A stretch of 64,000 bases of DNA, from assembly GCF_006345805.1 (NCBI RefSeq), contig NC_043003.1, forward strand, positions 100,812,001-100,876,000, written 5' to 3'. The notes beneath the pieces were generated by a model, which worked only from the letters and a program-made list of their open reading frames with translations, had not been told where the DNA came from and did no database searches. This DNA comes from Octopus sinensis (lineage: Eukaryota). A program made the position numbers and the translations under genes. Below, piece by piece: positions 1 through 64,000 of this stretch (within the stretch, counting starts at the first letter, position 1; the number at the start of each line of letters is the position of its first letter).

Positions 1-2220
1 TCTTTTGATGACCTTGTAGGGCCCGGAATATGGTGGTCGAAGTTGAGAGGGTATCCCATCATTCCTCACGAAGACATGAGTCCATGTGTTGATATCTTTT
101 GGGACACGTGAAACGACGTTCTGTTGTCTAGGGCCTGAGGGTGATACTTGCGACATGGATGTTCGTAATCGGTGCACATATTGTTGTGGGTCAGGGAAGT
201 TTTGTGAAACAGGTTCGATCATCTGCCCAGGTAAGGTGAGTGTTGTGCCATAAACGAGTTCGGCCGGAGTATATCCCAGTTCTTCCTTAATCGTGGATCG
301 AATTCCAAGGAGGATGAGAGGGAGATGTTCCAACCAGTGAGAACTGTCTGGAGCAGCTTTTATAGATGCCTTGAGTTGGCGGTGAAAGCGTTCCACCATG
401 CCATTTGCTGCAGGGTGGTAAGCTGTAGTGCGGGTGTGTTTACACCCGAGGAGACGAGTCAGCTCGGTGAAAAGGTGGGAATCGAACTGACGTCCTCTGT
501 CGGTGGTAATTGTTGCGGGTGTGCCAAAACGCGAAACCCATTGTGATATCAGCGTTTTAGCGACCGTTTCTGCTGATATATCAGATAGGGGCCAGGCTTC
601 GGGCCATCGCGAGAACCTATCTACGCAAGTTAGCAAATATGAATAGTTCTGCGAAGGTGGCAGGGGTCCAACGATATCAATGTGAACGTGCTGAAATCGT
701 GCATCGGGCTGCGAAAATGAACCGATTGGTGATTTTATGTGCCGGTGGATTTTCGATTTTTGGCACGCAACACAGCACTTGGTCCATTCTCTGATATCCT
801 TGTTGATACTGGTCCACACAAAACGGGTCGATATTAGCTTTTGAGTGGAGCGAATACCAGGATGTGACAGAGAATGTAGAGCGGAGAAAACTTCTCGACG
901 ATATTTCTGTGGTACATAAGGGCGTTGGTAACCAGTGGAAATATCACACCAAATATGGGCTGTGGATGATGGTAGTGGAACATGCTGAAATTTCAGAGAT
1001 GACGAATTCCGGAGCTTTAGAAGTTCTTCGTCATTCTCCTGGTCAGCTGCTATACGTGCCAGATCAATTGTAGACGTGGTGTGGATAGCATTGATCTGCG
1101 CACGTGAAAGTGCATCGGCTGCCACGTTGGTCGTCCCTTTGATGTGGCGTATATCCGTCGTGTACTGCGATATGAAATCGAGGTGGCGTATTTCTCTTGG
1201 CGAATGGCGATCCGGTTTGGTGTTAAATGCGTATACTAATGGCTTGTGGTCGGTATATATGGCAAAATTGGTACCTTCTAGCATATGACGGAAATGCTTA
1301 ACGGCCAGGTATGCCGCCAATAATTCCCGACTGAATGTGCTGTATTTGGTTTCCGCGGGTTTTAACCGCTTAGAAAAGAAAGACAACGGTTGCCATATAC
1401 CGTCAACAAGCTGTTGTAGCACACCTCCGATTCCGGAATCGGATGCATCAACGAGTAAACATCGTGGGGCGTCTGGTTTTGGATAAACCAACATGGTAGC
1501 GCTAGATAACGCTTTTTTCAGGGCAGCGAAAGAAACGAGTTGATCTTCGGTCAGAGCTATATCTGCGTTTTTGCAGGTTCGCTGACGTAGCAAATCCGTG
1601 AGCGGTTGCGCTATTTCAGCGAGGTGGGGCACGAACCGTCGATAGAAATTCGCTAGACCGAGATATTCCCTTAATTTGCGGAGAGATGTGGGTGGTGGAA
1701 AATCCACGATGGCCTTGACTTTCTCGGGAAGGGGACGAATTCCATTTTTATCGACTATATGGCCGAGAAAATGAAGGGAAGCAACTCCGAACAAACATTT
1801 AGTAGGGTTGATAACAATTCCGAATTTACGTAAACGTTCGAATAGCAGGTGAAGGTGTTGATTATGCTCTTCGTCCGAGTTACTGGCCACGAGTATGTCG
1901 TCTATGTAGGCATAGACGAAAGGCAAACCTCTAGTCACCATGTCGATAAACCTTTGGAATGTCTGTGCCGCGTTTCGTAAACCGAAAGGCATACGCAGGA
2001 ATTCAAACATTCCGAAAGGTGTAGTCACTGCTGTCTTTGAGATGTCTGCAGGTTCGACTGGGATTTGGTTGTATGCTCGCACCAGGTCGATTTTTGAAAA
2101 GATGCGAGCTCCATGCAGCGAGCTCGAAAAGTCCTGAAGAAAAGGCACCGGATAGGCATCACTGATAGTGCTTTTATTCAGTGATCGATAATCGCCGCAA
2201 ACCCGCCAATCGGTCGATGA
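1..2220 (-). CDS. pol: Pol RT-RNase H-integrase, open frame running off the window edge
   Basis: Manual translation gives [69 protein letters not shown], the HHCC finger, [17 protein letters not shown] and PPYSGPYKV. The ORF track reports no closed minus-strand ORF here, consistent with no stop before position 1. Confidence 0.88.
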
Positions 2221-2873
2221 TTTTTTTTGGGACGCAGTGTATCGGCGAGGACCAGTTGCTGCTGGAAACGCGGATGATTCCGAGGTCGAGCATGTGCTGG
2301 AATTCCCGCTTGACGGCCTGAAGACGATCAGGTGGTAACCTTCTGGGCCTTGCAGCAACAGGTGGACCGCTGGTTTTGATGTGGTGGGTAACGTCGTGCT
2401 TTATCGGCTGGTTATGAAAAACTGGCCGGGCGACATCTGGATAATCATTCAGGATGGAACTGTGACGAGTCGTTGTCGTAAGCATTACAGTTGGGCTGAC
2501 TGTGTCCATTCGAGCGGCTATACCGCGCACAGTAAGCTTGGTGGTGGTGTCGACAAGTCGTCTGTTCTTTATGTCTACCAGGAGACCGAAATGATGCAGG
2601 AAATCGGCTCCTAAATGTGCGGCGTAGTCCTATGTTTAATGTTAGGGACTGTTCACCGTAGGTTGGAATGGGTGAATGGTTGACTGCCTGAAGACAGACT
2701 GATGTCTCTTTTCTTTTTCCAGAAGTGTTGGAGACTGGGATGATGCTGACTTCCGCACCTGTGTCAACCAGGAAACGCGTGCCTGTTACACGATCGCAAA
2801 CGAAAAACAGGCGACTGTGTGGGTGCGAACCAGGAACTTCCGTCGCGTTCAATTCCTGGCTGTGCCGTTTCCC
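2221..2873 (-). pseudogene. pol: Pol N-terminus (aspartic protease to start of RT), -1 frame relative to gag, with two lesions
   Basis: Protease motif FLVDTGAEVSII. The frame breaks after LRRTF, where the expected W-V-F-I-I-A-D-type segment before LGADFLHHF is missing (near 2613). A second break lies in the 8-T run at 2221-2228. Confidence 0.85.
2811..2873 (-). promoter_or_regulatory. Predicted programmed -1 ribosomal frameshift signal (G GGA AAC plus pseudoknot)
   Basis: In-frame slippery heptamer at 2873-2867, 6-nt spacer, 10-bp stem 1 (2860-2851 with 2838-2829) and 5-bp stem 2 (GCGAC 2846-2842 with GUCGC 2815-2811). Confidence 0.8.
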
Positions 2874-3724
2874 GAACTGGGTGAGGAAAACGAGCACGGT
2901 ACCGTACATTTTTGTGCCCGTGTTCCGAATGTTCGGTGGTACCAACACGTGTCATGTGAGTTTCGGGTAGCACTGGGGCTTCGAGACCGTCTGCCATCTC
3001 GTCGAGATCGGCTGGTGCTTCGACGCTGGGGACTAAACTTTAGGGCTTGTATTTGGGCTGTGAGAATTTGTATTTGCGCAGCTTGCTGCGTCATTAATGC
3101 ACGCAAATCCGAAATCTCTGAAGAACTGGTTTGTGCACGGAAAGGATTGGTACTGGGAGCGGCTGGCGTCACCGTCGATACCGTTGGATATCTGTGCGGT
3201 ACTTCGGCTATTTTGTCAGCTAGCTCCGCAAGTTCTTCAAGGGATGTGTTTTCTCTGGTGGACGCGAGAACAACCTGGGTATTGGAGGGCAGACGCTGGA
3301 GAAAAAGTTGCTTGAAGATTTTTTCTGGGAGCGTCTCATCTCCGAGAAGCTGTTTCATTCTCCGAAGAAGCTGGGACGGCGTTTTGTCACCCAATTCTTC
3401 CGATATCAGAAGCTGGTGAAGTCTTTTTTGTTGGGATTCTGAGGTTCTGTTTATTAACGTGGTTTTAAAAACTTCATATGAAACAGAACCGGGTGGTGCC
3501 ATGATAAGGTCGCGTATCACGTTCGTTATTTCTGGTGACAGAGAACTGATAACGTGAGAAAGTCGAGCCGCATCGCTCGATATTCTGTGAGAGGCAAACT
3601 GTGCCTCTATATGGTGAAACCACAATGTCGGGTCGTGGGTCCAGAATGGTGGAATTTTTAACGAGATCGCCGCTTGGAATGCCATGTCGATGTTGGCCGC
3701 TGGGCTTTGTTCCGGGAGATTCAT
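2849..3724 (-). CDS. gag: Gag (291 aa) of the CsRn1-like element
   Basis: Intact ORF with KIPPFWTHDPTLWFHHIEAQF, LGDKTPSQLLRRM, FLQRLP, an RS-rich tract and a C-terminal CHCC knuckle. Confidence 0.92.
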   Translation of the reverse strand: MNLPEQSPAANIDMAFQAAISLKIPPFWTHDPTLWFHHIEAQFASHRISSDAARLSHVISSLSPEITNVIRDLIMAPPGSVSYEVFKTTLINRTSESQQKRLHQLLISEELGDKTPSQLLRRMKQLLGDETLPEKIFKQLFLQRLPSNTQVVLASTRENTSLEELAELADKIAEVPHRYPTVSTVTPAAPSTNPFRAQTSSSEISDLRALMTQQAAQIQILTAQIQALKFSPQRRSTSRSRRDGRRSRSPSATRNSHDTCWYHRTFGTRAQKCTVPCSFSSPSSGNGTARN

Positions 3725-3829
3725 TGTTTTTGTCGGAATTTTCAGTTGCTTCGTTGCTGGTGATGTGCAAACTGTAATTCTTCGACGCGGTTGATGAAGC
3801 TGGTTCCAGGGAAGGCGCGATTCGTTTTA

Positions 3830-3840
3830 CGGGGTCACCA
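3830..3840 (-). promoter_or_regulatory. Primer-binding site complementary to the tRNA-Trp 3' end
   Basis: TGGTGACCCCG lies 2 nt downstream of the LTR end (...CCACTACA at 3843) and matches the first 11 nt of the known tRNA-Trp PBS. Confidence 0.85.
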
Positions 3841-3842
3841 AA

Positions 3843-4380
3843 TGTAGTGGATGCGTGGATGTATTAATAAATACATAAGTGCTTTGTAATAAATTAAAGA
3901 TTTATTATCACTACATCAATTTGTAAGCAATGTTACACATCGCTTGTACAAAATGCATATTAAATAGTGGTTGCAAATAATACATATTAAAGGAATGCAT
4001 AATACAGGATACACATTAAAGCAGAATATGTTTGATGGTGCGTGTGTGTGCGTGTGTGTAAATCATGCATGACAGAGTCACCTTTCTGAATATTCTTTCG
4101 TCGTCCTCATAAATGCGTGACGTTCTCTTAAACGTTGGTTCGGCTTCTCTCCAGATACCTATTTCTCCGTTCTATTTATAACATCTCAAATAGCCAGAAA
4201 AATAGATATACCGCAAGAGTGTTATTGCGTACAGTAGGTCGCTGGTCGTCCTGTTAAACTTCGCCTGACCTGCTCGGGTCAGAGGTCGAAGGGAGACGAT
4301 CCATCATTTTTTGTCAGAACAAAGAGATTCTGATTTCGCGCCTTTTTGTGCATTGGTATTTTACGACCAATGATTCTTGG
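3843..4380 (-). repeat. 5' LTR of the CsRn1-like element (3' end exact, 5' end approximate)
   Basis: Ends in CA next to the PBS. Minus-strand AATAAA at 3906-3901 and TATAAATAG at 4180-4172. The partner LTR is outside the window, so the start and TSD cannot be fixed. Confidence 0.45.
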
Positions 4381-4404
4381 GTCTGATTTCGAATCCAAGC
4401 TTTG

Positions 4405-4745
4405 AGAAGGAAGTGCTAATTCTTACACATGCACTAATGAGAACTGTGAGGTATGTAACTTTAACCCCAATATTAACTGTAAAACTAAGGAACGTAGTCT
4501 ACAGCATAAGGTGCATGGAAGGAGTTTGTAAAGACAGAAACATGACATACATTGGGAAGACTTATGAGTTTAGTGGAGAGGCTAAATGAATACTGGAGCG
4601 ACTCATCATGCCAAAGACCAACATGGCTGCATGTTGGGCTGAAATGACATCCACATTTTGTCCAAATACCTGAAGGACCAATCACTTAGACAAATACAAG
4701 AGTACATCCTCATAAATGAAACATAACCCATACTAAATAGAAAAT
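4405..4745 (+). mobile_element. Penelope-like element, GIY-YIG endonuclease remnant
   Basis: Translates across frameshifts to CTNENCEVC..NCKT and NVVYSIRCMEGVCKDRNMTYIGKT, the VY..C..YIG.T signature. Confidence 0.6.
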
Positions 4746-5039
4746 AAATGGAGGTACAGATACCTCAATGCCCCAGATACCAACCACAGCGTACATATAT
4801 AGGTACATTTGTAAGTAGACAGGTAGGTAGATAAGTAAGCTTTTAGGTTGTTTGGTTAGGTTATATAGATTGTTAGTAACTTAGTTAATTATGTGGGGAG
4901 ATAGACAAGTAGGTAAATAGTACAGACACATGCACACACACACACAAGTAGATAGAAACACATGACCACACACACATCATGCATACACATGCACACATAC
5001 CCTAATTGAACTGAATTAATATTATTTTTTTGAAGTACC

Positions 5040-6170
5040 ACCATTATAGGTATTAATACTCCAGTGAAATTAAGAAATCAACTTGTAAATAAATGAATCC
5101 ATCAGTGTACACACACATGCACAGTTGTATATCTATGTATGTATTTACATGCACATGTACCCATATGTGTCTACACACATAGGTACACCATGATCTATAC
5201 ACACACAGACAAGGAACAATTCACATGAAAAAAAAAATGAAATGAAATACTTATAGAAATAATTGCAAAAAATTTAAGTGTTTTCAACATCTTTCAATGA
5301 TGGCAGGGGAATCAAACGTACTGTAGTTCATTGTAGGATATAAATGATATGACCACTTGCTTATCGGGAAATTTGTAAGCTTGATTTTTTTTTTATTTAA
5401 AAAAAGTTTCACTATTATAGGCATAGAAGTGGCTGTGTAGTAAGTAGCTTGCTTACCAACCACATGGCTCCGGGTTCAGTCCCACTGCGTGGCATCTTGG
5501 GCAAGTGTCTTCTACTATAGCCTCGAGCCAACCAAAGCCGTGTGAGTGGATTTGGTAGACAGAAACTGAAAGAAGCCCATTGTATATATGTATATACATG
5601 TGTGTGTATATGTTTGTGTGTCTGTGTTTGTCCCCCCAACATTGCTTGGCAAAAGAAACTGATAGAATAAGTACTAGACTTACAAAGAATAGTCGATTTT
5701 TAGTTGATTTACTCGACTAAAAGTGGTACTCCAGCATGGCAACAGTCAAATGACCAAAACAAATAAAAGAATAACAGAATAGGTATTTATACTCCGGTGA
5801 AATTAATAAATTAACTTATAAATAAACAAAACCCTTGAATATATCACTGTACACACACACACACAAGAGTCACATATCCATGTATGTATTCATGCATGCA
5901 TGTATGTATGTATGTATGTACCCAAATGTGTCTACATGCATAGGTAGCCCATGATCTATATACACGCAGACAAGGGTAAATTCATATGAAAAAAGTGAGC
6001 AAAATGAAATACTTATAGAAAATATTGCAGAGTTTGAGAAGTGTTTCACCATTATAGGTATTTATACACTGGTGAAATTAAGAAATCAACTCGTAAATAA
6101 ACGAAGCCCTTGAATCCATCACTGTACACACACACAGTCACATATCTATGCATGTATTTATGTATATTTG
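5040..6170. repeat. Diverged local tandem repeat, about 270-bp unit, about 2.5 copies, split by a SINE
   Basis: The block aggtatt(t/a)atac(t/a)cYggtgaaattaa...tgaaatacttatagaaa recurs near 5048, 5781 and 6056. Confidence 0.65.
5419..5771 (+). mobile_element. tRNA-derived CORE-like SINE (Octopus OR-type)
   Basis: A/B-box-like head (gtggctgtgtagtaag...gggttcagtccc) and CORE-like atcttgggcaagtgtc. The same family recurs at 26790-27035 and 55795-56195. Confidence 0.65.
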
Positions 6171-6859
6171 AAGTTAATCAAACCAAATTTTCATCATTTC
6201 AAGCCACTCAATGAGTGTTTCTGCAAAATTCAGTGAAAATCTGTTCAGTTGTTTTCCAGTAATTTTGCAAACACACAGACAAACAAAGACAAGTGATTAC
6301 AATGCCCTGCTTTCACTTATGCGCACAGGGTAACAAAACAAATGACCAACTGTTTAACCAAGTTAAACAAACAATTGATTAGTTAGTTGGATATTTAACC
6401 AATTGACTAATAATAAAGGAGTGGAATTGAAGTAGTGTATGTTAATAATATTAACGTAATGACTCTCCCTAGACACAAATAAACTATTCCATTCTAAGAG
6501 AAAATAGCTCAGAATTGTTCTCCTCCAGCTAGCTTGGAGTCAAGTTGTTGCAGTCAGCAATACAGAGTAGAGTTCTCCAGAGAACTATGTAAGGGTCATT
6601 ACCATTTCAGATGGAGTCCCAGTGATATCAGCAACTTCAAGAAATACCTCAATACTCTGACAAAAACATAACTTTAAGCTGCAATATCCCATACACTCTA
6701 TCAACCATAAAAACCATTGCAGCTTGAATAAATAGCAATGGGAATATTTTAATCTTAGCATCTGAATATGTGACAGATTTTAGAACTGAAGTGAGTTGTG
6801 AAGTATGATTTTATGCATATTTTACTAAAATGACAGCATCATGCAAACATTCTAATAAC

Positions 6860-7545
6860 ATCACCCTAGCAGTTGAGGGAATCTGTGGAAGACCTGGGAT
6901 GGAGTCGTGAAGCACGACCTTCGAACTTTAGGCCTCACCAAGGAAATGACTAGTGACTGAGACTTTGGAAATATGCTGTGCTTGAGAAGACCCAGCAAGC
7001 CAAATGAGACCATAACTTCGTGGCCTATGCCAGGAGCGTAACCAGCCCACTTATGTGTACCTTTTCCTTCTTTGGACACTAAACTCTGCTTGCGAAGACC
7101 TGTTGAGGCAAGTGAAATCAAAATCAAATTCGATGACTGGCATCCATGCTAGCGGGGTGCAAAGAGCACCATACGAGTGTGATCGTTTCCAGAGCAGCTA
7201 ACTGGCTTCCATGCCAGTGGCACGTAAAAGGGCACCATTTGAGCGTGATTGTTACCAGTGTCACCTTACTGGCACCTGTGCTGGTGGCATGTGTAAAAAG
7301 ATTCGAGCGAGGTCATTGCCTGTACTGCCTGACTGGACCCCGTGCCGGTGGCATGTAAAAAGCACCCACTTCACTCTCGAAGTGGTTGGTGTTAGGAAGA
7401 ACATCCAGCTGTAGAAACTCTACCAGATCGAGACTGGAGCCTGATGCAGCCATATGGTTTGTCAGCCCTCAGTCAAAATCGTCCAACCCATGTAGCATGG
7501 AAAGCGGACGTCAAACGATGATAATGATGATGATGATATATAATA
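6860..7545 (+). mobile_element. 5'-truncated RTE-clade LINE 3' end with long 3' UTR
   Basis: Encodes ..KTWDGVVKHDLRTLGLTKEMTSD..WKYAVLEKT, followed by a UTR with gccagtggcacgtaaaa repeats and a (GAT)n tail shared with 16527 and 50540. Confidence 0.7.
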
Positions 7546-7989
7546 AGCTATGTGTCTATATGTATTTTTTTTTGTTTTTGTGAGTAACTCTTTAGCATTT
7601 GAAGCTGTTAAATTTGTTCAATTGATAAGATTTTTACTTTCTAAATCATTCAAAATGAGCCGGTGTCATTCTGAAATAGTTTTCTGAATTATTCAACAGC
7701 ATTTCTACTCTCTTGCAGCATCTCTACTTAATTATTCTGTTTGTCTTTTGCATTTGAAAGTTCATTCAAATCCTTTCTGTTTTGTTCACAGTTTTCAATT
7801 CTTTTGATTTTGTTCCAATTGTTTTCAAATTTTGTGTATTGATGTTTTGTATGCTAATTATGGAAATTCATTTTTACCATAAATTAATAAATAAAAAGTT
7901 AATAGCTTTTAAAGTTTGCAAGTTTTGGGTAATTCTAGCCAATTGAATGCACATACATATTGGTGTCCGTTTCCTTAGTAACAAGCCAA

Positions 7990-9750
7990 GGTATAGATGA
8001 GCTTCAGATAGGTTCCTCACAGGCAAGACACATAAGTATAAAATTTTCTGGGAAGGTAACAGTGACAGGGTAGGTGGTGTGGGCATACTTTTTGCAGAGA
8101 AATGGGTGGATAAGGTCATAGAGGTAGTCAGATTTTGCTATAGAGTACTTAAGCTCAGGCTAGTCTTGCAAAATAGTATAATGACAATTACCTCTGCCTA
8201 TGCCCCACAAGCAGGCCTACCAAATGAACAAAAGGAGCCCTTTTATGATATTCTTCTGCAGCCTACCTCAAAAATGAGTGACAATGAACTCATCTTTGTG
8301 GCATGTCGGACGGCAGCCTGGTATCTTCCATGGTGTACATGGGGGCCATGGAATTGGTTCCTGAAACAAAGAGTGAACAAGGCTACTGGAGTTTTGTGAT
8401 GAAAATAACCTGTTGATCTGCAGCACCAACTTCAGGAGGCCAGCCAGCCACCTGATAATCTACCAATCAGGTGACTATGCTCGCCAGATAAATTACATTT
8501 TCACCAGACAGCAGGATGCATGGTTGCTCCTGGTGAAGAATGTACCCCACGGCATAGACTAATCATTAGTGACCTTTAGACAGAAGGATGCCAAGCAGAC
8601 CAATCTGGAAGAGAAGAATTTGGAAGCTTAAGGACTTTTCATATGGTCAGAGATTCAGGGACATCCTAATTGAGAAATTTGATGAAAGAGAGGAGGAGCT
8701 ACAGACTTGTGTCATAGAGGACTACTGGGAATTCCTGCGGGACAGCTTTCTGAGTGCCACAGACCAAAGCTGTAGCTGCTGCCATCCAGCCCAAGGGTGA
8801 CGTGATGGTGGAACGATGCTGTCATTAGAGCAAAGAAACAGGCCTGGAAGAGTGGGGGTAGCAGGTAACTGTATCAGATAGCCAGAATTGAAGCTAGGAG
8901 ACAGGTATATCTAGCCAAAGGAGAAGCAGAAGAACTTTGCTTTATGTTCAGCAGTGTGAGGACCAAAGACTTGAAGTGTTTCAGATTGCAAGACAGTGTG
9001 TAAGAGAAAATTGTGATGATATAGGAGAGAAATGTGTCCGTATGGATGATGGAACACTTGCATTTAATGATTCTGCAAAGAAAATGGCTTGGAAATACTA
9101 TTATGAAAGACTGCTGAATGTAGAGAAAGAATGAGAAGATGAGAATCTGTCAAATGCTGGCCCAATTGAGAGACTAGCTATCTCAATTGATAGTACCTTG
9201 GTAGATAAAGCAATTAAGAATATGAAGACAAGGAAAGCCTCCAACTCTTCAGGAATCACTGCTGAGATGTTTAAGATATCTGGTGGTGTGGGTTATAGTC
9301 TAGTCACTCGTATTATAAATCAGATGGTTCATGAAGGAGTCATAACCAATGACTGGTGTAGCTGCACCATAATCAACTGCTACAAGGTTAAGGTGATGCC
9401 TGAGATGGAAATAATTACAGAGGTATTAAAATCGCAGAGAGGGTCATAGCCTAACTAATTAGGGAGAAAGTTAGTCTCGATGAGATGCAGTATTTCTGTT
9501 AAGGCAACATTTCTGGTAAGTATGCTATATTTCTGGTAAGGCAGCTACAGGAGAAATACATAGCCAAAGATAAACCTCTGTACTTGGCTTTTGTTGACAT
9601 GGAGAAAGCCTCTGACAGGGTCCCCCCAATCCCTTATCCAGTGGTCAATGTGGAAACTGGGGATAGACAAGTGGTTAGTGAGAGCTGCCAATAAGGTGAG
9701 AGTGGCCAATGAGTACAGTGAAAAATTCCGGGTACAAGTAGAGATTCACC
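7990..9750 (+). mobile_element. Decayed RTE-clade LINE (APE endonuclease plus N-terminal RT)
   Basis: GVGILFAEKWVDKV and ITSAYAPQAGL (APE); K..KASNSSGITAEMFK and YLAFVDMEKA.DRVP (RT); many stops and frameshifts. Confidence 0.85.
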
Positions 9751-9947
9751 AATAGGAGTTGTAGCAGTAGTAGCAATATGTAATAATCCCTACTCTTGTG
9801 ACCTTATGTCCAAGTAGAAACTCAAGCAAACCAAACTGCTCCAGCAATTATTTTAATAATAAAAGAGGGATAATGGTATGGTAGTGGTGACAATGATAAT
9901 TATACTGACAGTAATAGTAATAACAGTAATAATAATAAGCAGCAACA

Positions 9948-10335
9948 GCGTGGAGGTGCAATGGCCCAATGGTTAGGGCAGCGGACTCGCAGTCGGAGGA
10001 TCGCGGTTTCGATTCCCAGACCGGGCATTGTGTGTGTTTATTGAGCGAAAACACCAAAAGCTCCACGAGGCTCCGGCAGGGGGTGGTGGCAACCCCTGTT
10101 GTACTCTTTCACTCCAACTTTCTCTCACTCTTTCTTCCTGTTTCTTGTACCCGACTTTCTACACAACCGCTGAGCCTGGATGCGCATTCATCCATCCGTT
10201 GATGCTCTCGGTGTCGGTGGGGTGACCTGCTATCTCTTCTGCGGGTCTTATGAATGGCAAAGGACCACGTTTCGGACTTCTCCCATCTTGTGAGCTCTGG
10301 GACGAAGACCGTTTGCTCAACAGCAACAGCAGCAG
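9948..10335 (+). mobile_element. Young tRNA-derived SINE (Ala-CGC-like head)
   Basis: A box TGGCCCAATGG at 9962-9972 and B box GGTTTCGATTCC at 10005-10016, then about 300 bp of non-tRNA body and a (CAA/CAG)n tail. CpGs are retained. Confidence 0.75.
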
Positions 10336-11099
10336 CAACATCTTCAGTGGTTCTACAAAATTTTAAAATTCTCTATTAAAACTACTAAATTCTGTTGGGT
10401 TTACTCTCTCGCAGGCACATTTTCTTTTTGTTTTGTGTCTTCTCACATACAGCATTTCTCTCCCTCCCCACCAATTTTTTTTAGTGGTAGAATGGTTGAT
10501 GAAGCAATCACCACCCAAGACAGCAATAGTATTAATAAAAATTGTCTCTACTGAATGGCAACTGAATCAGCAACCCCACAGAACTTGCTATTTGGTCACT
10601 CTGCAGGATGAAATACCAGGTCTGTCTAAAGGTGGACGGACTTTGAGGAATCAACAATCTTCCAACTAGCAAATTTTTATTAGTTGTGCTGCCAATTAAG
10701 CTTTTACCACTTAATACAGCAGTTATAATAACAATGATGAATAATAATTATATTTATGTGTGTGTACGTATGCATGTGTAGATATGTGTATGTATACATA
10801 TATACTTCACCAGCTGCAGAGGTCAGAGTACTGGGTTGGTGTCCAGCTCACTTAAACTTTTAAGGTTAGAGGGAGCCTTGGAGTCTTTTTAGACAAACCC
10901 TTCTAGAGATAGTGCCTTGATAAAAATATTAGGTAATGCATAAAAGAATTAAAATAAATAATGGTATAAATAAGGATGGAACTGCAGATAATGGACACTT
11001 GTCCAGGAGGTTCCCTGTGGGTGAGAAGCACAAACTCAGTCATCATTATCTAAAGAGCACTCTGTCAGTTACGATGACAAGGGTCCCAGCTGATACAAT

Positions 11100-11378
11100 C
11101 AACAGAACAGCTTGTTTGTGAAATTAATGTGCAAGTGGCTGAGCACTCCACAGACACATGTGCCCCTAATGTAGTTCTCAGGGAGATTCAGCGTGACACA
11201 GAGTGTGACAAGGCTGACCCTTTGAAATATAGGTACAACTTATTTTTGCCAGCTGAGTGAACCAGAGCAACATGAAATAAAGTGTCTTGCTCAAGGACAC
11301 AACGCGTTGCCAGGAATTGAACTCATAATCTTACAATTGTGAGTTGAATGCTCTAACCACTAAGCCATGCACCTTCAC
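11100..11378 (-). mobile_element. tRNA-derived SINE with a gtgtccttgagcaagacactt central domain
   Basis: Minus strand reads aggtgcatggcttagtggttagagc...gagttcaattcc...cgttgtgtccttgagcaagacacttt. A related copy lies at 17710-17940 (+). Confidence 0.7.
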
Positions 11379-11399
11379 AGTCATCATTATACAGCTGTC

Positions 11400-12215
11400 A
11401 GAACAAAATGAATTAAAGCAATGAGCCAGCTGTCATGGAATGTTATTTTTTGAGTAAACCTGATGAAGGAAAGCCCATAAAAGGATATAGAAAGAGAATG
11501 CATGGATGGAGATGCAGGGCTTAGATATTACAGAACAGAGACTCTGTGACCAGGCAAGGACCATAAGAAAGAAAGGATGGCTAACAGCATTAGAGGTTGA
11601 TGAGATTAAGAATGACAATGAAAAACACAGAGTGAAGTTGAGGTGGCTACAGAGAATATCTACAAGATTGTATTTAATGAAAGTTCTGAGAATTATACTG
11701 GTTTAAGTCTTGAGAATATAGAAGGACTGAGAAAATTTGGACATGGGATTACTCTTTAGTGGGGTTGCTGATTTAGTTGCCAGCAGCCCAGTACTTGTGA
11801 TTTGGTAGAGATAATTTTTATTGATACTATTGCTGTCTTGGGTGGTTGATTGCTTCATCAACCATGCTACCACTAAAGTGAGTAGGATTTTGCTTAGGGG
11901 ATGGGCTCAGAAGCTGAAAGAAATTAAGATAGATAATATAACTGGAACAAATAGATTGATTAAAGCATGTATCATCTATATAGGAAGGAAAGTAGGTCTT
12001 GAACCAAACCATAAAAGAGGAAATGTATAAAAAGAACCTTGATGGAAAAGAAGGATAAAGTAACCAATGAAAACCTTGAAAAGAAAGAAACAAGATAAAA
12101 CCAGGAAGGAGAAATATCAGGAACTGGAACGTAGGTACAGGATCAAAAAAAGGGGCTTAATGTATTCCTTGAAGAGCTAAAGCTACAAAAATCAAGAGGT
12201 ATGAACAAAGTGTGA
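11400..12215 (+). mobile_element. R4/Dong-like REL-endonuclease LINE, 5' ORF fragment
   Basis: TEQRLCDQARTIRKKGWL and ITGTNRLIKACIIYIG resemble the N-terminal part of the fragment at 44880-46200. Confidence 0.6.
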
Positions 12216-12299
12216 TTCACCTACCTCTCAAGTTTCCTTGCAGCATCACCAACCAACTGGGTTACATCCAAAAAGCACCCTACCTGTCAATCCTATCGC

Positions 12300-14350
12300 T
12301 AGAATCTAATGGCAAATCTCCTCTCTAGCTCATATGTCCACTCACTTCTGTCTGTTGCCACTGCCCAAAGCAAAAGAGGGCCACACTGGTCCTACTTCTG
12401 TTCACATAAACTTCTCACTTCTCCTTTTCTGGTAGGGCTCTCTCAGCTATTGACATCACTGACACTTTCCTCCCGGTTCACCTCATCTCCCCCCACCCAT
12501 CCACCACCATCGAGCAAAATGCAGTACTGTTGTCCATCAGAAATTTATCCACAGGGCCCCACTTCAGGAATACCTCATTCAGGATTTGTGCAACCTCAAC
12601 TGCAGTGCCCGTCTTAATTTCCCTCCATATCGCTGTCTGACTCAGTCCACAGTTAACCATCAAGAAATATGTCCCCTGCTTGGTAGTGTATCACATTCAC
12701 TGCCAATTGTCTCCAGTTGTGCTCTACTGAGATGTTTCCCAGCTCATGCACACCTGGAGCAGGGTCAGTTGACACCTATAACAGCTCCTGACCACTTTTG
12801 GATACTCTACCTAGTGACATTGGAGTCAACTTTCCTGGTAAGATACAGGGTTCTATCCATGCCCATATGATGCATGGTGTGCAGTCTCCTTAGTTCCAAG
12901 TCACCTAGCTGACACACTGCAGCTATCCCTTGCTTTAAATCTTCCAGCACTGCCAACCAAGCCTTTTTCACCCTTGTGAAATATCTGCCTTATTCCTTTC
13001 TGAGGACATAAAGACCATGCTCACCTTCAAACCAAGTTTGGCTGCTAGTTCACCCAGTGCTTCACTAACATCTCTGCAGCCCCTTTTGTTTGAACCCTCC
13101 TTTCATCAGTGATCACTGATCTCACCCATCCAAGCACAGTAGCCAAATCATTTTGGATTTCAATAGAATTCACCTCCATCTCAGAGCCAGATTCACCCAC
13201 TTCAGCAGAGCATCCAACTCAGACATGTTGATGTGGTTGTAGTCATCTGCTTTTCTGAGCCAGGTTGCATCCTCCATTTTGACACCCCTGATTTCCAGGA
13301 CAACCCCTATTGCTATGCATCACACCATATGGTCCTGTTCTAGGATCTCCTGCATCATAGCCACCATCCTCTCTCCCACTTTGTCTCATCTGCTTGTTAC
13401 TTGATGTAGCTGCATGCTGTTCAAAGCCATCCTGTGATTGGATAGTAACCCACTAGTCTCCCACACATCAAGAATAGTGCCCAATTCTGAAATCTCATTT
13501 CCTCTCTGAAATATCAACACACCTATTTCGTAGCTTGATCCCCAGTGCAGCTCCTCCAACCATTGGCTCCAGTGGTTTCGCAGTTAGCCTGATCTTCATT
13601 AGGTGATCTATGATCTCTGTGATAGACACTACAGTCTCGTCTACCAAGATCTCATCTGTATAGGAATTGGTGGTCTTTTTGACCGTGTCCACTTTTCCCA
13701 GGATAGATTTGAGCACTGTTGTCATGATCTTTGGTGCAGAATTCAACCTGAAACTCAGTCTAGTTAACCAACATGTCTGGCCCTTATGTCTCACTAGCTG
13801 ATACTTCCACAATTTCTTACTCATGTGAGCTGCAGATATGCTGACTTTAAGTCAACAATTGTTGCAGCCCTCATCATCTGTCTCCATTCATGCAACATCT
13901 CTCTGCAGACACCAGCTACCTCACCACCCGTGTGACAATACATGGCCATTCAGCTCTCAAAAGTCCAGTACAGCTTGACCTTGCCCTTCGTTGGCTGCAC
14001 CATTGCTATTAGTGGAAACACTCTGCTCTTCACTTCCTCCTTCCATGGGATTAGGATATCCCCTTTGATCCATCACTGACCTTCCTTCAAAATCAGTTCT
14101 GGCATCTCCTTTTAATGTATGCTGATAACAGCGTAGCCTGTTCCTCAGCATTGAGGGCTCCCCCTTTCCAATGCAACTCAACCATTTCCCTAGGGCTCTG
14201 CCCACTCTCTTGTTGCAGATTCACAGTGCATGACACCCCTGCACCATCAGATGAAACCATGTCTCCACTAACAATGACACCACCTAGGTGGTAGATTGCA
14301 TCCATACCCATCATCACATCAATTTCATCTACTACATGGTTGATCACAAT
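12300..14350 (-). mobile_element. Decayed Ty3/Gypsy-like LTR element pol (PR tail, RT, RH, IN)
   Basis: DVMMGMDAI (protease tail), WLTRLSFRLNSAPKIM...SYTDEILVDE (RT), HTMHHMGMDRTL and KFLMDNSTAF (integrase). Same family as 59021-59314. Confidence 0.75.
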
Positions 14351-14529
14351 TACTCACAGCCTTTGTGTTGTGCCCTGCACTGCCATCTCCACTTCACTGC
14401 TACCCTTTCATCTAATTTCATTGCTGTTGACTGCCCTAACACTACTTACCACCTTCCACTTTTTAGTCACCTTTGGGGGACATTGTATGGCCCATATCCA
14501 CGAGGGATTTGAATACCTTTCCTTTAACC

Positions 14530-15600
14530 AAGACTTCAACTATAGGTAGCAACTGTACAAGAACCTCTACTTGTCCATGGGGAAGTTTGAGAGGAAGCAA
14601 CTTTTTCCAGGGCCTTTTCCCTGATGAAATAGATAGAAAAACTAAGAAAGTGATGACCGTGAACAAGGAACTGCACTCTAAAAGCAATATTGATAGACTG
14701 TATGAGGAAGAGGCCTCATAGGATGCAAGATCTGTATTGTCAACGAGGAAAACCGTCTGGGATGGTATGTCAAACAGCAAATTGAACCCTTGCTTGCTAC
14801 TGTTAGAAATAGCAACATAATACCTACCAAAAATGTGACACACCCAAATCGAAGAGAAAGACAAGACCAACATCTAGAGATGACTAAGGAAAAGTGATCT
14901 GAAAGGATGTACCAAGGCTTTGAAATGTTGTACCCAGGAACAAGCTCTGAAAACTAATTACACCAAGTTCCAGATAGATAAGAGCAGTGAATCGCAACTT
15001 TGTAAGATGTGTGACAGCAAAAACAAAACAATAACACATGTTATAACAAACTAGTCCAAAAGGAATAAACAAAGGAGGCATGATAACATGGATAAGTTTG
15101 TTTACTGGAGATTGTGTGAGAAGTGCAAGGAAATGGTATGAACATGAACCAGAAGGCATCATTGAAAATAATGAATATAAGATTTTGTGGGATTTTACAA
15201 TCCAATGTGACTCTCTAATAGATACCCAAAAATGAGACATTGTTGTAGTGGGTAAAAAGAAAAATTAAACTAAAATTATAGATGTTGCCATCCTGGGGAT
15301 GTATGTGTAGTGACAAACAGTTGGAAAAGGTGAAAAAATACAGACTGCTAAAAGACAAAATTGTAAGAATATGGGCAATGAAGAGAGAGTAACTGCCATC
15401 TCAGTAATTGTAGGGGCACTTGGAGCATTAACAACCAAATCAGATACATCAAATCTGAGATTGGTACTTGGATGTTAAGTATCTTCTACAATACTTAACA
15501 TCTAGGTACCAAGTTCTATAATTTGTGGAAAGAGACCTATGACAACAAATAGGATTAACTGGAGTAAATAAGATCAAGAGATCTAAGAAGTAAAATGTAA
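14530..15600 (+). mobile_element. R4/Dong-like LINE, 3' fragment (zinc knuckle plus REL endonuclease)
   Basis: SNIDRLYE..., ALKCCTQEQALK, CKMCDSK..TITHV, HEPEGIIENNEYKILWDFTIQCD, then a PD-type motif with IIDVAIP. Confidence 0.8.
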
Positions 15601-15759
15601 TAACTTTTAACAGTCACAAGTTTTGTGGAAGAGCACAATCAATTCTAGGACTTGAATTGTATTTATTTCATCAAACCTCACAAGGGTGAAAGTCACCTTA
15701 GCAAGGTTTGAACTTAGAACATAAAAGATAGTGCAAGGTGAAGAAACTTAAGCAATATG

Positions 15760-15765
15760 TTTATT
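15760..15765 (-). terminator. Candidate polyadenylation signal of the PDE gene
   Basis: Minus-strand AATAAA about 94 nt after the stop codon; a second copy lies at 15667-15662. There is no transcript evidence. Confidence 0.3.
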
Positions 15766-15858
15766 ATCTTCAATTAAATTCATATTCTTGATAAAATGCA
15801 GAATCCAGCTCATTTCTGTTATTTTTCCTATTTCATCTGGTTTCTTGACATCACATCT

Positions 15859-15928
15859 TTAACGGGTTTCTGTCTCCTCATTAGTCTTACATTCTTTTGC
15901 TAAAATTTCCCAGTTTTCTAAGTTCTTC
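15859..15928 (-). CDS. PDE10A: PDE10A-like phosphodiesterase, last coding exon (K)KNLENWEILAKECKTNEETETR*
   Basis: Acceptor ttttcatttgcag is phase 2, matching the previous donor. NL..W aligns to PDE10A DNLSQW. TAA stop at 15861-15859. Confidence 0.8.
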
Positions 15929-16384
15929 CTGCAAATGAAAATGAAAGGAAAAGTAACTCAAAAATAATCATATCTTATCTAAATTCAAATACAGGTTTGA
16001 CCCTTAATAATAGCATTACTCTTTCTTTTTCTTTAAAACCAACAGACTTAAATGTTTAAATATTTGAGATGAGTTATTGCTGAGTTATGATACATCAAGC
16101 TTTCAGACTACTTCAGACGTTATTTTTCATGTAAACATTTTTAAATCAGCATTTTAACTCTAAAAATGAGGTCAATAATCTGAAAATTAAGAGTATACGA
16201 GTGTTTTAAAAGAATAGAAATAGAAAAGACTTGTGACTTTGTATTCTTTGACAAAAGATTTTTGGCTACTGCAGGAAAGTACTTCAAATAGAGTGAAGTG
16301 CAAGGTTATGTGGCTTCAGCTTAAATTTACTCCAAACTCTCAGTTATTTCTAATGGCAGTCTTTCCATAATGATGTTTTTTTAC

Positions 16385-16860
<476 letters not shown>

Positions 16861-17709
16861 TATATATATATTTACTCCTCTTTTTATCACTGTTTTCCCA
16901 CATAAAGCTGCATATCATTTTCTCTCTTCTATTTCTCTATCTACTACTTGATTCTTTCTGCTAAACCCATCACTGTCACACCACCAAATAGGAGCTGATT
17001 TAGACTGTTGTAACCCGTTTAACCTATGTCCATATAGAAAAATTTATATGTGAAGATAATGTTGACAAGATTAGGGAAAAACAGAAATAGTCAATTTTTA
17101 GTGCTTTCTGAGATGTTAATTCTCCTGAGATTTCATTGTAAGTCTTCAAGAAATGCATAGTAGAACAAGGAAGATGTCACTGGTAAGTTACTTCAATTAT
17201 ATCACTTTTGAGAAGAACATGAACTTCATTCATCCCGTATCTTTTTCTCTAAAAATTATGGGTAGCTCATTTTTTAACATTTATCAAAACAAAATTCATC
17301 ATTCAGATTTGTTAATTATGATCATTCATTATCTAAAAAACACAAAACCTTTAAATGTTTATTTCTTACTGAGATAGGAAGTCAATTGTTGGTAGGGAGA
17401 GATATTGAATTGAACACATAATTATTGGTACTTATATTAATCAACAAAGTTGCAATCAATGTGAGGACTTCTTTAAGATCTTTTTTACAGAGCAAACTTT
17501 ACAGAAGACAACACAAGTAAGAAACACTAAGTAAACTTTAATAAAAACCAGGATTTAAAAAAATAAACTCAAAAACATATCTCTGCAAATGATGTTTCTT
17601 CTAACAAGACAAATGTTAGGTGAGACATACAGTTGATTAAACTGGCTCAAATGTAATCCACTCGGCACTGCTGTTAAGTTTATTTGCAGAAAGTGCCTGG
17701 TTTATGTGT

Positions 17710-17940
17710 TCAGCTCAAGATCATAATATCATAAGATTGATACATAGTGGCATGTTGTCTCCTTGAGCAAGACACTTTATTTCATGTTGTTCCAGTTCAT
17801 TCAGCTGACAAAATGAGTAGTATCTGTATTTCAAAAGGCCAACCTTGTCACATTCTGTATCATGCTGAATCTCCCTGAGAACTATGTTAAGGTTACACAT
17901 GTCTGTGGAGTGCTCAGCCATCTGCATGTTAATTTCATTG
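17710..17940 (+). mobile_element. tRNA-derived SINE (same family as 11100-11378)
   Basis: Shared ccttgagcaagacactttatttcatgttg and ctccctgagaacta...tgtctgtggagtgctcagcca blocks. Confidence 0.65.
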
Positions 17941-18079
17941 ATCAGATCAATGGGAAGCTAGTTAGTTTGTTGCCACCAGGATATGGATTCAGAACTATTT
18001 AGTAAAATTTTCGAGAAGATTTGTCTTATACTCAGTTCTGCCCAATCACCATCTGTATGTTAGAAATGTTGTTACTTAC

Positions 18080-18168
18080 TTAACTCCATTGACCATGGTG
18101 GTGGTTTCTGGGAGTAGATCTGACATCAGCTGATAACATGGTAAACAAATAAAAGAAAGGAATCCAAC
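18080..18168 (-). CDS. PDE10A: PDE10A-like exon VGFLSFICLPCYQLMSDLLPETTTMVNGV(K)
   Basis: Acceptor gatttcag, donor GTAAGT, phases 0/2. Matches the PDE (Q)VGF..IC.PCY motif. Confidence 0.9.
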
Positions 18169-19239
18169 CTGAAATCAGATAGCATTTTAACATTTTGTTC
18201 TCATGTTTCAAAATATAATCTTAATAGTGCATCTGCAAGAGAAAATTCACAGCCTTTTTTCATCCAGAGAAACAACTTCATCTTACCCTTGTAAGTTTTT
18301 GACCCGAAAATTTTTAAATATTCAATTTTCATCAGAATTTTTCCATATAAATTTTACTAAATCTTTTTAGGATTTCAGAAGTCTTTGGGAATTTTTCCTG
18401 CTCTTCTTTCTTTCTTTTACTCCTCTTCCCTCTTTTACTCTCTTTCATTTTTCCATTAGTTCTTGCAGTTACAGGTGTCCATATGTATGTGTATATGTAT
18501 AGGTGTGTGAGAACATGTGTATACAAGTGGCTAGGTGTGTGTTGACAAGCGAGATAACTCTCTAGCCAAGTACTTCGTACCTTATGATTTACAATATATG
18601 GGCAGATGTATCAGTGGTTTTGAATCCAACATCAATGATTTTTCAACTTGTCCTGATGAAATTCTAAAAAAGGGCCCATAACTTTTGTTGTCTGGTGTTG
18701 GTGACATGTTTCCTAATAATTTTGTAGTGTTGATTTTAAAAATGAAATCAATCCATTTTGCTCTATCACATAGTTTTTCAATATCATTTAAAATAAATGC
18801 AACTACAAAAGTGAAAACAAAAGTCATGATTTAAATATCTCCAGTAAATAAAATGCAGCAAACTCGAGCAACTTCCACCATTTCCAATCCACTCAGTTTT
18901 AAATTTCTTGATGATGACAGAAATGTTCTTTTACAGTTAGATGTTAATAAATAATATATTTCTGTGGTCCTTGACATCACACGTCTCATATTTGTGGAAT
19001 TTGTCTGCACATGTGCCCTCATTGTGCTCAATTTAGTGACTATCACTGCAAACCAGGTGAGACATATTTTGTCAAACCTTTCAATATTTCTTACGAAAAA
19101 TTTTTTTGAATGCACTCTTAATATTTTTATTGTGAGGTCACATGGGTCAAATTCACTTTTTGTAAGCATGGTCAAAAGACTGTAGAAAGAACTCCATGGA
19201 ACTTTGCTATCACAAATCTGCATTTGTTTCCTTTTATAA

Positions 19240-20227
19240 CTGTTGACAGATCTGAAAATGCTTCTCCCAGGTGATGACTAGCTTGAATATATTTTGTATT
19301 CCAGAAATATGGCCAGTTGTTAGAGAAGAAAAGGTAAAAACAACCTCAATGTCTTGTGCTATATTTCTGGATGTTACCCTTTACCTAGGCAGCAAAACAA
19401 AATCACAGATTTTGTGAAAAAAGCTTACCTTACTTACTTTGACATGAAACTGTGTGATCAAGAGAAAGTCTGAGCACCCTGTATAGTGTGTAAAATGTGT
19501 TGAAACACTGAGACAGTAACTGTTTCAAATACTTAAGCAGAAGTTTCCAGCTTGAGAAAACTAAGATTTGTGTGTTTGACAGATCACAGATTAGGTGGCT
19601 ATTGCAGGACAAGCAGTTTTTAGTGACCATGTCTGGTGTTGCATAACGAGCATGGAATGCTTTTGCTGCAGTTGTGTCTTATTTCCTGGGAAACAGGAAA
19701 CCATGAAATTATTAAGAACTTGTGAAGACCCTGTTAACCAGTTTTCAAGCACTGGGCTGCGACATGAGTGCATTTCCTGCAAAGTGAAATGGACTACTTA
19801 CATGAAAATCATAGGGCAATAAGTGATGAGCAAGGAGAAAGATTCCACCAAGACATGAAGACCAGTGAAACATCAAGGTAGATGGGACACAAATATGATG
19901 GCTGACTACTGCCAGTCTTTGCAAAGAGACTGTTGTGATGCAAGTTATTCATGCAAAGTAACAAAGAGAAAGCCCACTCCTTGTATAGCTGAAACTCCAG
20001 TTCGACAGAAATATCTATCCTAAATGTTTGTGTTATTTTTTTATTTCAGTATTGCATTTAATGGCAAAATTGACATTTTTTAGTAAAAAAATTAATTCCT
20101 GTTTACCAAAAAATTTGACATGATAGAACATTTCTAAGGGTATTTCTGAACCCAGCACCATCAAATTTAGTAGGACTAATTTCAAAAAGCAAGACAACTA
20201 AAAGTTTTTTCGAAAATGTTCCCCAGT
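19240..20227 (+). mobile_element. Internally deleted CMC/Chapaev-3-like DNA transposon
   Basis: N-terminus MASC*RRKGKNNLNVLCYISG...ITDFVKKAYLTYF..KL.DQEKV.AP is fused near 19518 to the C-terminus CFKYLS...SDEQGERFHQDMK...QGRWDTNMMADYC. The 3' end is ...ttccccagt. The superfamily label is from memory of these motifs. Confidence 0.6.
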
Positions 20228-20256
20228 ATTAGCAATAAAATAATAAAAGCAGCTGA

Positions 20257-20319
20257 CCAACAACTATTCATGTATAATTCCTATCTGCCTTAACAAAGTT
20301 ATTTGCTTTCTCTATGAGA
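20257..20319 (+). repeat. Perfect 63-bp inverted repeat, left arm (partner 21555-21617)
   Basis: Base-by-base reverse complement of 21555-21617, 63/63. Confidence 0.95.
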
Positions 20320-20475
20320 CAAAAGAAAGATGATTGTGCTTATTCAGAGAGTAAGGTCTAGAAAAAAAAAAAAAAACTTGACATGATATAAGAAAATTGA
20401 CTGTAGTTTTGAAATCAGCATGCCAAATTTAGTCTAAATCAAGGGAAAAAGCAAGCTCAACAGAAATTATTTAAC

Positions 20476-20556
20476 CTGAGTTTCTGGTAGAATATTTCTT
20501 TTTTCTCGGTCCATCATAGGCATTGGTTCTGACCCATGAGCTTTTTCCTCATCTCC
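20476..20556 (-). CDS. PDE10A: PDE10A-like exon GDEEKAHGSEPMPMMDREKRNILPETQ
   Basis: Acceptor tttcttgtag, donor GTTAAA, 81 nt, phases 0/0. Contains the GD.E and PMMDR motifs and the invariant Gln. Confidence 0.92.
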
Positions 20557-21339
20557 CTACAAGAAACATGATTCATTTTATAAAGGTTGCACATTGATAA
20601 ATTGGTACATATTGATTACAAACATCAGCACAATTTCAATGGTGGATGCAATCAATTAAAATGCAAGTTTGTAAACTTTTAAACCATGACAACTTTTTAA
20701 GAGCAAATTTACACTCCCTGTCACTTCTCTTTTGTCCAGGAATTTGAGTTTACTCTTCTACTATAAGTGACAATTGAAATTAGTTTCTGTAAACATTATT
20801 CAGTCCAAATAACAATCACCAAAAATAGCCTTTAGTACAGGAATTTCAGTTGTAAACAGATATGAAGCTCAGTCTTCTGATTTAAAATAGTCAGCTAGCC
20901 TCCCAGACATGAATTAAATAACATTAAATTCACAAGTGTCAAATCTAAATCTTTAAATCCTGAATTTTAGAAAGAAAAATGTATAATTCATGGGGTGTAC
21001 ACAGAACAGTATGTATCCAAACAATAATGCATCTATCTATTTTTTCAGATATTTTGACAGATTTGAACATGAATGTCTGTAATTCTCAGTTATTGTAATA
21101 GAAAGTGCAAAGTTCTTTAAAAGCTTAGCCCTTTTGATACCAACCCATCTGAGACTGTCCCAGGTTCTAAAGTAGTCTAAATTACAATTTTCCATAAAAG
21201 TTTTATGCTAATTTGTTCCAAACCTAAGCTTGATAATACTTCATTATTTCAAAAATTAAGTGAAACAAAGGCAGGATATGTTGACCAAAATATGGTAACA
21301 AAAGGGTTTTCTAATTCTTATTCTGTCCTATAGGTAGAG

Positions 21340-21800
21340 AATAGAGTGTCATCTCTGTATAGGCCAAAAATTAGCATTTAAGTTATTATAGCAAGTATAT
21401 ACCAACAAGATTGGTAAACTGTGCAGAATCACCATGGTAATATAGAAGTTCTTGTGTTTATCCCTATGGGTCTAAAGTTTATTATTGAATTTAATTAGTC
21501 TTTTTAGAGGCTAGTATTATGGCATTCTCAATCAGATTGAGACAGGTGTGAGTTTCTCATAGAGAAAGCAAATAACTTTGTTAAGGCAGATAGGAATTAT
21601 ACATGAATAGTTGTTGGAAATATCCAATTGTAAAAATTTATCTTCCAAGTTCCCAAGTGCAGTTTTAGATTTAAACATAGTAATTGTTCTTTCTATAAGT
21701 TTTTAACTAATTTAGATGGGCAGATAAGCCTAACTGTAGGTTTGCACTCAAACTTAGGGTTTATACATGGTGCCCTAGGTGCATAGGATTCAGCCCTCTC
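21340..21800 (-). mobile_element. Highly decayed Penelope-like RT
   Basis: Read across frameshifts: KPTVRLICPS, KFLQLDI, FYITMG..SAQFTNLVGIYLL and GLYRDD, which match PLE RT motifs. Confidence 0.6.
21555..21617 (-). repeat. Perfect 63-bp inverted repeat, right arm
   Basis: Reverse complement of 20257-20319; sits inside the decayed PLE RT. Confidence 0.95.
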
Positions 21801-22811
21801 AGCTAGACAAAGTTTATAACAATATTGAGACTTATACAGTTGATTTAGTTCAACTTAGAGGTAGGCTTATGCTTATAGCAACTACATAGCTCTTTATAGA
21901 TCAAGTTATTATAAGAGTCAATATTTATATTGTATGAATTTCCAATTTTGTGAGCATACAAAAGGATCTTAGATGGATGCCTTAGTTTTCTTAAGAGGTT
22001 GAAACTTCTAACATTAACTCCTCCTTCCAGAATCAGCTAACAGCCTCCATAAGATTATTGGGATTTTCCTATATATCCAATTTGTAACTGAATTTTGTTT
22101 ATTTACTAGGTTACAACTAAATGGCTGTGGGTCTATCATTATGTAATGCACATTATATAATCGATATGACAATATTATTGCTTCCATCCATCTTATGAAG
22201 CATGTTATATTGAAACAACTGTAAGCTGTACAATATCAACAAATCCATTCCTCATTTGTATTATTTATTTATCTGTCTGACTTTTCTTTAAGTTTAATTT
22301 TAGTTCTTCTAGAGAGAGTTCAAGCCAGTTGCGACAAAACGTTTTTAGTTAAGAGAGTTCCTGGTGTTTGTAAATATGTGGTTGAGTTGGTATATTGGTT
22401 GAACTGTCGATGCATACACCCAAGTGTGTGCATCTATTCACGTAAAAATCACAGAAGGAGAAATTTTGGAATGTCTTACAAATCTTCAGTGTGCCACTAA
22501 TAGATTGGATTTGGAGAATCTGTGTTTCTTTTGCTCTTTTTGCATGAAATTGAGTATTTCTAGGTTTTTGTGCAAATTTGTAGTACATAAACTAATGCAC
22601 TTGTGATGGTAGGTACAAATGAGAATTCATAGTCAGAGTACAAGAGCTGCATTAATTTGCCCATGAACATTATCTTTTTCCTGGACTTTTGATTGTATAT
22701 TCACATCTACTTGGCAGCAGACTGCTACAACATGACATTTATTCCCTGTCCCATAGAACAATATCAGATTTGTTATGTTTGCACTGAATTGGTGATTTTT
22801 GTTTGTATGTA

Positions 22812-24427
22812 CAGTTGCAGCCAAAATGTTCAGAACGGCATTGTTTTCATCAGAAAAGTAGATATAATTTTTTATCAAAGTTGTTTTATATTCTATAATT
22901 TTCACAGACAATAAATACGATATTATTTGTTATTGCCTGAGATTTTGGTGTAATTTGAGAGGATAATACAAACGTTATGGATGATTTAGTGATTTACTGC
23001 AAAACCCATGGCAGCCAAAATGATCAGAACGGTTGCTTTTACTCCGTGTTTTAGTATATTTAACCGGCGAACTCTAATGTTTTGAATTTGTTTACGTGAC
23101 TGTTCGTTTACTAAACATTAGTAAGAATATTTGCAGTGTACTTTGTTAATATAATGCCACTTACTCCATTACCAATTCGTCAGCAGATTATTAAGCTTCG
23201 AAGGAAGGATAATTTAAGTATTGGATCTATTGCAAGTCAAAAAGTGTTGTACACGGTATTCTTAAGGTCTACGATGATTGTGGTTCGTGTGAAGCAAGAA
23301 TGTTTACAGGTAGGCGAAGAAAAACGACCAAGAGAGAAGATCGTGCTATGGTAAAGTTGGTTAAAAAGGACAGATTTAAAACTGCTGCTGCTGTTTCTCG
23401 GAAAATGAGCATTGTATTGAAGAAAACTTTATCTCGAAAAACTGTGTCTCGTCATTTAGTTGAACATGACCTACAAGCAAGAGCACCTGCAGTGAAGCCA
23501 CTGATCAGCTCCAAGAATAAAAATTGTCGTCTTACCTTTGCAACCGAACATGTGTTGTGGTCTCAAGAAAAATGGCAAACGGTGCATTTCAGTGATGAAT
23601 CTAAGTTTATGCTATTTGGCTCAGATGGAAAAAGGTACGTTCGTAGAAAAGTAGGTGAAAAATTGTTGCCTAAATGCCTTAAAACTAGTGTTAAATTCGG
23701 TGGAGGAAGTGTCATGGTTTGGGGAATGATATCTGGAGATGGTGTGGGCCCTTTGGTGCGATTACATGGAAAGTTAAATGCAGGAGTTTATAAACAACTT
23801 GTAAAAGATCATGTCTTGTCTGTGCTGAGAAATTCAACTAAGCGACCACCCATATTCATGCAAGGCAATGCCCCATGTCACAAGGCTAAGATGGTCATGA
23901 ACTTCCTCAAGGCTGAAAAGGTTATTGTAATGGATTGGCCAGCTCAAAGCCCAGATCTCAATCCTATTGAAAATGTGTGGAATATTCTAGGAGAACGTTC
24001 GAAAGCCAGAAATCCTAAAACAACTGAGCAAATATGGAATGCCCTTCAGGAAGAATGGAATAAGATCACCCAGCAAGAAAGTGAAAATTTAATTTCCTCA
24101 TGCAGTCGAAGATGTTAGAGTGTGATTGAAGCTAAAGGGCTTCACACTAAATATTAAATGATTCCAGTATTCTCTGTCATTTTTGATTATTTTGTTATTT
24201 TTTCAACCGTTCTGATCATTTTGGCCGCCATGGGTTTTGCAGTAAATCACTAAATCATCCATAACTTTTGTATTATCCTCTCAAATTACACCAAAATCTC
24301 AGACAATAACAATTAATATTGTATTTATTGTCTGTGAAAAGTATAGAATATAAAACAACTTTGATAAAAACTTATACCTACTTTTCTGACGAAAACAATG
24401 CCGTTCTGAACATTTTGGCCGCAACTG
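22812..24427 (+). mobile_element. Full-length Tc1-family DNA transposon, IR/DR type, 1616 bp
   Basis: 224-bp TIRs (22812-23035, 24204-24427) start CAGTTG. TA target duplications lie at 22810-22811 and 24428-24429. Each TIR carries two 22-bp direct repeats gcagccaaaatgWtcagaacgg. Confidence 0.95.
23154..24157 (+). pseudogene. Tc1 DD34E transposase, inactivated
   Basis: ATG at 23154 and a frameshift near 23233. FSDES gives D1; QGNAPCH has the second D changed to G; SPDLNPIE is at 34 spacing. An in-frame TAG at 24116-24118 precedes SVIEAKGLHTKY*. Confidence 0.92.
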
Positions 24428-24441
24428 TATGTATGTATGTA

Positions 24442-24512
<71 letters not shown>

Positions 24513-24639
24513 ATGTGCTTATGTATGTATGCATGCATGCATGTATGCACATAAAACATTTAAGTTTTATTTCGTATCTACCTAAGCAATTCTATATTTC
24601 CCTCATATATACAATAATCACTCACCATATCATTGTTCA

Positions 24640-27160
24640 CCTATCATGCCCTCAGTACACTGCAGATTTTTCTGGCTAATAAATGTAAATTTATATCTTT
24701 GACTCCTCAGTATATCGCAGGTTTCTGCGGTTGATAGTGATTAATATTTTTTTAGATTTTACTTATTTCTATGCTAAAATAAGCATTTTCATGCCTAAAA
24801 ATTAATAAATTAATAAATAAATATACAGTACAGTACTGCACTGTATAATACATTAATTAAAATATATTAAAAGAAAATACATAGTGTACCATAGATGAGT
24901 AAACAAAGAATCACACATACTGTGTGGAGAACGAAACTCGGGAGGCAAGTGTGTGGTGTTGTTTTGCATTTGTGTGTAAAATTGTGAATTTATTTCAATC
25001 CCTGCGATGTTGCCCAAATGTTCTGCACCTTCTAAGGCTTCTGGCAGTGAACCCGAGCACCAGAGAAAGATGCTTGCTAAAGCAGAGAAGGTGAGACTCC
25101 TCAACATGGAAGGGAGAAGGTATGTGGATGTAGGCCACCATTATGGCATCAAAGAATCTACTGTTTGCTACATTAAGAAGGATGGAAAAAATATATGGGT
25201 GATGGCAAAAGGGATTTTTAACAAGACAGCGAAAAGGATGGTAACTTCCTGCAATAAGGCCATTGTAAAGATGGAGTCTGCATTAGCTCTTTGGCTCAGT
25301 GACTGCAGGAAGAACATTGCTCTGGATACTAACACCATCTGTGAGAAGGCCAGACAGCTGTACAGCAAGTTTACCAATGGCAGGGATGACAACTCAGATG
25401 ACCCTGAAACAGGACCATCTAAGGCATCACCCACCAAACCAACTGAACTTAATGCCAGCAAGGGCTGGTTTGATAAATTGCAAAGGAGGTTCAACCCTAA
25501 AAGTGTGTCCCAGCAAGGAGAAGCTGCCTCTGCTGACAAACCCACAGCTGAGGAGTATGTGAATGAAATGTTTAAGACTATCATTGAGGAAGGGAGATAT
25601 TTGCACGAACAAGTTTTCAATATGGATGAGACTGGTCTCTTTTGGAAATGGATGCCATCACAGACTTTTATTTTGAAGGAGGAGGCTAGAGCCCCTGAAT
25701 TTAAGGCATATAAAAATAGTGTCACAGTTATGTGTGGAATTGCTGTGGGTTTTATGATAAAGCCAGGGTTTATTTATAAGTCCAAAAACTCAAGGGACCT
25801 CAAAAACAGAAATAAGAACTTGCTCCAGTGCATTGGACGCACAACCAGAAGGCATCGATAATGAAACCACTGATATTGGATTGGTTTCACCAGTACTTCA
25901 TCCATGAAGTCAAGGTTTATTTCACTGAAAAGGACTGGAATTGAAAATGCTTCTCCTAATGGACAATGCTGGAGATCACGCGCTCGACTTGTTGTATGAG
26001 GGCATAAAAGTCAAATTCTTACTGCCGATCACTACATTACTGCTCCAGCACATGGATCAAGGCATTATTTGTGCTTTTAAGGTGCTCTATACTTGAAACT
26101 TCCTACAACACTTGATCAAGGCTATGGACTCAGATGATAACTTCTCACTGAAGGAGTACCGGCATGAGTATACCATTGTAACATGTCTCCAAAATATTCA
26201 GAAGGCCAAAAAGGAGATGAAGAATGAAACTTTAAATGCTAGCTGCAAGAAATTGTGGTCAGAAGTGGTCCACGACTATAAAGGATTCTCTCCTGACAAA
26301 TCCTCCACTCTGCAGAAGATAAGGCAGTGAAGATGGCAAAATTGTTAGGAGGAGATCGTTTCACTGATATGACTACCGAAGATGTTAATAATCTGATCAA
26401 GGCCCACTCAAATTCATTAATGAATGAAGATCTGAGAGAGATGAAGAAGTGAGCAAGTGAGAAGGAAGAAGAAGAACAAGAGGATCCAGGGAAAGAAGTC
26501 AGCCTGTCACTAGAATGCCACTCAACTCTAGCAAAAATGGCAGAAGAACTTCAGAGAATGGTAGAAGATTAAGACCTCCTGATGATTCGTGCATTGCAAT
26601 GCAATTGATGGAGCCATGGAAGTTTTTAAAAACTTCCTTGCACAGAAGAAAAGGTAACACAAGCAACTGCCCATCACTATGTTTCTCACCCACAGAAAAA
26701 TGAGAAGACACGGGTACTCCCAAGAGTGTGGGGAGAGTTCATAAAAGCTTAAATATTCTTTTATTCTTCTATTTGTTTCAGTCATTTGAGTCAAATCGAC
26801 TCCAGGACTTATTCTTTGTAAGCCTACAAAGAATAAGTAGGCTTTGTAAGCCTAATTTTATCGGTCTCTTTTGCTGAACCGCTACATTATGGGGACGTAA
26901 ACAGCCAGCATCAGTTGTCAAGCAATGGTGGGAGGACAAACACACATGTATATACAACAAGCTTCTTTCAGTTTCCATCTATCAAATCCACTCACAAGGC
27001 TTTGGTCGGCCTGAGGCAATAGTAGAAGACTATTATAGGTGCCAAATTATGAAAAAAAAATTTCTTAGATAAATAGTACGTTACTGTTTTTACTTTATGG
27101 ATTTTCACCTATTGAAGGGGTTTTTGGAACATAACACCTGCAATAGGCGAGGGATTACTG
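24640..27160 (+). mobile_element. Tigger/pogo DNA transposon, decayed (left end approximate)
   Basis: ORF 25007-25861 has the CENP-B-like HTH (ESTVCYIKK), ASKGWFDKLQRR and VFNMDETGLFWK. Further frames give MDNA.DH and QHMDQGII. The right TIR gcgagggattactg plus TA ends at 27160-27162. Confidence 0.85.
26790..27035 (-). mobile_element. CORE-like SINE inserted in Tigger
   Basis: Reverse complement of the family at 5419-5771. Confidence 0.65.
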
Positions 27161-27599
27161 TACTCACACACAAAGAAAGACTAATGATTCATTCTATCAC
27201 TCAAGCAACGAAAAGGTTAAGAGACTTGATTGACTTTTCTTGATCGATGCCAATCAGATAGTAAGCTAAAGCATACATTTGTGGGAACCATTGAGACTGG
27301 GGAATAACTCCCTGTGTCTAGTCTGCAGATTATTATATGAAGAGGAGGGAACAGAAACTGAGTGATCTATAATGATAGAATCTTGTCTGACTGGATCTGG
27401 AATATTATAAACAGACATTTTTTTAATCCATGATAACTGAAAGATAGAATTTTGAACTTTTCTCTTTAACAATGCTGGTGTTTGTGTCAAAATATCAGAA
27501 CTGCTTAGAAAAAACACAAAACAAAACAATAGGCTGCTATGTCTAAAATACTCCAGGCTGTTATGATATGCCAGGTTATTATGCAATTCCACTACTCTT

Positions 27600-28431
27600 T
27601 CAGGACATATTGAGACAGAAAGGTGAAATTAAATCTATCATTGGACCTAAGTGAATGTCCATGCTGGCTGCATCTGATCTCAAAGCTATTCCCCATAAGT
27701 TCTAGCCACAGTTTTACTTTATATATCAATGGTCAGTTCTGGGTGGTTCTAAAGTTGCAAGCTGGTAGTTGGAATGGGAACGGCTGGGTGTTTCTTAGAT
27801 GTGAGATATCAGAAGCTATCTCAACAATTATAGCTTGGTTTAATGCTGTTCTTGTTAAATAGTTTGCAATATTTATGTGTAAATGAGAAATGAGTGCTTA
27901 TGAGACAGGAAATTTTTAGTTATGTCGTAGGGTGGGTTGAAGCAAATTATTTTTTTTTTCCTGATTGTGTTCTTATGTGGAAGGGTGTTCATTATATACT
28001 GTTTCCTCATTAACTTCACTTCTGGTTAGTGTCATTGTAAGAAAAGTAAAATAATTGAAAATATCTCTGCTGAAAGATATGTTGGATATTCTCCTACATA
28101 TACCATCTACAAATTTCTCAATAAAAGCTGAAGGTCTCTGCAGGCCCATCCACTTGATAATTTCATTTAGGTCTTTGTTATTCCTCCACTTGCATTGGCT
28201 TTTCCCAGTGCCCGACGGCTTCCAGTCATGTGTTCTAAAGTGCAAAGAGTTGCTCCACACTGCTTGCAGGATAAGTTTACTTTGCCCCAGATTTTAAAGT
28301 TATTTGGGGTTGACAAGCAATGAGTCACAGCTAACATCAGGAAGGACAACTTCCCATGGATGGTGTTTGCTCAGGTACCTTTTCTCACTCTATCCAGTGT
28401 CCTTAGCAGGCAAGCCCTATGACTTTTGCAC
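27600..28431 (-). mobile_element. HERO/R2-type REL LINE fragment (zinc-knuckle region)
   Basis: PNNFKIWGKVNLSCKQCGATLCTLEH and KCQWRNNKDLNEI resemble the CCHC knuckle and RH(N/D) motif of REL LINEs. Confidence 0.55.
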
Positions 28432-28566
28432 TGTGATCTTACCCCTTGATCCTTGTATGTATATACATGTAAAAGTCACTGTGTAAAAGTCATAGGGCTT
28501 GTCTGCTAAGGACACTGGACAGAGTGAGAAAAGGCACTTGAGCAAACACTGTCCATGGGAAGTTGT
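28346..28566. repeat. Fold-back inverted duplication, 86-bp arms, 49-nt spacer
   Basis: 28346-28431 pairs with 28481-28566; about 7 mismatches by eye, all transitions. Confidence 0.9.
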
Positions 28567-28609
28567 GTATATAAGTATGTACATACACCCTTTAGTAGAT
28601 ATTGCTTAG

Positions 28610-29300
28610 CATCTATTTTCCCCTATTTGATAAGGCTTAGCAAGCTTTATTGAATAGCAGAAAACAGATGCGACTTGTGTGTAGAGGAACTTTACCAAAT
28701 ATTTACATCAAGGCACATTAATTAATACAAGACATGAACAAGCCCTAAGATGTTTCACAAACACAGTCAGATCTTTAAGAGATATAGAGATAATTCTAGA
28801 GAGCCAACGCTCCAGTAACAATGGAGCTTGATATAACGAATGGAGTAACATAACCTAAACATAAAAATATTTAATAACCATCATTAATAATAAAAAAAAA
28901 CCCACCCTACCCAATGTGTAACACAAATCATGATCAGCCCAACCAAAAAATGAATACAAACAAACATGAACCCTTCAATAGAAGCACTACATTTGAAATC
29001 AAAAACATAACACACACCAGCATTAAAATGAACAAAGAGCCTTACAAAAACAATAATCTTAGCCTTAACCTATTTCAAGACCAAGCCCAAACTTCAGACA
29101 GAAACTGGGGTAAAGTTGAGATCACCAGCACATACCTATAAATAACAGCACCCCAACTAACGAAAATTTACTTCAGTTAGTTCACTTTGAGGATGACCAA
29201 ATGGACAAACCCTGATGAAGCTGTGCCGAAAATATTGCAAGATTGCATTTGCAAAAGTGAGTAGTTACTGCAACAGAAACATGTGCAGGTCATTATAATA
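28610..29300 (+). mobile_element. Penelope-like element 3' end (endonuclease C-terminus plus terminal repeat)
   Basis: N.RCDLCVEE...LINTRHE resembles the C.LC..E...LN.R.E terminus of PLE GIY-YIG domains. A CTGATGA...GAAAC motif follows at 29212-29280. Confidence 0.5.
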
Positions 29301-29420
29301 TGCTATGTATAACTATAAAATAAATTTTGCAGATATACAAGTCTCCATAGTCTTTATAATTAATAATATTAATATATAAATATATCTATAAAATAATATG
29401 TTACAATTACTCAATATTCA

Positions 29421-29483
29421 AGATAAAACTCTGAGTTTCAGATGCCGAAGTGGAAATCCACAACACCATCTCTTCGGTTATCT
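29421..29483 (-). ncRNA. Type I hammerhead-ribozyme-like fold (variant core)
   Basis: Stem I AGAUAA/UUAUCU, core CCGAAGA (U4 changed to C), stem II GAUG/CAUC, one extra U, GAAAC, near-palindromic stem III ACUC-A-GAGU and a GUU triplet. Confidence 0.55.
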
Positions 29484-30549
29484 GGCCATCTCTATATAAA
29501 TATATATAAATATATATATATTTATCACCATTATCCTCCATTATCATCCTCCTTCTATATCAGCTTGGGTTGGACAATTTGAAAGGAACTAGCAAATCAG
29601 AAGACTGTGCCAATTTCTACTGTCTGCCTTGGTATGTATGGTTTCTAAGGCTGGATACCCTTCCTAATTCCAACAACAAGCTGGTTGATTTTTTACATGG
29701 CATAAACATGAATATAAACAAAGTACAGAATATGGGTATGTCTGGCAAACCATGATATTTAAGATGCATGCAGATTGGTCAAAACCATATTCTAAAAATT
29801 CAGCTTGTTGGAGCATTCTAAGAGGTACTAAAGATGTCAAGAACTCAACTGTGAGTTAAACACATTTGAAATCCGATGATTACTCTATGTAGTGCTAATT
29901 TAACTTTATGAGCATTACACAGTATTTTTTAAATGTTAAAATACTATAATAAAAAGGTGAAAACCAGACCATCTTTTAACTTTATTCAACTGATATATTA
30001 TTCTATACACATTCACACAAATTTGAAACAATATAATACACACACACACAAGAATTTTTTTGTGTAATGAGATAAAAAAACCAAGGCTGTGTAGATATTA
30101 GAACATTTATAGATAGGTCTTACAGCTGTTTCCAGGATATTTATTAATTATATCCCTTCATCAGAGACAGTGTGAGAGGATGGTGAAGTAATAGTTTATA
30201 TAAGATACAAAATAGAGAGTGAGGTGGAGGAAAGAAAATAGATGTAAGATATGTAGGGGTATTGAAGTTATAGATCCATTTTTTAAGCAGAATGGTATAT
30301 ATGTAAGATTCCAATACCTTATGAGTAAAATCCAACAGAATTTAAAATGGGTCCTTCCAAATATAGAGTTTATAAACAATGTAAGATTCCAATACCTTAT
30401 GAGATCCAGCAGTATTTAAACTCGGTCATTCCAAGGAATGACACACATGAGTCAAAAATAAGTATTGCATGGGAGATACAAGTAGTTCTAAAGAGTAGAA
30501 TTCCTTTTTTCAAAAGAGGTGGCATTAATGTTGCTCCAACAAGATATAT

Positions 30550-30865
30550 TCCTTTTATCTAGGAGTATGAAAGCAATCATCATTGCTGAATTTACAGGAC
30601 TCTGGGAGGACAGACTTGACATTTCTCACTAAGCAAAGAAAACTAAATATCAGAACTTGATTGATGAGGTCTTGCCACAGGGTGGAACTTAGCCTTATTC
30701 CCCATTGACATCAACTACCACTGTTTTCCAGCAAGAATGGTATGCTACAACCTGTAGAAGATTGGTTTAGAACCCAAACAACTGAAGGAAGACATCAAAA
30801 AATATATATGGAAGGTCAAGGTGGTTGGGATTGACAAGAAATCACAGACGGAACCCATTTGCTGG
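30550..30865 (+). mobile_element. HERO-type LINE 3' end (REL endonuclease)
   Basis: IIAE.T.LWEDRLDISH.AKKTKYQNLIDE...W...FPI resembles HERO ELTVPWE..K..KY..L..GW. Confidence 0.6.
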
Positions 30866-31433
30866 TGAAGTTTAATTTAACTTCTCAACATCTGTAATGA
30901 CTTCTGTTTTCCAAAGTAACAGACTAAGATCTATCTTTGTCAAAGCTCATCCAATGTCTTCACCTTCATCTCTTATCTTACCCAGTTATCTCTCACTTCA
31001 TACACATTAAACAGTTTATGCCGAATTGAAATTGTACAATTTCTTCTATTACTCCAGACTTGGGACCCATCATCATTTACTTGCATAAGAGGTTTTGCAT
31101 GGGTGTTTCAGCTACTCTGATGTCTCTCAATATCAGAGTTCATATAACTGTAGATAGGTGCTATGGAGAGTATAATTTAATCGAGCAGGTAGATGTTGTG
31201 GCTGGTATAATTTAAAGCTGCTGGCAGCTGCTTGGGTGATGGTAAATTTAGTACTACATGTTGCTGCAATATTGCTAAATTGGCAAATAATTCTCTGGTT
31301 TGCTGCACCAAATTCAGGAAATACACAGCCCAGGATTGTATCCATTAACAAAGCTAATGTTTCTGGGAATATGCACTGATCCTACAAATTGTGATTCAAC
31401 AAAGACTTGATCTTGTAAATTTAAATAAATTAC

Positions 31434-31545
31434 CTGTGCATAGAATTCTTCAAAAACCACTTTAACTGTCTCTTTCTGAATATCCCATGGTTTAGCACTG
31501 GCACATAAATCGGCTCCTGTCATTGTTATAGATCGCAGCAGTTTT
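31434..31545 (-). CDS. PDE10A: PDE10A-like exon (R)KLLRSITMTGADLCASAKPWDIQKETVKVVFEEFYAQ
   Basis: Acceptor tattttcag, donor GTAATT, phases 2/0. The metal-binding D lies in MTGADL; AKPW and EF motifs are close to C. elegans PDE-5. Confidence 0.93.
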
Positions 31546-32415
31546 CTGAAAATATACAAATAGATGCATTGCCATTTTTGACCTAGCACTTAAAAATGTT
31601 AAAAATAGTGAAAATAAATATATCTATTTCCTATATTTGGATTTTAACTGTTTTTGATTTGAAAACAATTTTCATTTACTGGCTTGCTGTTATTAAATTA
31701 AAATGCCAAATGTTAAAGTTTTCAGTTTGCTAATATAGTGAGTTAAAGCTGATGTATTGATTAATCTTATTTTCACCCATTAAATGACTCACCCAGTTTC
31801 TATATTTCTAGAATTTAAATTTGTGCTTTTGCAGGAGAACTTGGGACTGTTTCTTTAAAAGTGACACTTGTTCACACATGCATGTGCAGGCACACACACT
31901 GCAATCTTCATATATTGTGTAATCTACATTAATGAAGATCACCTTAAAGTAATCTTTGACCAGGACCACTGTAAAACTGTGTTGGTCAAGGCTGGCTCTC
32001 TTATGAATCACAGGCATCGTCTATCTGACCAGCTTCTCCACCCTTTTCATCAACCTAGTTTTATTCATAGTGCTTTGGATGAAGAGGTGCCATTTTAGAA
32101 GACATTTGTTCAAAGTGCTGCGCCATGAGATTGAACTTGATGCCTCATGACTGTGCAGTGAACTTCTTAACCATTCCACTATGCTTGTACCTAGCTGTTA
32201 AGATGTACTTTTAGAGTCAAGTCAGTCAACCATACTCTCTTTTCCACAAACTTTCTGGTCATGTGCCAATGTTAGAGATCAATATATTACTAAAATGTCA
32301 AATATTTATTCAAAATAACTTGAAGAAAGCATAATATATTGTAATGAAGAAGATAAAATGATTCCCTAACTTTGGCATAGACATCATTTCTGACAACATA
32401 TCCATAGAAACTAAC

Positions 32416-32537
32416 CTGTGTTCCTTATCTTCCCATATGAAAGCTGAATCATCAACTATTTTCCTTAGTTTATCACGGTTACCAAAGAACAGTGCCAAAT
32501 CTGTAGCAAGAATGCATTCCTTCATGATCTTCAGAAT
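32416..32537 (-). CDS. PDE10A: PDE10A-like exon ILKIMKECILATDLALFFGNRDKLRKIVDDSAFIWEDKEH(R)
   Basis: Acceptor ttttttccccag, donor GTTAGT, phases 0/2. ILATDLALFFGN matches PDE10A IIATDLALYFGN. Confidence 0.93.
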
Positions 32538-33172
32538 CTGGGGAAAAAATTGTTTAATTATGACAAAATCTACATATATATTAAAAAATCAGTGCTACTG
32601 TGTACACAGACATGCAACTGACGTATGTCTGTGTGTACCTGTACTTCTGCATGTATGCATGTACGTACTACCCATGCCAGTATGGAAAGCAGACATTAAA
32701 CGATGCGTATGTATATATGCCATAGAATAAAGTGAACAATGTATTAAATCAAATAAGCACTTAATTCACTTACTTTTTCTTCTTCTGTCAACATTGGCAG
32801 TATCTTAAATCATCCCATTTTATGCTAAATTCTTTGCCCAAATTCTCTCATTCCAGAACATTTTTTTTTTTTAGTTCCTTACTCCATTTCAACCATTTCA
32901 TCTAATTCCATCTAATTCTAGACTGAAGTATCACCTCCAGAAATATCTATATATTTGTATTTTCCTTTCAGTAACTGATCCACAATAATTTTAAATTAGT
33001 ATTAAATTCCTTCCTCCCCAGTCATGTTATTATTTCTTTCTGTTGAGAAAAGACTAACAAGGATACCATATTTCCACTTCATACTAATTTATTTCATTGT
33101 TTAATAACTACTCAAATCTTTAGTACTGATAAAAAAAACATTTTCACACTTGTAGCTACATCGTTTGCTATC

Positions 33173-33206
<34 letters not shown>

Positions 33207-33264
33207 TTCATTTATTAGCCACTAGGGCCGACACATAGGGGATGAGTAAACAATAATAATAACC

Positions 33265-33470
33265 CTTTCTACTATAGGCACAAGGCCTGAAATTTGCGGG
33301 GAGAGGACTAATTAATTACATTGGTTCCAGTCTTCAACTGGTACTTATTTTATCGACCCCGAAGGGATGAAAGGCAAAGTCGACCTTGGCAGAATTTAAA
33401 CTCAGAACGTAGCAACAGGTGAAATACCACTAAGCATTTTGTCCAGCATGCTAATAATTCTGCAAGCTCA
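33265..33470 (-). mobile_element. Abundant tRNA-derived SINE (representative copy)
   Basis: Core gaccccRaaRggatgaaaggcaaagtYgacct...ttRaactcagaa. Further minus-strand copies lie near 15630, 33990, 34310, 34920, 37570, 39345, 39600, 40770 and 41060, and a plus-strand copy at 36610. Confidence 0.8.
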
Positions 33471-33477
33471 CCACATG

Positions 33478-33985
33478 CAACACCAGGCACTAGCTCTCAT
33501 GGCTTCTGATCTTAACTGATAGGAAGTGTTATGATGTATATGTTTTCTCTTGGTGTAAAATATTCTGCTCAATACCACAGATTTGCTTATCTGTTGTTTG
33601 ACCATAACTAACTGAGTATATCCCTTGGTGACTGACAATATGTCATGAGCAGAAGTAGTTGGGGAGCCATGTGTTAAGAGGAATTCTTTGGGATTTGAAT
33701 AATTCACCTCCGGAAACATGGGTATTTCGTTCAATATCCTTACACAACCCATATTCAAGGACCTTTTGAGTGGGATGGGCTACTTGACCTGAAGAAAAGT
33801 CTAGCTGGGCCCATGCACTGTTTATCTTGATATGAGATTACCATGTTGCATTCATTTGGTTGTGGTGCATGTACCTAGTGTACCCTTATCAGATGGGTAG
33901 TCACAATGGGTATATTGGGCTTCATATATTTGTACCCCTGTATCACTTTGATGGCATACACTGCTCTCTCACTCAATAATAATAA
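33478..33985 (+). repeat. Unclassified interspersed repeat, about 500 bp, ending ctctctcactc(AAT)n
   Basis: Collinear with 41290-41800; a partial inverted copy lies at 39895-39995. No coding motif recognised. Confidence 0.8.
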
Positions 33986-34201
33986 TAATCCTTTTTATTT
34001 TAGGCACAAGGCCTGAAATTTTGGGGAGGGGGATAGTTGATTACATTGACCCCAGTACTCAACTGGTACTTAACTTATTGACCCCAAAAGGATGAAAGGT
34101 AAAGTTGACCTCAGTGCAATTTGAACTCAGAATATAGCAACAGGGGAAATACCACTAAACATCTCATCCAGCATGCTAACAATTCTGCCAGTTCACCACT
34201 C

Positions 34202-34258
<57 letters not shown>

Positions 34259-34259
34259 C

Positions 34260-34290
<31 letters not shown>

Positions 34291-34469
34291 TAATAATAAT
34301 GGATTTCAAATTTTGGTACTAGGCCAGTAATTTTAGTGGGATGGGACTAGTCAGTTACTACTACCCCATTACTTTCCTTGACCACAAAAAGGTGAAAGCA
34401 AAATTGACCTTGGTGGAATTTGATCTCAGAATGTAAAGAGCTGAAAAAAATGCTACTAATTCTGCTAGC

Positions 34470-34915
34470 TCAAGGTGTTAGAGCACCAAAGACTGGATAT
34501 AGTAGCCTTTAAAAGGGACAAGCAAGAGTGCCTAACAATTGACATGACAGTTCCAAGAGATCAACATATTGTCATGAAAGAAAGTGAAAAGGTCAATAAA
34601 TATGGAGATCTGAGAATTGAGATTGCCAAGAGGTGGCAGTAGCGAGAGTTAAACATAAAGGTTGTTTCTGCTGTCATTGAATCATTAAGTTCGATACCAC
34701 TCAACCTGAAGAAGCATCTGGATACTTTAGAAATACCCAACAATTTTGATGTATTGCAAAAGTCAGCTTTACTTAGAACTGCACACACACTGCATAAAGT
34801 GCTATCTGTGTGAGGTCCTTGTTGTGACAGACATAAATCCCCAATACATACAATATCTTCAATCTACAATATCATAATATTGGATATTGTGCAACAACTT
34901 TATTATTAAAGATAA
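34470..34915 (+). mobile_element. R4/Dong-like LINE 3' end
   Basis: VLEHQRLDIVAFKRDKQECLTIDMTVPRD..EKVNKYGDLRIEI..LQKSALLRTAH. Confidence 0.75.
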
Positions 34916-35149
34916 TAATCCTTTCTACTATATGTACAAGACCTGAATTTTTATTGGGGGGGGGGGCATAGTCAATTACATTAAGCCCAGTGCGTTACTG
35001 GTGCTTAGTTTATTGACTCTCAAAAGGATGAAAGGCAAAGTTGACCTCAGTGGAATTTGAACTCAGAATGTAAAGATGGACAATAAGCATTTTATCTGGT
35101 ATTCCAACAATTCTGCCAGCTCACCGCCTTAATAATAATTTGTTAATAA

Positions 35150-37550
35150 TAAGATATAAGCGCACTGAACAATGTAGTGCATTTAATGTATGGATTGATG
35201 GAGAAGAAGAATTTCTGGGGTGATTGACCAAAGGAAGAACAGTGTTGTACTTGAAGGATGTAACAAAAGGAAATGCTACCAACAATTACCGGCCAATTTC
35301 GTGCCTTCCATTAATGAGGAAGTTACTGTCAGGAGAGACTGCAAAAGAAATTTACAAATTTCTTCATGATAATGACATTTCACCAATAGAACAACAGGGT
35401 TGTAGGAGGAGATGCAGAAGTACCAATCCTCAATTATTGATAGACAAAATAGTAATTCAAAATTGTAAGCAAAGGAGAACAAATCTGGGAATGGCCTGAA
35501 TTGATTACTGCAAAGCTTACAATATGATTTCACATTCATGGATTATTGAGTACTTTAGATATGTTTGGAATTGCAAGGAATGTAATGTTTTCTGAAGAGA
35601 AGTATGGTGGGTTGGAAAACTGAGTTGACATTGAATGGACAAAGCTAGAGCGCTCTGGGCATCAGGAGAGGGATTTTCCAAGGAGATAGCTTATTTTCAT
35701 CACTTTTTGTACTTTGTATGATCTCTCTGGCCTTGGTGCTGAGGAAAATGGACCTAGGATATCAGTTAAAGGGAAAAACTCAAAGGATTAACCATTTCCT
35801 CTTCATGAAAGATTTAAAGCTGTATGGAAAGGACAAGGTACAAGTGAATTCCTTGGTGAATACAGTCCACTGCTTTAAGAATTTGGACTCAAGAAGTGAA
35901 GTATAATGAGCCTGAAAAGAGGAAAAGTACAATCCCTGGCAGGGATAGAATTATCAAACAGAGAAGTGATGAAATAAATTGCAAAGGAAGGCTATAAGTA
36001 TTTTGGCACACTACATTTCAATGAAATCATAGAGAAGGAAATGAAAGAACAGTTAGGAAAGACTATTTCCAAAGACTAAGATTGGTGTTGCGCTCAAAAT
36101 TGACTGGATGGAATAAAATCCAAGTAGTAAATATATGGGCAATAGCATCACGTTAGTATAGAGCTGGAATCATAAACTGGCAAAACAAAGAACTGATGAG
36201 CATAGATGCAAAGACACAGAAATTATTGACAGTGCATGGAGTATTCTATTCCAAGAGTGACATTGACAGATTGTATTTGTCCAGAAGAAAGGGTGGGAGA
36301 GGTTTGATCAGTTGCCAGAATTGTGTTGAAGTAGAGAAAAAAACAGCTTAGGATGGTATGTAAAAAATGCTGTGGAACAATTGCTGAGACTTGTGAAATT
36401 TGGCATCATCAAAATTGAAAATTCTGTAATGAAAGAGAAACTGAAAGAAGAAAGGAACACATAAAATGAAATAGCATGGCAAAGAAAGAAAATATACAGT
36501 CAGTTTGCAAGAGATAAGAGCACCAGAACAGATACAGAAGACCAGTAGCTATGGATGGGAAGGAGTGACCTGAAGATAGAAACAGAAGCACTTACATGCA
36601 TAGCACAAGCTGGCAGAAACGTTAGCATGCCGGGTGAAATGCGTAGCTGTATTTCGTCTGCCACTACGTTCTGAGTTCAAATTCCGCCAAGGTCGACTTT
36701 GCCTTTCATCCTTTCGGGGTCGATTAAATAAGTAGCAGTTATGCACTGTGGTCGATATAATCGACTTGATCCATCTGTCTGTCCTTGTTTATCTCCTCTA
36801 TGTTTAGCCCCTTGTGGGTAGTAAAGAAATATATATGCATAGCACAAGAACAAGCATTGAGGATGAACTATGTGTAGTGCAGAATTAAGAACACGAGAGT
36901 GATCAAAGCAGAATGTGTGTTGAGAGGAGTGAAATAGTATGGCACACTGTTAGTGAGTACCTGAAATTGGCACAATGAGAATACAAAAGACATGACAATA
37001 TGTCAAGAATGATTCAATGGGTGCTCTGTGGAAATTATAGCCTAGAAAGATCAAAAACAATATGACCAAATCCCAGGAGTTACTGAGAATGAATATTACA
37101 AAATCCTGTGGAATGGAATGATTCAGTGTGACCACCAGATCAGACATCAAAAGCCTGACATTATTACAGTGAACAAAAAAGAAAAAAAACTTGCATGATA
37201 GTTGACATAGCATGTCCTGGTGACAACAGGATCAAAGGAAAAGAAGAAATAGTGAACAACTATGAGGAACTGAAGTGGGAAATACATAGGTTGTGGGCAT
37301 TAAAGTAAGTGGATATATAGTAATTGACACATTTGGGAGTATCAGCACCTGACAACCAACATGGCTCACAAGGAATTGGAATAAATGTAAAGACAGAACA
37401 CCTACAAAATCATCATTGCGTGGAACTGCAAGAGTTCTCCATAGGGTTCTTGAAGGATAATTAGCAAACAAGTGTTGCCTTAGTCTGCTGGCTGCAGGCA
37501 GCTGACACTTTCTATCATACCCAGCAAAATAAGCTGAGAATTTTCATCAA
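35150..37550 (+). mobile_element. R4/Dong-like LINE: RT, knuckle, REL endonuclease and 3' UTR, 5'-truncated
   Basis: [55 protein letters not shown] and PDI..V motifs; ends in (AAT)n. Confidence 0.88.
36610..36834 (+). mobile_element. SINE inserted into the Dong-like LINE with a 14-bp TSD
   Basis: Flanked by atgcatagcacaag at 36596-36609 and 36835-36848. Confidence 0.9.
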
Positions 37551-37770
37551 ATAATAATAATAATAATACTTTCTACTATAGGCACATGAACTGAAATTTG
37601 AGGGGAGGCAGCTAGTTGATTACATTGACCCCAGTGCTCAAATGACCCCAAAAGGATAAAATGCAAAGTCAACAGAATTTGAAATCACAACATGAAGTTA
37701 GAATAAATGCCACTAAGCATTTTGTCCAGTGTGGTAATTATTTTACCAGCTTGCCTCAATAATAATAATA

Positions 37771-37799
<29 letters not shown>

Positions 37800-37803
<4 letters not shown>

Positions 37804-38212
37804 CATAGGTGCCCTGGGAATGATAGCATGAAATAGAAATTAGCAAAATGTGGAACCTGAAGACTAAAACAATACCTGTTGTCATAGGTGCCCTGGGAAT
37901 GATAGCAAAAGGGGCTGATTGCTACCTAGCTCAGATACCAGGAAACCCCAAAATGGCAGAAATTCAAAAGAGAGTACTCATGGGAACTGCCCATATCTTA
38001 CGCAAAATACTTTCTATGTAATCTCAAGTTTTAAAACAAACATAATTTTCTTATGGTTTCTTAAACATTCTCTAGAGCAACAGTATGTACAAAACCAAAT
38101 ATATGGCACCCTAGGCATAATACCAACATGAACTTCTAAATTGTTGTCTCTTGAGGTCTCTGGGTGAGACTTGGAGCTAACTTGTTCAAATGTGATGCAA
38201 AAGTCAAACATA

Positions 38213-38215
<3 letters not shown>
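37800..38215 (+). mobile_element. R4/Dong-like LINE extreme 3' end (different 3' UTR)
   Basis: EISKMWNLKTKTIPVVIGALGMI..IQKRVLMGTAHILRK, then a UTR and an (AAT)n tail. Confidence 0.75.
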
Positions 38216-38281
<66 letters not shown>

Positions 38282-38384
38282 AATAACAATAATGATGATG
38301 ATGACGACGACGATGATAATAATGATGACGATGATGATGATGGTGATGATGATGATGATGATCCTTGCTGTTAGAATTAACTTT

Positions 38385-39335
38385 ACAAAAATGTGATGCA
38401 CCCACAAGCATTTAAGAAACATGATGAAAAAGAAAGAATAAATAATTGGAAAATGAAATCACTGCATGGGCAATATCTCAGAGAAATCGAAGGAAAAGAT
38501 AAGACCAACATTTGGAGATGGCTAAGAAAAAATGAAGTGAAAGGATGCACTGAGGCATTGATTTGCAGTGCCCAGGAACAAGCTCTGAGAACTAAATACA
38601 AGTTCCAAATAGATAAGAGCAGTGAATTGCCCCTCTGTAGGATGTGTGGCAGCAAAAATGACGCAATCTCACATATTGTGAGTGAGTGTAGCAAGCTGGC
38701 TCAAAAGCACTACAAAAAGAAGCATGACAACGTGGCTAAGTTTGTTCACTGGGGACTATGTGAAAAGAACAGCACAGAAATAGAACAAACATGAACCAGA
38801 AGGAGTCACTGAGAACAATGAATATAAGATACTGTGGGATTTTGCAATCCAGTGTGATTCCCTAATTGATGCTTGGAGATCAGACATTGTTGTGGTAGAT
38901 AAAGAAAAAAGGGAAACCAAGTTATAGATATTGCAATACCTGGGGATGCATGCATAAGTGACAAAGAACTAGAAAAGATGAAAAGGCACAGGCTATTAAA
39001 AGACGAAATTGCAAGAATGTGGGCTATGAGGAGAGTGTCATCCCAGTAGTTGTAGGGACACTCAGTGCACTAACAAACCAAGTTTGAGAAATATGTCAGA
39101 GGAATCAGAATTGACACGAGAGCAGAGCAAGCCCCCAAAACTGCTCTGCTGGGGACAGCTAGGATTTTGAGATTGGTGCTTGGTTGTTGAATGTCTTCCA
39201 TAATAATTAACATCCAATTACCAAAGCTTATAATGTGTGGAAAGAGACTCTGTGAGATCTCTGACATCAGGCTACTGTCATCTCTTCCAGAGTCAACCAG
39301 AGTAAACAAGACTGAGTGCTCTGAGAAGTAAAAAG
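38385..39335 (+). mobile_element. R4/Dong-like LINE 3' portion
   Basis: ORF 38393-38794 (LHGQY, AQEQALRT, CRMCGSKNDAISHIVSEC) continues as KILWDF.IQCD..DIVVVDK..IDIAIPGD. Confidence 0.88.
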
Positions 39336-39808
39336 ACTAATCCTTTCTACTATAATCACAAAACCTGAAATTTGTGGGAAGGGGACGAGTCGATTACATC
39401 GACCCCAGTGTTTCACTGGTACTTAATTTATTGACCTCAAAAGGATGAAAGGCAAAGTCAATCTCAGCAGAATTTGAACTCAGAATGTAGCAACAAGCGA
39501 AATATTGCTAAGCATTTCCTCCAGCGTGCTAATGACTCTGCCAGCTCACCGCCTTTCAGAAGTAAAACATTAATAATAGGAATAATAATTATGTTATCCA
39601 TTACAGGCAAAAGGCCTGAAATTTTGGGGAAGGGGCTAATCCTTACATTGACCCCAGTACTTAGCTGGTACTTATTTTATTGAACCTGAAAGGATAAAAG
39701 GCAAAGTCAACCTCATCAGAATCTGATGGATGAAATGCCACTAAGCATTTTGTCCAGAGTGCTAATGATTCTGCCAGCTTGTCACCTATTTAATAGTAGT
39801 AGTAGTAA

Positions 39809-39870
<62 letters not shown>

Positions 39871-40350
39871 ATGTTGTTGTTGTTGAGCAAGAAAGCAGCG
39901 CACTCCATCAAACTGATGCTGGGTTACAAATATATGAAACCCAATATACCTATCATGACTACCCATCTGATAAGGGTACACCAGGCACATGCATTATAGA
40001 TGTTAGAATGCGATTTGTATGTTTGTACAGAATATTAATTAATTACATTGAAACAATATTGCATGAAATTAGTATAGTTGATTGACTCTGCTCTAATACA
40101 TTATTTACAGTAACTTTATTCAATGGTTTTCATTGTAGAAGATGTAATTAAGTACCACTTTCTACCACTCTATGACCACCTCTAATGGAAATTATAGGTT
40201 AAAGGATTAATGTCTAAAATCACTCCAGAATATTTTTCTGTGTGGAGCTGTATGGCTAACAATATAAAACTCCATTATAACACAAAACTAGATTAATTTA
40301 TTAAACATATAAAAACAAAGAAATTAAAAATAAGAGAAAAATACTTTAAC

Positions 40351-40401
40351 CTCTTTATATTCTTCAGTGGTTAAATTACTAAAAATATTCTGCTTTTCAT
40401 T
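40351..40401 (-). CDS. PDE10A: PDE10A-like 51-nt exon NEKQNIFSNLTTEEYKE (absent from the ORF track)
   Basis: Acceptor ttcttataattccag, donor GTTAAA, phases 0/0. Fills exactly the gap equivalent to PDE10A LEGHNIFSTLSSSEYEQ. Confidence 0.88.
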
Positions 40402-41289
40402 CTGGAATTATAAGAATTATAAGGAAATATTAGAAAATGGGAAAGACGGGCATTTCATTTGCAATCATTTTATTTTTTGTTCAACACAGGAGAAACTATC
40501 AATGTTTTTGAATAAAACAAGTGTAATATGTAATTCTGATATCAAACTCACTGTTAGGGTCTATGTTAAGGCCATTGTTGTAAGTGTGATAATTATCAGC
40601 ACAAGTTGTCACAAATATTCTGGCTCTTCTAAAAATGTTGTTTTTTGCTGTTTTAATGCAAAGCAACATATTTTATCTAGTCTTTTAATCGTTTCAGATT
40701 TTAAAAAAAGTTTATAATAGGGTTAGCAAGTTTGTTATTATTATTGCTAACAATTTCTGATCCACTACAAAATCTGACACAAGGTCAGAAATTTCTGGGG
40801 TGAGGTTAAGTCAATTATATCGACCCCAGTACTCAGCTGGTACTTATTTTATTGACCCTGAAAGGATGAAAAGCAATGTGAACCTCAGCAGACTAGCATC
40901 AGTTATATTACAAGAATGTTACAAATACAAGAAAGCCTTCAAAGTTAATGAACTGTTTTAATTAACATTTCAAAAGATTTACTTGGTGAGAGAATATACT
41001 ACCAAGCAATGGCCAAGGTTATAATAGAAAATTTTTTAATACTGATAATAATAATAACTGTTTCTAATTTACAGACAAGACATGCAATCTTGAAGGGAGG
41101 GGAACAGTTGATTATACAAACTCAGTACTTGACTGGGATTTTATTTATTCAGCCAGAGAGGACTTGGATTCAAAACATAAAGTGTCCAAACAAATGCCAC
41201 AAAACATTTTGTCTAATGCTTTAACAATTCTGACTATCCATCACTGATGATAATAATAATAATAGTAGTAGTAGTAGTAGTAGTAGTAA

Positions 41290-41800
41290 TGCAGTACCAG
41301 GCAGTGGCTCTCATGGCAATATCCTAATGCAGTACCAGGCAGTGGCTCTCATGGCTGCTGATCTTAACTGATTGGAAGTGTTATCATGTACATTGTTTTG
41401 TCTTGGTATAAAAGATGGGCTACATCAAATATTCTGCTCAATACCACAGATTTGCTTGTCAGTTGTTTGACCTTAACCAATTGAGCATGTCCCTTAGTGG
41501 CTGATGATATGTGCATCTCTTATCACAAGCAGAAGTAGTGGGGGAACATCATAGCCATATGTTGAAAGGAATTCTTAGAGGTTTGGATAATTCACCTTTG
41601 GAAACAGGGGTGGTTCGTTCAACATCCTTAAACAGTCTTTATTCAGGGACCTTTTGAGCGGGATGGGCTACCTGACCAGAAGAAAATTCTAACTGGACCC
41701 CACCTGCAAGGTCATGTGCTGTTTATTTTGATTTGAGATCACCATGTCATGCACATATGGTTGTAATGCATGTGCCTGGCATGCACTGCTCTCTCACTCA
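41290..41800 (+). repeat. Second copy of the unclassified 500-bp repeat, with a 38-bp tandem duplication at its 5' end
   Basis: aatgcagtaccaggcagtggctctcatggc occurs twice (about 41288 and 41326); the body is collinear with 33478-33985. Confidence 0.8.
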
Positions 41801-41849
41801 ATAATAATAATAATATCAAAATTAAAAGAAGAGTGCCATTGTTATCTAG

Positions 41850-41890
41850 TGAATGATATTTCGATATCTCATATGTCTTCAACAGGTTCA
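41850..41890 (-). ncRNA. Minimal hammerhead-like motif, decayed copy
   Basis: UGAAC CUGUUGA A GACAUAUGAGAUAUC GAAAU AUC AUUCA. Confidence 0.5.
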
Positions 41891-42047
41891 AAAAATAATT
41901 TTGTCAATCTACTTCATTTTGGTTAATATATAAAGGATTCAGGTAACTTCTCCAGAAGAGTCAAAATTTATATATATATCTTCTGGAGGAGTTACCTCAA
42001 TCCTTTATATATTAACCAAAATGAAATAGATTGACAAAATTATTTTT

Positions 42048-42088
42048 TGAACCTGTTGAAGCCACACGAGATGTTGAAATATCGTTCA
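42048..42088 (+). ncRNA. Minimal hammerhead-like motif, decayed copy
   Basis: UGAAC CUGUUGA A GCCACACGAGAUGUU GAAAU AUC GUUCA. Confidence 0.5.
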
Positions 42089-42249
42089 CTAGATGACAAT
42101 GGCACTTCCTTTCATTTTCACTCTATATCTTCTGGAGGAGTTACCTCAGTCCTTTATATATTAATAATTAATAATAATAAAACAATAACAAGAGTGCAAC
42201 TGATACTCTTTATTAAAGACTGATACTCTTTATTAAAATGAAATGAAAT

Positions 42250-43841
42250 GAATGAACAATATTTTGACACACTGAGACTTTAAAGTTTAAAATATAAAAT
42301 TAAATGAAATTCAAAGATAGGAAATGCTGAAACATTCAAAATTAAACAGGAATAACTGTGTTTCTTTCCAAGTAAAACATCATCAATGTTCAGTCTTTCA
42401 AAAGGTAGCAGATGGAAGGAAAGAGAGAAAATATAAAGAAAGAAAAGAATTGGGGAAAAAAATTATTCAGTCAAAAAGTTTAGTGTAAGAATGGTGGAAT
42501 TCACCTGCTATTTTATTAATTCATCCAGGCTGAGATATCAACAGTTCACAAATATATCTTTGATATCTTTTTTGTCTGGGAAGGAATACAGGATAGTTCA
42601 GTCAAATTTTTATATTTCTGTGACTTCTTCACAGAAGACTATGGCTTTAAGTCCAAAATAAAATTCACGTTGAGCTTTTCAGAAGGCTGAATAGTCACAG
42701 AATTATTTTGCAAACTCATGTCAACCCATATTTATCTCCACTGCTGCTCTGATCATCCATATCATACAGTCAAATCAAATCCGAAGTCCCAGTTTTTGAG
42801 GATAAGATGTATTTGCACAAACATTGGGGATTATTGGAAACATGCAAATGCTTTTGTGTGCCATTATGTAAAGTGTGGTTATAGCGAATCATGATTAAAG
42901 GAAATTGTGAATGACACAGCTGAAATTAGTAGTGACAATCAAACTTTCACATCTAATTTTAGCAGTCAGGAAAGAGCTTATGGCTGAATTCCTTTAGTGA
43001 TTAGTTAATCACCAAAGTTTCGCTGGAATTTCAAAAGTGTTGCATTGACAGTTACCAACATATTTCAGAAAAATATCGTCATTTCTGACAAATATTTCCT
43101 CTTCCACCTATTGTAGCCTTTAGGCATAATAGAAATATTAGAGAAATATTGACCAGTACCTCTAATAAAAACTTCATTGGAGTTTCTGAATGCTGCACCC
43201 CTCCAAAACACCCATAAGAGAGGTAAGCCCTGTTCATTGTGCAATAACATGAGTCAGACCAATTCCATCAAGAGTTATAACAGAAATGTTATGATTAACA
43301 CAGAGGGACCTGTAAGAATTCCCATTTGGTGTATGCAGCAGAATGCACCAAACACAAAATGATTTATGTTGGTTGCACAACAGAACGATGACAGAAAAGC
43401 TTTAATGGACATAGGTATGATGTCAGGCACATAACAGTGGTTCCATGGGACTTGCAGAGCATTTCACATCAAACGGGTGTAAAGAAGACCTGAAAAAACG
43501 TGCACATTCTCAAAATATGCCCTTGCTCCATTGCACTGTCAGTCCTCAAAACCCATGGGGATATGTGAACTGTTGATATCTCATCCTGGATGAATTAATA
43601 AAATAGCAGGTGAATTCCACCACTCTTACACTAAACTTTTTGACTGAATAATTTTTTTCCCCAATTCTTTTCTTTATATTTTCTTTCTTTCCTTCCTTCT
43701 GCTACCTTTTGTGAAATACCAAAGAAAGTGCTATTATTCTGGTTTAATTTTGAATGTTTCAGTGTTTCCTATCTTTGAATTTCATTTAATTTTACATTTT
43801 GAACTTGTAAAAAAACACAGTGTGTCGAAATACTGTTCATT
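42250..43841 (+). mobile_element. 5'-truncated Penelope-like element with inverted pseudo-LTRs
   Basis: Arms 42250-42550 and 43564-43841 are inverted. The interior encodes PPIVAFRHNRNIREILTST, KPCSLCN and VYAAECTKHKMIYVGCTT..FNGHR (GIY-YIG). Confidence 0.8.
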
Positions 43842-43912
43842 CGCGCACTTCTTATTGTTCTTTTACCTTTGTGAAGAGTAACTACAATCTTGAAATATTA
43901 ATAATAATAATA

Positions 43913-44290
43913 ATAACAAGAGTGCTCAGACAGTGCAAACATCTGCCAAGGCAACACCAACGTTTTCTCAATGATTAGCCAGAGATGATTTTTAAAATGA
44001 GAATATCTGAAATAAACTCGACTGCTCTCACAAATGCGAATACTAAAAATGAACCCGACTGCACTAAAAAATTAAGTAAAGAAAATCAGGAAAAATAATC
44101 CAGAATCTTTGTCTGGTGCTAGAGTGATCCCAAAATCTAATCAGTGTGTGCCAGTCACAAGGCAAAACATCCCTGAAAGTTTCATCTGAATCCATTAAGT
44201 GGTTCTTGAGATATCTTGTCCACGGACAAACAAGCAAACAAACACAACTGAAAACTATACCTCCGCCTTCACTAAAGCATAGGTAATAAT
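43913..44290 (+). repeat. Non-autonomous repeat resembling Helentron/DINE-1-type elements
   Basis: taacaagagtgc start, a gacaaacaagcaaacaaac tract and a terminal acctccgcc...aggtaa hairpin. A similar end is seen at 6180-6345. Confidence 0.35.
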
Positions 44291-44879
44291 AAAGAACAAA
44301 GAATAAGGGGAAAAGTGATAGTAGGGAATTTCATTCAGTGAGCCTTAGGCAATTACTATTCAAAAGAAACTTCAACACACATCCAGGGGTGGTGTTTTGT
44401 CAAAAAGTAAATGCTGTAAAGACTGACCCATCTCTTTATGTCACTTCCCAAACAAATAACAAAACCAAAAAAGAGTGATAGACAGAAAACTATGAATACA
44501 ATGAAGTGATTTACACACACTACAATGCAACACTCCTCTAAAAACATACAAGAATAAACATAAAGCAAATGTACAATAAAATGAACAACCCCAACATGTG
44601 CCATAGAAGCCCAATACCCAATGGAAGAACACAGCCTACACTGCACAAACAACACACAATACAAACACTAATACAGCAGAAGACTCAAACCAATGCCCTT
44701 AGCAAAATATATTGATGCAATATAATATTCCCCAAATGGGGTGGGGGGTATGTAGCACACACCTCACCAGCATGAAAGTGCAGCAAGTGATGCAATGGAA
44801 AGTCACTTGAAACTACCAGATGTTGAATAATAATAATGATAATAATAGTGGTGATGATGATAGTAATGAACATTACTTC

Positions 44880-46200
44880 ACCTCAGTTTATGAGAGATAA
44901 GAGTTTACCTACAAACTCTGGCGGTTACAGAGAAAACGAGGCTGGACCCCTTGCTTAGCAGTGGTTCAGAAAAGATGCAAACTGAACACAGCTGTTATCT
45001 TAATACAGCATCAGCAGATAATAGAGCAAGGAGGAGGAAGTGAACCAGTGAATAAAATAGGATAGTGATGCAGTGCTACTTAGAAAGTGAACCTAAAAGA
45101 AGGGGCTATTGAAAACCAATGTTAACACTTTGGTTAAAGAAGGGTATGTTTCAAGCGACTGAGCAGAGATTAGTAGATCAAGCTAATACTACTAGGGGAA
45201 GAAAGTGAATGACAAAATTGGAGGTAGAAGAGATCACAAGAGAACTGGAAAAGAAAGACCAGGCAGTAGAAAAGACAAACAACTGCATAAGAGATACAGC
45301 TCAAACCAAAGAAGAACCTAAAGGAAAAAAATAATAGTGCTACCAGTAAGGAAGGGACAACTGGCATCATTGACTTAAGGGATTTAAGTGAGGAAGATCA
45401 GAAGATTTTAGATGAGTTGTAGGAAGTAATGAATAAAGAAGTAAGAAAAAGATTTCCTGTATTGAAAGGAACCAACAGAAGGAAATTGCTAGAAATGACT
45501 AGGAAAGTAGATTCTGTCATCAGTAGGATAGATAGGAAAAATATAGGAGGCACTAACTTATTGATCTATGCAGGAGGTGTAGTAGTCACTAGAAGATTAT
45601 ATATCTCACAGGGAAAGATTAGAAAAGAGCAAATGAGGAAAAGGAGACTACAAAATAAAGTGAAGACTTTAAGAAAAGATCTGAGTAAATTGAACAAGTT
45701 AGGAAATACAAGATGCAAATCTTCTCTTGAGAAAAAATACTTAGTCAAAGAGAAAGGATTTGGGACATTAATAGAAGAGTTGAAACAGTGTATCATAGCA
45801 TTAGCAAATAAGCTCTCTAGATATCAGAAAAGAATAGATCAGTATCAACAGAATAGATTATTTGAGACACACCAGAGGAGATTTTATAACCAAATAATGG
45901 AGAATGAAATACTGAAGATGAGAAACCTATTGCAGAAAAATCTAGAAAGATCTGGAGTAATATCTGGGATAAGCCAGTCAATCATAATGGAGATGCAGTA
46001 TGTTTAAAGAAAGTGAGGAAAGAAGTAGTGAGTGAGAAGCAGCCAGATCTAAGACTAACTAGTGCATTAATAAGTAAAGTGTTAGGAATAATGCCAAATT
46101 AGAAGGGCCAGGACCAGATTTAGTTCAAAGGTACTGGCTAATGAAATTTAGTAGTTTACACAGGAGGTTGTGGAAACAACTTCAAGATTGCCTTGATGTT
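44880..46200 (+). mobile_element. R4/Dong-like LINE 5' ORF fragment
   Basis: TEQRL.DQA, ORF 45429-46007 (TNLLIYAG, RRLQNKV, RYQKRIDQYQQNRLF) and PGPDLVQ.YWL. Confidence 0.7.
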
Positions 46201-46439
46201 TTAGAAGACCACAAGTTTAATAATATTGTAGGAATGATTCTTCCAAACTTAACCACTAGATATTCAGTCAAACACCATAGTTTCATGTAATTGGTCTATA
46301 AACTGACTAATCAGCATAAGGCTGTGGCATAAGATGGTTTTCTTGAATGTTCTTGTTTCCTATAAAAAAACTGCTTTGGCACTCAATTAATTGCAAATTA
46401 TTGAAGGTGGCTGGCTGACCTAAGCCTCCATTCTTGCCA

Positions 46440-49360
46440 GACAAACAGCTAAGGGACCTCCATCACCACAGAGATTTGCACAGATGACTTTGTATATTTT
46501 TTGGACTGACCACATTTTGCCACATAGATAGCTTTCTATAATTTCAGAGCAGTTTCCCAGTAAGAAATTATTTATATAGTTCAAATATATATAGCCAACA
46601 CCAAATATCTTTATGTCTGGCAATAAATATTCAGTTAAATATTCACGAGAAGCTTTCCAATACAACAAAGACTTCCCCAGTGTGTTTACAGGCCTAGGGA
46701 AATTGAGGCATGTATACAAAATTCACTTGGATGAAAAAGCTCAACCTTTCTCAATCGCCGCCCCCCAGACGACTACCACTTCCCATGGCGAAGAAAGTCC
46801 AGCAAGATTTAAAGCGATTGAAAAAAGAGAAAATTATCCGTCCAGTGAAGTCCCTGACAGACTAGTGTGTTCCCATTGTAGCAGTCCTGAAAAATGATGT
46901 AAGTCAGACTTTTGTGTCGACTACACTAAATTAAATGAAAGTGTGAAAAGGGAAAATTTTCCACTTCCTTCAACTGATCAACTTCTTGCTGAACTTGAAG
47001 GTGTTTACGAAATTTGACTGTAACAGTGGTTTCCACCAAATAGTTCTGCATGAAGATTCACAGGAACTTACCACTTTCATCACACTGTATGGATGATCCT
47101 GTTATTTATGGTTACCTTTCGGAATAAGCTCCAGACCAGAAATTTTCCACAGAGAAATATCACACATTATGTCAGGAATACCAGGGTTCATTTGTGACAT
47201 AGATGATGTTCTGGTCAGTGGAAAAACACAAGAGCACGAACAGAGGGTACAAAAGGTACTACAAAGAATGAAAGCAGCAGGTGTAACACTAAATGAAAAG
47301 TGTTTATTCTCTGCTAGTGAGGTGAAATTTCTGGGTCATATAATATCCAAAGAAGGAATCTGAGTAAAAGTAATAAAGGAACTGACAAGACCACAAAATG
47401 TATCTGAGCTAAGAAGGTTGCTCAGTATGGTAAATCATGTTGGCAAATTCACTGAGAATTTAGCAGACAACTAAACCACTCCAGGATCTACTAAAAAAAG
47501 AAACCACTTGGATATGGGACCAGCCTCAAGAATCAGCATTTGAGACTCTGAATGAAAAACTGAGCTCTGCACCAGTACTGATACATAATAGTGCTGACAA
47601 GCCAACAAAGGTCTCAGCAGATGCATCGTCTTTTGGCTTGGGTGGAGTGCTTCTTCAGAAGGAAGGTGATAGCTGGAGACCTATATTCTATGCATTGAGA
47701 TCTTTCACTGAGACAGAGCAGAGATATGCACAGATTGAGAAGGAAGCATTAGCAGTCATGTGGTGTTGTGAGAAGTTTGCTGACTTCTAGATAGGACTAC
47801 CAAAGTTCTTGATAGAAACAGATCACAAGCCTCTATTACCACTGCTAAAGACTAAATGTCTCGGTGGGTTGACTCCAAGAATTCAGCATTTTTGCATGTG
47901 CCTAATGAGATTCACCTACGAGATCATACACACTGCAGGGAAAAACCTCATTACAGCATACATCGTATCCAGGGCTCCTGGCAGCATACCAATGAAACAA
48001 GAGTTCCAGCAGAAGACAGAGACAGACATGTTCGTCTGTTCTATCATAGAGAACATCTCCGTGAGTGACAAACGACCGGAGGAAACCAGGCAGAAACAAT
48101 GCACTAATAAAATCTGTGGTCAAGTTATCAACTTTTCCCACTGGCCTGAAGCAGCCACACGAGATCCGGAACTGAGACCCTACTGGTTTGTACAGCAGTA
48201 CCTAACAGTTTATTAAGGACTCTTACTGTATCAGAGCCAACTCATCATCTCTGCTGACATCCAAAAAGACATCTTGGATCATCTACACGAAGGACACTAA
48301 GGTTTCATCAAATGCTGAGCACTGGCACAGGACAATGTTTGGTGACCAGGCCTTTCGAAGCAAATTGCTGAGAAGATAGGAGGGTGTAGTATCTGTGAGA
48401 AGGAAAAGAAATATCTACCAGAACCACTACGACATACCAAGTTACCTGACTATCCATAGCAGAAGGTAGGAATGGACTTATTCAAATTGAAAGGACACAG
48501 ATATTTATTAGTCATTGATTACTATTCTAGATGGATAGAGATATCTCATCTACAGACAACAATATCAGGCAGTATCATTGACAACTGCAAATCAATATTT
48601 GCTAGATATGGTATCAAATGTTTTTGGCTTTTTACACCTCACTGGTAGTCCCCATTATCCACAAGGAAACGGAGAGGCTGGACGTGTGGTCCAAACAGTT
48701 AAAAACCTTCTAAAACAAAAAGCAAGTGATCTATATATCGCAATGCTTAATTATTGCAGTACTCCACTACAACATGGCAAGAGTCCTTCAGAGTTGTTGA
48801 TGAATAGGAAACTCAGGACTCACATTCCAACAACTTTTTATAAAACTGTATCCTGCCAAGAAAATGCTGAGCAGCACAAGAATGCAGACTCTCGGCTCAA
48901 ATTGAAACAAAAAGTCGATTTTGACAAACGTCACCGACCTAGAGAGGACAGCCAATTTGGATGAAGACACCTAAAACCAGTCCAGCCAAAGTGGTGAAAA
49001 CTCTATTACCAAGGTCAGTACTTGTTGAGGCAGATTCAGGACTACTTCATCAAAATAGAAGCCATCTTTGCAAGAGAAGTGAGAAAACCAAGTTTCCTCA
49101 AGTAGCTACCCCAACAGAATTGTCCACCTTACCAACCATACCCAGATACATTCCTGAGTACAGCTGTGATAATTCAACAGGACATCTCACCAAACAAGTT
49201 GACCAACCTGAGACCCAGTTCACTGCGCACAGGGATGTCCCACCTTCCAGCTCAGGAAATCCCAAGCCAGTAGTGTACACCAGGAGTGGTCGGAGAATTC
49301 GACTACCAAAGAAACTGTCATTATGAATTCATAACCTGCAAGAGGTGGGTGTTATCTCCC
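46440..49360 (+). mobile_element. Decayed Ty3/Gypsy pol (Mag-like), PPT and start of 3' LTR
   Basis: FPSVFTGLGKL, VDYTKLNESVKRENFPLP, DIDDVLVSG, ADASSFGLGGVLLQK, YAQIEKEALA, ETDHKPL, SPHYPQGNGEA and TRSGR. PPT aagaggtggg at 49340-49349 is followed by TG. Confidence 0.88.
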
Positions 49361-49689
49361 TTTCATTGGTCACCTACCATAACGGAAACTCTCTAGTTTA
49401 AAAACAACACATTTGGGTCCTCTATAATGAGAAGCCATTACTGTGTATGCTTTGCTAATAAATGAACATGTCTTATCTCATGCTGCTTTGTCTTTCTATT
49501 TATCAACCAATATCATCAAGCTCCATTATACAACAAAAGCAATTGTTAGAACAATTAAAGGAAGCAAGGAAAAAATCAAAACTAATATAGTTGCTGAGTC
49601 TTCAATAACTTTAAAACACACATGATACATAATAACATTATGGAAACAATGGGAAACTCTATTATTTTGGAAACAATATAAAACCCAAT

Positions 49690-51022
49690 ATTACAACAGT
49701 ACATACACACTCATTTGCTCTCATAATGGATTCTGTAACAGAATTACAAAAGAAATTCCTGGTATGGAAGCAAAACCTGGAATTGAAGAACCTTATGGAT
49801 AACTTAGCAAAGACTAAAGTTTTTAGTAAGCAAGAAAACAGACAGAACCCTACCTGCTTCAAGTAAATACTCCTATCTAATATATAGGAAACGTGTAGGC
49901 AGGAATTCCATACAGTGTACCCAATGCAAGCTATGGACACACAAGAGGTGCAGTGAATAATAGGAGGGTTATCAGAGAAAGTAGTGTTTCTATGTGAAAG
50001 ATGCACATGAACCATAAAAACGACAGATACACAGGAAATTGATTTTCTCAAATACTCCAGAGGCTCTTTAAAGGTAGTGGATAATTTCTGCTACGTAGGA
50101 GACCTAATTAGTAAAGTGGGGGATGTACAGAAAGAGTAATCACTAGAATAAGAATAGGATGCAGACAATTCAGAGAGCTTTTATGTTTGTTGGCAACCAA
50201 ATGTCTCTCCAAATGAAAGGAAGATTGTATGATGCATATATACAAACAGCAGAGGACAAGCAAAGGCTAGAGAGGAATAAAGCTAGTATATGTTCTGCTG
50301 GATGTGCAATGCACATGTACATGTGCAACAGAGTGCTAGTGTATTGAGAGGAAAGTTAGGCGTAAGAGGAATTAGGAGTAGTGTGCAAGAGAGAAGACTG
50401 GACTGGTTTGGTCATATGATATTGATGAATGTAGACAGTGGCATAGAGAAGTGGATGGAGCTTGTGGAAGAGGGAGATCCAAGTACTAAAGTCTGATCTC
50501 AGGACACTGAGCTTTACAAAGGAGGTGACAAAGGACCATGATATCTGGCACCATGCCGTTCTCAAGAAGACTTTTCTGCTACAGAAAAGTTGTTAATGCT
50601 CCCTCCTTGTTGAAAGGGATTTTGCTTTGCAAGAGCTTTGTGCCATGTAAAAAGAACCAATGCTGGTGCCATGAAGAATTATCTGCATTGGTCCATGTAA
50701 AAAGTACTGTGCCAATTCCACATAAAAGTAACCATGCCAGACCATGTAAAAAGCAAGCAACCATGCCAGGCCAAGTAACAAGCTCCCATGCTAGGCTACA
50801 TAGAGGACATCCATGGTGGTACCATATAAAAAAGGACTTGTGCCAGTGCCATGTAAAAAGCACACAGAACAATCTGTAAAGTGGTTGGTATTAGGAAGGG
50901 CATCCATCTATAGAAACCAAGCCAAATCATACTGGAACCTGGCCCAGCTCTGGTCAAACCATCCAATTTATGCCAACATGGAAAACAAACGTTAAATGAA
51001 GATGATGATGATGATGATGATG
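49690..51022 (+). mobile_element. RTE-clade LINE 3' half with 3' UTR
   Basis: ALIMDSVTELQKKF, VGRNSIQCTQCKLWTHKRC, VDNFCY.GD, KGRLYDA and ERRLDWFGH, then a repeat-rich UTR and (GAT)n tail. Confidence 0.8.
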
Positions 51023-51339
51023 ATATATATAATCACACACAATAGTTGTATTTATTAGCCCTATTTCAATAAATAATTGTTATAAATTTGTTGTGTTTTT
51101 TAACATCCTTTGCTTTACATTAAGAACACATCTTTTGCCGTATATTCTCACTCACAATTAAAAATAAATACGGTTGGCAAGAAAACATTCAGTAAAACTT
51201 TTGCAAAACTTTTGTACAAAGAAATGAAAGTGTTATCACAATGACTAAAAAAAAATAAAAGTTGCACTCCCAAAGACAACATAAGTCACATAAAAAGCTG
51301 AATAGAAACTGGAATGTGATGACAGTTATGAATACAAAC

Positions 51340-51495
51340 CTGCAAGATGGTAACGGTCTGATTAAAGTGGTGATGTTCCATTGTTGAAGTTGTATAAAGG
51401 GCTGCTAGTGGAGATTCAGACAATTTCATGAATTGATTAGTTTTACCACGATGATCAAGATCATGGCACAAGCAGGCAATGAATAGTGCAATACT
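51340..51495 (-). CDS. PDE10A: PDE10A-like exon [52 protein letters not shown]
   Basis: Acceptor ttgattctttgacag, donor GTTTGT, 156 nt, phases 0/0. Contains the class I PDEase signature HDLDHRG and E-HH. Confidence 0.95.
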
Positions 51496-51544
51496 CTGTC
51501 AAAGAATCAAAAATATTAAACTATTACACACATGCTTGCATGCA

Positions 51545-51634
<90 letters not shown>

Positions 51635-52821
51635 TTATGAAGTAGACAGAATTAAAAACTTAATAAAACAGGATATGAATGGTGTAACAGACAGGTAGAT
51701 ACAAGACAACAACTGAAGTGGTCAATGAATGAACAATAAACAACTCTAACTAAAACAAAACATGGTTTAGCAAAATAGGATGACATTATGCAAGTGACAA
51801 GTAATGACAGAATTATTACTGACCTGGTCAGGGAAAACAGTATACAGAGAAATATCAACAAAGCTGACCAATGAAAAAAAAAGAACAAATGAATTGGCAA
51901 ATAAAACAACACCAACTGCAGAAAAGGTTTCAATGTGAGGAATTTTCCAATGACAACAGCTATAGACATGTGCACACACATACATGATATTACTGGAAGT
52001 TGAAACCTCATAAGTCATTAGTCTAAACTTCTCATTTCCAAATTTGGGACGATAAATTTTTATCTGAAGTTCATAAAGGAGAAACTCAGAGACACCATTT
52101 CTGCAGTTTCAGCTTCCAATAAAATAAAATACAACACTCCATTTTCATTAGTCAGTACACTCTTCCCTTTCTTTCATATTTATTTTTTTATATCCATATT
52201 GATACACACACACACACACATCAATATTTATAATACACTACATGTCTTTTTATATATGCTTTTTTGGGGGAGTAATACATTAGTGTTTGAAGTTGTTGAA
52301 TTTGTTCTACTTTGTAAGATTTACTTTTTAAATCATTTGACATGACCTGGAGTCATTCTCTTTATTTTTGCATGTGTCAGCATTTCTACTTTTTTGCTGT
52401 AACAGCGACTCTGCTTAGGTGTTCCATTTGCTTTTCGTATTTAAAAGTTCATTCTGCATTCTTAATATTTAACTAATCTTTTCTTACATATAATAAATGC
52501 AATGTGTTTCACATCAGTCAGGTTAGTTGGGAGAAACTAAAACAACAGAGTGGGAGTGAGTGATGGTCAGAGATGCTAAATGCAGATGAACTGTAATTAG
52601 ATGTTTTGCTGCGTTTCATTTTAATCAAAGTGAATATATATATATATATATTCATGGGGAAGGCTAGTTTATGGGATTACTGTGGGTTTCCCATCCATAA
52701 AGGGTTTAATTTTTATGGCATATTATCAGACTCCAAAACCTGTTGGCCAAAGACCTAAGGTCTTAGACCAACAGGTTTTGGGATCTGACAATATTCCATA
52801 AAACTAAACCCTTTATGGATG

Positions 52822-55034
52822 GGAAACCCACAGTAATCCCATAAACCAGCCTTCCTCATGAAAATATAAACTGCTCTACATCTTAGAGTGTGCTTCTTCA
52901 CCGGATATATATATATACTAGCATTAAAGACCCGTCGTTGCCGGGTCATAGTGCTAGTGCATGTATATATGTGTATATATATATGTACATATTACATGTA
53001 CATCTATATATATACATCTACACATAAAATACAAAATACAAAGTTATATCTTGATATCGCTAGTGATAACAATACTCAAAATATATAACAGACTGCAATT
53101 GTTAGCCCGTCTCTTGTAATTTCGATTAATTGTATCTTGTCCTCCCTCTTGTATAGAAGTGTGGCTACAATCTAGCCTACCTCTACTTCGGGAAGGGGTG
53201 GGGGGCATTAAAAATTTTTTTCCAGGACGTCCTACGTCCCAGATATAAAGGTAAAAATAAAATATTTCCACTTTGCAAGTTCAAGTCAAGTACTCCCTTG
53301 CACGCTCCGTTGATTTGAACCTTGCTTCTATTGTGGCGAATTTACCACCTCTGATTAGATACCTTTCATAGTCACACCAAGACACTTTTCGAAGGTGCTT
53401 TCCTCCATGTGTTCAAATCTTCTTATTTCTCTAGATTGTATACTTTATAGACAATAATCTTTTCTTTAATTTAATTTTTTATTATCCATCTGGACTATTC
53501 CATTTCTGCACACTAATTTTATTTTTAATTTATTCCCATTCATGTGAAACCACTTCAAATCATTGATGCAATTTTATACCAATTGCTATTTGAATGGAAT
53601 TGGTTGTGTAGTTCTCAAGTTTTAGGGAAACACACAGACAGACAGACAGACACACATTCTCAGAGTGACCAGTCCGTCAGGCATCCATTTGACACCGCTG
53701 GTCACAGCACGCTGTCCCCTCCTCTCTGGATCACGCCTTTCTCATCCACGTGATCCCAATCGTCCTCCTGAAATCATAACTCCACCATCGTGGAGGCCTT
53801 CCGGGTGGTCGTTTCTGCTTGCGTGGGTACCACTCGACAACTGCGCAGGTCCACCGATTATCGGTGAGCCGGGCGACGTGTCCAGCCCATCTAAACTTGC
53901 TGCGTGTATACTCTGCGATGACATCTGTGGAAACCCACAGTAATCCATAAACCAGCCTTCCTCATGAAAATATAAACTGCTCTACATCTTAGAGTGTGCT
54001 TCTTCACCGGATATATATATATACTAGCATTAAAGACCCGTCGTTGCCGGGTCATAGTGCTAGTGCATGTATATATGTGTATATATATATGTACATATTA
54101 CATGTACATCTATATATATACATCTACACATAAAATACAAAATACAAAGTTATATCTTGATATCGCTAGTGATAACAATACTCAAAATATATAACAGACT
54201 GCAATTGTTAGCCCGTCTCTTGTAATTTCGATTAATTGTATCTTGTCCTCCCTCTTGTATAGAAGTGTGGCTACAATCTAGCCTACCTCTACTTCGGGAA
54301 GGGGTGGGGGGCATTAAAAATTTTTTTCCAGGACGTCCTACGTCCCAGATATAAAGGTAAAAATAAAATATTTCCACTTTGCAAGTTCAAGTCAAGTACT
54401 CCCTTGCACGCTCCGTTGATTTGAACCTTGCTTCTATTGTGGCGAATTTACCACCTCTGATTAGATACCTTTCATAGTCACACCAAGACACTTTTCGAAG
54501 GTGCTTTCCTCCATGTGTTCAAATCTTCTTATTTCTCTAGATTGTATACTTTATAGACAATAATCTTTTCTTTAATTTAATTTTTTATTATCCATCTGGA
54601 CTATTCCATTTCTGCACACTAATTTTATTTTTAATTTATTCCCATTCATGTGAAACCACTTCAAATCATTGATGCAATTTTATACCAATTGCTATTTGAA
54701 TGGAATTGGTTGTGTAGTTCTCAAGTTTTAGGGAAACACACAGACAGACAGACAGACACACATTCTCAGAGTGACCAGTCCGTCAGGCATCCATTTGACA
54801 CCGCTGGTCACAGCACGCTGTCCCCTCCTCTCTGGATCACGCCTTTCTCATCCACGTGATCCCAATCGTCCTCCTGAAATCATAACTCCACCATCGTGGA
54901 GGCCTTCCGGGTGGTCGTTTCTGCTTGCGTGGGTACCACTCGACAACTGCGCAGGTCCACCGATTATCGGTGAGCCGGGCGACGTGTCCAGCCCATCTAA
55001 ACTTGCTGCGTGTATACTCTGCGATGACATCTGT
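52822..55034. repeat. Near-identical 1106-bp tandem duplication
   Basis: ORF pairs 52888/53994, 53044/54150, 53544/54650 and 53665/54771 have identical translations at a fixed 1106-bp offset. Confidence 0.95.
53670..53925 (-). mobile_element. RTE LINE C-terminal fragment (second copy about 54776-55031)
   Basis: KFRWAGHVARLTDNRWT..WYPR..KRPPGRP is the typical RTE ORF2 end. Confidence 0.8.
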
Positions 55035-55074
55035 GGAAACCCACAGTAATCCCATAAACTAGCCTTCCCCATGA

Positions 55075-55118
<44 letters not shown>

Positions 55119-55439
55119 TTTCATTTTAGTATATTTTTTCATGCTTGCTCTTCCTGAAACTGACCCTTATTTCTTTTTCCAAGCAAAGAACATATACATG
55201 CACACTCATGCATAAATGCATGTATAAATATGCATATGCATGAGTGTATGTGTGTGTGTGTGTGTGTGTGCGCACGCGTGTGTATGGCTGTGTGGTAAGA
55301 AGTTTGTTTTCCAACCACATGGTTCTGGGTTCAGTCCCTGTAACTTAGTAGCTTGGCAAAAAGAAACCATTAGAATAGGTAACAGGCTTAAAATTAAACT
55401 ATTTCTCTAACTCCAACAGAATTACAGTCTTTTAGTGAC

Positions 55440-56026
55440 ATTAAAGAAAAATTAACTAGAATTACTCTACTAACCAGATGCAACTCTGTCATTGATGATA
55501 GATGCATCTGAAATTGGAATCGGTGGAGTACTGTAATGGTTTATCCAAAATTCCTGACAACTTCTTTCTCATTTTTTTGGAAACATTTTAAGTTAGCTGA
55601 AATAAGATATTGTACATTTGGATAAAAGTATTGGCAATACATTTGAAGAACATTTGCCATTTATACGATCATAAAATATTAATCCAAAATGGATAAATAC
55701 ACCCCAAGAGACATCAGACACCTTGCTTATATTTCACAGTTTACTGTGGATATTCATCATATCAAGGGTAGTGAAAATTTTGCAACAGATACATTATTTT
55801 TCTATTCTTTTACTTGTTTCAGTCATGTTGGGATACTGCCTTGAAGAATTTCAATAAAATGAATCAACACCAGTACTTATTTTTATTTTTTATCATTCTA
55901 TCAGTCTCTTTTGCCAAATCAATAAGTTATAGAAATTTAAACATACCAGCACCAGTTGTCAAACAGTAGTGAAGGACAAACACAAACTCAAAGACACACA
56001 GAGTCTCACACACACACACACACACA

Positions 56027-56057
<31 letters not shown>

Positions 56058-57730
56058 CATGCATGTGACAGGTTTACTTTCAATTTCCATCTTTCAAATC
56101 CACTCACAAGGCTTTGGTCACTCTGAGGTTACAGTAGAAAATTCTCAACCAAGTGCCATGCAGTGAGATTAAACCTGGAATTATGTTGTTGAGAGCTTTG
56201 TATTCTGCTGATACTAGAAATTTGGAAAGAATTGCTACAGTTAAGAAAGGCAATGGAGAATTATTGCAACTCCAAAATTCAGTCATCTTCTCTAGATTTT
56301 CATCTCTTACCTCAACAATCTAGAGTTTCACTTATGGAATGATGTTTCAACTGGATCTTCTAGACCTTATGTCCTGGAAAACCATAGATAAATGGTCTTT
56401 CAGTTCTTCATGATTTATCTCATTCTGGTATTTTAGCAACAGAGAAATTAGTTTCAGCCAATTTTGTATGGCCAAATATGTAGAGTACATATTTGTAATT
56501 GAATACAACATTGTATTTCCTGCCAAAAACCCAAAGTTCACTGCCACATCAAGGTTCCACATGGTACATTTGCCACTCCTGGTGCTCATTTTAAACATAT
56601 CCGCATAGATATTGTGGGTCCTCTACTACCAGTACAATATAAAATGTATCCCTCAGCTTGTATAGACAATTATTCCAGATATCCTGAAGCCATACCAATT
56701 AAAGATATTTCATCCCTTAGAAGTTTCAAAGACTCCGATGGCCTAATGGATTTCATGTTTATGTGTACCTTTGACAACAATCAACAGGGGTCGTCAATTC
56801 GAATCCAGTCTTTTCCTTGACTTATCTAATCTATTAGATACACAAAGAATTTCTACTACAGCTTGTTACCCCATGTCTAACAGAATGATAGAAACTTAAA
56901 GCAGCTTTATGAGTATATACAGATTTGGGGAGTTGGTTAGAAGCCCTGTTTACTAGGTTTATGCACCACTATTAACAAAGACCTAGGTTACTCCCCAAAT
57001 TAATTACTGAATGGTTCACTTATGCTGCCTGGTCAGATGGTAGTTGCAACAGCTAATCAACAGCATAATCTTACAAACAATATTCATTATGGTGAAGTTA
57101 CATGGCAGAGTTACCATTTTTCTTCCATATGAACACAAATATCTGGACTCAAGTCTTCATGTGCAACAATGTAGTTAAGCATCCTTAGCACTCTGTTTAT
57201 TCTAGACTGTACTGTGTACTAAAAGCTAGACCAAATTATACGGTCTTAGATATTCAGTAGAGACAGGAGATTGTCAGTGCTGATCCACTTAAGCAGGCTT
57301 TTGTTGAGTCCATTCACCCACCACAACAACCTTATTCCTCATCTGCCACTCACAAACAAATCTACATAAGAAAATAGCACGTTATCCAATGATATCACAC
57401 CTCATACAGACAGGGTAACCAAAAGTGGAAGAAGAGTCCATTGGCCAACAAAATACATTTGGACTTACTTCTGTTAACTAAAACAAACCCCATTTTTTTT
57501 ACAGTTGTTTAAAAAACAGTAAAACTACAGAACTGTTTGCATAGCTTTGAACTTATCATTGTTACATGAACATTATCTCAGCATTTATTCTGTGTTCAAT
57601 GCATATTTTGGTTGTTCTTTTGCTTTTGTTTTGCACTTGTGTTTCTAAAGTAACTTCTGTTTTATTATTTCATTCTGTTTTGCTCTAACTATAAAGAACT
57701 GAGGTAGACTACTTGAAGTGGGGGATGCCA
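55440..57730 (+). mobile_element. Old Gypsy fossil (RNase H and integrase), CsRn1-like, split by a SINE at 55795-56195
   Basis: [60 protein letters not shown] and TKSGRRVHWP. A purine tract aagtggggga lies near 57716-57725. Confidence 0.75.
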
Positions 57731-57779
57731 ATGAATATCTTGCTCACCATCTGTTGCATGTTCCACTTTACGCTTCCAC

Positions 57780-59020
57780 CTAAACCACCTCCTCCATGAC
57801 TTTCTTGCTCGCACTGAACAACATAAATTCCACTCACTCTTTCACCTTGTCCCACCCAGTGCCACTACAGCCACTCCTCCCTCTCCAATCCACTCCTCTC
57901 CAATCCACTCCTCTCCAATCCACTCCTCTCCAATCCACTCCTCTCTCATCCTCATTCCCACCCTCCCATACACCACTTCCTTCTTCATCATCAACATCTC
58001 CCTGACCAAACTCTCAGCCCTCAATGTCTCCAATGCCACAAAGATATCATCATCAAACCAGCTGACGAGGATGGACCTGTAGTAGTGTGGTGTGCAGACC
58101 TTTACAGGGCTGAAGCTTTCCGTCAACTTCAAGACACCACCTTCTATTGCCCTCTGCTCTCCAACCCCATGCCTAACTACCAACAGACTGTGTCCTCCAC
58201 TATTCATGACCTCATTTTCTTCTGTCTCCCTCCCACTGTCTCCAGTCTCATTGTCTGTACCCCACGCATCTCTACTATTTATTTCCTTCCCAAAATTCAC
58301 AAACCCAACAACCCTGGATGCCCCATTGTCTTCACCATAGATTTCCCCACTGAAATGATCTCCAAATACCTCAACTGTGTCCTTGCACCCCAAGTGGCTT
58401 CCCTCCCCTCACACATTCACAACACCAATCATGTTCTCCGTCTGTTTAACTCTTTCTCTTTCCCTTCAGTCCCCTCTCAACTTCTGTTCACTCACGCCAT
58501 TAAATCTTTGTATACGGTGATCCCACACAACGAAGGCCTTCAGGAGTGGCCATGGGAATGAGGATGAACCCAACTATGTGAACCTATTTGTTGGCTGTGT
58601 TGAAGCCCAAATATTCTCACAATTCACTGGTCCCACTCCTGAGCTATACAGTCATTATATCTTTGACTGTATTGACGTGACCTCACTCTCCCGTGAACAT
58701 CTGGACACTTTCCTCTCTTTTGTCCAAACATTCCATCCTGCCCTCAAATTCTCCTGCACTATCCCTAACTCTTCCATCAAATTTCTTGATATTTCTGTCA
58801 GCATACACCACTCCGCTCTCATTACCTCTACCCACTACAAACACACTGACTCACACTCATACCTTAACTTCTCCTCCCACCTTACCCACACCACGCTCTC
58901 CATCCCATACTCCCAAATCCTCCATCTACACAGGCTCTGCAGTGATGACTATGACTTCAAGACTCAGTCTCAACTCATGGCTGACCACTTCACCCTACAT
59001 ACTATCTACACTGCCGTAGC
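57780..59020 (+). mobile_element. Penelope-like RT fragment
   Basis: YFLPKIHKPNNPG.PIV, KSLYTVIPHNEG, VAMG.RM.P.Y.NLFVG, KFLDISV and KHTDSHSYL. Includes a 15-bp minisatellite (ccactcctctccaat, about 4 copies, 57880-57945). Confidence 0.85.
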
Positions 59021-59314
59021 CCTGAATCATATGGGCATGGATAGGACGCTGTGTCTCGCAAGGAGGATTGACACCAATGTTACCTGATAGAGCATCCAGA
59101 ATGTGGTCAGGAACTGTGACAGGTGTCAATCCACCAACCCTGCTCTGGGTGTGCATGAGCAGGGAAACGTTTCGGTAGAGCACAACTGGAGACGATTAGC
59201 AGTGGATGTAACACACTACTGGCAGGGGACATATCTCTCCATGGTTGATTGTGGGCCAGGCCGGATAGCCATTTGGCAGAAATTGAGGACAGGCACTGCA
59301 GACAAGATGGTGAG
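59021..59314 (+). mobile_element. Integrase fragment of the LTR family seen at 12300-14350
   Basis: LNHMGMDRTL, CDRCQS and NWRRLAVDVTHY..YLSMVDCGPGRIAIW. Confidence 0.75.
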
Positions 59315-59581
59315 TGTCTCGACTGCTGTTATTTGATTGTCTCGACTGCTGTTATTTGCCTGCAGTGCAGCTGCATGGAGTTCTGTTCTGTTTGCGGCAT
59401 GATGTGTTCAGTGTTGGTTTTTAGTTAGTCGAGACTGTAGCAACTCACAGCATAAAACTGTTATTGTGTTGAAGTTTGGTTTTGCTTACAATTTAGCAAT
59501 CTTTGTTTGTATTGTAGATTGCTGTATTTTTAGTTGATTAAAACCTTTTAAACTTAGATATTCCAGTTTGGGTTTATAACA
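59315..59581 (+). repeat. 5' LTR (5' end truncated or rearranged)
   Basis: Matches the 3' LTR over about 205 bp, with about 7 substitutions and a 4-bp indel by eye. Ends ...tttataaca. A 23-bp tandem duplication lies at 59315-59360. Confidence 0.88.
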
Positions 59582-59582
59582 A

Positions 59583-59600
59583 TTTAATCAACTAGAAATA
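59583..59600 (+). promoter_or_regulatory. PBS-position sequence complementary to the element's own LTR (candidate self-priming site)
   Basis: tttaatcaactagaaata pairs with 59525-59542 (17 Watson-Crick pairs plus 1 G-U). There is no TGG. Confidence 0.65.
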
Positions 59601-62600
59601 GCTAGAGAGAGAGAATGGACAGCAAATTTATAAAACCAAATTTGTTCACTGCTGATCCAAGTTTAAGTCAAGCTTCAAAAGAATGGAAATATTGGTTCAG
59701 AACTTTTATAAATTTTTTAGAATCATTTCCTACTGAACCAGCTATCACTGATGAAAGCAAGCTTAGGTGTTTAATAGTGCCCATAGATAAAGACGTTTAT
59801 GAACTCATAAGCGAATGTGAGAATTACGCAGAAGCAATTCAAACTGAAACCCTTGAACGTTATTTTTGCATGACACCTTTTAATGACATATAAACAAGAA
59901 CCAGGTCAATCAGTTGATGACTATTTACAGAAATTGAAACGACTAGCTAAAGATTGCAGGTACAGAGCAGTGGACGCTGAGACCCACAAAATGAATCTGT
60001 TCGTGATGCATTTATCTCGGAATTAACATCATCTTCAACTCACCTTAGACTTTTAGAAAATATTCAAGATGCGGCGATAATTTTAGAAGCTATATTTAAC
60101 CAAGCTCGCATGCTGGAAGTTGCTCAAAGTAATTCCGAAGTGTATAAAAGCAGTCAGACTGCTATAAACAGCCAGGGAAGCTGTTTGTCAATGTTTATTC
60201 CACGTGAAGAAGACAAAATCTCAATTCCTGACGGAAACACAGCTTGTGCAGCAACAAAATGAACTCAAAACTCCTGCCCCTTTTGTGGATCTAATGATTT
60301 TCATCCGAGGTTTAAGTGTCCCGCTAGGCGGGGAAAGTGGATATTTTGGTCATTTTGCTAAAGAATGCCAGTCAAGTAACCGCAAAAATTTCAATAAGAC
60401 ATCAGAAGCTCTTGATGATGGCAACTTTGCCATGGTTTTATGCGAAGGTGGGGCTACTACTAAAGTTAATTATACAATAATAGTTGATGGCACGAAAGCA
60501 TTTGCTTTGATTGATACCGGCTCTACTATGAATCATATTAGCAAAGACTTTGCAAAGAAAAACAAATTGGTGGTGAAGTCCAAAAGGAATGAAATTAACA
60601 TAGCTGTCAATAGAAATCGTTCCCAAAACGACAGTTATTGTTTGAGTTCAATTGAACTTCAAGGAATAATTTACGAGCAGGTAAAGCAGGTGGTATTTGA
60701 TAATTTGTTTGTAGATATAATTTTAGGGCAAAATTTCTTAAAACAGCATCAACATGTAAAAATTACCTTTGATGGCACCCCCCCCCCCTCGTTACATTTG
60801 GGAGCTCTAAATTGCATTAAAAGTGACATTACACACAAAGTTGTTTGAAAATTAAAACTCTGACTGTAAACCCATAGTTACGAAATCAGTCCACTAATAA
60901 TGAAAAATTTATTGCTGATACTAAAAGCCGAGATCTGGCAGAAGGGGTAACTGAACCCAGTGTTTCTCCCCAGTGAGCCCAGGTATTGGTAATATCAGGA
61001 GAAAATCATTGCAAGACACTGTGTATTGATTATAGTGAGGACTATAAATAAGTTTACACAATTAGATAGATATCCACTGCCAAATATGCATGACGTGGTC
61101 ACAAAAACAGCTCAATTTAATTATTTTAGCACACTGGATCTCAAAAGTGCGTATCATCAAGTTGAGATTCTAGTTGAAGAACGACTTTCAAAGCACAAGG
61201 AAAATTATATCAACGCAAACGTATTGCTTTCAGACTTATAAATGCAGTGCCCTGTTTCCAGAGTGATCGATAATATAATCGAAAGCCATAATTGTAGAGT
61301 TACTTTTGCATATCGACAACATAACTGTGTGGTAAATCGGAGGAAGAACATGATCGAAATTTAAAACATTTTCTTCAAGTTGCTAAAGACTGTAATTTAA
61401 CTTTTAATGATGCCAAATACATTTACAGCACTACACAGATTCGATTGCTTGGCTATGAAATTCAAAATGGTAACTTGAAACCTGACCCTGACCGGGTGAA
61501 AGCCCTTACTAGAACTACCTATTCCTAGTACCCACAAAGCATTGAGTTGAATTGTTGGTCTATTTGCGTATTATTCCAAGTGGATTCCAAAATTCTCTGA
61601 CAAGATAAAACTGTTGGTTGATACTAAATATTTTCCTTTGGGTGAAAGAGCCTTGTCTAGTTTAAAAACTTTATGAGATGATTTAGCAGATGAAAGCCTT
61701 CCTTTTTCAATAGAAACAGACACATCAGAGGTAGCTATATCTGGCATTATACACCAAAATGGAAAGCCAAGTGAGTGTTGTTATTCTTGTATTGAAAAAG
61801 AGGTGACAGCGATTGTAGAATCTGTGAGAAAATGGTCTCATTTTCTTCTTGGACATAACTTCACACTGATCAAAACAGTGTTGCTTTTATGTTTAATTGT
61901 CAAAAGCGCAGTAAACCTAAAAATGAAAAGATAATGCATTGACGAATCGAACTAGCCCAGTATAAATTTGATATCATTTACCACAAGGCAAGTTTAATGT
62001 TGCATCTGATGCTTTATCGCGTACCTATTGAGCAGCTACGACTGGTAATGAACTGTAACCTGTTCATGCAGTGCTGTGTCATCCTGGGATCACACGGTTG
62101 TTTCATTATATTAAAGTTAACAATTTACCATTCTCAGTAGATGATGTAGTGCGTATAACTAACAATTGTGTAATATGTTGTGAAGTGAAGCCTCGCTTTA
62201 CTAAAACCTCTGTTTCATCAGGAATTAAATCTACTCAAGCTTTAAAAAGATTGAATCTTGATTTTAAAGGACCCCTACCTTCAGTGTCAAAGAACCATTA
62301 TTTTTTAACTGTTGTGGATGAGTATTCACGTTTTTCGTTTATTTTTCCCTACACTGATACTAGTGCTCATTCTGTTACTAGTAATTTGAAGGTTTTGTTT
62401 AATCTTTTCGGATTTCCTGCTGTTATTTATAGTGATAATGCTAAATGTTTTGTATCCAAAGAACTTAAACAATTTCTGTATGATAGGGGTGTAGCGATTA
62501 CTCATTCTACTGTGTACAATCCTCGTGGAAATGCGCAATGTGAAAGGTATAATGGAGTAATATAGAATTCCATTAAATTGGCCTTATGTAGCAGAAATTT

Positions 62601-63222
62601 ACCAGTTTCTCAATGGAAAGTCGTGCTTCCAGAAGTTTTACATTCACAATGTTCATTATTATGCACAGTAACTAATGAAACCCCACATGAGAGATTCTTT
62701 AAATTTCCCAGATATTCTATGTGCAGTGTTTCTGTTCCTACTTGGTTAATGCAAGGACCTGGCAAAGTGTTTGTTAAACTGTATGTATGCAATTAGTAGA
62801 TGAAACCCAATTGGTACAGATTAACCCTAACCACGGGAGGGTGCAGTACCCAGATGGACGTGAAAGTACTGTGTCCATTAGAGATTTAGCCCCTACTGGC
62901 AAAATGACTGAGGAGTATCAGTTAAGTAAGGATCAAACTGATGTTGCTGAGACTGATCATACTCAAGTGCATGAACACCGTGGTGGTTTTTCAGATACCA
63001 TGAGTGATTCTGTCCCACCTAGACCAGCTCAAGAACCAGAACCTCAAACTACTTTGCACTGGCGTTCATCCAGAACAAAAACCATTTCAGAGACGTTAAA
63101 TTTATGATTGATGATGTGATATGCTTCTGAAATGCCTCGTTATTACGTTGTCAAGATTGGCTCATTTTATGTTTGTATTTTGCATTTTATTGGTTAATTG
63201 TTCTTGTTCTTTGGGGGGGGGT

Positions 63223-63472
63223 TGTGATTTTAGTTTTGATCATGTGATTTTGATTGTCTCAATTGCTGTGCGGAGTTCTGTTCTGTTTGCGGCACGACAT
63301 GTTCAGTGTTGGTTTTTAATTAGTCGAGACTGTAGCAACTCACAGCATAAAACTGTTATTGTGTTGAAGTTTGGTTTTGCTTACAATTTAGCAATCTTTG
63401 TATTGTAGTTTGCTATATTTTTAGTTGATTAAAACCTTTTAAACTTAGATATTCCAGTTTGGGTTTATAACA
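63223..63472 (+). repeat. 3' LTR, 250 bp, TG...CA
   Basis: Begins tgtgatttt one base after the PPT and ends tttataaca. Confidence 0.92.
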
Positions 63473-64000
63473 TACATATATATATTTATGCGCATACACA
63501 CAGATATACAGAGACGTATACATGCTCGCGCCTTCCTACACACATGGGCACACACACAGAGGCACATGCATGCACCTACATATACATGTGTGACACTCAT
63601 ACATGCACATATACGCAGACATGCACACATACACCCCCACACAGTCACACTCATATATATGTATATCTGTACAAACACACACACACAAAATGAATATTGC
63701 ACATAATAAAGTTTAATACCAAATCCATCCTCTCATTTCTTAATTGATATGTGTGTGTGCATGGTTAGCTAACACACACTGTGCCCAGCTAATATGACTG
63801 GAAAATAAAGTAAATGAATTCTCCAACGAACTGTATATTGCTGTCTAACAATATTCACATACCATTTAAGATGACATCATTGTAAGCAAGATGGTTTTGG
63901 TGTCCATCAAGAGAGCTTCTTCAAGGTCATTTTATTATTTTTTTCATCGTCATCATCATCATTTAACATCTGCTTTCCATGCTGGCATGGGTTGGACAGT

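Follow-up and report, generated by a model that had tools for sequence, protein, structure and literature searches.

Complementary sequences in the two introns that flank an exon can promote skipping or back-splicing of this exon, a general principle stated in the initial annotation of the present locus and established in the literature (PMC4201285, PMC8052449). Repeats of 30-40 nt in the flanking introns suffice for back-splicing (Liang & Wilusz, PMC4201285), and little or no circularisation was seen in the ZKSCAN1 system when the exon was no longer than 400 nt (PMC4201285). Inclusion is lower for exons that long-range pairing loops out, the more so when the pairing is stabler, and A-to-I sites are enriched in long-range pre-mRNA pairings (PMC8052449). 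Most A-to-I editing in octopus affects hairpins of introns and 3'UTRs, and the overall circRNA level is low, which is consistent with repression by ADAR (PMC9699675).

Sequences of this kind can also be produced by mutation. The four-point template-switch model yields "inverted repeats flanked by dissimilar sequence", with events of at least 10 bp and templates located nearby (PMC5453318), and the creation of hairpins by template-switch mutation has been described (PMC8794818). Inverted insertions copied from a template have been recorded at breaks, and MMBIR-type insertions are known as well (PMC11724301, PMC8421209), the documented foldback insertions being mostly shorter than the segment reported here, about 5-34 bp (PMC11724301).

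Here we describe a 63-nt inverted repeat in a 64-kb stretch of the Octopus sinensis genome (called the window below, with positions counted from its first base). We consider it probable that the repeat is a single young local inverted duplication made by template switching, that it brackets the glutamine exon of a phosphodiesterase (PDE) gene only incidentally, and that it should form an editable intronic dsRNA.

The phosphodiesterase gene and the inverted repeat

A class I cyclic-nucleotide phosphodiesterase gene runs along the minus strand of the window. Its exon at 51289-51498 matched PF00233 (PDEase_I catalytic domain) in Pfam, and comparison of the stitched exons with solved structures gave PDE10A as the nearest (E=8e-31), followed by PDE5/6 and PDE2. 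By sequence the gene appears closest to PDE10A, and we describe it as a PDE10-like class I phosphodiesterase.

The exon bracketed by the repeat is located at 20476-20556 on the minus strand, has 81 nt in phase 0/0 and encodes GDEEKAHGSEPMPMMDREKRNILPETQ. Its acceptor is ...TTTCTTGTAG/ (AG), and its donor, CAG/GTTAAA, is weak, with mismatches to the GTRAGT consensus at +3, +5 and +6. The upstream PDE exon (31434-31546, minus strand, ..KLLRSITMTGADLCASAKPWDIQKETVKVVFEEFYAQ) ends in phase 0 with the donor CAG/GTAATT, and the downstream PDE exon (18080-18168, minus strand, VGFLSFICLPCYQLMSDLLPETTTMVNGV..) starts in phase 0. The exon length, the phase and the neighbours at 31434 and 18168 given in the initial annotation were all confirmed. 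As the flanking exons are all phase 0, skipping of the 81-nt exon would keep the reading frame (...EEFYAQ/VGFLSF...), also as proposed there.

Homologues were collinear over 31547-31434, 20556-20476 and 18171-18079, and the best relative retrieved with the PDE exon query was 64% identical. The 27 residues of the 81-nt exon were present in all retrieved homologues. Its last Q aligns with the Q before L-G-F in PDE10A structures (..ETQ/VGF vs ..QGQ LGF), which agrees with the earlier reading of this residue as the invariant PDE Gln; from PDE structural work we take it to be the glutamine that binds the substrate and is followed by the clamp Phe. The exon occurs only once in the 64-kb window, and a mutually exclusive exon system was ruled out on this ground. 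A degenerate pattern made from the exon was absent from metagenome contigs, and exact-protein look-ups with five ORFs of the window gave no matching record.

On re-check, the left arm at 20257-20319 (starting CCAACAACTATTCATG and ending CTCTATGAGA) was the exact reverse complement of the right arm at 21555-21617, with 63 of 63 bases matched and 1,235 nt between the two arms. In the minus-strand pre-mRNA the right arm is the 5', first-transcribed arm and the left arm is the 3', later-transcribed one. The exon is bracketed by them as first described, at measured distances of 998 nt between the right arm and the acceptor, within the 10,877-nt upstream intron, and of 156 nt between the donor and the left arm, within the 2,307-nt downstream intron.

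The likeness between the arms ends with the repeat. In the first 10 nt at the edges, 3/10 matched outside and 2/10 inside, and over 80 nt the flanks matched at 25/80 outward and 27/80 inward, which is the random level for the composition. All four ends of the inverted repeat are thus sharp. With relaxed settings (word 7, E<=10), self-BLAST revealed no third copy of the 63-mer in the 64-kb window. The all-against-all comparison of the window gave 25 inverted and 46 direct repeat pairs, and the 63-mer pair was the sole one at 100%, the others being 66-99.6% identical. We calculate that a perfect 63-nt inverted pair would be expected by chance in 64 kb about (6.4e4)^2/2 x 4^-63 times, roughly 1e-29, and chance origin of the pair is excluded.

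Other repeats are found in the window. They include a Tc1/mariner copy at 22810-24429 with 226-bp terminal repeats of 95.6% identity, a palindrome at 28346-28566 in the upstream intron, a pogo-type ORF at 25007 and a 1,154-bp tandem duplication of 99.6% identity; no Rfam family was detected across the 64-kb window. Relatives of the Tc1/mariner copy were present in ENA assembly ERZ21867824 and in Logan run SRR9969997, and 42 kb sampled from ERZ21867824 had nothing but the Tc1 element in common with the window. The segments 5507-5605 and 26940-27030 form a transposon-derived inverted pair (84% over 99 bp) that spans PDE exons. Because transposon-derived inverted pairs already span exons of the PDE gene, this class of feature is commonplace, and the 63-bp instance stands out only as perfect, close and unique.

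Predicted pairing and its possible effects on the exon

The PDE gene is presumably transcribed, and the arms are predicted to pair because both are transcribed in one minus-strand pre-mRNA. As RNA they would form a perfect 63-bp duplex of -105 kcal/mol with 32% G+C (68% A+U), in which 43 adenosines (19 + 24) would be included. When a 1,416-nt segment of the pre-mRNA was folded, the MFE structure and the centroid structure each contained the 63-bp helix, with the exon enclosed in the predicted 1,235-nt loop. Neither self-BLAST nor the all-against-all comparison revealed a competing complementary partner for either arm in either intron, and the other inverted pairs of the upstream intron (22810-23035/24204-24429; 28346-28566) pair mutually and leave the arm uninvolved. 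At the level of prediction, the stability, the two structures and the lack of a rival partner are in line with the pairing in pre-mRNA that the initial annotation had suggested, and an exon-looping duplex is plausible as a structural prediction.

The locus resembles the described back-splicing systems in having arms in both flanking introns, 63 nt at 100% identity and no competitor within the introns; its exon length does not, since 81 nt lies in the range of 400 nt or less that circularised poorly with ZKSCAN1. A stable predicted pairing encloses the exon in both structures, as for looped-out exons, and the long perfect intramolecular dsRNA predicted from arms in introns of the same gene is of the kind expected for an ADAR substrate. 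Given a real repeat and an expressed gene, intronic hyper-editing would be likely and a small drop in exon inclusion would be possible. An 81-nt circle would be unlikely, and the circRNA outcome raised at first is disfavoured by the exon length (PMC4201285) and by the low level of octopus circRNAs (PMC9699675).

A stronger effect, in which the duplex loops the exon out often enough to matter, would give an isoform without the 27 residues including the Gln, and/or an 81-nt circle, with modulation by ADAR. The arms are in both introns and longer than the minimum of ~30-40 nt (PMC4201285), lower inclusion of looped-out exons is scaled by stability (PMC8052449), and the -105 kcal/mol duplex dominates the predicted fold. 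The exon is short, its donor is weak and its skip is in frame; moreover, the 3' arm emerges 156 nt after this weak donor, so pairing could precede splicing. We nevertheless find such frequent skipping or circularisation unlikely. Besides the poor circularisation of short exons (PMC4201285) and the low circRNA level in octopus, consistent with repression by ADAR (PMC9699675), hyper-editing itself would weaken the duplex. The skipped product would be without the substrate-binding, catalytic Gln, so that frequent skipping should be deleterious and selected against. The presence of the 27 residues in all retrieved homologues, and the inverted pairs that already span exons of this gene, also speak against it.

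That the duplex works as a lineage-specific, editing-tunable splicing switch, where skipping gives a Gln-less PDE and melting by ADAR restores the active isoform, seems very improbable to us. In such a switch the Gln-less PDE10-like protein could be a catalytically dead dimer partner, and the ADAR hyper-editing could depend on tissue or temperature. If it were true, one template-switch mutation would have added a new regulatory layer on cyclic-nucleotide signalling. For the duplication by template switching that we favour, a neutral or mildly deleterious young variant without sign of selected function is the most likely status.

Age and origin of the repeat

For the mutational mechanism and the age, we infer that one 63-bp segment was copied once, recently and in inverted orientation, to a site ~1.3 kb off. 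The likely cause would be a polymerase template switch, which may have happened during replication or as a templated insertion in break repair. By accident of position, the copies would have ended up in the two introns that border the 81-nt exon, where the arms in the shared pre-mRNA would pair into a perfect 63-bp duplex around the exon loop. As for editing and any splicing effect, we infer that promiscuous A-to-I editing of the intronic duplex would be the expected outcome and that exon inclusion might also fall somewhat, some loss being possible because the exon is short and the donor weak.

The arms have the features expected of a template switch: each is an inverted copy of the other, the two lie near one another, and their ends are abrupt against otherwise unrelated flanks. 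A 63-bp copy taken from ~1.3 kb is at the long, distant end of the documented range, which counts against this mechanism. When the left arm was removed in silico, the junction ambiguity was 2 nt (GA) plus 1 nt (C), and it was 0 nt when the right arm was removed. The ambiguity at the left site is compatible with microhomology priming, yet it is at chance level and is no convincing microhomology. Of the two arms, the left one is weakly favoured as the copy.

With 0 differences at 63 sites the divergence is bounded only at K<4.8% (95%), or 1.1% by a median-type bound, so the word "recent" is loose. The inverted pair is no older than the youngest repeats of the window (the 99.6% tandem duplication and the 95.6% Tc1 ends). 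The initial annotation had reasoned from the lack of mismatches that the copy is recent or being homogenised; the direction of this argument was right, but its strength is limited by the 4.8% bound, and homogenisation poorly fits the abrupt ends.

An artefact of assembly, gap-filling or polishing, in which one arm is not in the DNA of the organism, is rather improbable in our view. A misplaced short segment would indeed be expected to show perfect identity and abrupt ends and to occur as a single isolated copy, and no independent sequence of the locus was found by protein look-ups or in metagenome and viral contigs. Against this, the window is without Ns, and the 1,154-bp tandem duplication at 99.6% was resolved, which suggests a good long-read assembly. 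Long-read artefacts are typically large palindromes, unlike a 63-bp insert 1.3 kb off.

It is also improbable that the arms are fragments of one dispersed repeat family, for instance a retroelement, which arrived through insertion and lie in opposite orientations by chance. The region is transposon-rich, with the Tc1/mariner copy, the pogo-type ORF and a coding remnant that ends at 20020, and RT-like strings can be read by eye near the right arm. Searches around the two arms gave no RT or transposase family, though, and no other copy was present in 64 kb at relaxed settings. Two independent insertions with identical 63-bp ends and zero divergence would be needed. A 26-mer from the arm had no match in metagenome contigs or viral contigs. 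Target-site duplications are absent outside the arms, where the flanks ...GCAGCTGA/ and /AAATATCC contain no direct repeat. A TIR DNA transposon or MITE covering 20257-21617 was rejected as well, on the missing target-site duplication, the conserved host exon inside, which lies in gene orientation, and the lack of further copies in the window.

Around the right arm, the initial annotation had placed a heavily decayed Penelope RT, and this was not borne out. Six-frame translations of 18500-23000 gave no RT signal against Pfam. The stitched frame-corrected minus-strand translation gave none against Pfam, in a search of 5.8 billion proteins or against PDB sequences, and no RT domain, GIY-YIG endonuclease or other protein family was detected around the right arm at E<=1-10 in Pfam. 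The Penelope-like remnant was therefore not supported, all these searches being negative.

On the minus strand at ~21200-21640, the strings LDISNNYSCIIP, GDSAQFTNLVGIYL, FGLYRDDTLF and STYPAFVSLNF-NNEVLSSLGL were noticed by eye, and the LDISNNYSCIIP string straddles the outer edge of the right arm. The strings resemble RT motifs and presumably follow their expected order, and we treat them as a lead only. Should the resemblance be genuine, the right arm would be the copy that served as source.

Near the left arm, a C-terminal coding remnant of a transposon-derived protein family (..HQGRWDTNMMADYCQSLQRD..) was identified at 19859-20020 on the plus strand. It had 10 matches at E<=1e-3 (best 1.2e-9) with relatives in animal genomes, which are unnamed or called "hypothetical protein", e.g. 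in Cordylochernes scorpioides. No Pfam family was found for the remnant, and no terminal inverted repeat for its element was found in the window. Of the Chapaev-like element first placed here, with its end ~30 bp from the arm, the transposon-derived coding sequence stands; the family name has no Pfam match behind it, the terminus was not located, and the coding remnant ends 236 bp before the left arm.

The left arm is inside the 161-bp spacer between two copies of an old ~103-bp direct repeat on the plus strand, at 20108-20209 and 20371-20472, which were detected by relaxed self-BLAST (68% identity, E=1e-8). The second copy abuts the exon donor and has an A15 run before it, and a partial third copy is located at 37175-37232. 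At 68% identity, these repeats are too diverged to come from the same event as the perfect left arm. This divergence, together with the partial third copy elsewhere, led us to reject them as target-site duplications of a retroposed insert.

An old inverted repeat whose arms are kept the same by gene conversion, or by selection to maintain pairing, is hardly credible: the perfect identity and the location around a functionally critical exon would suit it, but homology stops sharply at 63 bp between random flanks, whereas past the core of a conversion tract or an old duplication some decayed homology is normally left, so the abrupt loss at the arm ends does not fit long-term homogenisation, and 63 bp is a poor substrate for recurrent gene conversion.

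Comparison with known systems

Inverted repeats that span exons are common and occur elsewhere in this PDE gene, and on present evidence the feature is ordinary. The 63-bp pair is a further instance of a known feature type, in a notable position. If the repeat is real, it would be a clean natural case in which one mutational step led to a long perfect intramolecular dsRNA around an essential exon. It could then serve as a test case for the effect of 63-bp pairing with a 1.2-kb loop on exon definition, and for how ADAR handles such variants and how quickly they are purged in a heavily RNA-editing animal.

As a probable young duplication by template switching, the repeat is similar to documented template-switch and templated insertions (PMC5453318, PMC8794818, PMC11724301, PMC8421209) in being a perfect inverted copy with dissimilar flanks that could be made in one step. 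Most published events span tens of bases and draw on a template at a distance of tens to hundreds of bases, whereas here the copy is 63 bp and its template ~1.3 kb away.

Among exon-flanking complements, such as inverted Alu elements and 30-40-nt repeats (PMC4201285), the likeness is in the arms, which lie in both introns, are above the minimum length and have no competitor. The present locus differs from them in its exon of 81 nt and in its arms, which are a unique perfect duplicate and not members of a repeat family. With the PCCRs (PMC8052449) and the Drosophila examples (PMC2724269) it shares a stable predicted pairing that encloses a single exon, the skip being in frame here. PCCR structures are defined by conservation and compensatory change and come with measured inclusion differences, while the present one is young-looking and predicted from sequence; PCCRs loop out cassette exons, while a constitutive, catalytically essential exon is enclosed here. 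The likeness is also clear with intronic long dsRNA that serves as ADAR hyper-editing substrate, since a perfect 63-bp intramolecular duplex with 43 adenosines is predicted.

Inverted pairs across exons of the PDE gene

The 63-bp inverted repeat (left arm 20257-20319, right arm 21555-21617) is accompanied in the window by two other repeat-derived inverted pairs, 5507-5605 versus 26940-27030 and 11119-11303 versus 17754-17937, with identity of 84-85% and length of 99-185 bp. At least one of the two (5507-5605/26940-27030) encloses PDE exons, which shows that complementarity across exons is common in the PDE10-like gene.

Transposable elements, palindromes and other repeats in the window

The intron that holds the right arm also harbours a Tc1/mariner copy (22810-24429). 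Its 272-aa ORF carries HTH_Tnp_Tc3_2 and DDE_3, and relatives were found in a Logan contig of run SRR9969997 (96% DNA identity) and in a contig of ENA assembly ERZ21867824 (about 87% identity). The terminal inverted repeats of this copy are 226 bp long with 95.6% identity, and the element forms its own duplex within the intron, far longer than the pairing of the arms. Two imperfect palindromes within PDE introns, 28346-28566 (222 nt, 84%) and 41818-42118 (304 nt, 87.5%), are likely foldback-type or MITE-like repeats and would give intronic hairpins too. Another palindrome of 225 nt (52645-52868) adjoins a tandem duplication of 1,154 bp with 99.6% identity (52822-55081).

The 10.9-kb intron also contains ORF fragments of a pogo/Tc5-type transposase (25007-26330, plus strand), among them a 284-aa ORF with a match to HTH_Tnp_Tc5. 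An LTR retroelement contributes a long, unbroken pol-type reading frame (1-2400, minus strand) that extends past the window start; motifs of RT, RNase H and integrase were recognised in it by eye.

Exon donor and surroundings of the left arm

The essential exon of 81 nt has the donor CAG|GTTAAA (20470-20476, minus strand), whose positions +3, +5 and +6 do not match the consensus GTRAGT. It is a weak donor for a constitutive exon between introns of 10.9 kb and 2.3 kb. Old direct repeats of about 103 bp with 68% identity lie on either side of the left arm (20108-20209 and 20371-20472); the second copy is preceded by an A15 run and adjoins this donor. A partial third copy is present 17 kb away (37175-37232), and the unit is probably a short dispersed repeat.

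A decayed transposon-derived ORF (19859-20020, plus strand), with frameshifted upstream parts from about 19300, retains a conserved C-terminal tail (..GERFHQD.. / ..HQGRWDTNMMADYCQSLQRD..). No Pfam family was found for this ORF; its relatives are proteins without names from animal genomes.

Follow-up and report, generated by a model that had tools for sequence, protein, structure and literature searches.

A compact animal Ty3/gypsy lineage with an LTR-complementary sequence at its primer-site position: a predicted case of self-primed reverse transcription

A degraded octopus retroelement and the pairing at its primer-site position

The 64,000-nt stretch of Octopus sinensis DNA analysed here (the window) contains a degraded copy of a compact LTR retroelement, lying on the forward strand and made up of the following features.

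59335..59581, + strand: 5' LTR without its first ~28 nt, delimited by the direct repeats it forms with the 3' LTR and by alignment to the window's 3' LTR and to the LTRs of two related copies, L004 and L001
59525..59542, + strand: proposed self-primer TATTTTTAGTTGATTAAA, the LTR segment that pairs with the primer site; perfect core at 59531-59542
59537..59542, + strand: hexamer ATTAAA, forming the last six bases of the primer segment (A(A/T)TAAA in relatives)
59549..59576, + strand: hairpin in the U5/R region, between primer and primer site, present in both the MFE and the centroid fold
59566-59575, + strand: GU-rich run GTTTGGGTTT, inside that hairpin
59582, + strand: one-base spacer (A) that sets the primer site apart from the CA at the LTR end
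59583..59600, + strand: proposed primer binding site TTTAATCAACTAGAAATA, complementary to 59525-59542
59604..59614, + strand: (AG)n microsatellite, downstream of the primer site and ahead of gag
59615..63104, + strand: degraded gag-protease-RT-RNase H-integrase coding region, recognised from the ORF list, three-frame translation and Pfam
63213..63221, + strand: polypurine tract of nine G residues, followed by spacer base T63222
63223..63472, + strand: 3' LTR (TG...CA), in direct repeat with the 5' LTR

Domain order, TG...CA LTRs and the polypurine tract, together with a target-site duplication seen in the relative L006, identify the element as a member of Ty3/gypsy (Metaviridae). Pfam detects an aspartyl protease, RVT_1 and rve in Ty3/gypsy order, the gag portion carries a CCHC knuckle, and the closest protein matches come from Octopus vulgaris and O. 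sinensis. The reverse transcriptase (RT) is partly deleted, and numerous stops and frameshifts interrupt the coding region. Over aligned blocks the LTRs share 95-97% identity, and indels set them apart. A preliminary description of the locus had correctly placed the end of the 5' LTR (...ATAACA at 59581). This LTR is not complete, however: its first ~28 nt are missing, and a 23-nt tandem duplication at 59315-59360 (TGTCTCGACTGCTGTTATTTG plus 2 nt), which overlaps the LTR start, stands in for them. With its frameshifts, partial RT deletion and truncated 5' LTR, the window copy is an old, dead fossil, and the interest of the locus lies in the family to which it belongs.

The 5' LTR ends in ...TTTATAACA at 59581, and the terminal ...GGGTTTATAACA is common to the 5' and 3' LTRs of the window. 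The ending ...ATAACA recurs in three independent LTR copies (the window's 3' LTR at 63472, the 3' LTR of L001, and L004), with unrelated sequence after each. One base separates the terminal CA from the paired site and one base (T63222) separates the G9 tract from the TG of the 3' LTR, a symmetry of spacing pointed out in the preliminary description that is borne out by the sequence.

Reverse transcription in almost all LTR retroelements and retroviruses is primed by a tRNA taken from the host. In the octopus element, the position at which such a tRNA primer site (TGG...) would be expected, one base past the terminal CA, is occupied by a sequence complementary to the LTR itself. The bases at 59583-59600 form 17 Watson-Crick pairs and one G-U pair (T59530 with G59595) with those at 59525-59542, with no mismatch or G-U among the 12 LTR-proximal pairs (59531-59542 with 59583-59594), so that the 18-nt pairing with one G-U and 12 perfect pairs described initially is confirmed in both coordinates and bases. 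The core of the duplex is formed by AGTTGATTAAA in the LTR and TTTAATCAACT in the primer site, and the same inverted repeat can be extended to 29 nt at 83%. No TGG occurs between the LTR end and the gag ATG at 59615, the first one after the LTR being found only at 59616, in the context of that ATG, and no tRNA gene lies within the 64-kb window.

Chance was assessed in two ways. When the LTR was shuffled 20,000 times with its dinucleotide content preserved, the longest perfect complement anchored at the first base of the primer site was 11 nt, a length seen in three shuffles; 12 nt was never reached. As RNA, the 76-nt segment folds at -25.5 kcal/mol (z = -6.2), and none of 200 shuffled sequences did as well; folding also predicts the inner structure of the enclosed segment that had been suggested previously. 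Rfam returned no family above threshold for this DNA, the microRNA-hairpin matches scoring 15.9-25.3 bits against thresholds of 55.5-195. The pairing is real and not a product of chance.

Conservation and covariation of the pairing among relatives

Relatives were traced through pieces of the integrase and protease and through a gag alignment. The second octopus copy, L004 from O. vulgaris, is 85-90% identical to the window element at the nucleotide level; its (AG)n tract (about 9985-10000) is roughly twice as long as that of the window, and the tract is absent from the non-octopus lineages. L006, from ENA sample ERZ25067582, has an integrase 58% identical to that of the window and is a nearly intact 4.1-kb element with 95% identical LTRs, a 5-bp target-site duplication (ATTTG) and Pfam matches in gypsy domain order, including the RNase H domain PF17917. 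The same ENA sample yielded L023, in which the LTRs are 100% identical, a 773-aa ORF is present and the gag ATG directly follows the primer site; a target-site duplication was looked for in L023 and not found. L022 is an element of the spider Trichonephila clavipes, and L008-L021 represent a family of 13 JGI metagenome contigs, for which the LTR boundary was set by homology with L006, no contig spanning a complete 3' LTR end.

All relatives with a readable junction are compact (about 3.8-4.2 kb), and the integrase pieces of the lineages in which pairing was found are 54-65% identical to that of the window. Outside the junction comparison stand the 5'-truncated copies that lack a 5' LTR junction (L001/L002 and L003) and the elements whose LTRs are not definable (L005, L007, L024 from Clonorchis, L025 and L026). 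The named hosts of integrase relatives are octopus, a spider and a fluke. Other queries contributed little: a protein query with the gag N-terminus had no indexed words in common with any protein, exact look-up of the window gag ORF gave no record, no relative was found among the IMG/VR viral contigs, and the protease piece gave two matches only, one of which led to L004.

The same layout is found in every relative with a readable 5' LTR junction, that is, in L004, L006, the JGI family, L022 and L023. In nine representatives, 15-18 of the 18 primer-site positions can pair with the LTR of the same element, the arms and changes being as follows.

L004: LTR ...AGTCGAT..., primer site ...ATCGACT...; C-G replaces the U-A pair of the window, whose arms read AGTTGAT / ATCAACT
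L006: LTR AGTTGAATAAA, primer site TTTATTCAACT; U-A has become A-U
JGI family (L008-L021): LTR AGTTCATTAAA, primer site TTTAATGAACT; G-C has become C-G, with G-U in some copies
L022: LTR TTCTAAGTCATTAAAA, primer site TTTTAATGACTTAGAA; 16 perfect pairs, a one-base deletion being matched on both arms
L023: LTR TTTTATAAGTTGATTAAA, primer site TTTAATCAACTTATAAAA; 18 perfect pairs

L004 also carries an A at the position of the window's G59595. Close to the 3' end of its primer segment two positions are mismatched, and both of its LTRs show this state (GATATAAA) while the primer site is unchanged. The preliminary description had named intact copies with a normal TGG site as one finding that would speak against its reading. 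No TGG primer site was found in any relative with a readable junction, and the younger, nearly intact copies carry LTR-complementary sites instead; the pairing persists throughout the family and outside it, with the compensatory changes that this description had proposed to look for.

In an alignment of 13 sequences, 85% of cells pair, a value that falls to 17-41% when the partner columns are slid by 1-3 positions. Changes on both sides were seen in 7 of the 18 pairs, a count matched by one of 500 shuffles, and the observed covariation score was reached by none of the 500. RNAalifold, run unguided on the same number of sequences, recovers the same helix and places a hairpin behind it; 10 pairs of the predicted structure show changes on both sides. 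When the whole LTRs of three families are aligned, the best-conserved blocks are the primer segment and the last dozen LTR bases, and a scan of the retrieved loci for inverted repeats anchored on the hexamer picks out these sites and only two others.

We therefore regard it as scarcely credible that the pairing arose by chance as an inverted repeat of AT-rich DNA, or that it is a microRNA-like hairpin derived from a transposon and without any part in replication. The region is indeed AT-rich and shows weak resemblances to Rfam microRNA precursors, but all of those matches fall far below threshold, the shuffle tests speak against a chance origin, and the comparative data, with the same position kept and compensatory changes made in lineages whose integrases are 54-65% identical, contradict both versions of the idea.

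Three further regularities describe the duplex and its surroundings. First, in all lineages the complementarity breaks off abruptly after 16-18 nt. Second, the 3' end of the primer segment is a hexamer of the poly(A)-signal type, which reads AATAAA in L006 and ATTAAA in the window, L001, L022, L023 and the JGI family; its positions do not co-vary, whereas those further 5' do so freely. Third, the spacer between the terminal CA and the primer site is a single A in the window, L004, L006, the JGI family and L022, and four bases (ATAA) in L023. A hairpin that starts at the base after the primer is common to L006, the JGI family and L023; behind it come 9-19 unpaired bases ending in ...ACA plus A, and then the primer site. 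Neither the single folds nor the consensus fold contain additional duplexes with sequences beside the primer site of the kind that make up the 'pretzel' of Tf1-type elements.

Some observations on the relatives stand apart from the pairing survey. A degraded JGI subfamily with the gag start MNSKSIKP (L021 at about 2700-2750 and L019 at about 1360-1410) has the same pair changed on both sides to a G/A mismatch, the arms reading ATTGAA in the LTR and TTAAAT in the primer site. Just upstream of the truncated relative L003, positions 7170-7560 are dense in long inverted and tandem repeats with units of ~120-180 nt. The contig L025 contains two copies of a more remote gypsy relative, which are 99.7% identical (6186-9060 and 14007-16882) and lie 7.8 kb apart, with a reverse-oriented integrase fragment between them.

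A predicted self-priming mechanism and its alternatives

We consider it likely that this compact (~3.8-4.2 kb) lineage of animal Ty3/gypsy elements starts reverse transcription without a tRNA, by self-priming of the kind used by Tf1. The start of the minus strand defines the end of U5, and the primer must therefore pair with the bases immediately past the LTR. Because these bases are not complementary to a tRNA 3' end, vary between lineages and match the LTR of their own element, Tf1-type self-priming is the simplest reading. According to this scheme, the genomic RNA would begin within the LTR, ~57 nt before its end and around 59525, and its first 16-18 nt would fold back onto 59583-59600 through the pairing seen in the sequence. 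The RNA would then be cut after ...AUUAAA at 59542, presumably by the RNase H of the element as in Tf1, and the new 3'-OH would prime the minus strand, with A59582 copied first and the LTR end after it; the geometry of this step can be read directly from the DNA, and its chemistry is predicted from the Tf1 precedent. The exact abutment of LTR boundary and duplex would follow because minus-strand synthesis starts at the duplex end. Finally, plus-strand strong-stop DNA would stop at the end of the primer RNA, as in the Tf1 scheme.

The position of the RNA 5' end is a key element of this proposal. A sharp stop of the complementarity at 16-18 nt is what one would expect if the primer were bounded by the 5' end of the RNA, and it is this limit that leads us to predict a transcription start near 59525. 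No consistent TATA box precedes this predicted start at a distance of ~30 nt. An initiator-like TCAGTT motif in the JGI family suggested that transcription might begin exactly at AGTT, which would give an 11-nt primer as in Tf1; this idea was dropped because the 5-7 bases upstream of AGTT also pair and co-vary in all lineages.

Alternatively, priming might occur in trans or from the 3' copy of the segment, on the same or a co-packaged RNA, with transcription starting downstream of the segment in the 5' LTR. The segment is indeed repeated in the window's 3' LTR (63416-63433, with no complementary site downstream), and no clear promoter motif places the start upstream of the segment. However, a cut at the 3' copy would split U3 from R on the template that is needed after the first jump, the 16-18 nt limit is more simply explained by a 5' RNA end, and Tf1-type elements use the 5' copy (PMC10085805). 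We judge this arrangement to be improbable.

Self-priming from the 5' end also offers an account of how the two arms have stayed matched. If plus-strand synthesis copies the primer, as in the Tf1 model, then a change in the LTR segment would be passed to the primer site in later generations, and matched changes between lineages could therefore have arisen without two independent mutations. The primer segment in the LTRs of the progeny would come from the parental 3' R and the physical primer from the 5' R. Thus, the state seen in L004 may be the product of a parent with a mutated 3' LTR, which would leave both progeny LTRs changed and the primer site as it was, with conversion of the site following in later rounds.

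The lineage-specific nature of the sites is also what counts most against a cellular small RNA as the primer, be it an internal tRNA fragment, a piece of a mitochondrial tRNA or another RNA ending in ...UUAAA-3', with the LTR match incidental or a decoy. Such an RNA would end in ...UAGUUGAUUAAA-3' and would be expected to track the differences between the primer sites of different host species. Half-tRNA priming does have a precedent in Ty1/copia elements (PMC6317226), but the sites differ between lineages at several core positions and in each case match their own LTR, and one conserved cellular RNA therefore cannot match them all. Moreover, no tRNA ends in AAA-3', the window has no tRNA gene, and its Rfam matches are sub-threshold only. 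A match to a tRNA fragment had been raised in the preliminary description as a finding that would undo its reading; as far as a single tRNA fragment shared by all lineages is concerned, these own-LTR matches speak against it. Overall, we think a cellular primer very improbable.

A more substantial alternative is that the duplex is a regulatory hairpin rather than a primer. HIV-1 provides a precedent, with a hairpin that masks its 5' poly(A) signal. By analogy, the duplex would mask the 5' A(A/T)UAAA so that polyadenylation takes place only in the 3' LTR, and the true primer would be something else. In keeping with this idea, the invariant hexamer lies inside the paired segment, the complementary partner is present only past the 5' LTR, and selection for a hairpin would produce covariation as well. 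The idea nevertheless provides no reason for the duplex to start one base past the CA in five lineages, and it leaves the elements without a primer site: they have no TGG, and LTR and duplex lie too close together to accommodate one. For these reasons we regard masking without priming as unlikely, while masking as an additional role of a self-primer is likely. The hexamer is probably the poly(A) signal in the 3' LTR copy, and at the 5' end the duplex would hide it. The GU-rich run GTTTGGGTTT follows the hexamer, and some 10-30 nt of R would thus be available to the first strand transfer.

A bolder version of the self-priming proposal, which we put forward tentatively and would rate slightly below even, is that a single stretch of 16-18 nt at the start of R combines three functions: primer for the minus strand, poly(A) signal in the 3' LTR, and off-switch at the 5' end when paired. 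This arrangement would belong to chromodomain-less gypsy elements of animals, in molluscs and arachnids at least, and would be independent of the Tf1/sushi group. With the poly(A) hexamer lying inside the primer, a 250-bp LTR would seem to have an economical means of distinguishing its two copies, 5' and 3', from each other.

Relation to known priming systems and the DNA around the element

To our knowledge, self-priming is the main exception to the use of tRNA primers and has been shown by experiment only in elements of fission yeast. In Tf1, Tf2 and Tj1, the RNA folds back so that its 5' end pairs with the primer site, and a cut is made at the end of the duplex (PMC10085805; PMC4600332; PMC5341516); from the demonstration in Tf1 the mechanism has been inferred for Tf1/sushi chromoviruses of fungi, vertebrates and non-seed plants. 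The octopus lineage resembles this group (Tj1, Tosmo, Tcn1, sushi-ichi, Maggy and Skippy, among others) in having no tRNA site and, in its place, a site complementary to its own LTR, in having more structure in U5 beside the duplex, and in the Ty3/gypsy order gag-PR-RT-RH-INT. Tf1 requires a U5-IR-like stem, as the title of Lin and Levin 1998 states (cited in PMC10085805).

The differences are equally clear. The duplex measures 16-18 bp here and 11 in Tf1, and a hairpin straight after the primer stands where Tf1 has its three-duplex 'pretzel'. The primer of the octopus lineage ends in a hexamer of the poly(A) type, no chromodomain accompanies it, and its hosts are invertebrates (octopus, spider) rather than fungi, vertebrates and non-seed plants. 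The position of the primer 5' end and the RNase H cut have been demonstrated in Tf1, whereas those given here are predictions. The absence of a chromodomain noted initially holds by Pfam for the C-terminal pieces of both the window element and L006; none was found in the listed integrase relatives either, all of which are shorter than 300 aa and therefore weak evidence on this point. A PDB search with the gag-PR-RT of L006 returned only Ty3 and caulimovirus RT, with Ty3 the best RT match and no sushi-derived protein, matches that are too weak for placement in a clade. The octopus lineage thus shares the central feature of Tf1 and lacks two features of the Tf1/sushi group, the chromodomain and the 'pretzel'.

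Self-priming has also been predicted for the TAR lineage of plant Ty1/copia elements (Houba, Osr-1) (PMC6317226; PMC6934838). As here, the prediction was made from sequence alone and lies outside Tf1/sushi; the TAR elements belong to another superfamily, with the copia domain order, and to plants. The Tf1-like reading offered in the preliminary description is thus supported, whereas its view that self-priming would thereby be extended to another lineage proves less sweeping than it seemed, the TAR prediction having come before (PMC6317226).

In general build, the octopus lineage resembles the Mag lineage (Mag, SURL, Jule and mosquito cqgypsy), which consists of compact, often single-ORF animal gypsy elements without a chromodomain and also has short LTRs and target duplications of 4-5 bp (PMC3286476). 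Described Mag elements have primer sites complementary to tRNA-Leu, tRNA-Ser or tRNA-Arg (PMC3286476), unlike the octopus lineage, which has no tRNA primer site. A conserved pairing of U5/R with the surroundings of the primer site is likewise reminiscent of the U5-IR and U5-leader stems and the poly(A) hairpin of retroviruses; in those, however, the stems flank a tRNA site, whereas here the stem is itself the primer site and there is no tRNA site.

The literature that we searched, which did not extend to most subscription journals or to Repbase, contained no report of self-priming in animal elements of this kind. What appears to be new is therefore the occurrence of a known mechanism, in variant form, in a lineage and among hosts from which we found no report of it, the principle of self-priming being already established. 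All checks that were run came out in favour of the self-priming interpretation, which they support as a well-founded prediction from comparative sequence data.

If it is correct, a second self-priming lineage would mean that tRNA-independent priming is more widespread than is assumed or arose more than once, the octopus lineage being distinct in its invertebrate hosts, its different helper structure and its lack of a chromodomain. It would also supply natural sequence variants for defining what RT and RNase H require in cutting an RNA duplex. Hosts use 3' tRNA fragments against tRNA primer sites (reviewed in PMC7472051), and self-primed elements would be blind spots for this defence, escaping control aimed at such sites. 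At a practical level, LTR-calling pipelines that rely on tRNA primer sites may miss or down-rank such families.

The sequence around the window copy has features of its own. Directly upstream of the truncated 5' LTR, positions 58085-59336 contain ORFs of another retroelement, one RT-like (..YFLPKIHKPNNPGCPIV..) and one integrase-like (..CDRCQ..LAVDVTHY..LSMVDCGPGR..) and running into the LTR junction. Pfam gave no match at E <= 0.01 for these ORFs; the RT-like stretch ..YFLPKIHKPNNPGCPIV.. is one that we take to be typical of Penelope-like elements, and the whole looks like a nested or rearranged insertion. On the other side, the 3' flank (63473-63700) is low-complexity CA/TA-rich sequence with spurious ORFs on both strands. 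Further away and unrelated to the finding, the window contains a pair of 300-nt direct repeats (52839-53138 and 53945-54244) that are 100% identical and lie 1106 nt apart.
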